Source: Salpingoeca rosetta (lineage: Eukaryota; Protista; Choanoflagellata). Taken from it: 64,000 nt of DNA. The notes beneath the pieces are model-generated. The model had not been told where the DNA came from and did no database searches. It worked only from the letters and a program-made list of their open reading frames with translations. Positions 1 through 64,000 of the stretch are shown here, piece after piece; the first letter of the stretch is position 1; each line of letters begins with the position of its first letter. The position numbers and the translations under genes are program-made. The DNA lies in the NCBI GenBank assembly GCA_033442325.1, contig JAWQFM010000009.1, positions 1,736,351 through 1,800,350 on the forward strand, in the 5' to 3' direction.

Positions 1-510
1 TCGAGCAGGTGTTGAAGTGGACACGACGCCCGTATGTGTGTGTGTGTGTGTGTGTGTGTGCCTGTGCCTGTCTGCGCTGCTGTCTGTGTTGCTGTCTGTG
101 TGTAAGTGTGGATAAATGTACTTTCACACTTGTATGTGTGTGTGTGTTTGAGAACACTCGCGTGCCAAGGAACTCCCCTCACGCATCGCCTCCGTATGCG
201 TGTGCGCAGGATGATTTGGCGCTGTGCTTGCAAGCATCTGGACTGCGATCAGACGCATGTGCCGTGTATCGAAAACTCCTGCATGATATCCACACATTCG
301 CTGAGAACCACGCGCGAACCTTGCCCCTCTCGTTTGCCCCCGTGCGAGGTAAGCGATAGCTGACCACACAAGCTGGTGAAGGCTCATTGCGGCGTGCATG
401 CGTGTCTTCCTTCACACCGATTGTTCTCACAGCCGCCACCTGCAATGCTGTCAACACCTGTACACGTTGTGGCAGAGACCGTATTCGGAAGCGACACGCC
501 TCAACAACAA

Positions 511-542
<32 letters not shown>

Positions 543-946
543 ACAGCAGCAGCAGCAGCAGGCCGCCCTGTGTGTGTTTGGCGCTGCGCTGTGCTCGCCA
601 ACACAACCACCATCGTCATCGTCATTGCAGGCAGTCGCAACTGCATCACCCTCGTCGTCATCAGCAGCAGCAGCAGGAAAACTGGACAGTTTTTCCTTTT
701 CGTCTGCGCGTCTTGCCCGCACGCGTGAGCGTATGATTTCGCACAGGGCGGCGCTTGTGGACGTGTACATGTACACATATGCACGATACGCGCGTGTGCT
801 GAGAGCTCAACGTGACATCAACGCTGCAGTGGATGTTGTGCTCGAATGCATTGTCACCCTCTCCCACCTGCTCCATCAGTGGCCAGCGTGAGTTTGTGAA
901 CGACCGTGTATGTATGTATGTGTGTGTTTGTTTGTTTGTGTTTGTG

Positions 947-1010
<64 letters not shown>

Positions 1011-1928
1011 CGTGTGTGTGTGGTGCTGGAATCGTGCGACCTACGTGTTCAGTTTCATTCCTGTCATCACCATCACCATCACCACTGTCACCACCGTCAA
1101 TGTTGTCATCACAACAGGGTGTCGTGCAGTGCGCGTGCTCGGGAGTGGCGATGTGTCACCGCCCTCGACGCCATCCGCTTCATCCATTCCTGCAGCCGCG
1201 ACCAACGTGAGCCGCACACGCCCAACACCTTGTTGTATGCGCGTATGTATGTATGTATGTATGTATGTATGTATGTATGTATGTATGTATGTATGTATGT
1301 ATGTATGTATGTATGTATGTATGTGTGTATGTGTGTATGTGTGTGTGTGTGTACGCCTACACTCACTCGGTTGTGAATTGTGCCTGCAAGCATTAAGCCG
1401 TCGCGTGCACACTCACACCCTACCCTCATCGTTGTCCACGTGTTCCTCTCCCCAGACATGACCGCACCCCTTGGCGTCAACTTCGGCATCTTGCTCGACT
1501 TCACAGCGCGGTGCATGGTGGCGTTTGGCGCACACGTGCACCGCCATCTCCCGCACCACCGCCCCTTTGTCGCCGACGCAACGTCCGCTGTGCACGACAT
1601 GTGCACGTGGCGTCCATCCATGCAAGGTGCCAAGATGAGGTGGTGAGGGCAGGGACAGTGGAGTGGGGTTGCACTGTGCTGTGTGGATGGTATTTGTGTC
1701 ACTCGAACACAATCTCGGCACCAAACAAGCACACAGTAGGGCCACATGTTGGCACACACACACACGCTCACACGAGCTCATCGCTTGTCCAACCCCCATG
1801 ACCTGTGCGTTGGCAGCCTTGTCATCGACCCCGTCGAAGGCCATGGTCGCGGTGTCATCGTCGTCATCGTCTTCTTCGTTCCTGTCTCCGCTCAACAGCC
1901 TGACAGCAAGTCCCGCTCGCCACATCAC

Positions 1929-1976
<48 letters not shown>

Positions 1977-2968
1977 GCAACAACTTCAACAACAACAACT
2001 TAAACAACAACAACAAGCAGGTGGTGACAATGGTGATGATGCGTGTGAGTTACAGCTGCAGCAGAGAGCGGAATCAATTCCACTTTCGCCTGAGCATCAC
2101 CACATCCCCGCTTTTCCGCACACTGAGAGCAACGCCAGCCCGCGAACTGGCCACGTAGTTCGCAGACATGACGAAGAAGACAATGATGATGGCGGTGAAG
2201 GTGATGATGATGGTGATCACAGTGGTGGTGTTGCTGGTGACGAGAACAACAGCGGCACCGGTTGTGCTGACGGTCGTCAGAGTCACGACGATGAAGTGTT
2301 GCAGGAGCTGCTTGTTGTGCACGAAGCGTCTGTTGCGGATGCTGATGGCGATGATGACGGCGACAGCGTTGATGGCGTGTGTGGCGGCGGCGTGGAGGTT
2401 GTGCTTCATGGAGATGACGCGACACACACGCACGTACCCGCTGACACCGACCACAACCAGCAGCAACCATCCCGACAACAAGTACAACACCACCCGCATC
2501 CTGACCCGAGCATGAATGGCGCTATTGTTGTTGCTGCTGCTGCTGCGGGACGGCCCGGTGCCGACGATGACGGCCGCTCAGACAACACGATACAGATGCA
2601 CAGGGCGCGGTCGCCCCGGCCACCACCGCTGGCACCACCGGAGCATGAGAGCCCGCTGGCGCTGTCGACATCAGCACAGTCGGCCGTGAGTGGGGATGAG
2701 GGCAGCAGCGTCGCGTCGTCGCGGCCGTCAACGTGCGAGCCAGACGCATTCACGCGTGCAGGGGCACACGCGCAGCAGCGGTGGCTGCAGCCCGGTGAGT
2801 TGTGGTGTGCACACAATTGTCGTGTGATTTTTATCTTGTGTTTACATGTTCAAGATGGATGAAAGGAGGAGAATTTGTGGTTACATTATCTGTCTCGTTT
2901 TTGACTGCCACTCGCTGTTCTAACTCACCTGATGCGTTCTCATCCTTTGTTCATGTGCATATGTGCGT

Positions 2969-3006
<38 letters not shown>

Positions 3007-5516
3007 TCAGACAACTCTGATGTCGTTTCGCCGCTCGATTCTCCAATTCGCCGGACTGCGCCATCACCGCTGCGCAGAACACAGCGAGGTGTGAACATGT
3101 GTGTGTGTGTGTGTCTGTATTTGTGGTTATGTGGGACCGTGCACGTTTGTGACGCAGCCACAGTGCACAGCACCTGCGCAACCGCAACCACATGTTTGCA
3201 CCCGCACTCACGTCACTACCTGTGCACTCGTGTGTCATGGACAGGCGAACCCCGACAACAATGCCTTCAGGCAACGCTTGAGAAACGATCATCGCGCAGC
3301 ATGTACGCGCAAGGGTTGCATTTGCATCGTGTGTGCTAAGTTGCACAATACACACTAATGCGCCGCACTTGCAACTTGCATCTGCACTCACTCGCCACCC
3401 AAATTGCTCTATGGCTTGCGTACACACACACACACTCTCTCTCTCCACTCACGCAAACACACACTCTCTCCCCACTCACGCAAACACACACACATGCGCA
3501 CACACATGCGCACACACATGCGCGCACACACATGCACACTCACGTGCTCGTTTTGACAGCCTGCGCTCATGCCAAGACCTGTCGACGTTTTCGTCCGTGA
3601 CCATCAACATTGCGGAGGCGAGCATGCATCACTTTCAGATGGTATGAAACCCATGTTTTGCTGTCATGCTCATTGTAACACAAGAGGCCCAGCCTGCAGT
3701 GTTCTGCTCAACGTACTAGCATGCAACTTGTCTCCTGCACGAACACAAACACACACGAACGCACACACGCGCGCACAATTTCTCGTACCAGCCATACTTA
3801 CTCTCCCCCAACCCTCTCCAATCCACACCAACACTTACCGCCACATCATCCCCTCCCTGGTCAGCTGCCAAAGCGGCGCCTGGCGCTGGTTGCAATGCTG
3901 CAACTCGCTGCTCTCCACCTCGCACTCGGCAATCCCGTCGAGGCACAAGCCCTCTTTGCACACGCTGCCAGGTGCATGGCCTGTCCAGCTGTTCATGTAC
4001 ATTCGTGTGCGTCTGTGTACGTCCGTGTGTGTGTGTGTGCGTCCGTGTGTGTCTGTGTGTGCACGCGCGCATGTGCAAATGAGAGCCTGTCGTGTGGTGC
4101 TCCTGACTAACCTCCTCCACACACACTTTCCCACACAAGACGTACACAACTCACACATTCTCATGCTTGTGCTGTTCGTGCACTCTCCACAGGCAAGCGC
4201 AGGCCGACCGCTGGCTGTCGTTGCAGCTGGAGGCGCTACAAGGGCTGTGCGCGTGCCACGCTGCGAACATGATGTGGTCGCGCCTTGCGTCATGCTGCTG
4301 CCGGGTTCTCGCTGCACTCGCACGCATCGACTCCACCGTACTCTCCACTCGCCACAGCCCACCGACACAACTCGCGGTGTGTTTCGAAGCGATGCCTGCT
4401 GCGGTTGTGTGTGTGTGCGTGTGTGTGTGTGTTTGCTCTGATGGAATGGTGTTGCTCGATCTTGCACACATAATGTGCGCGCTGTGTGTCCTTCCCACGC
4501 CTGTATGCTGTTTCATATCAACTGCACCCTCTATCGTGCTCCTCATTGACTTTGCTGGCGTACACCACATCGTCACCACGCCTGCTAGCGCGAGTATTTG
4601 GAGCTGTTGTCTGCGATCACGCAGCACTCGCCATCCCTCCCACCGCTGTCACCAACACAGCTGCTGCAGGCCACCAAATGCACGCTTGTGCTGACGACGA
4701 TTGCACACGGTGCTCGGGACGCGCGTGACAGTGCAGACGCAGCACAACATGGTGTTGCATTCCATGCCGGCAGCACGATTGCAGTGGATTTGGTGCGTTC
4801 AGCAAGCAGGACAGATGTGGTTTCGTTGTATTGAGAGTTACGCATGCATCGTACACACATGTACTACACGCACTCGTGTGATCGAATTTCTCCTCATTAC
4901 CGTTTTGAAACCCACTCACTTACTCACACACCCACTCACTCACTCACTCACTCACTCACTCACTCACTCACTCACTCACTCACTCACTCACTCACTCACT
5001 CACTCACTCACTCACTCACTCACTCACTCACTCACTCACTCACTCACTCACTCACTCACTCACTCACTCACTCACTCACGCACTCACTCACTCACGCACT
5101 CACTCATCCACGCACTCACTCATCCACGCCACACACGGGGATGCAGACCATCACAAGCCAGGCGCCGCTCTCGCTGACGTTTGACACCATTGAACTACCA
5201 TGCTCTCCCCTGCACTATCATCCTCATCTTCATCGTCAACATCAACAACAGCTCTCACTGCCGCCGCTTGACCAACACGACAGCGACAAATCCGACAATG
5301 ACAGCGACCAGCAACAGCAAGACAGGCCAAGTCCCCACACTGCACACTCTGACAGAAGCAGCACCAGCAGCACCAGCAGCAGTGACGATGGTGATAACGA
5401 TGATGCTGCGTCATCTCTTGTTCTTCGCGCAACGACGGCGCCAATTTTGCTTGAGCCAGAGGGCAGAGAAACGCACATCCACTTGCAGGCCATTGCCACA
5501 AGGTGCGCCACCGCAG

Positions 5517-5571
<55 letters not shown>

Positions 5572-6615
5572 GTGTGTGGGGGGGGTGTATGTGTGTGTTT
5601 GTGTGTGTGTGTTGAGTAGCGTTGTTGTGGCTGACTGAAACAAACTCGAGCATGAGACGCCACTTCACACACGCACACACACATTCTTTCACACGCACAC
5701 TCACACACGCACTCACACACGCAACCATACACTCACATACACACACCAGAGGGGAGTATCGGGCGTCGTCTGTCGAGTTGCGAATGCACAACGCCGTCTT
5801 CACACTGCCGTTGGAACAGCTGTCAAATCCACTTCATTTCCGTGTGTCGCCAGCTGTGGATGACGTGCGGCTGTTTGCAGAGTGTGAAGCGAGCACACGA
5901 CACACAAACATGCACAAGAACGGAGGAAAAAGTGGGGCGCCGTCGCTGCAGCACGACGTGACCACGTGTGGTGTGCTTGAACGGCAGCACCAACCATTGG
6001 TGCTCGTGTTTGGCTGCCAGCAACACCATACACTGACCCTGTGCCCTGGTGCCCTTGGCACGAAAGCCCTGCGCGCTTATGTGCAGTCGCAGTCGCCGCC
6101 ACTGTCCATCAGCCTTGATGCCATCGTCACCACTGCATCGACCAGCCACAATGACGCCCATAGCAACAGCGACGACGACACTGTGCAACCCGCACAACGC
6201 GATGACGCAGCCACGATGGCTGTCGAAGGTGGGGAGCTGACGGTGCGCGGTGCAAACCAACAGCACGTCCGCCTGCGCGTGTGCTCGACAACAGTAAAGC
6301 GCTCGCGCCGCCAACGCCTCGTGACAACATGCAGCACGGCACACGCACCATCGCCAACACCAGCGCACCAGAATCATGAGCATCGCCAACATCGCCCTTC
6401 AATTGGAGACCAGGGCCAAGTCTTGCTGCTGGGCAGTGGTGAGCACGACGATAATGCAGATGATGTTGTTGCTGTTGATGATTACAATGCCGATGATGAC
6501 GACGAGGATGAGGATGGACCGCTGGCTGTAGATGCGCACGTGACATACACCCAACTCACATCTCTTGAGCGCAAGTCACACACGCGCAGACTTCCTACGC
6601 GGTCAGTGTTGTCTG

Positions 6616-6650
<35 letters not shown>

Positions 6651-7320
6651 GCTGTGCGTTGATGGTCGCAAGTGCATATGTTTACACGCGCACACCCACA
6701 GTCACTTTCACCTCTGTAGCGTTTCCTTCACACACACTCAAACTCACACTTCCACTTCACTTTCGCTTCCGCCGTCAACTTGCACTAACTCATACTTACA
6801 CAAACTCGTCGCCTCGCATGTATGGGTGGTTTGTTACACTGGTACAGTGTGTGTGATCTAGTGGCAGCGCGTTGTTGCTCTTGGGTTCAGGACTCACGCG
6901 TAATCCTGCGCATCGCACTCACTGTAAGCATATTGATTGTCCTGATGCAAACTGAAGCTTCTCTGTTCTATGTTTTGATGCAACCATATGCACCTGCCCG
7001 TATTCCTCCCATTTACGCTCTCTCAATCGCGGAACACACACACACACGCATGCATGCACGCTGCAGGACTTTGCTGCTGCATGTCGTGTTGAGACGGCGA
7101 CGCTGACCTTTGAAGACAGTGCGACTCAGCTGTCGTACACATGCACGCCGCTGTTCCCGACGGACGTGCCCTTCACTGTCTGCCATCCACGCCAAGAGAT
7201 CACACTTGCGTGGATGCTGAGTTTGCACAGCAGCAGCAGCGACAGCAGCAGCAACAGTGACACCGGCAATGACAGCAGCAACAACGCATTGCCGTCAACG
7301 CAGACGCCTGAGGTTGACGG

Positions 7321-7371
<51 letters not shown>

Positions 7372-7981
7372 CGGCATGCAGCAACTACTTCAATCCATGA
7401 CCGCGACCGCTGGGCTGTCAGTTGCTGTGTCGCCACTTGGTGACGAGCGCAATCACGCTGACAACGACACGTGTGACCAATTGGTGTCGTTCAACAACGC
7501 CCACACCATCGAATGGGATGTGGAGCTGCACCATCCCCGCTTCCTCCTGGAAGCGCAATGGCGCATTCCTTCATCCCACTCAAACGACAACGCCAACACC
7601 AGCATGGATAACGACAACACCGACACCGACACCGAGGGCATGTGGCCGGCTGGTCAGTGGATTGAGGTCACGTGCGCCCTCCACCTTCGATCGCTCGCTA
7701 TTGAGTCTGCACCCGGAGCAAACACGACGCAGGATCGACGTGCATGTGTTGGCGTTCCGGTGCACATTACAGTTGGTGCTGGGTGGCTCGTATCGGGTGC
7801 TGCGTCACGTGTCGTGCCAATGGAGGTTGGTGGCACCACCAACATGAACGTCATTCTGCTGCCACTCGTCAGCAACGCACCACCCAAGCCAACACTGTCC
7901 GTACAAGTGAAGGCTGACGGTGACAGCACCACCACTCACGCGACAACGCCCGTCATTGTCATCAACACCACGCACAATTGA
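1..7981 (+). CDS. TRAPPC10: TRAPPC10/Trs130-like trafficking protein particle complex subunit, multi-exon, 5'-partial, with polyQ/low-complexity insertions
   Basis: Exons include DDLALCLQASGLRSDACAVYRKL, LQLAALHLALGNPVEAQALFAHAAR and WLSLQLEALQGLCACH. The last exon GWLVSGAASRVVPMEVGGTTNMNVILLPLVSNAPPKPTLSV resembles the TRAPPC10 C-terminal W-x-V-x-G...PL...P motif. Stop TGA at 7979-7981. Internal exon boundaries are approximate. Confidence 0.65.
1244..1323 (+). repeat. (TATG)n intronic microsatellite
   Basis: Directly visible. Confidence 0.95.
4914..5122 (+). repeat. (CACT)n intronic microsatellite
   Basis: Directly visible. Confidence 0.95.
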
Positions 7982-8151
7982 GGGTGTGTGTCTCTGTCTG
8001 TGCATGTGTCTGTCTGTGTCTGTGTCTGTGTGGAAGTGTTGAACACACCTGTGTGCGTGTGTGCGTGTGTGTGGTTGTGTGCATTGCGAGCCATTCGGTT
8101 TCAATAGGACAACGAGTGAGCGGGGGAATTGCAATCGAGCAGAACCAAGCA

Positions 8152-8197
<46 letters not shown>

Positions 8198-8346
8198 CGA
8201 CGACGATGCAACCGCAAATAAACGAAATTGAGCCAACAACAGCCCTCGCCAGAACCAGTGACAGCAGAAGCAGGGGGTGAACGAAGGAGAGGAGAAGTGA
8301 GCGGGCACGTGTTGTGTTCTGCACGCGTTGTGCGTGGCGAAAGAGC

Positions 8347-11300
8347 TCACAGCTCTCCAACACAGGCCTCTCCCTGATCATGTGTTGTGACAAACGAGGA
8401 GAGTATTACAGTGAGCGTGCATGCGGCCACCAATCAATGCAACAAATAAAGCAAACACGCGGTCACACAATCACAAGTGCATGTACGTGCACCGACACAA
8501 GTGCACAAAAAAATGCAAGCAATCAAAAACAAACGCACAGCACAAACAAGCAAACACACAAGAGCAAACACAAAAGCACACAAACACACAAACAAACACA
8601 AACACGGGGCAGCACCTCATAGCAGAGATCGCCGGAGCGCATGGAGTTTCCGAGAACGCGCGTGAGGCGGTGGAGGTTTTGCCACCACGTGTGCCTGAAC
8701 GAAGGCGGAGGGTGGGTGACGGTTGGTGTGTGGTGTCAGAAACAATGAATGGGCGTGAATATGGTCTGGGGACAGGGTGAAAGGTGTGGCATGTGAAGAT
8801 TGAAAGGACACAAACGGAACTAATAGCGCATCGCTCACACGCGCATTCGTTGAAACACGTGCATGGACACGGTCTTCAAATCAGTCCCAAGTCAACCCAT
8901 ATTCAGCCACTGACTTGTTGGTGCGGAGAGCAACGTCCGTGATTGGCTCCAGTTGCTGTTGTGCCGCAGAACAAGCCAAGCAGGGAGGATAGGAAGGATA
9001 GGAAGGATAGGGAGGATAGGGAGGATAGGCCCATGAAAACGCATAAGGAGTTGTGAGATCAGGAACACAGCAACCTACTCTCCAAAGCCGACGTACAAAC
9101 CAAGCAACCACGTGCAAGGCATCATGTGTGTGTGTGATGTGTGTGGGTCGAACCTCAAAAGCGGTGGCCGTGCGAGCGCTGTCGTGTGTCCCAATGACAG
9201 CGGCACTGGAGCAGGGGACGATTAGAGGATGTGAGACAGGCGACTGAGTACGCGATCACACGCAGATGCACATGCGCATGCACGCGCACATGTTCGCGTC
9301 CACCAACACGTACATGCACGCGCAGATGCATATGCACACACGAACACTCACAAACGCAAACGCGCGTGCATGACAGGACGAACCTCTCTGGTGAGTTGGT
9401 GGAGACGACGCCGTTCTCGTCCACGTTCTCCGTCATGTGCTGCAGCAGGAACTGCACACAGCTCGCCCCGAGCCGGCAGCCGTACACGCGGTCGAGCGGG
9501 GAGGGGGTCCCACCCTGTTGCGCAAACAGGAGGTGATGGTGAGCAGAGCGAATGAAGGCGGTTGAATGTGTTACCCGCGTGGATACATCGAGGTTAGCAC
9601 ACAAACATGCGCACACCCGCGCGCAACAACAACAACAAAACAAACCCTCAAGCCGTACTGACAAACACATGTGATCACCAACACCCTGGACAACTGTGCT
9701 GCACCTGCTGCAAGTGCCCGAGAATGACAGATCGCACGGAAAACGCCGTATCGTCCTTCGTCTCCGGCTTTCCTTCCTCATCAAGAACTGGCAACACAGC
9801 AGGCATGTCGTGTGAGTACATGTGTGTGTGTACAAGTGTGTGTGTGTGTGTATGTAGGGTGTCGACAAATTACTCTTGGTTTGGAATGAGGTGACCACAT
9901 TACAGCATGCGTCGGTGTTGCTCAATGTCTCTTCCTCCTCCTGCTCTCGCCAGTCACCTTTGCTGAGGAATTGGGTGTCATAGTTTTGGCTGCTCCGCTC
10001 GCTGCGCACAATCACCGCACACGACAGCTCCTGTGTTGGTGCATGCGGCAGACAAAGAATTGTCAAGTGGCAGGAAGGGGAGTGGCAGACAGTGAGCGGC
10101 ATGCAATTGACACACGAGCAGTATCAAGCCCAGCAGTACGCAGCAATACACGCACACACACAAACAAAGGTCCACACGCACTCACACGCGCACTCACACG
10201 CGCACTCACACACAGGTCCACACACTCACACACGCGCGCGCTCACACAGGTCCACACACACGCCCACACGCCGCTTTCTACATCACGCTTGCCACAACTG
10301 TAACGACATTGATGATGGCTGCACCTTGAACTTGCGATGTAGGTTTGCAATGTCTGCAGAGATGTGGCGAAGGCGCACGCCCTCTTCACGGATGTACGCG
10401 ACTGCATGGGCAAGCACATTGCGAAAGGGAGGTGAGCAAGGTGACCTTGATAGTGGTGATGAAGCACGTGTAGCGAGGCATCGCTGTGAGACATTGCAAA
10501 ACCATGAGAGACTGCAAATCACAGACTGGACCAGGTTTACACACGCACACAGACACACGCACACGCACACGGACACACACGTCTGTGTGCATGCATGCAA
10601 GCAACACATGCCCGGGCGATGACTCACTGTCGGCGCCGCCTGCGAGCGCGCCGATGGAGGCGAGGAAGCCGCAGTTGTGACCCTGCGTCTCAACAATAAA
10701 CACGCGCCTAACACAGTGGCATCGTGACATCATGGCATTGTGGCATTGTGACATTGTGGCAGCGGTACGGGGCGGTCACGGATGGTATGCACACGACCAA
10801 CAACAACAACAATCAACACGAAAGGACTGTTGTACAGCACCACTCACAAGGTTCATGGCGGGCACCATCATCATCATCATCAACAACAACATTCCGACCA
10901 CCACCACCATCAACAACAACAACACGTCGACTACGACCACCACCACCATCACCACCATCACCACCATTCCTGATCTCTGCCGCACCTGCGGGAGGAGCGA
11001 GCGGACTGCTTGACGCAATCGATGGCGCCGACAATCGTGTTGAGCGCCGTGTCCGACCCAAGACTCGTCGTGGTGCCCGGCACGTTGTTGCTGATGGTCG
11101 CCGGGACAAGCGTCAGTGGAATGCGGAACTCAGGGAACTCATCACGCGACTTGAACAGGTGCGTCATGGCGGCGTAGCCCTCAAACCCGCCAATGCACAC
11201 CATGGCCTGCGCACATGGTGTGGTGTCATCCGTGCGTGCGTGTGCGTGTGTGTGTGTGTGTATGTGTGTGTGTGTGTGCATGCGTGTGTCAGAGAGATGC

Positions 11301-11495
11301 GGAGATATTTCCATCACGGCCAGCATGTGTTCAACATCATGCAACAATGATCAGGACAGCAACACGACTCACGTGGATGTTGTACTTCTTGAGCGTGGCC
11401 GCCACCTTCGTCAGACCATCCGGAACATCAGACGGGAGCAAGCGCTCAGCACCGAGGTTGCACCCGCCCTGCGAGGCCCACCTGATTCGTGATGT

Positions 11496-11540
<45 letters not shown>

Positions 11541-11558
11541 GTGTGCGTGTGTGTGTGC

Positions 11559-11614
<56 letters not shown>

Positions 11615-11615
11615 G

Positions 11616-11660
<45 letters not shown>

Positions 11661-12110
11661 TGACGATGAGCATGAGGATGATGAGGACGAACGAGATCAC
11701 GGTGTATGTCAACTAAACCCCTTCCCTCCCTCCCTGTACACGCACACGAAAGCACTTCTCACCCCTTGACGGTCTGCCACTCCAGAGGGATGATGTCATC
11801 ATCAAAGATGCTGTGTGAAAGAACAGTGCATTGGTGAAGTGACGTGAGGGAGCGCCGTCCGAGATGCACACACACACGCACACGCACACGCACACGCACA
11901 CGCACACGCACACGCACACGCACACGCACACGCAAATGTGCACACACAGGCAATGCAAAAAGGGATGCACGCACCCCATGAAGCCGCCCCGCGCGCCGTA
12001 CACCTTATGACCGCCGTTGAGAAAGTCGCGGGTGATGGCTTTTGCACACGCGTTCATGCCCGCAGCGGGAGCACCCGTGTGGAACACGAGCACGTTGAAC
12101 ACATGCTGTT

Positions 12111-12150
<40 letters not shown>

Positions 12151-15100
12151 CAGCAGCACACGAGTTGGTGGTGGTGGTCGATGCAACATGACGTTCGCGT
12201 TGGTGAGCGGGTGCAACAATGCGCACACATTTGTACGCGTGAACCAAACATGTTGCACAAACGACGAATACACACGCAAATCCACACACACGCAAACATA
12301 CATACACACACACACATACATACGCATACACACATGCACACGCGCGCACTGCACACCTTTGGAGGCTCGTCCATGTGGTGCTGGCGAATGCGCAGGAAAA
12401 TGTTGAGTTCCTGGCGGAAAACAGGTCCTCTCAGTTCGCGAACTTTCTCAAACGCGCGATTGTCCAGTTCCGTGCCAACCTGACGCAAGGCGAGCAGGGT
12501 TTGTGGAGGCGAGTGAAGGAATGAACACAAGATACACATACAACCGCCCCGAGCACACGCCGAGACAAGCGTGGGGAGTGATTTGTCTCTGCCGTGCAAC
12601 GTCAAGAAACACACGCACACACGTGCACGACAAGGTAAACCGCAACACAACTCAACGACAACAACAACACCACCACCACCACCACGATGACTGTTCTCCC
12701 TGGTCTGCACCTGTCGCGTTTGCTCTACGGCCTCCGTCAGGTCCAGCTGTCAACGATGGACAACACGAGACGACAAGGGGCGGCAGCAGTGACGCGAGGA
12801 GTGGGAAGAAGTGACACATGAATGACGGGGATACAAGACCACAGACAAAGTGAGAGGTTGTTTAAACGAGTCATTGGCACCTTGAAACTTCGCAAAAGGA
12901 AACACAGGGGAAAGGCACGTGCGTGCACTCGAATGCGTGCAAGCACGTGCCGGGCGTGTCCGTACCTGCACAATCCTGTTACCCTGCGCCCCAATGATGC
13001 GAGCTGGTGTTTCGGGCGTTGCGTTGAGCACAGCAAGCGCCGCCTCCGCGCCGCACCGCGTGGCCTGCAGGTGTGTGTGTGTGTGTTTTGTGTGTGTGTG
13101 TTTTGTGTGTGTGTGTGTGCAACTATCGACACATACAGAAAAACGCATATTGTAACACCAACTCGTCAGCGCATCATGGGCCAAATCAACCCATCCCCAT
13201 CAGGCACCCCTCCACCACGCCACCGGCCGCCACATACAAGAATGCGGTCGAATGCGGACGGCGCACCCCCGCGCTGGACGTGCCCGAGCGTCGTCACGCG
13301 CGTGTCGTGACCGAGGTTGTCGCAGCACACCTGATTGCACACGCGCACATATACAGCAGCCACCCGCACCGCGTAAGGTGCACGTCCCTTGGAGACACGC
13401 GTGCGCATATACCACACCAACAACAGAAGCACAAACACACAGAAGATACACATACACGTACAGCTTCACACAAAGATGCACACCCGCGTGTGCGGGAGCA
13501 GTGCAGCACCTGCTTGACAATGTCGGCCGTGATGGGATTGCGGTGGATGTCGGTGGCGCCCTCAGCCAGGATGATCAGAGAGAAGTTTGTGTACCTGCAG
13601 CCCAACACCATGCGCGTGGTGAGCAAGGCGATGATGTCTGCGTGCGCGCGTGTCTGTGTGCGTGTGTGTGTGTGTGTCTGTGTGTCTGTGTGTGTCTGTG
13701 TGTGTCTGTGTGTGTGTGTGTGTGTGTCTCTGTCTGTGTGTGTGTCTGTGTCTGTGTGTGTGTGTGTGTTTCTCGTACGCAAAAGGAGCAAGTGTAATGT
13801 AAGTTCAAGCATGTGTGTGTTTGTGTGTGTGTTCAGACCTGCGTCGCCTGAGGAGGGAGTCGCACATGGCGGCCTTCCAATCCTCCACTGGTGGCGGGTG
13901 CTCCGGCACCAGCACAAAGTCGGCGCCGCACGCGAGCGCAGCCATGAGGGCGAGGAACCCGCAGTTGCGGCCCATCACCTCCACGATGAACGTCCGCTGG
14001 TGGCTCATCGCAGTCCTGGTGGTTGGAGGAGTGAGGAAGGTGGGGATAAGAGAAGATGGGGCTGGTGTTGAGGCAGGTGGCAATCATAATTGTACACACA
14101 CACACACGCGCGCACACACACACACGCACGCACGCACGCACGCGCGTTCACACTCTGGTGCTCACGTGGTGAGGGCGTCGACGGCTTCGCAGATGCGATG
14201 AAGTGCAGAGTCGCAGCCGATGGTCATTGAAAACCCGCACATGTCGTTGTCAATAGAGCCAACCTGTGATACGCACACGCACGCACAACACATACACGCA
14301 CAGACAGAGTAAGGACGAGACGTGGATCTTAACATCAACCTTGAGCTTGTCACGCACGCACTCACATACATACATACATGCATGCATGCATGCATGCATG
14401 CGCAAGCAATTCAAGGGTGTGCACACCATGCCCATGAGGGAGAGGAACTTGTGCTCCTCAAACTGCTGCTCCGTGATGGTGCCTTCCTCCTTCAGTTCGG
14501 CGAGGAAATCCGGCCACTCCTGCTTGAACACATGCGCGCCCGTCAGCGTGCCATCGCCGCCAATCGCAATCTGCAGCCAATCAATGTAGCACGGCAGTGG
14601 TGCAGGGGGGGGTGTAGAGGTGTGGTGGTGGTGGTGGTCATGTGGTGGTCACGTCAAAGAAAGAAGCACAAACAAAACAAGCAAGCTATCATACCAGCTT
14701 GAGAAGCAACCATGCACACACGCACGCACACGCACGCACACGCACACGCGCACGCACACGCACACGCACGCACACACGCACACGCACACGCATACAAGGT
14801 CACAGCATGAGCATGAATACACGGCTGTACCCACCAACCCAGATGATTGAAGGCAGTGGATGCACTTACGAGGCAGTTGATGTCGTACTTGACGAGATTC
14901 TGGGCAGCCTGCTTGCGGCCCTCCCGCGTGCGGAATTCCTTGCACCGCGCACTGCCAATCACCGTGCCGCCCTTGGCCACGACGAAGCGTCAACGGTAGT
15001 GACGGAAGTGTTGGGTGTTGATGGTGGTGGTGGTGGTGGCGATTATGGTGATGGTAATGGCGATGTTGATGGTAATGGCAAAAGTGGTGATGGCGGTGAA

Positions 15101-16463
15101 TGTGAAAGTGGTGGTGATGGTGAGCGAGCGACAATCACGAGGGTGATGCTCGTTTGTGAATGATGTGAAGTGGGAATGGAACGGGACACAATTATCCAGC
15201 ACGTCATTCACCACTACAGCTGCATGCACGCATGCACGCACACTTTTTACCTTCTGCATGATGTCACCGATGCTAGCCCACGTCAGCTTCTCAATCATGT
15301 CGCCGCCTTCAACCATGCCTTGGTAACCCTGATGACAACAGCAAAAAACAACAACAACAGCGACAAGATGTCATCCACAAGACATGAGCACGCACGAAAA
15401 TGCAATCACCACACGATACAACAAGCTTCACGTTGAACGGCGGTTGCCATCCGTTGACCACAATCCCAAAGCAGACGCACGTGCATCAAGGTAGATGGTG
15501 CATGCCAAGCGCGTGCACGTACGTACGCAGTGGATGGCGTAGACGTTGACGCCGTATTGCAGGCAGACGCCAGCAGCAGCGCGCACAGCCGCGTTCATGC
15601 CCTGGGCATCGCCACCGCTTGTGAAGATGGCCACATTCTTTGGGTTCTCGCTCGCAGGCGTACTTGGCCACGGGTTTGGCGACGTTTCGTGCGTCACCAC
15701 AGGCTCCTGCATCACGTGTGAAATGAGAGAGAGAGAGAGAGCGATTGTGTGCACGCGTGTGTACGAGTGTGTGTGTGTATGTGTATGAGTGTGTGTGTGT
15801 GTGTATGAGTGTGAGTGTGAGTGTGTATGAATGTGAGTGTGTGTTGTGTGAGTGTGTGTTGTGTGAGTGTGTGTTGTGTGAGTGTGTGTGAGTGAATATG
15901 AGACAGTGTGCTTGAGTGTGAGAGAGTGTGCGGGTGTGTGAGTGTGTATGTACATCAATGAAATGGGCCATAACCGCTGGGAACTCAATGCAATGCACGG
16001 AGCACAAGTTCTCCTCCCGCCAGGGTTGATGGAACACACAGTCAAGCAGTCAAGCTGACCTCCTCATCCCTGTAGTCGATGGGAACTTCGGGCGTTTCGC
16101 CAGCGAGCTTGTTGCGGAAGGAAGGCTTGATAACGAGCATCGAAGGCGTTGGACAAGATCAGCACGATAGAACATGGGTGAGATTAGGGCTGTTGTCGAC
16201 GGAAAGGCGCGCTGGGATGGGCTGATGATATCAAAGAACCCAAGGCCCACCGGCATAACAAGCAACACACGACGACGACAAGGGGTTTACAACACGACCG
16301 TCAGCCCCGAGTGAATGCGCCAGCATCGGCAGCAGGGCAATCACCACCACACCACCACACCACCACACGACACCACCACACGCGCATGACCAAAAAACTT
16401 GCTGTGCCTTACCTGACGCCTCCGCAGGTAAGGCGGGCAGCACTTGCACTTCTTGGATGCCAT
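8347..16463 (-). CDS. PFK: ATP-dependent 6-phosphofructokinase, eukaryotic two-half type, many exons
   Basis: Motifs: [123 protein letters not shown]. Inferred last exon 8373-8347 (GEACVGEL*). Candidate first exons 16463-16413 or 16140-16060 splice to 15706; an ATG at 15712 is also possible. Confidence 0.95.
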
Positions 16464-16837
16464 TGTCGCAGCTTGGCTCTGAGAACAAAATCAACACGGA
16501 ACAAGTCGAAGACACGGATAGAGAAAGGGAGACGGGGAGAGCAGCAGAACCGATCGGAGATGATGGGTAGACGAGGGAGGGAAAATGAGAACACAAATTC
16601 GCTCGCTCGTTGCGACAGCTGTGTGATGTGTGACAATATGATGAATGTGAAGTTGCTTGCTTGATTTGACACCCAACGCACAACCACAACGCCAGCCCAA
16701 CCAACCAACGCCAGCCAACCAAACCACAGCCCATCACCATCACCATCACCATCAGCACCCAGTGCACATCAAGCAAGCAAGCAACCAACCGCGACGGTTT
16801 CTGTGCTGAATGACGCAAGCTGCGCGTATCTACACGA

Positions 16838-16877
16838 GACTGAATTCAGTGGTTATTTGTGGTGTGACTGAATTCAG
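16838..16877. promoter_or_regulatory. Two copies of GACTGAATTCAG (palindromic core CTGAATTCAG), 28 bp apart, in the PFK/hexosaminidase divergent intergenic region
   Basis: Exact 12-mer at 16838-16849 and 16866-16877. Regulatory role is inferred from position. Confidence 0.45.
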
Positions 16878-16960
16878 ACGCGAATATCAAACGCAGACCA
16901 CAAGACCAGCATCACAAGCACAGACACAGCACTCCCACACGCTCAGACAGAGCACTGGCG

Positions 16961-22992
<6,032 letters not shown>

Positions 22993-23052
22993 AAAGCGAG
23001 ATTATGAATCGACAGGCTGGTGGGGACCTCGCATACCGTAGGTCTCACTCCT

Positions 23053-23391
23053 TCACTCGTGTCGATGGTCATGGTAGCGACACTCGCAGACAGCAATGGA
23101 CTCGCAGCAAAACACACAAAACCCCCACTCCTGAACGTCCGCAGCAACCTGCACAAACCTGGCCTTGCTCACGCCGCGGAAGCGATAAACATGGAGCGTC
23201 TCAATCAGGCGCATGCAGATGAGCGATTCATGCGTGTCGCTTGGAAGATGCCTCACAAGCTCGAGTAGTCGTCGGAGGGCGTTGATGAGCACAAGCCGGA
23301 GCTCCTGCTCTGTCTTGCCGAACACCTCCGGGCAAAATGGGACTGTGCACCAGCCTCGGACAGGACAATCGGGGTGCTGTCTTGGCGACAT
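23053..23391 (-). CDS. Small Cys-rich orphan protein A (112 aa), putative Zn-binding, intronless CDS
   Basis: Non-repetitive ORF with GCCATG context. Motifs CPVRGWCTVPFCPE and GFCVFC-x6-CxCRY are shared with the ORF at 26344. Confidence 0.75.
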   Translation of the reverse strand: MSPRQHPDCPVRGWCTVPFCPEVFGKTEQELRLVLINALRRLLELVRHLPSDTHESLICMRLIETLHVYRFRGVSKARFVQVAADVQEWGFCVFCCESIAVCECRYHDHRHE

Positions 23392-23872
23392 GGCTGCTTT
23401 GTTCTTGAGTGGTCTTGATGTCGCGGTACTCTCTCAGAGTGCGGGGCCTGGGGATGCTTGAGGAGCCGTGCTAGATGCGAGGGAAAATGGAGTCGCTGGT
23501 GAGTGTACTTGGATGGAGAGCAAACGAAGCGTTGGGTGTGCGAGTTGCGTGCTTCGACAATGGAGCAACCAAAGCAACAAATGCGGCGTCAGAACATGTC
23601 GAGGAGAGAACAAGAGCAAGGCATTCAAAGGTGGCATTGGGGTGGAGAACACTCGCCCACCTTGGTGCGTCTTGCTGTGTTGTACTCTTGTGAATTCTTC
23701 TGTTCTTGTGCTCTTGGCGTGCTGAGGAGAAAATGCCATGCCGCTGCACTGGTGTGACACATGCGAGTGCTTGAGGGTACTGCGACCACTGTTTTGCACG
23801 TGTTACAGCGCGTGGACAGCACATGTGAGGCATGCGCAGCCACGTGTCCTCCTTCTGACGAAATTTGAATTC

Positions 23873-23883
23873 ATGACGTCATG
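23873..23883. promoter_or_regulatory. CRE/ATF-type palindrome ATGACGTCAT(G) upstream of orphan A
   Basis: Sequence tgaattcATGACGTCATG. TGACGTCA is the canonical CREB/ATF bZIP site; function here is inferred. Confidence 0.5.
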
Positions 23884-24606
23884 TCACGGCGTTGTGACAC
23901 ACCAAGACTTTTTTCGCGTGTGTTTGCTTGTTGCTCAGCATGCTCTGCCGTGCCCTTCGCGTCATGCGAGCCAACGACGCGAGAATTGGTCATCGGCTCC
24001 TGATGAACGCAACAAAGGCAAGGAGAGAGAACGTTGACTGCAACTCCTAGAATGTGTTGGACTGCACTTCTCTGTTCAGCATTCGTCCTTGCAGCTTTGT
24101 ACTTGAGTTGCGTCGAATGTGACCTGTGGGGCTGAGGGGTGCCGTGATTGCTGGGATAGCGTCGTTGTAACAGCTGTCGCCAACGACGGCGTTCGAGTGC
24201 CACCCTTACAACCCTCTTTCCTCCTGTCGTCACCCTCGTCCACTCCTTTGTGTACATATAGACACACGCACGGGCACGCGTATTCTGACGTACACACATG
24301 CGAAACATAGACACCGATGCTTGCTGTTTAACGTTGCTGCTATGAATGCTTGTTTGTGTATTCCAGTTGGGGACAGGTAAGTCGACTAAGCCAACAAAGC
24401 CACGAAATGAGCAGCAATCTCATAAGCGAAGGGTAGAGGCAACACACGTGCGAGCACAAACACGTGCACGGCAAACAGACAGCAACAGGGACAGGGACAA
24501 CAAAAAGGAGACAGGTATGTGGCGAGTGATGGTGAGAGGAGCGAAGGGCTACAAAGTGGGCCTCTTGAAAACAAAGGTCATGCTCAAGTCCAGACGTCCA
24601 GCAGGG

Positions 24607-25035
24607 CTACTCTTCGTCGTCATCGTCGTCATCGTCGTTGTCGTCGTCGTCGTCGTCATCGTCGTCGTCAGAAGAATCATTCTTGGGATGGAAGTCAGCT
24701 CGGTTGAAGCAGAGGCACAGCACGCAAAAATTGAAGCACATGGCTACTGCGTGCGCCGCAAAGACTAGATGCTCTGGTTTAGGCTCGGGACTCTCTTCAA
24801 GTCGTCGTGCGAGAGTAAAGGAAACCATGTTGACAATTGCGAGGCGCTCCGTGGCGCCTTTCTTGCCTCGCTTCACTTCTGCTGCAAGATCGCGTCTGAG
24901 GTTGGTCAGATACTGGGCTGCTCGAACAACCTCATGGTATCCCACAGCGTTCGGTCCAATCTCGTCATATAGCCGGTCACATATCCTCAGGTTGTACCGG
25001 TGATGCGGACAGAACACGACGCGGTTCTGGAACAT
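24607..25035 (-). CDS. Small Cys-rich orphan protein B (142 aa, acidic tail), divergent paralog
   Basis: FCPHH, AAQYLTNLRRDLAAEVKRGKKGATERL (aligns by eye with orphan C AQAHLRLRCQILASELAKRPTDKGAAKML) and NFCVLCLC. An acceptor-like cgacatag lies just upstream of the ATG. Confidence 0.65.
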   Translation of the reverse strand: MFQNRVVFCPHHRYNLRICDRLYDEIGPNAVGYHEVVRAAQYLTNLRRDLAAEVKRGKKGATERLAIVNMVSFTLARRLEESPEPKPEHLVFAAHAVAMCFNFCVLCLCFNRADFHPKNDSSDDDDDDDDDDNDDDDDDDEE

Positions 25036-25647
25036 GTCTTGATGCTCCTATGTCGCCCAAACACAGCAAGTGTCAAGCAACAAAGCCCATCCACACAAGA
25101 CGAGAGAGGACAACAGCGGGGGACAGGTTAGCTTGAGCAGACTGCGCACACGTGTCAGGACAGGGGGCGTGGGCAGCAGCAACAGCAGCAGCAGCAGGAG
25201 TGTCAACGGTGCATGACAGGCAGTTCACGGGCGGCACCAGCTCCATGGCGATGAGAGCAACTGAGCATCAGGCCAATGGATGACAGTGCAAGAGTCTAAG
25301 AGTGGTGGGGTGTGGCGAATGCATGGGCGCTTGCTCACCTCGAAGGAGAGTTGGGTGCAGAGCAGAGCAAGGAGAGCAGGGAGGAGGAGAGGAGAGCAAG
25401 CCAAGAAGCCAAAAGCAACCACTCGCAGACAAGAAGGCGACTGAGCAAGGGAGCAACACAAGAGAAAATGACCAGCGAACCACCAACAGCAGACGCAAGG
25501 AGCATGAACAGCACGTGGTCGTTCGCACGAGGGACTGATGAGGGAGGGTAATGCACGTGCACCGCGAACAGAGGACTAGGCACAGCGACACGTCTACACG
25601 TGGACAGTCGACATGCACGCACGCGAAAACACGCGTCAGTCCTGTCG

Positions 25648-25658
25648 ATGACGTCATG
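25648..25658. promoter_or_regulatory. CRE/ATF-type palindrome ATGACGTCAT(G) in the divergent region between orphans B and C
   Basis: Same 11-mer as at 23873. Confidence 0.5.
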
Positions 25659-26343
25659 CCATGCGCTTTGGGCCTTAGAAGTGCATTGTAATGTACGTAA
25701 TTTTTTGCCCACTACTCTGAGCGGTTTTCTGTGGACAACAACACAGACAGGCGACGCACTTGCCACGCGCTCACGATCATGCGTGTGCTGCACATGTGCT
25801 GCCACGCGATCATGTGATACCTGGCCATGCGCACACGCGAGCACGCGTCACGTGCCAGTGTGACAGCTGGCGTGCAGCTTTGCGACTTGAGTCGACCATC
25901 GCCTGTGCCCTTGGCATGGACTTCATTTTCACCGCGCTCTTCGCTCCAGCACAGCACAGGTGAGCTCTGCTGGACTGTGTGATATGGTCCTCGCTTGCTG
26001 TCAAAGGCTCGGGTGTGCTGTTTGTCTTCAGTTGCACCCATCACCTTGCCTCCTCAAGCACCCTGTTGCTGCATTGCTCGCATTGTGTGCGTGCGTATGT
26101 GTGCATGTATGTGCGTGCGTGCGTGTGCGTGCGTGTGTATCTGGTTGTGTGTACGCCCATGTCTATGTCTGTTCCTCTTACTCCCCCGTCTCTGCGTGTG
26201 TCCTGTGATCACCCTCATTGCTATCTCCACCTTCCATCAGTGTTCGGCATTCTTCATCGCCAGTTAGATGAGCTCAGCCCACCACGAAACAACCGACTCG
26301 CTTGACTTCCTGGCTCCTCAGCGCGCATCTCTCCCATCGCACC

Positions 26344-26694
26344 ATGTCGCGCCCTTATCCGTGCCCCCGGCTTGGCCCTGGCAAATGCTGTATCACCTTG
26401 TTCTGCCCCGAGTTCTGCAAGATGACAGACAGGGAGCTGCTCCAGTGCTTACCAAAGGCACAAGCACACCTGCGATTACGCTGTCAAATACTCGCTTCCG
26501 AACTGGCGAAACGACCAACTGATAAGGGCGCTGCAAAGATGCTGTCGGTCTATCGTCGACTGCAACAACTCTCGATGGATGCCAATGGCCTGAAACTGCT
26601 GTTGCTCGAAGGATTCTGTGTGTTTTGCTTAAGGTTGTTTCAAGACTGCAGTTGCCGCTACGCTTCAAACCCGCGTGTGCCACTGCCATCATGA
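26344..26694 (+). CDS. Small Cys-rich orphan protein C (116 aa), putative Zn-binding, intronless CDS
   Basis: CACCATG start. CPRLGPGKCCITLFCPE...TDREL...LSVYR...GFCVFC-x6-CSCRY is colinear with orphan A. Confidence 0.75.
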   Translation: MSRPYPCPRLGPGKCCITLFCPEFCKMTDRELLQCLPKAQAHLRLRCQILASELAKRPTDKGAAKMLSVYRRLQQLSMDANGLKLLLLEGFCVFCLRLFQDCSCRYASNPRVPLPS

Positions 26695-27389
26695 CGTTTG
26701 GCGACAAGCGACCCTTGCATCAACTTTGGGAGACTGCTGTGCCTTTCCTGGCAAGGGTGCCTCTTACTTGCGGTGTCCACCCTATCCAGTACCGTACCTT
26801 GGGGCTGTTCCCTTTTGTTGATGCCCCTCCCTCATGTCTACCTGCTCAACACACGTGCATGCTTGCGTGTCTGGTGTCTCTGCGCATCAAGTCCGTTTAC
26901 ATGGATTGGCACGAGCACCCGCTCACATCACATTGCACATTGAATATCAAGTGAACCAAGTAAACGAAGTGCTTTCGTATCCCAAGTCAAACGGCCCACA
27001 CCATACAAAGCCGTGCCGGAGGAACAGGGGGTGGGCGAGACGACAAATTCACAGCAACACAACAACATGCGTGGGTGGACGGACACGTCGTTGCGCGACA
27101 GTGAAAGGGGGAAATCAACGGTCTGGCACAGACCAAGGCATGGCCTCACGAAGATTATTATTTCACAGCACAGTGCACGACGGTCAGGATATCAGGGCAT
27201 CATCCAAGGATCCAATACGCGCACGCGCACGCGCACGGGGTGCATCCATACATGTGCACGACACAACACACACACAGACACAGACACAGACACAGACACA
27301 CACACACACACACACAGACACAGACACACAGACGCACAGACACACACACATGCCCAACACACACAAACACACACAGACACACACACACA

Positions 27390-27432
<43 letters not shown>

Positions 27433-27445
27433 CCGCGCGTCTGTT

Positions 27446-29160
27446 TCATTCGGGAAGAAACGTGTTCATGCAAAAGCCGGCGATGAGGCCGCCAAAGAAG
27501 AAGGCTGCGCACGCGCGCGCAAGGGCGGAGCTGCCGGCCTTGGCCTCCTGGTACGAGTCGGAGTAGAGCTGCGTCGTGGCGAGGTACGTGATCTGGCCCA
27601 CGGTGAAGGCAACAATGCCAGAGAAGATAGCCGACGAGCGGGAGATGGCAAGGATGACGGCGCGCCCAAGCCACGCACCAAGGAGCATGGTGAAGGGGAT
27701 GGCAACCAGGCACGGGACAGCCACCCGCCGCTGCACGCCGTGCTTGTACAAGATGCTGGAGAGCGCTGCGCCCGTGATGCACATCTCCATGGCCAGCGAG
27801 CCGCTCACCACCAGACCCTGCGTCAGGGTGAGGGATGAGGTCACGCCGATGACCAGCCCGTCGCTCATTCCGTCCAGCGCGATGAGCACCGCGGCACCCA
27901 GCGGGAAGTCGCCCGCCCCCGGGTGCGGCAGGCGCCGTCGCCGCGACACGGGCAGCGGGGCCGGCGGAGCAGAGGTGGTGCGGCGCAGGCGCAGCGGCCG
28001 CCGCCCGTCCCACACGCCGGCGTCAATGCTCTCCGCAAGCGAGTGCTCGCCAGCCAGATACTCGATGGGCGGGTTGTTGATGGTTGCGGCGCTGTACACG
28101 CTGCTTGCATCTGTCAACAGCGGCTGCTGCTCTGCATCGTCGGCATTGTCGCTGCCCACACGCCTGCGCCGCCTGCGACCGCCGCGCACACAGCGCGGGT
28201 GGTGGTGACGGCGCTGACCCGACGGCGACGCTGTGGACCACGCACGGCTGTGATCCGTTGTGTGAGAAGGCAGCTGTGGCTGTGACGCTGGTTGTGATGT
28301 TGGGTGCGATGTTGGTTGTGTTCCTTGAGATGATGCTGGCGGTGGTCGTGGTGGTGACGAGGACGCTAACAGAGGTGCCGATGATGGTGGCGTGTTGTCA
28401 TTGTCTGCACGCGCATGCGGCGGGGTCAAAGGTGTTCCCGGGGTCGAAGGCGAAGGCGATGATGCTGATGGGGATGATGTTGACAGCGACGGCGGCGCCA
28501 CCATGAGCATCGAGGGCGTGTGCTGGCCCATGTCTGCAAACGGAAACCGAGAGTATGGCATGCCACCTGGCGCATTGACGCTGGGTGACTCAGCAGGTGG
28601 CTGATGTTGCGGGTGCGTCAGGTTGTTGGTGTTGTTGAGCTGTGCGTCGTAGTCGTGTGCCTTGGCGTGTGCTGCATCACGTTCGCCCATGGCGGCGCTT
28701 GTGGTTGCTGTAGTGTGAGGTTTGCCGTTGGGCGCTGCATGGCTGGCACTGCTGGTCTTGCTGGGTTCTGCAGGACGGGGCTGCTGCTGCTTCTCCAGGA
28801 GGTTCTGCAGCTGCCTCTCCCTCCGCTCGCGCTGCTGGCGCCGGCGCTCGTCCTGCGCCCTCTCATGCGCCTGCGCGATGCGGTCCTCGGCGACGTCGAG
28901 GATGATCACCATACCGCCGGCCACGGCCAGGCCACGACGACGGCGACGGCGTGCGGCGTGTCCAGGCTCTTGGTTGCCAGCGGGACCAGCTCGAAGAAGA
29001 GCGAGGCCACCAGCAAGCCTGCGGCCAAGGAGCCGAAGCAGCAGCGCACGCGGCGCCCAGGCGCGTAGAAGTAGGCGGTGAGGGAGCCGACAATCATGCA
29101 GCCGATGGGCAGGCACACGACCCCACACAGCACAGCCAGATCATGGCTGAAGAACTTCAT
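27446..29160 (-). CDS. ZIP/ZupT-family divalent metal transporter-like protein, intronless, with one 1-bp frameshift near 28932 (assembly error or pseudogene)
   Basis: TM1-3 lie in ORF 29160-28906 (SLAAGLLVASLFFELVP) and continue in another frame (GLAVAGGMVII). A long low-complexity loop follows, then TM4/5 LDGMSDGLVIG...LAMEMCITG and three more TMs, giving the 3+5 ZIP topology. Confidence 0.8.
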
Positions 29161-29689
29161 GCTGCGTATATGTGTGTGTATGTGTGTGTGTGTGCGTGTG
29201 TGTGCGTGTGTGCGTGTGTGTGTGTGTGAGCGAGCGTGGACAGGGGATTGGGAAAAGGATGGGTTGCTGGCTGGAAGCAGCTGAGCTGCAGTGCAACAAC
29301 ACGCTGCACTGCTAATGTGTGTGCTTGTGTGCTTGTGTGGGCGTTAGGCGAGTCAAACACGAGAGGGGGCGACTTCTGGGAGTGGGTGGCGCCGGGTTTG
29401 GTCAATGGTGCTGTCACATCCCATCACAGCAGCATCACAGACAGCATCACACGCAGCAGTTATTGTGCTCGAAGGAAGAGGCTGTGCTGGAAGTTGTGCA
29501 TGGTTGCTTGCTGGGTGGATTGTGACGGTTGTCGTAGTTGGTTTATTGGGGAAAACTCGCTGAAATCTTACACTGCTCCCAGCGCTCAAAAGATGGGGAA
29601 GGCAATTGCGGCAAAACAAAGGGCAGCGGTGCGTATGGGTGAATGTGTGTGAGAGCACGCGCCTCATAGACAGAAAGAAAAGTGAATCA

Positions 29690-30400
29690 ATAGATAGATA
29701 GATAGAAACCAAGTGCCTCGGTGCGAGGCTCATGTGTAGTGCTGCGACTGTCGCTTAGACAGTTGCAGGGGGCTCTGTTGCGGCCGGGCCACCGGGGCTT
29801 CGTGAGGTCACTGGGGCGCTGCGTGGCTGTCCCTCATCGTTGTCGGTGGTGGCGGTGGCAGCGGCGGTGGCAGCAGTGCCGTTGTTGCTGTCATTGCTGC
29901 GCTGGCCGCTGTGGCCGGGGGGTGTGGTCTGCGGATGCTTGCGCTTGCGGGTGCGTTTGCCCTGTTGGTGGTTGCGCTGGGCTTGAGCGCGCGCCCGCTG
30001 CACCGTCTGGGTGCTCTGGCGGGGAGTGTGTGTGTCTCCCGCCCGGACCGAGCCCGGCTGGTTTTTGCCCCGCTTGTCGTGAGGCATCTGGCCGATGCAC
30101 CGGAGGTTCGCGTAGCACTCAGCCTTGCATCTCGCGATGGACAACACTTGCCGCCAGTACGTGCTGCTGTGCATGGAGGTAAAAGTGCGCACGTGTGGTG
30201 GTGTTTGTGGGTCCGTCGTGGACATAAGGTCGCTGCTGAAGAACTTCCGGAACTTCGAGCCCCAGGCGCCCGAGCCGGCCTCGATCGCAATCGGCACAAA
30301 TTTGAAGTCGCCCTGGTCGCGTAGGATGGCCTGGTACTTCTTGATCTTGCGTTGTTCCGCCTGCGACGCCGCGTTTTTCCTAAGTTGTCGTAGTTGATGT
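29690..30400 (-). mobile_element. 5'-truncated non-LTR retrotransposon with a restriction-like endonuclease (CRE/R2-group-like): ORF C-terminus, short 3'UTR and (CTAT)4 tail
   Basis: AASQAEQRKIKKY...FKFVPIAIEAGSGAWG...YWRQVLSIA matches the end of the RLE domain (AE-x2-K-x2-KY...F-x-P-x3-E-x2/3-G-x-WG). Stop at 29755; (ATAG)4 on + at 29690-29705. The 5' boundary is approximate and no clear TSD was seen. Confidence 0.8.
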
Positions 30401-30461
30401 GATTGCAGAAGCAACACAACAAAACGACAAAGGCTGAGCATGAAAAAGGAAAACAAAAAAG

Positions 30462-30533
30462 TGGACCCACCGGGGATTGAACCCGGGACATCGTGCATGC
30501 AAAGCACGCGCTCTACCACTGAGCTATGGGCCC
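30462..30533 (-). tRNA. tRNA-Ala(TGC)
   Basis: GGGCCCATAGCTCAGTGGTAGAGCGCGTGCTTTGCATGCACGATGTCCCGGGTTCAATCCCCGGTGGGTCCA, 72 nt, with G3:U70, A/B boxes and a following T6 terminator. Confidence 0.97.
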
Positions 30534-30597
30534 CAACACTCGGTTGCAATAGGGGTGAAAATTGTGCTGTTCAAGCACAACCAACACGACACAGAGG

Positions 30598-34459
<3,862 letters not shown>

Positions 34460-34604
34460 ACAGCCCACGTCAAGCGTCTCAAATCAAACAACCACTTCCG
34501 CATACATCCGATAATTCGCTATCTCTTTCATGCAAATTTCCATTTCATCGGTAAATACATTTATGTAGATTATTTTTCTCACAGACATCACAACCAATGA
34601 GTTG

Positions 34605-34676
34605 GGGCCCATAGCTCAGTGGTAGAGCGCGTGCTTCGCATGCACGATGTCCCGGGTTCAATCCCCGGTGGGTCCA
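34605..34676 (+). tRNA. tRNA-Ala(CGC)
   Basis: Identical to the tRNA at 30462-30533 except at the first anticodon base. T5 runs follow. Confidence 0.97.
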
Positions 34677-34846
34677 CTTTTTGCCTTTTTGCCTCCTGGC
34701 TGGAGTTGTGTGTGTCTCCTCGCCTGTATCCTCTCGCCTTTGCTTCAACACTGCCTCTCGTTTTTGTTTCGTCCCTGCAAAGATGTATTGATTGGATTGC
34801 GATTGTTCGCGTTGAACAAGACAAACAGGCAGAAGCACTGTGTGGT

Positions 34847-36730
<1,884 letters not shown>

Positions 36731-36939
36731 TCTCCTCCTCCTCCTCCTCGTCGTCGTCGTCGTCGGAGGTGCGCAGTTCGTGTGTGTTTGGCTGCAGCTG
36801 TGTCTCGTTCGGCACAACCACCACTCTCTTGTTGCGTCTTCTTTCTTGCTTGGTTTTGCCACAGAGCAAAGGGGTAAATGCAGTTTTACCACACGCCGCA
36901 ATAATTTTTATTTTTTTCTTCCGTCCTTCAACTCGGCAG

Positions 36940-36948
36940 CTTGGCAAC
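36940..36948 (-). promoter_or_regulatory. RFX/X-box half-site GTTGCCAAG upstream of PACRG
   Basis: cttggcaac on +, right after an AT-rich patch. RFX sites are typical of ciliary gene promoters. Confidence 0.45.
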
Positions 36949-37166
36949 AACTCTCAAAGCACTGGCTGGTGTGTTCAGCAACGCAAACGCACACACACAC
37001 ACACACACAACAAACACCCTACCTTTTGCCTTGCTTCGTGCTCTCCTCTCAAGCATCAGCTCTCAGCTTCACTCCCGCTTGGCTTACTCGGTGTCACTCA
37101 CTGCCATTTCACCATCATCACCACACTTTGGTAGACAACACAACCAAAGAGAGATAGACAGACACC

Positions 37167-38902
<1,736 letters not shown>

Positions 38903-39458
38903 GCTCGTCCCCTCCCTCCACCTTGCATGTGTTCATGCTCTTTCCATCTCCACTTTTCGAATGTCTGTGAGTGACCTACTTGTTCTCTGTGTTGGTGTCT
39001 GCCTGCCTGCCCCACATATGCGTCTCGATCTCTGTTTGTCTGTTTGTGTGTGTGTTTGCCTCTGCTGATTCCATGGTTTCTGGACTTGTGTTAGAGCAAT
39101 GGCCTGGGTTGGGTGTTTATTGTTTGGTGTGAACTGCTGCTTCTTTGGGGTTGCCGTCTCTTACACGATGACGTATGCGCGACTGGTGCGAAGGAATGAG
39201 AGAGAGAGATGTAACACAAAGGTGGAAATGGCGCACTCAAAGCAGTTGGGCGTGCACTTGGGATTGCACTGTACAAGCACCTCGCATGCACACGCGCGTT
39301 CATGTGTATGTGTCCACTTTTCACCAGCACCACCACCATCTTGCAGTGCAATCATTCGCTGGCTCGTGCACATGTGCGGAATGCAATTCGTGTAATTTCC
39401 ATTCTCAATCAGCTACAACAAAATGCGTGTGTGTATTGTGTGTGCATTGTGTGTGTGT

Positions 39459-39534
<76 letters not shown>

Positions 39535-39545
39535 ATTGTGCACGT

Positions 39546-39729
39546 TCAAACTACGGACTCGAATACTTCATGTGCGCTCGTCGCCGGCGCTCCTGTATCC
39601 TCTTGCGGCAGCTGCAGCACTTCCGCCTGGTGCTGCTGTTGCTGTTGGTGCTGGTGCTGGTGGTTCTGTTGCTCTTCTTCATCAGCATCAAAAGCATCAT
39701 CATCATCATCAAAAGCATCATCATCATCA

Positions 39730-39781
<52 letters not shown>

Positions 39782-41773
39782 CACCACTGCCGTGCGGTTG
39801 GAACACAGCGCCCTCTGTCTTCAGCCGATCAGCGTGGCGACCACCACCAACACCACCATCATCGCCAACGTGACCACCAGCATCGCTGCTGGCTGTTGCT
39901 GCGTGCGAGGCAATCACGCGCTCGCGTGCGCCAATTGCATCCTGTGCAGTGGACAGTTCTTCCTCATACTCCTCCACCAGAACAGCGTCGCCCTGCAGTG
40001 CAATGAGGCACTGGCCCTGGTTCTTCTGCGAGTTGTCGAGCACGTCAAGGTGCTTGATGCGGCAGCCAATCAGCGCATTTCCCCCACGTGACCGCACGTG
40101 TGCACGCGCCATCGCCAGCACCTGGCACGTGGTCGATGAGCAGAGGGGAAGGGGAAGAGAGAGAGAGAGGGGGGGGGGGAGGAGAGGGACGGGAGTGGGG
40201 CAAGGCAAGGAGGATGTGAGAAAAAAAAACAATGGAAGCAAATAAATCAAGCTCAATCACCATACAGGCAGGCAGACACCAACACCCACACCCACACCCA
40301 CACCCACACCCACACCCACACCCACACCCACACACGCGCGCACACCCCCACACACACACACACACACACATGCCGTGTCATCAGGCCAATGCATCACCTC
40401 CTGGATGAAGCGTTGGACAAAGCTGCTGAGGCCGCCGGCGTCGCGGAGAGAGGCGGTCTCCTTGATGATGTACATGATGACGGGGCCAAGGTGCCGCAGG
40501 GTGTGCGCACCGGGCACAGAGTTGAGCGATGTCACCGTCACGGGCTTGTTGATTGTGGTGTTGTAGTCTGCGGTGCATGACAGGGTGGGGAATGTGGGGG
40601 TGGCAGAGAGAGGGTTGGAGGAGTGGTTGGGTTGCAGCGGCGATGTGGACGAGGTGAGGGTGGAAGCATGAAGCAAAGGGCGATAGACATGCACGTGCGT
40701 GTGGATGGATGCCGAAAATTGAGTGCAAAGCAGGATCAGTGTGCTGTCTGCAAGTCGTGGATACATGACAAGAGCGTCACACACATGAGTTTCATGGCGT
40801 ACCTGGTCGTGCAAGGGAACTCAACCTATCGGCTGCACACAGCAGAAAACGATGAAGGAAAGGAGCGAGGAGCAACAGGATGAGAGCATGAAAGGTGAAG
40901 GGTGAAGGATGAAGGGTGAATGGCAGGGGGGGGGGGTGATGTGAGACATGGCAAATGTCAGAACAGGGAACACGACCAGACGGAATGGACGAAAACAAAC
41001 AAACAAACAAACAAAAAAAAAAAACGCGCGGTGATGCACGGGACCCGTGCAATAAAGTGTAGGGTGCATCAGAAGTCACACTCACCACTCGGCTGATCCG
41101 AAACGCTCGAAGTCGGGTCTATGGATGAAACCACACACGATTTCGAGAGTGAGAAACGACAAGGTGGGAACGAGAACAGCAAACAAAAGCCTTGAGATGA
41201 CGCGTGGGTGCGTGTGTGGGCTTGTGCAAGCACAGATGTATATATGGCTATTCGAATGTCCACGCCGAAATTTGGATTCATGTGCGTGGTAATGACAACC
41301 TGTCGATGTTTGCGAAAGTTGTCGTTCCCGCACAGTCTGCAACCGAATGATGGAGGCTGTCACTAAAATCTGAACAGGGGGAAGAAGGAGAGGGGTGAGG
41401 TTCGCAGCAGCAGCAGCAACAGCACCACCACCAGCAGCAGCTGCGACAACAACAACTTAAACAACTTAAACAACAACAACGACAACACGTGCAGCAGCAA
41501 TAGAGTTGTCTTCACCTGGACTTCATACGACTCCGGGAGCGTCACACTCCAGCGCAAGTTGGCGATGAGGCACGGGCGGTGTTTCCTCATCTTGAAGCAA
41601 ATGGACGTCAGCAGGGCGTCGAACACATGTGCGAGCTGGTGGTTGACGGGCGCCTTTGGGTTGATGGTCGTCTTGTACACGGACATGACCTGGTCGACAA
41701 TGTCGCGCGGGGTGTACCCGTGCGTCTGCTCGATGCCGGGCACAACTTCAGTGCTGGACACGAAGAACCCTGA

Positions 41774-41863
<90 letters not shown>

Positions 41864-43073
41864 AAACAGGTAGACGGACGCGTACGGTAAGTCGTTTGCA
41901 ACGCAAGCACTCATCCCTGGCTGCGCAGATGTTGTTCACACTCGCAACCAAAACAAAACAAAAATGCAAAGCACAGACGTGCACTCGCACAGGGAGGAAC
42001 ACACACACAGATACACATACACACACACACACACACACAGATACACACACACACACGCGCGCGCACGCACGCACGCAGGCGCAGTGAGCCCACATACACT
42101 CTGCATCCCGCCATACACCCTGCACCGCACCCTCGGGGAGTTCTGCTTCCCACAGGGAGAGAACATCGTCGCTGTCCACGGAATCGTCGACTTCAACCAC
42201 TGCCGTCCGCTCATTGTGCGACGCAGCCGACACGGGCCTGTGGTGGTGGTGGTGGTTGTGGTGGTGGTGGTGGTGGGTGCACGAAGGTGTGCATGGGCAT
42301 GTGTATGGGTGTTCATATGCACGTGTCGTTGAGCATGCAAGCTTGGTGGATTGATGTGAAGGAAGCTGTGTCATGGTGGTATCAATGTGTGTGCTGTGGT
42401 GACTGCGTACATGTGGGGCGCCGCTGTTGCGTCGGATGTTTCTGCCTCTGCAAAATGCTGATATGGATGTCTTGCCTGGACACATGAACACAACGCCACG
42501 TGAAGGTGGAACGCACAAGAAAGTGCACTGAAAGGTGAGTGCGTGTACGTGACAGCATGCACGTATGTTCGTGCCCATCAGCGCACCAGTACGTGCACAT
42601 GTGTGTGTGCGTTGCATGTGCACGCGGGACGGGACCTTTGCGTGGCTGATGGCGGCTTTGTTTTCCGACAGCTTCTGCATGAGTGCCGTCATCTTCTCAA
42701 TCATGTCCACATCATCGCGGCCCACACCCTGTAGTCGCGGTCGTGGCGAATGGCAGCAGTGAACGCGCGCGCGCGTGTGCGTGTGTGTGTGTGTGTGCGT
42801 GTGTGTGAATTACTCAGCTGCAAACACGAATAAACACACATGCACACAAGTACACATGTGCACACGCACACGCTACGTACAGCACAAGGAAACAGCAGCA
42901 AGTTGCGCACACCATTGACTTGCGGAGGATTTGGAGTTCCGGCGGGAGTGGAAGACACGCGAGATGCACAGCCGTTGCAGTGGCGACAGCAACGCACATG
43001 TTCGTGCCAATGGTCACCTGGCATCATCATGTGAAAACGTAAGTGAGTTGGGCGAGTGAGAGGGTGTGTGTGC

Positions 43074-43165
<92 letters not shown>

Positions 43166-44106
43166 AAGTGTGAGCGAGCGGTTATCGTTCACGTGAAGAC
43201 ACCCCCCTTCGAGTAGTGCTGAGGTTGCAGGGAATGCCTGGCTCGGCGTGTGCAACAAATCGAGTACAAAACTGGCGTTGGCACTCGCACCTCAACGCGA
43301 AGATTAAAGAGCGCATTCATCGCCAGGACTTTGAGTTTGTTGTACAGCTGCAAGTATCGCAGTCATCGCCAGGCAACCGTGAGAACAGGGAAGGTGGTGT
43401 GTCTGTGTGTGCGTGTGTGTGTGTGTGTGCGTGTGTGTGTTGGGGGAGGGGGAGGCAGTGAAGAGGACACGCACAGCTGCAACTAAGTGAGCTTGGAATT
43501 GAACACATACACAGCGCACACAAAGTGGTGGTTATTCAGACACAAATGCACAACACAACACGCAACCTGCTGGTGAAGGGCGTATTCGAGGAAGGGCATC
43601 CCCTCCGCAAGTTCAGCGGCGGCATCGTAGCTGCCGTGTGTTTTGCGGCGAATGCGACACACGCGCGCCTGAATGAACGTCGCACAGCTGACGAGCGGCA
43701 CGTCGTCAGGCGGGTCGACTGGCGAAGGCGAAGGCGGCCGTGGTGATGGTGGAGTGAGGTGGAGGTACGGTGTTATGATGTTACTGCAGACACGTGCGCT
43801 TATGGTGGGGTACGTGTGTTGTTGTTTGGGTAAGTGAGAGTGGCTGTGTGTGCGCATCACGTTGCTTACTTGTGGTGAAGAGAATGTCCGCCACGAAATG
43901 GCCAGAGCGGCAAATCTGAACACGATACAACAGATGAGAGGAGAGCAATTGGGGCGGAGGGTCAGTACCTTCGAGCACCTCATTGCTGAAGCAACACGAG
44001 CTGTGGATCAGGATGCTACACGCTCACACGTCATGCTGCTGGACCCCACCCCACCCCAACAAATTGCTCACCACCACCACTTTCATCATCATCATCATCA
44101 TCGTCG

Positions 44107-44199
<93 letters not shown>

Positions 44200-45975
44200 C
44201 CATTACGCGTGATTGATGGCTGCTTCTCACCTCACAGGATGCAAACGATTCTGCGAAAGAGTCGACTGGCACGGACGGCGGGAGATGGAAGGGGGCGCAC
44301 GGCGGCTGGTCTGGAGTGCTCTCCTCGTGGTGGCCCTGAAGGATTGGCGTGGCATCAATTGTTGGTGTGGGTGGGGAGAGGGGCGCGTTCGTTTGTGAGG
44401 TGTGGAAACGACAACGAGCACACACACTCACACGCACACACACACACGCACATACACACATTACACTCACACACACACACACGCACATACACACACTACA
44501 CTGGAGAACATTCGCAACCACCCGCCCACATTCCTTCCATCCCACCCAACTTCCTCTACCTCAGCCGAAGCCAAGAGCGAAGAGACTGCACCACCCGTTG
44601 TTGTTGTTACAGCAGCGGCGGTGTTCGCATCTCCATTGCTGCCGGTGTTGGTGGTGTTGTTGTTCTTGTTGTGGTGGTTGTTGTTCTTGTTGTGGTGGTT
44701 GTTGTTGGTTCCGCCACTGCTGTTGTGGCTCACGGAGGTCGTGCCACCATCGTGCCCACCATGCTGACCGTGACCGTGGCTGTGACCGTGGCTGTGACCG
44801 TGGCTGTGGCTGTGGCTGTGTGTGTCGCCCTCTGGCGTTGGGGTGACAGGGGCCGGGAGCGACGAGTCTGCAGAGCTCAAGCGCCGCCGTCCAACGCGCC
44901 CCGCCGACGCATGCCTGATGGATCGTGGTGATGGTGCATGGACGGGTGGGTGTAAGTCATGGGTCGCTGGTGGAGGCGATGCAAGCAAGCGCGCAAAGTG
45001 ACGCGAGACGGTAGAGGCGTGTCTGTTCGACACATCACATCACATCACATCACATCACATCACATCACATCACATCACATCACACCACACCACACCAACC
45101 CCAAGGCAACGCCGTGCTGCGGGTCTATGTTGAGGATGGCCGCCGTGCCTGTTGGGGGGGGGGTAGTGGAAGCCAGCGTTTGAAGGAGACAGCCGATGAG
45201 AGGTGAATACATGTGCACACACACATACACGCACACACGCACACACGCACACACGCAAGCACACAGGGTACACAAGCACACACACACACACAGATCACGC
45301 AACACACACACACACACACACTCGTCCATCATTAACACATTCGCATTCATGTGTGCAACAGGAGGACACAAACCTGTTGCAGAGAGAAGACAGAGGTTGT
45401 CGCAGATGCTGGCTGTCTCTGAATATCCGATGACAGCGGTGTACCCAAGGCTCGCCGCGTGGCCGGCCACCTCGGTCCGCAGCTCAGACCACCACACGTC
45501 CCTGGTTGGTTCCCGGCAATTGCGAGATTGACGTGGCAGTGGGGCATGGGTGGGTGGATGAGTGGATGAGTGGAGATGCGTGTGAGTGAGGAAGGTGAAG
45601 AGAGGGTGAGTGAAGAACTACAAGTGCCAGGACAGGCCCATCAGTTCTACATGACGCCAACAGCAGCTCGTGATAAGCGGTGGTTATGCAAGGCACGAGC
45701 ACGACGATGCCGACTGTCCACCGACCTCGTGTCGGTTTCGTCCGGATTCTCCATCTTGTCCAGCAGTTTTACAGCTCGCGCCGTCACCACTCCACCTGTA
45801 CACGCACGCAAGTTCACACACATTTACGCACACATGCTCACACATTTACACACACACACACATGCACATACAAGTACATACATGCACAAACACGCAAACA
45901 GCGAGAAAGCAGGAGCGACAGAGCAAGGACATGACGTTAATATGAGGGGCGTGCAGATGGAGTGCCAAGCTTGCT

Positions 45976-46055
<80 letters not shown>

Positions 46056-46216
46056 TGTGACGCACCGACGCTGAGGAGAAGAGTATCCGGCAGACTGCAC
46101 AATGTGATGAGCGGGATGTTGGAATCGGGCGCCGTCACAGATGCAAACCGCTCAACGCCTAATGATGCGCGTGGGGAAAGGTGACACGTGAGCTGGAAGT
46201 GACCATGCATGTAATG

Positions 46217-46290
<74 letters not shown>

Positions 46291-47444
46291 CCATGGGTGA
46301 CCCTGGGCGAACCACGTTGTCGCACTTTGAAAGGACAGGTCGGCTGGTGCGGACGCCTGTGCCGGCAGCTGCGACTGCTGTTGTTGATGCTGCTGCTGGC
46401 TATGGGGGTGCGTGTGTGTTGAAGTGTCGTGATGTCGGCGTGGCTCCTGTGGAAGCGACGGAAGCGCCGCAACAGAGGCGAGAAGGCGCGATAAAACGAC
46501 GCAGCATGGCAAAAGCGAATGAATGAATGGACGGACACGTCGGCAGTGTTAGTGAAGGCCTGTTTTGCGTGTGCATTGTGCGTTGTGCGGTGCTTGCGTG
46601 TGTTTGCGTCATGACAAACATGTCGGTGAGGAAATGAAATCACAACTCACCGGTGATTGCGTGGTGTTCACGGGTCTGGATCGAGAGAACAGCGACGCCA
46701 GGACAATGGTGGCGGCGGTGGAGTGTGCATGCCAAGTGTAAAGGAAGGAAAACAAAGGAATCGTGAGAATGAACGAGCATCATTCACGTGACTGCACACA
46801 TGAGTCCTCAACCCACTTGCTCCAAGTACCACCACCACCACCACCACTCCCAGCACTACTCTCACTCTTCACAGCCACGACGACGCGCAACGTACGGCGG
46901 TGCGAGCTTTGCGGCAGGCGGAGCGGCGGGCAGGTCTGTGGGCGCATCCTCAATGATGACGGCTGCGGTGCCAATACCGCGGGCAACGAGACCAGAGTCG
47001 CCCTCCAAGTCAAAGAGTTGCCGGTACCCAATCACCGCATTCGCCTTCATGTCAATCGCCTGTCGCGCGCGTGTGTGTGTATGTGTGTATGTGAGCGCCC
47101 CCCCGCGCGCGCGTGTGTGTGTGTGTTGGCACGATGGATTCAATGGTGTGAGAGGCGATGTGCGAAGAGATCAAACAACACCGTCCACCACCATCATCAA
47201 CACCACCATGGCTGCGGACCTTCCTGCCGATCCTGCGCTGGAGTTCGCCGGCAACGGTAGCAAACACGTGCTGGCGCGCCTGGTTGGACTGCCGCGTGGG
47301 GCGCACCCGGTCAATCCACTGGCAGCAGGTGCACGCGTATGCTTCGTGTGAGGTGGGGCACTTGCGATGGTGACAGTGGTCATACCTTTTTTTTTTTCGC
47401 AAACAGCAACAAGAACACGTGCAGGCAAACATGCACACACACAC

Positions 47445-47500
<56 letters not shown>

Positions 47501-48836
47501 ACACACAAACACACAGACACAGACACACGTGTGCGTGTTACCTGGTATTCCGGATCGTCATTGACGATGAGTTCTTCCACAAGACCGCGCACAGCCACAA
47601 TCTTGTAGCACTACAGATGCGCCGCAAATGGGCAGGCAGGTGAGGTTACAAGCAAGCCCGTCGCCAGAACACACACACACACACATGCACACACGCACAC
47701 ACACATACACCTCACACACACATTCTCTGTCTCTCTGTCTCTCTGTCTCTCTGTCTCTCTCTCACTCTCTGTCTACCTTTGGGACGGCCATGGTGGAGAA
47801 GAAGGACACGCCCACGGACGTGTCTCTGTACTTGTGATGGTTTCTGCAGTGCCACCAGCCATGGCACAGGCGCAACAGGACCGTGCAAGGAAGGGGGTGA
47901 GTGACCAAGGCTTGGAGACGGCGAACTTCATATGTGTGTGTGTGTGTGTTTGTGTGTGTGTGTGGTAGCAGCAGGGATGGACAAAAACGTAGTCCATTAC
48001 TGACTTGAAGAGATCGACTTTGACGGTGACGGCGACAGAACCGCGAACTCCTTTTAGCGTGTCGTAGATGGGGAACCATCCACTTATCTGCACGTTCGAA
48101 AACACGCACCCTTTTTGATGAGCAAATCCAACAGCTGCCCCCCCCCCCATACACACAGCGGGTGTTCCGCTTGCATCAAACATGGGATGATTTAACCCAC
48201 CTGTGAGCCGTTGTAGGGCCCAAGTGGCATCAGGTCGATGATCACCTGCACAAGAACACCAACACCACATGCCCACAAACACCACGAAGCGCATGTTCAC
48301 ACCAACATCAGCAACAGCTGCAGGTACGCACAAAGCGCGTGTGCCGCTTGTTTTCAAGTTCAGTGAGTGCCATGCAACCGCATCTCATGGATACAGGAAC
48401 ACAAGCATGAAATCGTCCACGCACCTGGCCGATGACATCGTCTGTGCCGATGCGGTCGTGATCCCAGACGTTGATCTGAATGATGGTGGTAAGCAAGGCG
48501 CAGGCACAATCGTCAGCCACTGTGAGCAGCAAGAACTGGCACGTCGCTCGCCCATTCGGTGTATGACATCACAGGAAGTGAAGCAGCAGTTGCAAGTGGA
48601 AAGCAAGCACGTCGCTGTTGCATTACCTCCAGCACTTCGTCCTGGATGTCTTCGTCATCGACCTCCAACCGAAAGTCCTCGTTCCACACCGGGTTCAGTG
48701 TTTTCTTGACCGTCTGCGTCTTGCGCGTGAGCGTGTGGAACTTGACCTCGACGTACGCATCCGTCAGCTGTGTGGACGAGTCCATCACGGGGAGGTCCCG
48801 TGCCTCGTGCACCTGCACCTTCAGGATCGCCGGCAT
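39546..48836 (-). CDS. C2CD5: C2 domain-containing protein 5 (CDP138), many exons
   Basis: MPAILKVQVHEARDLPVMDSSTQLTDAYVEVKF, ISGWFPIYDTLKGVRG, GLVEELIVNDDPEYQ, ANAVIGYRQLFDLEGDSGLVARGIGTA, WWSELRTEV, ARAHVRSRGGNALIG. Confidence 0.93.
44083..44199 (+). repeat. (CAT)n intronic microsatellite
   Basis: Directly visible. Confidence 0.95.
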
Positions 48837-49097
48837 CCTGCCTTACGGCTGCCTTCTTCAGTGTGCGCCTGCGCCGAGTGATGTGATGTGATGGTGGTAC
48901 TTTGAAGCAGGCGAGGTTTGGTTCGTGCTTTGCCTCTTTCTCCATATGGGGTCACGTTTTTTTATGTATATTTTCTACCAATCTTCCACAATGAGCCAGC
49001 AGCACAAGCGAGCGAGAGGCGTTGCCTGTGCTTGTGTGTGTTGCGTGTGTGCTGCGTGCTGGTTCAAGGTGTTGGCTTGCCGCTTGCCACTTGCTGC

Positions 49098-50023
49098 TCA
49101 CTGGTCTTGCATGTGGTCGTTGTCGTCATCGTCGAGAGCAGCCATGATGCTCTCCATCACTCCATACAGCCTGCCAGCACAAAGAAAAGAGGGAAGAGAT
49201 GAAATGGGCGGCGTGTGAGGTGAGGTGTTCTGGTGGCAGATGCAACACATATGCAGTGCGCAACGGGGACACGCACCGCACAACAAAACACGCACGACAT
49301 GGCATCCAAACAATAAATTCTTGACCCTTCAGCACGCATGAAACGCACTCGCTGTTTGAAATGTCGTCCTGTGCGCACGCGCGCGCGCAAATCATGCAAA
49401 AGGCGGGGAAAGAGCAAGCAGTGGGACATGTAGTGTGAGATGTGAAACACACAGGCAGCCGTTCACGAAACCGAGCAACGCATACAGAGGGCACTGAAAA
49501 TACATACACACATACACATACACAGAAGTTGTGGCAATAACAGGACCACCACCACCACCACAATCAGCACACCTCGTCGTTGTCCATGGCGTCATGGTAC
49601 TGCTGTTGATGCGCATGATATTGGTCGCCACCGTCGTCGTGGCGATAAGCGGCCGGGCCAGCAGTATCAACGCTCACGTGCGGCTGTGCACTGAGGAGGC
49701 GCTGGCTCGCGTCCACCGTCGCTTGGAACGTGAGCACATTCCCAGTCACTTCGCACCACAGCGGTGGCGGCGATGGGGATGGCGTGTCATCTGGCGTGGG
49801 TGCCCCGGCCATATTGGACAGGGCGACAGCAGCGGCGACGACGGCTCTGTTGTGCACAGCAGCGGCCGTCTCGGGTCCCGTGCGCATCTCCACCCGCGGC
49901 AGCTGGCAATTGAAGAGGGGACAGGGTGGAGATGGATGTGTCAGCTGCGCGATTATTTGGTTGTATTAACCGCAGCGCACGCAACACCTCAAAGTAAACA
50001 CACACACACACACACACGCACAC

Positions 50024-50099
<76 letters not shown>

Positions 50100-51078
50100 C
50101 ACAACACAACACACCTCGAGGTCTGCGAAGAAAGGGTGTGTGGTGAGCGGGGAGAAGCCGAGCATGGCTACGTCTTCAGGGAGGGCGTTGGCCTGAAGCA
50201 GCAACAGCGGCAGTTGCGTATGAGAGGTGGTGGCAAGATGCGGGTTGTGTCTGCGCGCGCATGTGTGTGTGTGTGTGTGTGTGCGCGTGTGCGTCTGTGT
50301 ATCTGTGTGTGCATGGGCAACAGCTTACCGATGGCTGCCGCCACTGCATGAGGGCCTCTGGTTGCGGTGGTGTGTGCTGTGCATGGCGAGTCGCCAGCGA
50401 AGCAAACGCCTTCCAGAACCTGAAGACAATGAAGCAATGACATAAGACCAGTCAATGAAGCAGTGGCAATTGTCGTGCAAACCGGTATGAGCAGACACGC
50501 AATGCAAAACAAAGGTGCGCGGTCAAAGAAGCAGCAGTTGCGACTCTCGGATGTGCGGTTGCGTGCGTGCGTGTGTGTGTGCGTGCGTGCGTGCGTGGGT
50601 GTTGTGGGCCAATACGTGTGTGTGATGTGCAGGGAAGAGTGAGGCGCTGCGGGGTCATCGCTGCTGCATCGAAGGAGTGGAACTACAGCACGTGCGTTGG
50701 CCTGCAACCAGTTGCTCGCAATCTGCCAGCAGTTGGCGCCAAGTGCAGGAGCATGAAATCGACAAAGTTGCGATGAGGTGCACGATTTCAACACCTAGGT
50801 GCTGCTTGCACTCACAATGACCGCAATTGCACACAGCCACCAATCCGCCAGTTGGTACAGTGCATCAGCAGTAGTGCATGCCAACACCACCTTGATTGGG
50901 CCCAGGGTGCACGCGGTGGACATCTCAGCCTCGAGCGAGACCTGACGGCGGGGCATGGTGGCGGCGACAAACGACGTGAGGCAACGAGGTGTTGGCAGCA
51001 GGCATGCGCAGGGAGAAAGCGCACACACGCACCACGAAGGCAGACACACATGCACCACGAAAGCAGAAGCACACGCAC

Positions 51079-51123
<45 letters not shown>

Positions 51124-52130
51124 TAGACAGACAGACAAACGAATGTACGCACACACACACACCAAACGCTCCTCTCCTCTTCCCAAATGCGACGTACGAA
51201 GACGTTGACGAGGTCGAACAAGAGCTCAAGGGCGGTGCAGAATCGGTCTGGTGCATTCGCGCGCGTGTGTTCAACAGAAAACAGCGAGTACGAGAGCAGC
51301 TGCAGTGGCAGCATCGTGTTGGTGCTCGGATCGTTGTCGGCGGTGGCACATGCAACAGGTGGCTGCTGCTGTGCAGTGTGGGGGTGGTTGCGCAGTGCGC
51401 ACTGCTTGATAATGCGGGCGAGACGCGTGAACACACGCGCGTTTGCCGGCCGCCACGCCCGCCATAAAAGGCCATCGAATCCTGCAAAGAAGGCAAGTAG
51501 CGTTAGGTGGTGTCTGCATCACATGCACTGTCATTGAGATCACGATGCCTTGCCTCATGTTGTGCGTACTCTGTGCGTGCACGTGCAAGTTACAAATCAG
51601 GCAGCCACCCACGAAACCGCACACACACACATATGCATGCACGTACATGCACACACACATGCACGTACCTTTGTTGAAGAAGAGGCAGGTGTGGAGATAG
51701 GCAAACTGGTGAAGAACAGTGTGCATGTGCGCAGCCGTCAAGTCTTTTGTGCGCGAGTGCGTGTTTTGCTTCGCTGCACGTGTGTCGCCGCGCTGGCCGG
51801 GGAGAAGGCGGCGGGGGCGACCAGGCAAATCACCATTGCCACCGCCATTGCCACCGCCATCATCATCGCCATCATCATCATCATCATCCTCATCTTCATC
51901 ATCATCATCTGATTCGCTCATGTTCACATCATCGTCATCGTCATTGTCATCGTCCTCGTCATCCACAATGTCCTGGGCCGTGTCCTGTGCGCAGCGCAGC
52001 GGCATGCACAGTGGTTGCCAGTTGCCAGTGAGCACACCGCCACGCTGGGTCGCGCACAGCTCAGACTGGCGCTACAGCCCCACATACACGACAGGTGTGG
52101 AACACACGTTCACACACACAGGTTCACACA

Positions 52131-52162
<32 letters not shown>

Positions 52163-52176
52163 CATACGTTCACACA

Positions 52177-52228
<52 letters not shown>

Positions 52229-52442
52229 TTCCCGACATCATTACACAATCCCTGCGCCGGCCCCACGGTGCTGCACTGACTGCGATGATGCGGAAGAGCT
52301 TGGTGAGGTTTTCAACGGGGCTGGAGAACGACTCACGCGCACACAGGTTGCGGATGTAATAGTACCCTGACCGTGGCGGTCGCAATGGTGGCGGTGTGGT
52401 GGCTGTTGGTTGAGTGCGAGTGTGACAGGAAGTACAAAGCTG

Positions 52443-52500
<58 letters not shown>

Positions 52501-53117
52501 TGCGCTCAGCACACGCGCGCTGCACCTGCTGTGAAGAAGTCGCGATCGTACGTAACGAGGACAGCGAGCTGGTTGTATGCGGACCCGTTGCCTGGAAGCA
52601 TGTGCAGGGCTGACGTGTAATGACGACGCGCAACACCAAACTGCACCGCTTTCTCGTCCACGCCCGCACCGCCCGTGCTCTGCAAACACACACGCACACG
52701 CACACAATGCACAATGCACAATGCACAATGCACAATGCACAATGCACAAATTAGTCCGTGGCTTGGCAAGAATGCCTCAGGCAACTCACTTCCCTCCACC
52801 ATCGCCACCACGTCGCTACCATCCCGTTGCCACCACCACGTTGTCACCGCCACCGCCACCATCACCACTGTTGCAACCCCGTACACCTCCCCTCACCCCA
52901 CCTGCTTCTTCCGCGCCCTGGCGGCGGCCTGGCCCGCGTATCGAGCGAGATCGCCCGCGTGGATGAGCGACGAGTGCACTATCAGCAGCGCAGCGTGCGA
53001 GGATGCATTCACAGGGCTGTCCCATCATGGCGCGATGGCACGATGTGGTGGTGGTGGTGATGATGATGAGTCACGCGAGCTAACCTCAGCGGCACCCTCA
53101 TGTGCCACGCAGAGACA

Positions 53118-53193
<76 letters not shown>

Positions 53194-53419
53194 CAGCCTT
53201 TTGGCTGAACGTGAGAGGTGGGGCTGACCGTGGGAAGTGGGGCATGTTCTGCTGCGTAAATCCGAACGGAAGCGCCGGCGGCGTCGTGGGTACGAGGTGA
53301 AAGCACTGCTGTAGCTGATGCACGAAACTGAAACAGCACCAAGCATGACGAGGTGGTGTGATGGATGAGCTGCTCATGGCAACAGGAATGCACCAAGCTC
53401 AGCAGGAGTGTGCATGTGT

Positions 53420-53464
<45 letters not shown>

Positions 53465-54599
53465 CATCTGTCTCGACACCCACGACGGTCTCATCACAAC
53501 ACCGCATGACGCACTTGATGTAGAATCCCGCGCCCTCAGCCAAGATCAGCTGGAAGTCCGGCGTCAGGTCTGCACGCGTCACAACACACGATGCTGAGAA
53601 GTTAGCAAGTGCCCACATGGCACTGACATTTCCAACACGGATGGACACAAACACATGTAACGTACAAAAACCGAGCACGACGAACAGCACATACACACAC
53701 ACACACACACACAAGCATGCACACACACAAACACACACACACACACAAGCATGCACACACACAAACATGCACACACATACACAAGCACGCACCGTCAGTC
53801 TCCTTTGGGTTGCGGCTGCGGCGCTGTCGGTAAAACTCCACCAACTTGTAGAACCCAACGCGCCACAACAGCTCAGGCTGGACAGGACGTACAGGATACA
53901 AGCGCAGGCGCAGGCGCATGCGTGAGCATGAGTACTTGTGCAAGCGCGCACGAGCACAAGTGTGGCGTGTTGACAGTGTTAAAACACCCCACACACCCAC
54001 AGACACACGGACACACGACGTACAAACACACAGCACTCGCATACATTCATATACACACAAGCAACAAGCACACGCCCCTCACCAAGGCCTTCTCGACGGC
54101 GAGCTGCGGGGCAGAGAGGATCGCCTGCTGACATTGGAAGCGGAACGCACGGATGCGCGGGAAAATCTCCGTGCGGTAGTCTGCATCCGCCAGCTTCCTT
54201 GGCGTCGCTTCCCCTACAGGTGCACACAAGAACACCAGTGAGTGTGTGTGTGTGTGTGTGAAATAAGCCGCATGGATGCTGGTGTGATGTTGCACGGCCA
54301 TTTTGGTTTCCAGCGAGAAAGCTGGGCTTCGCCATCTCACATGCGTATCCACGTGGCATTGCACACAGAGGCAAACATACACACACACATACACGTACAA
54401 CTGTGCACCTTTGAGGGCTTCAGCAGCATTCACGGCGTCTCTGAAATCCAGCACAAAGCAAACACGCCATCAATGCAAGCAGTTCAAACGAGCGAGGGAA
54501 ACCTTCATGTGTATGACCACGCGGACACTGCCCAGCTCAACCACTGCAAATAAAGCGCTTCCCTCCATCGTCATTCACGCACTCGATGACAGACGACAT
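49098..54599 (-). CDS. EST1/SMG5-6-7 family NMD factor; no PIN domain seen, so SMG7-like
   Basis: [79 protein letters not shown] are hallmarks of the EST1/EST1_DNA_bind domain. First exon MSSVIE is followed by a GTGCGT donor at 54582 and a TTTCAG acceptor at 54441. Last exon ...DHMQDQ* is inferred. Confidence 0.85.
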
Positions 54600-54605
54600 G
54601 GCTCT

Positions 54606-54839
54606 TCAGTTGTTGGAAGTAGAAGATGATGAGGCGGCCTGGTCCAACAGGGCTTGATTAGCGGCCTTCTCTGCTTCCAGCTCTGCCCGGCGCCGCTCAA
54701 ACTTCTCAACAGCGTCGTCCTTGCATCGCGCACAACCACGGCAATGCACGTGAGCGTGAGCTCAGCAGAAAAACAACACTCTGTCCATAAAGCTGCTGCA
54801 TTCACCCGTGTTCACACACGCACACAGACAGACAGACAG

Positions 54840-54909
<70 letters not shown>

Positions 54910-55022
54910 AGACTGACCAGGTACTGGTGGCGCTGCTCTTCCAAGAACTGAAAGCCGAAACCGCCGCCAATAAGGGTCCCAGCAAAGATGGCCAGCACCA
55001 AGACCGTCTTGTTCTTCGCCAT
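54606..55022 (-). CDS. 72-aa single-TM microprotein, 2 exons (55022-54918 and 54719-54606)
   Basis: MAKNKTVLVLAIFAGTLIGGGFGFQFLEEQRHQYL|DDAVEKFERRRAELEAEKAANQALLDQAASSSSTSNN*. Phase-0 GTCAGT...AAG intron filled with (GT)n; TM followed by a charged coiled-coil-like segment. Confidence 0.7.
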
Positions 55023-55307
55023 GAAGACCACCCAGTAAGCCACGCACAACACACAAGGCAAGAAGGCAAGCAAGCAAGCGGCAGCGAGCGAGCAGGTGAA
55101 GTTGGGAAAAATACACCAAGATATTGGTCATTTCTCGGCAACCTTTGGAGGAAGACGACAAACAAAACAAACATCACCACCACCTGCTGTGTCCTCGTCC
55201 ACACCTCCAGCCTCAACCCCGATCCATCAATTGATCCCCCCTCCCTTCATCCATCTGGACACGCGCGGTTTGACAGTAGAGACACGTGACAGAGCCCCCA
55301 AGCAAGG

Positions 55308-56012
55308 ATGCAGTCGCTGCGGGAAGCGCTGTTTCGCCGAAGCGAGGAGCCAGCTTCCTCCACATCGACAACGACAACGGACGGATCGTCATCGCCCGCA
55401 TCGTCGTCTTCAAGCGCACCGCACACGGGCAAGGAACAGGACGCCAAGCACAAGCCACATGCACAGGATGATGGAACCCATGCACAGTCACCCAAGAAGG
55501 CTACCCCGCGAGCCAAAGCCGTGCAGCAGGAGCAGCGCAGCAGATCAAGCTCCCTGTCCGCGATGTGGAGGAGGACCATTGGCTCCAGCGAACGGACGGA
55601 GCAGGAGGTGGCCCGGACCTTGCTGTCGCTCAACCCATTCACAGAGGTGCAACTCCTGATTCCAGACAGCGCATCTGTCACCAAGCTGCTCAAGCTGGAT
55701 GACCACCGCTTGCTCTCTGTGAGCGAGAACACGGCACAAGTCTGGAGCACAGACCACGCCCAGCTGCTCTCCACCCTGCAAAGCCACACACGACCCATCA
55801 CCTGCGCGGCGATGGTCCACAAGACAGTCGTCACCGCATCGCACGATGAGACCATCAGGCTATGGGATCCATCCTGCGGCGAGTGCAGAAACGTGAGTCA
55901 CATGGCGCCATCTGCCTTGTTGCGTGAGGGAGGATTGATTTGGTTCCTGTCGTTGGCTGCTGTACCTTTGATGTCATTCCAGCACGTGTTTGCATGCCTT
56001 CAGCGTGTGCGT

Positions 56013-56052
<40 letters not shown>

Positions 56053-57982
56053 TGTACGCTCACAAAACACGTTCACTTTCTGCCTATGGCGCACGTACAC
56101 CGACACGAAACATACCCGACGACGCGCACGCCAGACCATCTCCGTGCCGGACGACGTGATCCGGGTGCTGGCGCCCGTGAACGACACGACATTTTGCTGT
56201 GGCGGCCAGCAGCTGTATGTGTTCAGCTGCCACGGCAAACTCGTGGCAAAAGCGCCGCAAGAGAACCCGGACCTCGCCTTCCACACGCTGCTGGTGTTGC
56301 GCCGTAACCAGACCATATTGGGCGTCGTCACAGACTCGCACCAGATCTGGGAGATTGCGCTTGATGGAGAAGGGACACTGGCACCATATGTGAGCGGGGA
56401 CCACAGGGAACATGGCTCCATCTTAAAGCCGCGGCAACTCAAGCGCGACCACGAACGCCCCATCACGTGTCTTGCGGAAATCACCGAGAACCTGTTTGCA
56501 TCCGGCTGTAAGGACGGCTCCGTGTTTCTGTGGCTGGCGCGCTCGCTCACGCTGTGTAAGGTGCTGGTGAATGCCCCCGAGGTGTTTTACGATGAGGCAA
56601 CAAAGCTGTACACACGCTCCGTCAACTTTATTCTGCCGCTCCCAAACCAACACGCCGCCATCGCCCTCAAGAACGGCTTTCTCGTGGTGCGTGTGTATGT
56701 GTGTGTGTGTGCAGATGCAGTTGTGTGTGTGTGTGTGTGGGTAGACGCAGATGTGTGTGTCTGCGTCTGTGTCTGTGTGTCTCTGTGTATTTCTGTGTCT
56801 GTGTTTGCAGATGTACTTGTGTGCAGCTGCATAAATGACTGCTCACTTACCAACACATCATCACTCAATCAATGCACATGACAGGTGTCCATCCAAGATC
56901 GAACAGTATGTGCTGAGGTAAGCCCGTCCCATGTTGCCTTTGCATGTTGGTTTGCTCTGCTGCACTTGTGCTTTGCCATGACAAGGTCAACTATCATGCG
57001 TTGAACGCATACACACGCACGCACGAATGCACACACACGCACACACACACACACACCATCACACGCACACCATCGCACGCACATTCACATTCTCTGTCAA
57101 TCACAAACCACGCTCCCATTGCTGGTGATCAGGTGGAGGACGCACATCTGGGAGAAATCCACAAGATGGCCCTCATTCACAACGGCCACTTCCTCCTCAC
57201 ATGCAGCTCAGATGCAGTCAAGCTTTGGTGAGCCGTGTTGTGTCGTGCGGCGCACACAACAAATAACACAGCGAGATGCATGGACGTATGGATGCATGGA
57301 TGCATGTGTTTACTCACACGAAAACACACACACACACACACGCACGCACGCACACATGCACGGGTGCATGTTGTTGCAGGTGCATATCGCAGTTTGCGCT
57401 CAACGCAGCGCCGCGCTCTGGTGAACAAATGTGCAAATTGCTCGTACAGTCGCTGTCAACAGCAGAGAACCCACCACCGGGGCAGCAGCACACCACGCAC
57501 GACACAGGCGCCCTCCCTCGCCCCCTACGCAAGAACATGGGCACCCTCGACCCCCACAGGCCGCTGTGTATTGGCGAGATGAAGGTGCACGCGGACCCCA
57601 TCGCAGACTGCGAAACCATAAGCTCGTACATGTTCGCAACCTGCAGCTCAGAACAGGTGCGTTGCTGTGGACTGTGTTGTGCTTGTGTGTGTGTGTGTGT
57701 GAGTATATGTGTGTGTTTGTTTGTGCTTGTTTGTGTTTCTTTGTTTGTGTTTCTTTGCTTGTGTGCGTACACTTGCATGAAAGCGTGTGATCCTCATCTG
57801 TCACGTTTGTTTGGTGCACTCGCTATCCCATTTCAGCCCTCACCTTCCCTCTCCCCTCCTCACCTCACTGCCCCCCCCCCCCTCGGTCGCAGATGATTTG
57901 CTTGTGGAAGAACGGGGCGTATTCGTGGAGAAACGCAAACTTGCTGGCAACGCGCGAGCTCAAGGACTCGTTCAGATTTTAA
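55308..57982 (+). CDS. WDR41: WD40-repeat protein, WDR41-like
   Basis: NPFTEVQLL...[12 protein letters not shown]...[21 protein letters not shown] and C-terminal [10 protein letters not shown]...ICLWKNG match remembered WDR41 motifs (NPYTEL...LDDYRFAS; ILWKNG). Confidence 0.8.
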
Positions 57983-58153
57983 CGCGCTTGAAGGCTCCAT
58001 GTACAAATGCCCTCCTTACTCCAAGCATGTTGCTTGTGCTCTCTGCTGTCTGAGCTTGTGATGCGCAACACACACACACTTTCCGTCCGCATTTCTGTGT
58101 TGACGAGTGCTGGTCACTCGAAGAACCGCACATGTACCAGTTTGCTCGTTGCG

Positions 58154-58849
58154 TCAAGTGAACTCGTGAATAGTCCAGTTGTATATCTCCCTCATCAACC
58201 TCGCCTGCTGCGCAGCCATGGTCTGAGTGATCGTTTGCGCAAGTGCCGTGAGCTGCGTGAGAATGATGTGTGTGCATACGTGAGCATGATGTGTGTGTGT
58301 GCATGCATGCGTGTGTCTGTGTGTCTGTGTGTGTGTGTGTGTGCATGCATGCGTGTGCATGTCGTCTTCCCCCTCCTCCACCTTCCACACTTCCCTCCAC
58401 ATTGATCCACGCCCACGTCGTCCGTCTCCAATCCATGCAATGCCGCAGCCAGTGCAGACAAAGAGCGAGACAACCAGCCCATCTCATCTACCTTGTGTGT
58501 CTCTCTCACACACAAATACACACACATACACACACACACAACTACACACACAACTACACAACTACACACACAAACACACACACACACACACTCCCTCTCC
58601 CTCTCTCTCGCCACACCTCCAACTCACTTGCTTCCACCACCCTGACCACCTGCAACAGCGCCTGCGTTGTCTTGGCTTCCTTCTTGCGCGCGCCCAAACA
58701 AAACACGTCCAGGCAAACATTTGCCAATTGCAAGTAACGGCACAAGTGCAATTGGCAAAAACCAGCCTCAAACACAAACACAAACACAAACAAACACGCG
58801 CTGTTGTTGTTTGTTCACTGTGCACAGCTGCTGGCTGGATCGGAATCAT
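58154..58849 (-). CDS. Possible small spliced gene of unknown function
   Basis: In-phase GT-AG splicing gives KEAKTTQALLQVVRVVEANEMGWLSRSLSALAAALHGLETDDLTALAQTITQTMAAQQARLMREIYNWTIHEFT*. The start is uncertain. Confidence 0.4.
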
Positions 58850-59277
58850 GTTCCCCTCTCCCTCCCCGTCTTCTCTTCAGCTGTCAACACACACAGAGAC
58901 AGGCACACACAACAAACACACACACACACACGCACACACACCAAACACACACACAGCAAGCAAACTCTCTTGTTTCCCCATCTTCCCGTTGTGGCTGTGT
59001 TTGTTCATGAGCGTATGATGAGAGCATGGCAGTGCAAGCCGATGCGGATCCCTTTGAGCTGTCTCACGACCAAGTGACAGATGATCGTGCCCCCGGCTGT
59101 CATGTGTGACACGCGCGCGCTTCGTGCTTGAAGGCAAGTGCGTGGTTGCATGTGGTTGCATTCACTGCATCGTGCATGCACCGCAGCAACCACAACACAG
59201 GAACGCAACAACAAGCTTGCTCACCGCGTGTCGTTACCTCCTACACACACGCACGCACACACACACACATACTTACG

Positions 59278-59320
<43 letters not shown>

Positions 59321-59655
59321 ACACACACACTTACACACACAGGCAAGGTGCCGATCCTGCTGCCCTTCCTCACCGCCACTTCACCCCCATTTGTTTGCAC
59401 TGTCACGTTAGGGGACACTGCTGGCTGTTGAAGTGCATGTGAGGCAGCATTTCCGCGTCGCACACACAGCAGCACATCGCCACCCGGAGCTGCACCCGCC
59501 ACCATTGTCATTTCACTGCTGACACGCTTCAGCTGCAGATCACACAGCAAAGTCTGTCACCCCCAACAGCCACCACTGCCGCACAGAGACATACACAGAT
59601 CAGCAGTCACAGACACGTCGGATACCAGGCCTATCCTTCGTTAGCCTACCCACCA

Positions 59656-62600
59656 TGGCTTCTGCACGAAGCCATCTTCGCCTGGTTGCCTGGGCAGTGC
59701 TTGCCACGCTTGTCTTGGGCTTCACAGGTGCGTCTTGGAGAAGGAGGAGGAGGAGGAGTGCTGATGCAGTGTCCCTGTCTTCCTGCCCTCCTGCTGTGCC
59801 GTGCGTGTTTGCCTGCAGCTACCCCTGCACGACACCTCCAAACGCAACAAGTGTTGCCTGTATTCCACCACAACATCCCCTTCCTTGCCCCTGCGCTTCA
59901 ACCCAACACTCAAGCAACACTTCTCAATCTCACCTGCCTCACCATCGCCACTGCACACCTCACCATCACCTTCTCCCCACCACACCACCGCCAGCAACCA
60001 ATGCGCTCCGGCTCCGCTTCGACCCGGACTACAGCCCGCCGTCTGTGGCGGAGGCCACAGCAAACCCGCGCCGCTACCGCGCATACAACCGGCCCGTCCT
60101 CTCCCACATCCTGCGCCCAATCAAGGTGCGCATTGAGGACGACAACGGCAACCTGGTGACCTCTGGGCCAGACTCCGAGCTCGCTGTGACGCTCTTCGCG
60201 GAGTCGGCCTTCCTTGGCGGCGTCATCTTCCCCGATGAGACGCCCGTGGCAAACGCAATCACAGACGCAGGCAGCCAGATGCTGTATGCCACGTCTGGCA
60301 GCGAGCACCCGTACCAGGAGGACCACCGCACCATCCGCCAGGACCCCTACGAGACACGCGCGGTCGGCGGCGTCGCCACGTTCCCGCCCTTCTTCGCCAC
60401 AACGCCCACCGTGTTTGTGGAGAACGCCACCACGGGGTACCCCTACGTTGGCGGGCAGGATGTGCTCATCAACGGCGCGTGCTGCAAGAGCATCTGGCGC
60501 GCCGCAACCTCGGACCCGACCAAGGCCTCCGCCATCGTCAGCAACCCGTACCACGTCTTCCGTGAGTTGACACAGCTTGCTTGCACGTTTGTCTGTCTGT
60601 CTGATGCGTTTGTGCTGGCGTGTGGTGTGAGTGCATGTATGCGTGCATGCCCTTGTGCTGTGCGTGCATGAGCACGTGTGTGTTGCTGTGTTGTGCGTGC
60701 TGTGGTGTGCTTGTTTGTACGTGTGCCATTGTTGCTGCCAATCTGCGTAGCATAATACTTTAATGCTGCGATCCTTGCGGTTTGTTCACATACTTTAGCC
60801 ACCCGACCCTTATGGGGTGTACTCATACCCGGTTTCTAGAAGATAGCGGACGCCTGATTCACTTCTCATTCTCCGGAAAGAGACTTTTGGAGAAGCTTCG
60901 GGGAAAGAAGGAAGGTCCGTATCATGTATCTGTGTTCATGTCCGTGTCCGCGTCCGTACTCCCTCTTCAAGCAACTCGTTGGCCTGTCCCACCACACAGC
61001 TCACACAACTCCATCCCCCCATCTTTGTATTCATCATGGCTAGGTGCGGCTGATGTCGCTCAACTACCAACAGCGCGACGCCGACGGCAACCCGACCCCA
61101 ATCCCGCTCCTCCACGGCGCAGACACAGACGTCGACATCCAGCTCAGCGTCGCATGGGTGCGTGTGTTGTGTGTGTGTGTGTGTGTAGCTATCTGTCCAT
61201 TTGCTCCGCCCGTCTTCTCTTCGTTCCCTCCAGCTGATGTGCACACACACATACACGCACACGCTCACACACACATACACGCTCACACACACATACACAT
61301 TCAATCCACACCCCGCCTCACAATCCACCCCCCCCCCCGTCAAACCAAACAGGACCGGAAGATTGTTGCTGCGGACCCGCCGGCAAACATCTCTGTCAAT
61401 GGCATGAACAGCGCGCGCCTGCTGTACTCCGAGGTTGAGCTGCACGGGCCCGGGGTCACCACCATCTTCACCGACGACCTCGCTGTGCGCAAGCGCGCGT
61501 CGCTGCTGCCGAGCGGCTACTACGGCGCTGTCTTCGAGGGCATCCACTTCAAGAAGGCCGTGCACAACCTGCGCCTCAACTTCACCATCACCCACCCTGG
61601 CGGCGAGCCATACTACCTTGACCTGACCACCCACGACGTGCAGAACCCCGAGCCGTACTCGCGCGCGGGCATGGGCTTCCCCGAGCTGCCGCCGCTGACG
61701 CAGTACACGCTGTTCAAGTCGCGCCCGCCGGAGGAGCAGTCGCAGTATGTCACGGACGAGGAGTTCCGGCCCGTCCGCGACCTGTACCCGTCCGTGTACG
61801 AGGGCTACGAGACACACGCCATGCTCTTCATGCGCGACATTGGCACGTCCGAGATGGGCCTGTCGTGCGATCTGGTGGAGGACGAGCGTCGGCGCGCGTG
61901 GTGCCTGCAGTCCGGCTACACCCTCAACGTCACCGGCGACACGGGCCCGGGCGTCCTCGTCTCAGCGCCCTTCAACGTCACGGGCCGTGATGCAAGCGAG
62001 CTGCGCATTTCGTGGGCAAAGCCCCTGGACGACATGCCAGAGGTCATCACCTTTCCCATGTGGCACCCGCTGCACCTGGAGCTGTACGATGCAGAGGGCA
62101 AGCACGTTGTGGACGGGCCAGACGCGTTCCTGGACGTCTCCGTTGCTGCACTGGCCCTCAACTCTGCCAACGTCTCTGATGTTGCCGGCACGGCGCAGCT
62201 GTGCGACCCGGCGGTCAGCGACACCATCACGCTGGCGCATGGGCGGGTCAAGTTCAAGCACGGCGTGTGTGAGCCCGTGGACCACGTTGCTCTTGAGTTT
62301 ACCGCCACCACCACCAAGGGCGCTTTTCTTCGCGCCGTCACCATCCCCTTCGTCGTCCAGGGTGTGTGTGTGTGTGTGGGTGTGTGTGAATGTGTGTGGG
62401 TCTGTGTGTGTGTGTGTGTTGTGTGAATGTTGGTGTGTGTGTGTGTTCATTGTGCGAATGTGGGGGTGAATGTGTGTGTGTGTGTGTGGAGTGTGTTTCG
62501 CAGCATGTATGTGTGCATTCGGTAGTCTTGGAACACATGATATATGCGTGGGTTTGCGTTGTGTTCTCCGCGTGTTGCTTCTTTTCCTCGCCTTGTCCAA

Positions 62601-64000
62601 ACCGCCCTCCACTCCACTCACTCCACTCATTCCACTCACACCACTCACACCACTCATTCCACTCACTCCACCACCACAACCACGATCTTGTTACAGCCGA
62701 CATTCCGTTTGGCATCATGCTTCCCGTCGAGGCCTCCACCAGCCCCTTCAACGTCGACACGCGCGCGCTGCGCATGTTCTTTGAGCAGCCCGTGCTTGGC
62801 TTCAACGGCAAAGGTCCTGCCGATCGCACGTTTGGCCACACGGACTCTCGCATCGACGTCCACTACATCGACACCCGCGGCACTGAGCTCGAAGTCCTCG
62901 CCGTGAGTTTGCTTCTACTTCTGCTTCTGCTTCTGTTTGGTGGCTTTGCGTGTGTGGTGTGTGTGTGTGTTGATGTATGCACCTGTATGTGTGTGCGCGC
63001 ATGAAAAGTTTTGTTGCGTGCTTCCTCGTAACGTTGTGACTTGTGCACTGATGTTGTGGTGTTTGCAATGCGATTGAGCGCCTTCTCACAACAGCAATAC
63101 AAACACACACACAACCACACACATAAAATGCACACACATGCCCGTCTTGAACCAGGCGCTTGACGAGGCGCGCAACACCCACCGCATCCGCATGTTCAAC
63201 GGGCCCTTCAGGAAGGAGCATGCCGAGACAGTCGCGCAGTGGATCTCGCACACAGCATCCGTACGTCCACATTGCTGGCCACCCTTGCTTGTTTCAATCA
63301 CGCCAAGCAACAAACATGCACACGAGTGCGCACCAACAGCAAACATCCACAAGCACACTCAAAGACACACAAACAACAACCCAAATGCACAAATGCCCCC
63401 ATTCCCTCACTAACGTCCTCACTCACTCAATACGCACTCACTCTCACCATCCCCCCTCCCCCTCCCCTCCGCCTTTCAGGACTTTTGCGCGTTTACGTTC
63501 TTTGGATCGACGGAAGACCTGCGGAACCGGCGGCGCTTCCCCAACATCTGGCGCTTTGGCTTTGGCGAGGAGATGTACTACAAGGCCCTGGTCGACAGCA
63601 TGGCAAACAAGATGTGGCGCAAGATCATTGTGGTGCACAGCCGCGAGAGCACGACGTTCACAGACGCGTTCTACCGGTCGCTGCGGCAGGCCGGCATCGA
63701 CGTGGTTGCGGACGTGAAGATCCCCGACGCCGTGGTGGAGAGCGGCGGGTCGCTCATGCCGTACCTGCGCGAGATCAAGGACACCGGGTACAAGGTCATC
63801 CTGACAAACGTGCGGGACAAGATGGCGCAGCGGCTCTTCACGGACTTTATTGAGGCGGAGGTGGACGCGTCGCACGGGTACCAGTGGGTTGGCACGGAGC
63901 CCACGCTGCAGACGCTGGACCTGCTCACGCTGCCGGGACCCGCACATCCACCTGGCGGGCGCGCAGTTCCTGACGCCGATGTACGGTCTTGGGCGCGGGG
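59656..64000 (+). CDS. Large secreted/surface receptor: signal peptide, repeated beta-rich modules and an ANF_receptor (Venus flytrap) domain; 3'-partial
   Basis: Signal MASARSHLRLVAWAVLATLVLGFT. VFT-like motifs FGIMLP, HYIDTRG, FNGPF, LRNRRRFPNIWR, WRKIIVV, LREIKDTGYKVIL, HGYQWVG. Long GC3-rich exons. Confidence 0.8.

What the first reader, a model, noticed from the sequence alone, without database searches (positions are those of the whole stretch)
54441..55022. Microprotein ORF stops 6 nt, in frame, before the ATG of an SMG7-like NMD factor: probable bicistronic/uORF autoregulatory locus
Seen on the - strand: ...AAC AAC TGA AGA GCC ATG TCG TCT GTC ATC GA|GTGCGT. The spliced 72-aa TM protein ends at 54606 and the EST1/SMG7-like CDS starts at 54599, leaving no room for a separate 3'UTR plus promoter. 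Known: stops upstream of exon junctions trigger NMD, and NMD-factor mRNAs are often NMD targets themselves. Inference: one transcript encodes a real microprotein whose termination exposes the SMG7-like mRNA to NMD (feedback), with the second ORF made by reinitiation or leaky scanning. Readthrough, or a weak AA|GTTTGA donor in exon 2 that is in phase with the 54441 acceptor, would give a membrane-anchored SMG7 fusion instead.
Basis: partly seen in the sequence, partly recalled or inferred. Interest (0 to 1): 0.75.

Follow-up and report, generated by a model that had tools for sequence, protein, structure and literature searches.

The report
Membrane microprotein gene abutting choanoflagellate SMG7
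In the choanoflagellate Salpingoeca rosetta a conserved 72-residue membrane protein gene ends six bases before the start codon of an SMG7-type RNA-decay factor, and a second choanoflagellate keeps the two joined, so they are very probably expressed as one unit, although a shared messenger RNA was not shown here.

Summary
The organism is Salpingoeca rosetta, and the window is identical to GCA_000188695.1 over this locus. On the minus strand a spliced 72-aa single-pass membrane ORF (public model PTSG_12247) stops at 54606. Six bases later, in frame, the ATG at 54599 opens a 17-nt first coding exon of a 707-aa EST1/SMG7-type gene. Both CDS are already in the public annotation.

New here: among 1.84 billion representative proteins, the small protein has one relative. 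It is the N-terminus of a 659-aa gene model of Barroeca monosierra, where it is fused to the orthologous SMG7-like protein. The membrane exon is the best-conserved piece of the locus (70% identity against 30-65%). So the small ORF is a selected coding sequence, and its linkage to SMG7 is conserved.

The microprotein ATG has a weak -3 base, the SMG7 ATG a strong one, and no AUG lies between them. This fits leaky scanning on a dicistronic mRNA.

It is a new member of a known kind. The scan noted other bicistronic candidates in this genome.

The parts
55023..55307 (.). 285-bp region between the microprotein ATG (minus strand) and the ATG of a divergent WD40 gene (plus strand). It is probably a shared bidirectional promoter plus both 5'UTRs. 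The last ~90 nt before the microprotein ATG are pyrimidine-rich and ATG-free.
   Evidence: upstream ATGs only at 55131 and beyond. The promoter role is inferred.
54918..55022 (-). Microprotein exon 1 (35 codons): start codon, MAKNK, and a Gly-rich transmembrane helix (TLIGGGFGFQ). The ATG context is tcttcATGg, with a pyrimidine at -3.
   Evidence: It is 70% identical to B. monosierra P0002 residues 8-40.
54720..54917 (-). Microprotein intron, 198 nt, GTCAGT...AAG, with a long (TG)n run. It contains three ATGs that splicing removes.
   Evidence: The intron is implied by the public 72-aa model.
54606..54719 (-). Microprotein exon 2 CDS (37 codons plus TGA at 54608-54606): an amphipathic helix and a Ser-rich tail. 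It has no ATG in any frame. In a dicistronic mRNA it is one 137-nt exon together with the spacer and SMG7-like exon 1.
54600..54605 (-). 6-nt spacer AGAGCC between the stop codon and the next start codon. It keeps the two ORFs in frame.
   Evidence: the public CDS coordinates.
54583..54599 (-). SMG7-like coding exon 1 (17 nt, MSSVIE, donor CGA|GTGCGT). The ATG context is agagccATGt, with G at -3.
54409..54440 (-). SMG7-like coding exon 2 (32 nt, [10 protein letters not shown]-). It follows a 142-nt intron with acceptor TTTCAG.
   Evidence: By my own recollection of the sequence, it resembles the start of human SMG7 (AEVLKA).
54083..54213 (-). SMG7-like coding exon 3 (131 nt, donor TTG|GTGAGG).
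   Evidence: tblastn match to P0002 residues 75-97.
49098..54599 (-). Whole SMG7-like CDS span (707 aa in the public model, at least a dozen exons). Pfam EST1 and EST1_DNA_bind; no PIN domain listed.

Best explanation
My best explanation is one transcription unit, driven from the 285-bp region shared with the divergent WD40 gene, that makes a spliced dicistronic mRNA. Its first cistron encodes a conserved 72-aa single-pass membrane protein. Its second cistron, 6 nt downstream, encodes the SMG7-type protein. Ribosomes reach the second start by leaky scanning. The first AUG has a pyrimidine at -3, the second has G at -3, and splicing leaves no other AUG in the 225 nt between them. Shown here: the geometry, the two public CDS models, protein-level conservation of the small ORF, and conserved linkage in a second species. 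Inferred: a single mRNA and leaky scanning. Ribosomes that do translate the microprotein terminate far upstream of many exon junctions. NMD sensitivity, and hence feedback on an NMD factor, is therefore possible, but it remains a hypothesis (about 0.3 if the mRNA is dicistronic).
For: The geometry and reading frames are. The public annotation has both CDS with the same ends, and the window is identical to that record. The SMG7-like first coding exon is only 17 nt and the upstream stop lies 6 nt away, so the SMG7-like 5'UTR must run into the microprotein CDS. The microprotein is single-copy in the genome. It shows a coding-type GC1/2/3 of 0.60/0.38/0.70, like the SMG7-like exons. Its only relative in 1.84e9 representatives is the N-terminus of B. 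monosierra gene8753 (library-wide E 6e-6; pairwise 54% identity over 48 aa, E 4e-17). That model carries EST1 and EST1_DNA_bind and aligns exon by exon with this locus. Exon 1 is 70% identical, against 30-65% for the SMG7-like exons. No AUG lies between the two starts in the spliced form, whereas the intron holds three. There are precedents. Leaky scanning has been shown in vivo for green-algal dicistrons with a weak ORF 1 context, few intervening AUGs and very short inter-ORF distances (PMC11291117). A two-microprotein mRNA is known in a choanoflagellate (PMC9681215). An earlier scan note reports one such spliced mRNA in this same genome (s1-440308).
Against: The absence of an internal AUG is weak evidence: P = 0.04 by base shuffling but 0.53 by codon shuffling. 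The genome is compact. Another same-strand pair of CDS here is 261 nt apart, so overlapping but separate mRNAs are conceivable. The B. monosierra model is a fusion, not two ORFs, and its DNA could not be fetched. That species may therefore truly make a fusion. I did not derive the Kozak preferences of S. rosetta; I assumed the general -3 purine rule.
Confidence: 0.55

Rival explanations
1. There are two overlapping but separate mRNAs. The SMG7-like mRNA starts at an internal promoter in the microprotein intron or exon 2. The microprotein mRNA is cleaved and polyadenylated inside the first SMG7-like intron(s).
For: The genome is compact: a same-strand neighbour sits 261 nt from the SMG7-like stop. 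The public annotation lists two separate genes. Exon 2 has no ATG, so an internal start site would still make 54599 the first AUG.
Against: I saw no AATAAA or ATTAAA in the 400 nt after the stop on the minus strand (read; the S. rosetta signal is unknown to me). A poly(A) site there would also truncate SMG7-like transcripts. Linkage tight enough for a gene predictor to fuse the two in B. monosierra is better explained by a shared unit.
Confidence: 0.2
2. The functional product, or one of them, is a membrane-anchored SMG7. The transmembrane exon would be joined in frame to the SMG7-like body by alternative splicing or by TGA readthrough in S. rosetta, and constitutively in B. monosierra.
For: P0002 of B. 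monosierra is exactly such a fusion. Its 16-residue linker (39-54) also resembles S. rosetta SMG7-like residues 2-17 in the colinear register (score 12, shuffle P 0.004). It has the length expected if the membrane exon were joined directly to the SMG7 N-terminus. In S. rosetta the stop is in frame with the ATG, and two in-phase donors exist.
Against: P0002 is a genome-derived model whose evidence is unknown. Its linker fits the start of microprotein exon 2 better (score 25, P 0.0002). That is the pattern expected if a predictor removed a stop, spacer, start and two tiny exons as an 'intron'. The S. rosetta donors GTTTGA and GTTGGA have T at +3, unlike the four used donors (GTCAGT, GTGCGT, GTGCAC, GTGAGG). 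UGA-A is not a known readthrough context (general knowledge). In S. rosetta, two lysines before the helix and acidic residues after it would put the C-terminus on the non-cytosolic side, which is wrong for an NMD factor (inference).
Confidence: 0.15
3. The small ORF matters only in cis, as a long regulatory uORF or a conserved-peptide uORF that throttles SMG7-like translation. Its peptide would have no function of its own.
For: Its position directly upstream of a regulator whose mRNA is feedback-controlled in other eukaryotes (PMC3711448; Yepiskoposyan 2011, listed as a reference in PMC6173133).
Against: The conserved part is the N-terminal transmembrane helix with a Gly-rich face (70% identity, invariant TLIGG and FGFQ). 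The C-terminus, which would sit in the exit tunnel at termination, is a low-complexity Ser/Asn tail in S. rosetta. Cis-only uORFs are rarely conserved as hydrophobic helices.
Confidence: 0.07

Closest known systems
Green-algal nuclear dicistronic loci translated by leaky scanning (Chlamydomonas, Auxenochlorella; PMC11291117)
   Same: A small first ORF that is often a membrane protein (e.g. TOM22, OST4). A weak ORF 1 start context, few or no AUGs before ORF 2, and inter-ORF distances down to a few bases.
   Different: The lineage is different (Holozoa). Here a shared mRNA is not yet shown, and the second cistron is an NMD factor.
sloth1/sloth2 (SMIM4/UQCC5 and BRAWNIN/UQCC6) bicistronic mRNA of animals and a choanoflagellate (PMC9681215)
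   Same: A conserved microprotein cistron on a shared mRNA in the choanoflagellate/animal lineage. The scan notes the same pair in S. rosetta (s1-440308).
   Different: There both cistrons are paralogous microproteins of one pathway. Here a 72-aa membrane protein precedes an unrelated 707-aa cytosolic-type factor.
Autoregulation of NMD factor mRNAs (human NMD factors; plant SMG7 through its 3'UTR, PMC3711448)
   Same: An SMG7 gene carrying a feature that should expose its own mRNA to NMD.
   Different: In the known cases the feature is a long or intron-containing 3'UTR or a short uORF. Here it would be a conserved protein-coding upstream cistron. No NMD dependence was tested here.
SMG7 (human, PDB 1YA0) within the SMG5/6/7-EST1 family
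   Same: EST1 and EST1_DNA_bind domains and no PIN domain listed. The B. monosierra orthologue's best solved relative is human SMG7 (E 1e-11), ahead of SMG6/EST1A.
   Different: It is much shorter than human SMG7 and has an acidic low-complexity insert. The phosphoserine-binding residues were not checked.
Small mitochondrial assembly factors (PET117, UQCC3, CBP4, DUF4748)
   Same: An N-terminal transmembrane helix followed by a charged helix, at about 70-80 aa. These are the nearest language-model neighbours at 0.78-0.80.
   Different: No Pfam, NCBIfam or PDB match. Atlas scores of 0.8 are at chance level by the tool's own statement.

Membership tests
SMG5/6/7-EST1 family, SMG7 type | EST1 (PF10374) plus EST1_DNA_bind (PF10373) TPR/14-3-3-like region | tested here: met
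   The public 707-aa product carries both domains. An exon-level PF10373 hit lies in the window's genome at C9:1788877-1788981. An exon 4 fragment hits EST1 weakly. The orthologue P0002 scores 1e-26 and 1e-6.
SMG5/6/7-EST1 family, SMG7 type | No C-terminal PIN domain; closest solved relative is SMG7 | tested here: met
   No PIN family is listed for the 707-aa product or for P0002. P0002's best PDB hit is 1YA0 SMG7, then 4UM2 SMG6.
SMG5/6/7-EST1 family, SMG7 type | Acts in NMD with UPF1 | not testable with these tools
   A UPF1 zinc-knuckle domain is present in the genome, as is a second EST1_DNA_bind locus. Exon-wise scans for UPF2, UPF3 and SMG1 were blank and uninformative.
Eukaryotic dicistronic mRNA read by leaky scanning | Both ORFs on one mature capped mRNA | not testable with these tools
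RNA runs exist (X21-X23 raw reads, X4-X11 contigs).
Eukaryotic dicistronic mRNA read by leaky scanning | Weak start context at ORF 1, stronger at ORF 2 | tested here: met
   tcttcATGg (T at -3) against agagccATGt (G at -3). The species' own consensus was not derived.
Eukaryotic dicistronic mRNA read by leaky scanning | No AUG between the two starts | tested here: met
   There are 0 internal ATGs in 225 spliced nt and three in the intron. The statistics are weak: P 0.04 by base shuffle and 0.53 by codon shuffle.
Eukaryotic dicistronic mRNA read by leaky scanning | Both ORFs and their linkage conserved in another species | tested here: met
   B. monosierra P0002 holds both parts in one model, in the same order.
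NMD autoregulatory circuit | Termination codon more than 50 nt upstream of exon junctions, or followed by a very long downstream region | tested here: met
   This holds only if the mRNA is dicistronic. The stop at 54606 is 23 nt from the first junction, 55 nt from the second, and upstream of all later junctions and about 2.1 kb of CDS.
NMD autoregulatory circuit | mRNA level rises when NMD or translation is blocked | not testable with these tools
   No such data set could be laid.
Conserved-peptide uORF (cis-acting nascent peptide) | Conservation concentrated at the C-terminal residues next to the stop | tested here: not met
   Conservation lies in residues 4-51, chiefly the N-terminal helix. 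The S. rosetta tail is SSSSTSNN.
PET117 / UQCC3 / CBP4 small mitochondrial assembly factors | Match to the family profile | tested here: not met
   No Pfam match at E up to 10, for the whole protein or per exon, in either species. These families are only Atlas neighbours at 0.78-0.80.

The most novel reading that the evidence does not exclude
In the S. rosetta / B. monosierra clade, SMG7 would be physically coupled to a membrane. This could be a true transmembrane-SMG7 fusion (B. monosierra), or a co-translated 72-aa anchor made from the same mRNA (S. rosetta). The upstream cistron would also make the SMG7 mRNA sense NMD activity. That would be a membrane-localised, self-limiting branch of NMD in the closest relatives of animals.
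Probability: 0.12. Interest if true: 0.75.

Novelty: new member of a known kind. Interest (0 to 1): 0.45.

Why it matters
Dicistronic nuclear mRNAs with a functional microprotein upstream of a large ORF are now known in algae, fungi, animals and one choanoflagellate. Few of them involve a regulator of mRNA decay. Here the partner is SMG7, and the small cistron is more conserved than SMG7 itself. If one mRNA is confirmed, the locus gives a genetically tractable organism (CRISPR works in S. rosetta) in which to ask two questions. How does a 72-codon upstream cistron coexist with NMD? And does an NMD factor use such a cistron to set its own level? It also warns that the fused B. monosierra model, and similar models elsewhere, may hide dicistronic loci.

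Tried and rejected
After that, no letters of 53680-53792 went to any search; scripts either masked them or read only the sequence on either side of them.

2. Family assignment of the microprotein. Pfam per exon and whole, NCBIfam, and a PDB profile gave only chance-level hits (MctB, the TOM70 anchor, coiled coils). The Atlas neighbours (PET117, UQCC3, CBP4, DUF4748) scored about 0.8, which is chance level. I rejected them as memberships.

3. Fetching B. monosierra DNA. There is no encoding contig on record, and two metagenome scans were blank.

4. Reaching the 707-aa S. rosetta protein or other choanoflagellate SMG7s by word search with P0002, whole and over region 190-290. Only the query itself came back. 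So there was no look-up of RNA-derived contigs and no test in Monosiga.

5. An alignment of P0002 with exon fragments (A2) was too scattered to use as a profile, and I dropped it.

6. It was handled exon by exon and through P0002.

7. Exon-wise scans for UPF2, UPF3 and SMG1 were blank and uninformative.

8. Complex prediction was not sent. The only usable SMG7 domain (P0002 55-330) may lack its first helix, so any amphipathic helix could dock there.

9. Paper searches found no description of PTSG_12247 or of natural polycistrons in S. rosetta. One search was wasted through a loose setting.

Full report
WHAT IS THERE. The ATG at 55022 opens 105 nt of coding sequence that ends at a CTG|GTCAGT donor. 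A 198-nt intron follows, carrying a long (TG)n run and ending in AAG. Then come 114 nt ending in TGA at 54608-54606. Joined, the two exons give 72 aa. Six bases later and in frame, the ATG at 54599 opens a 17-nt coding exon (donor GTGCGT). After a 142-nt intron come a 32-nt exon and a 131-nt exon. Together they read [23 protein letters not shown]...LAVEKAL|[16 protein letters not shown], the start of an EST1/SMG7-type protein.

ORGANISM AND PUBLIC MODELS. A word search with exon 1 returned one protein, identical to the spliced 72-aa model: hypothetical protein PTSG_12247 of Salpingoeca rosetta. On GL832965.1 of GCA_000188695.1 this CDS is followed 6 nt later by a 707-aa CDS with Pfam EST1 and EST1_DNA_bind, which starts at the same ATG. 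A WD40 gene runs divergently from 55308, and the next same-strand CDS starts 261 nt after the SMG7-like stop. The window is identical to that record over the locus. No paper in the library mentions PTSG_12247.

IS THE SMALL ORF A REAL GENE? It is single-copy in the genome. Its GC1/2/3 is 0.60/0.38/0.70, like the neighbouring SMG7-like exons. It encodes an N-terminal transmembrane helix with a glycine-rich face, followed by a charged helix. It matches no Pfam, NCBIfam or PDB family. The Atlas neighbours (PET117, UQCC3, CBP4) are chance-level leads only.

An exhaustive HMMER search of 1.84 billion representatives found one relative (E 6e-6). It is a 659-aa EukProt model, gene8753 of the choanoflagellate Barroeca monosierra, described as closely related to S. 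rosetta (PMC11389367). Residues 7-54 of that model align without gaps to residues 4-51 of the microprotein (54% identity, pairwise E 4e-17). The rest of the model is an EST1/EST1_DNA_bind protein. Its best solved relative is human SMG7, and it aligns exon by exon with the S. rosetta gene. In that comparison the microprotein's first exon is the best-conserved piece of the whole locus: 70% identity, against 30-65% for the SMG7-like exons. The small ORF is therefore under protein-level selection, and its position directly upstream of SMG7 on the same strand is conserved.

WHAT THE FUSED MODEL MEANS. The B. monosierra proteome is genome-derived (PMC12716839), and its DNA could not be fetched. Relative to an S. 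rosetta read-through, the model lacks 41 residues. These are the microprotein tail, the stop, the spacer, and the 17 residues encoded by the two tiny SMG7-like exons. The model then resumes exactly at the exon 3 boundary, with the same split Gly codon. That is what a gene predictor would produce if it had to bridge a stop and two micro-exons, so an artefact hiding the same dicistronic layout is my preferred reading.

The matter is not settled. The 16-residue linker of the model resembles the start of microprotein exon 2 (score 25, shuffle P 0.0002). It also resembles, more weakly, SMG7-like residues 2-17 in the colinear register (score 12, P 0.004), and it has about the length expected for a direct join. 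A true membrane-anchored SMG7 in B. monosierra cannot be excluded.

HOW IT MOST LIKELY WORKS. The SMG7-like first coding exon is 17 nt long and the upstream stop is 6 nt away. Any normal 5'UTR must therefore run into the microprotein's coding exon, so the two genes overlap at the RNA level whatever the start site.

The simplest layout is one transcript from the 285-bp region shared with the WD40 gene. In it, 54719-54583 is an ordinary 137-nt internal exon. The first AUG has T at -3 (with G at +4), and the second has G at -3. After splicing, no other AUG remains between them, whereas the intron holds three. These are the conditions shown in vivo to allow leaky scanning on green-algal dicistrons, some of which have overlapping stop and start codons (PMC11291117). 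The lack of AUGs is weak evidence on its own (P 0.04 by base shuffle, 0.53 by codon shuffle).

Reinitiation after 72 codons with a 6-nt spacer is unlikely on general knowledge. Readthrough of UGA-A and the two in-phase donors (GTTTGA, GTTGGA, both with T at +3, unlike the four donors in use) look like minor routes at best.

THE NMD IDEA. If the mRNA is dicistronic, ribosomes ending at 54606 terminate 55 nt or more upstream of all but the first exon junction, and about 2.1 kb from the 3' end. That is a classical NMD trigger. NMD-factor mRNAs are feedback targets in humans and plants (PMC3711448; references in PMC6173133). The genome has UPF1 and a second SMG5/6/7-type locus. Nothing here tests whether this mRNA is NMD-sensitive, so the feedback remains a reasonable hypothesis and not a finding. 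A purely cis-acting peptide uORF is unlikely, because the conserved part is the N-terminal helix and not the C-terminus.

WHAT COULD NOT BE DONE. The decisive test, laying RNA reads, failed. The joined SMG7-like model was not searched as one sequence. It was treated exon by exon and through P0002.

VERDICT. The locus is a new, conserved member of a known kind (a eukaryotic dicistronic microprotein/main-ORF locus), and an open question remains about a membrane-SMG7 fusion. Other bicistronic candidates were noted by the scan elsewhere in this genome.

Noticed in passing
window 49119-49169 (-): The C-terminal motif L(Y/F)GVMESIM..LDD(D/E) of the SMG7-like protein is 65% identical between S. rosetta and B. 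monosierra, far above its surroundings. It may be a short linear binding motif at the extreme C-terminus.
   Followed up: no
window 54214-54408 (-): SMG7-like intron 2 (195 nt) is open in frame: the ORF 54047-54454 reads through exon 2, the intron and exon 3 without a stop. Retention of this intron would insert 65 residues and not truncate the protein.
   Followed up: no
window 54604-54630 (-): The Ser-rich tail of the microprotein is encoded by a pyrimidine tract (tcatcatcttctacttcc) followed by aacaactgaAG. This looks like a 3' splice site just before the SMG7-like ATG. Use of that AG from the exon 1 donor would be out of frame with the SMG7-like ORF.
   Followed up: partly
window 55308-57982 (+): A divergent 543-aa WD40 beta-propeller gene starts 285 bp from the microprotein ATG. 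The two probably share a bidirectional promoter.
   Followed up: no
window 48513-48836 (-): The next same-strand gene (1163 aa in the public model; the N-terminus looks like a C2 domain) starts only 261 nt after the SMG7-like stop. This shows how tightly genes are packed here.
   Followed up: no
window 51700-51920 (-): There is a long acidic low-complexity run (D/E with some G/N) inside the SMG7-like coding region. The matching part of the B. monosierra protein is not acidic to the same degree.
   Followed up: no
G000:C9:884532-884660 (-) and G000:C4:1269549-1270712 (-): There is a second EST1_DNA_bind locus (another SMG5/6/7-type gene) and the UPF1 zinc-knuckle region elsewhere in the genome.
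   Followed up: no
window-wide, e.g. 54830-54910, 54255-54275, 53100-53180: Nearly every intron read here holds a (TG)n/(CA)n microsatellite. These produce long spurious CVCVCV/THTHTH ORFs in the six-frame list.
   Followed up: no
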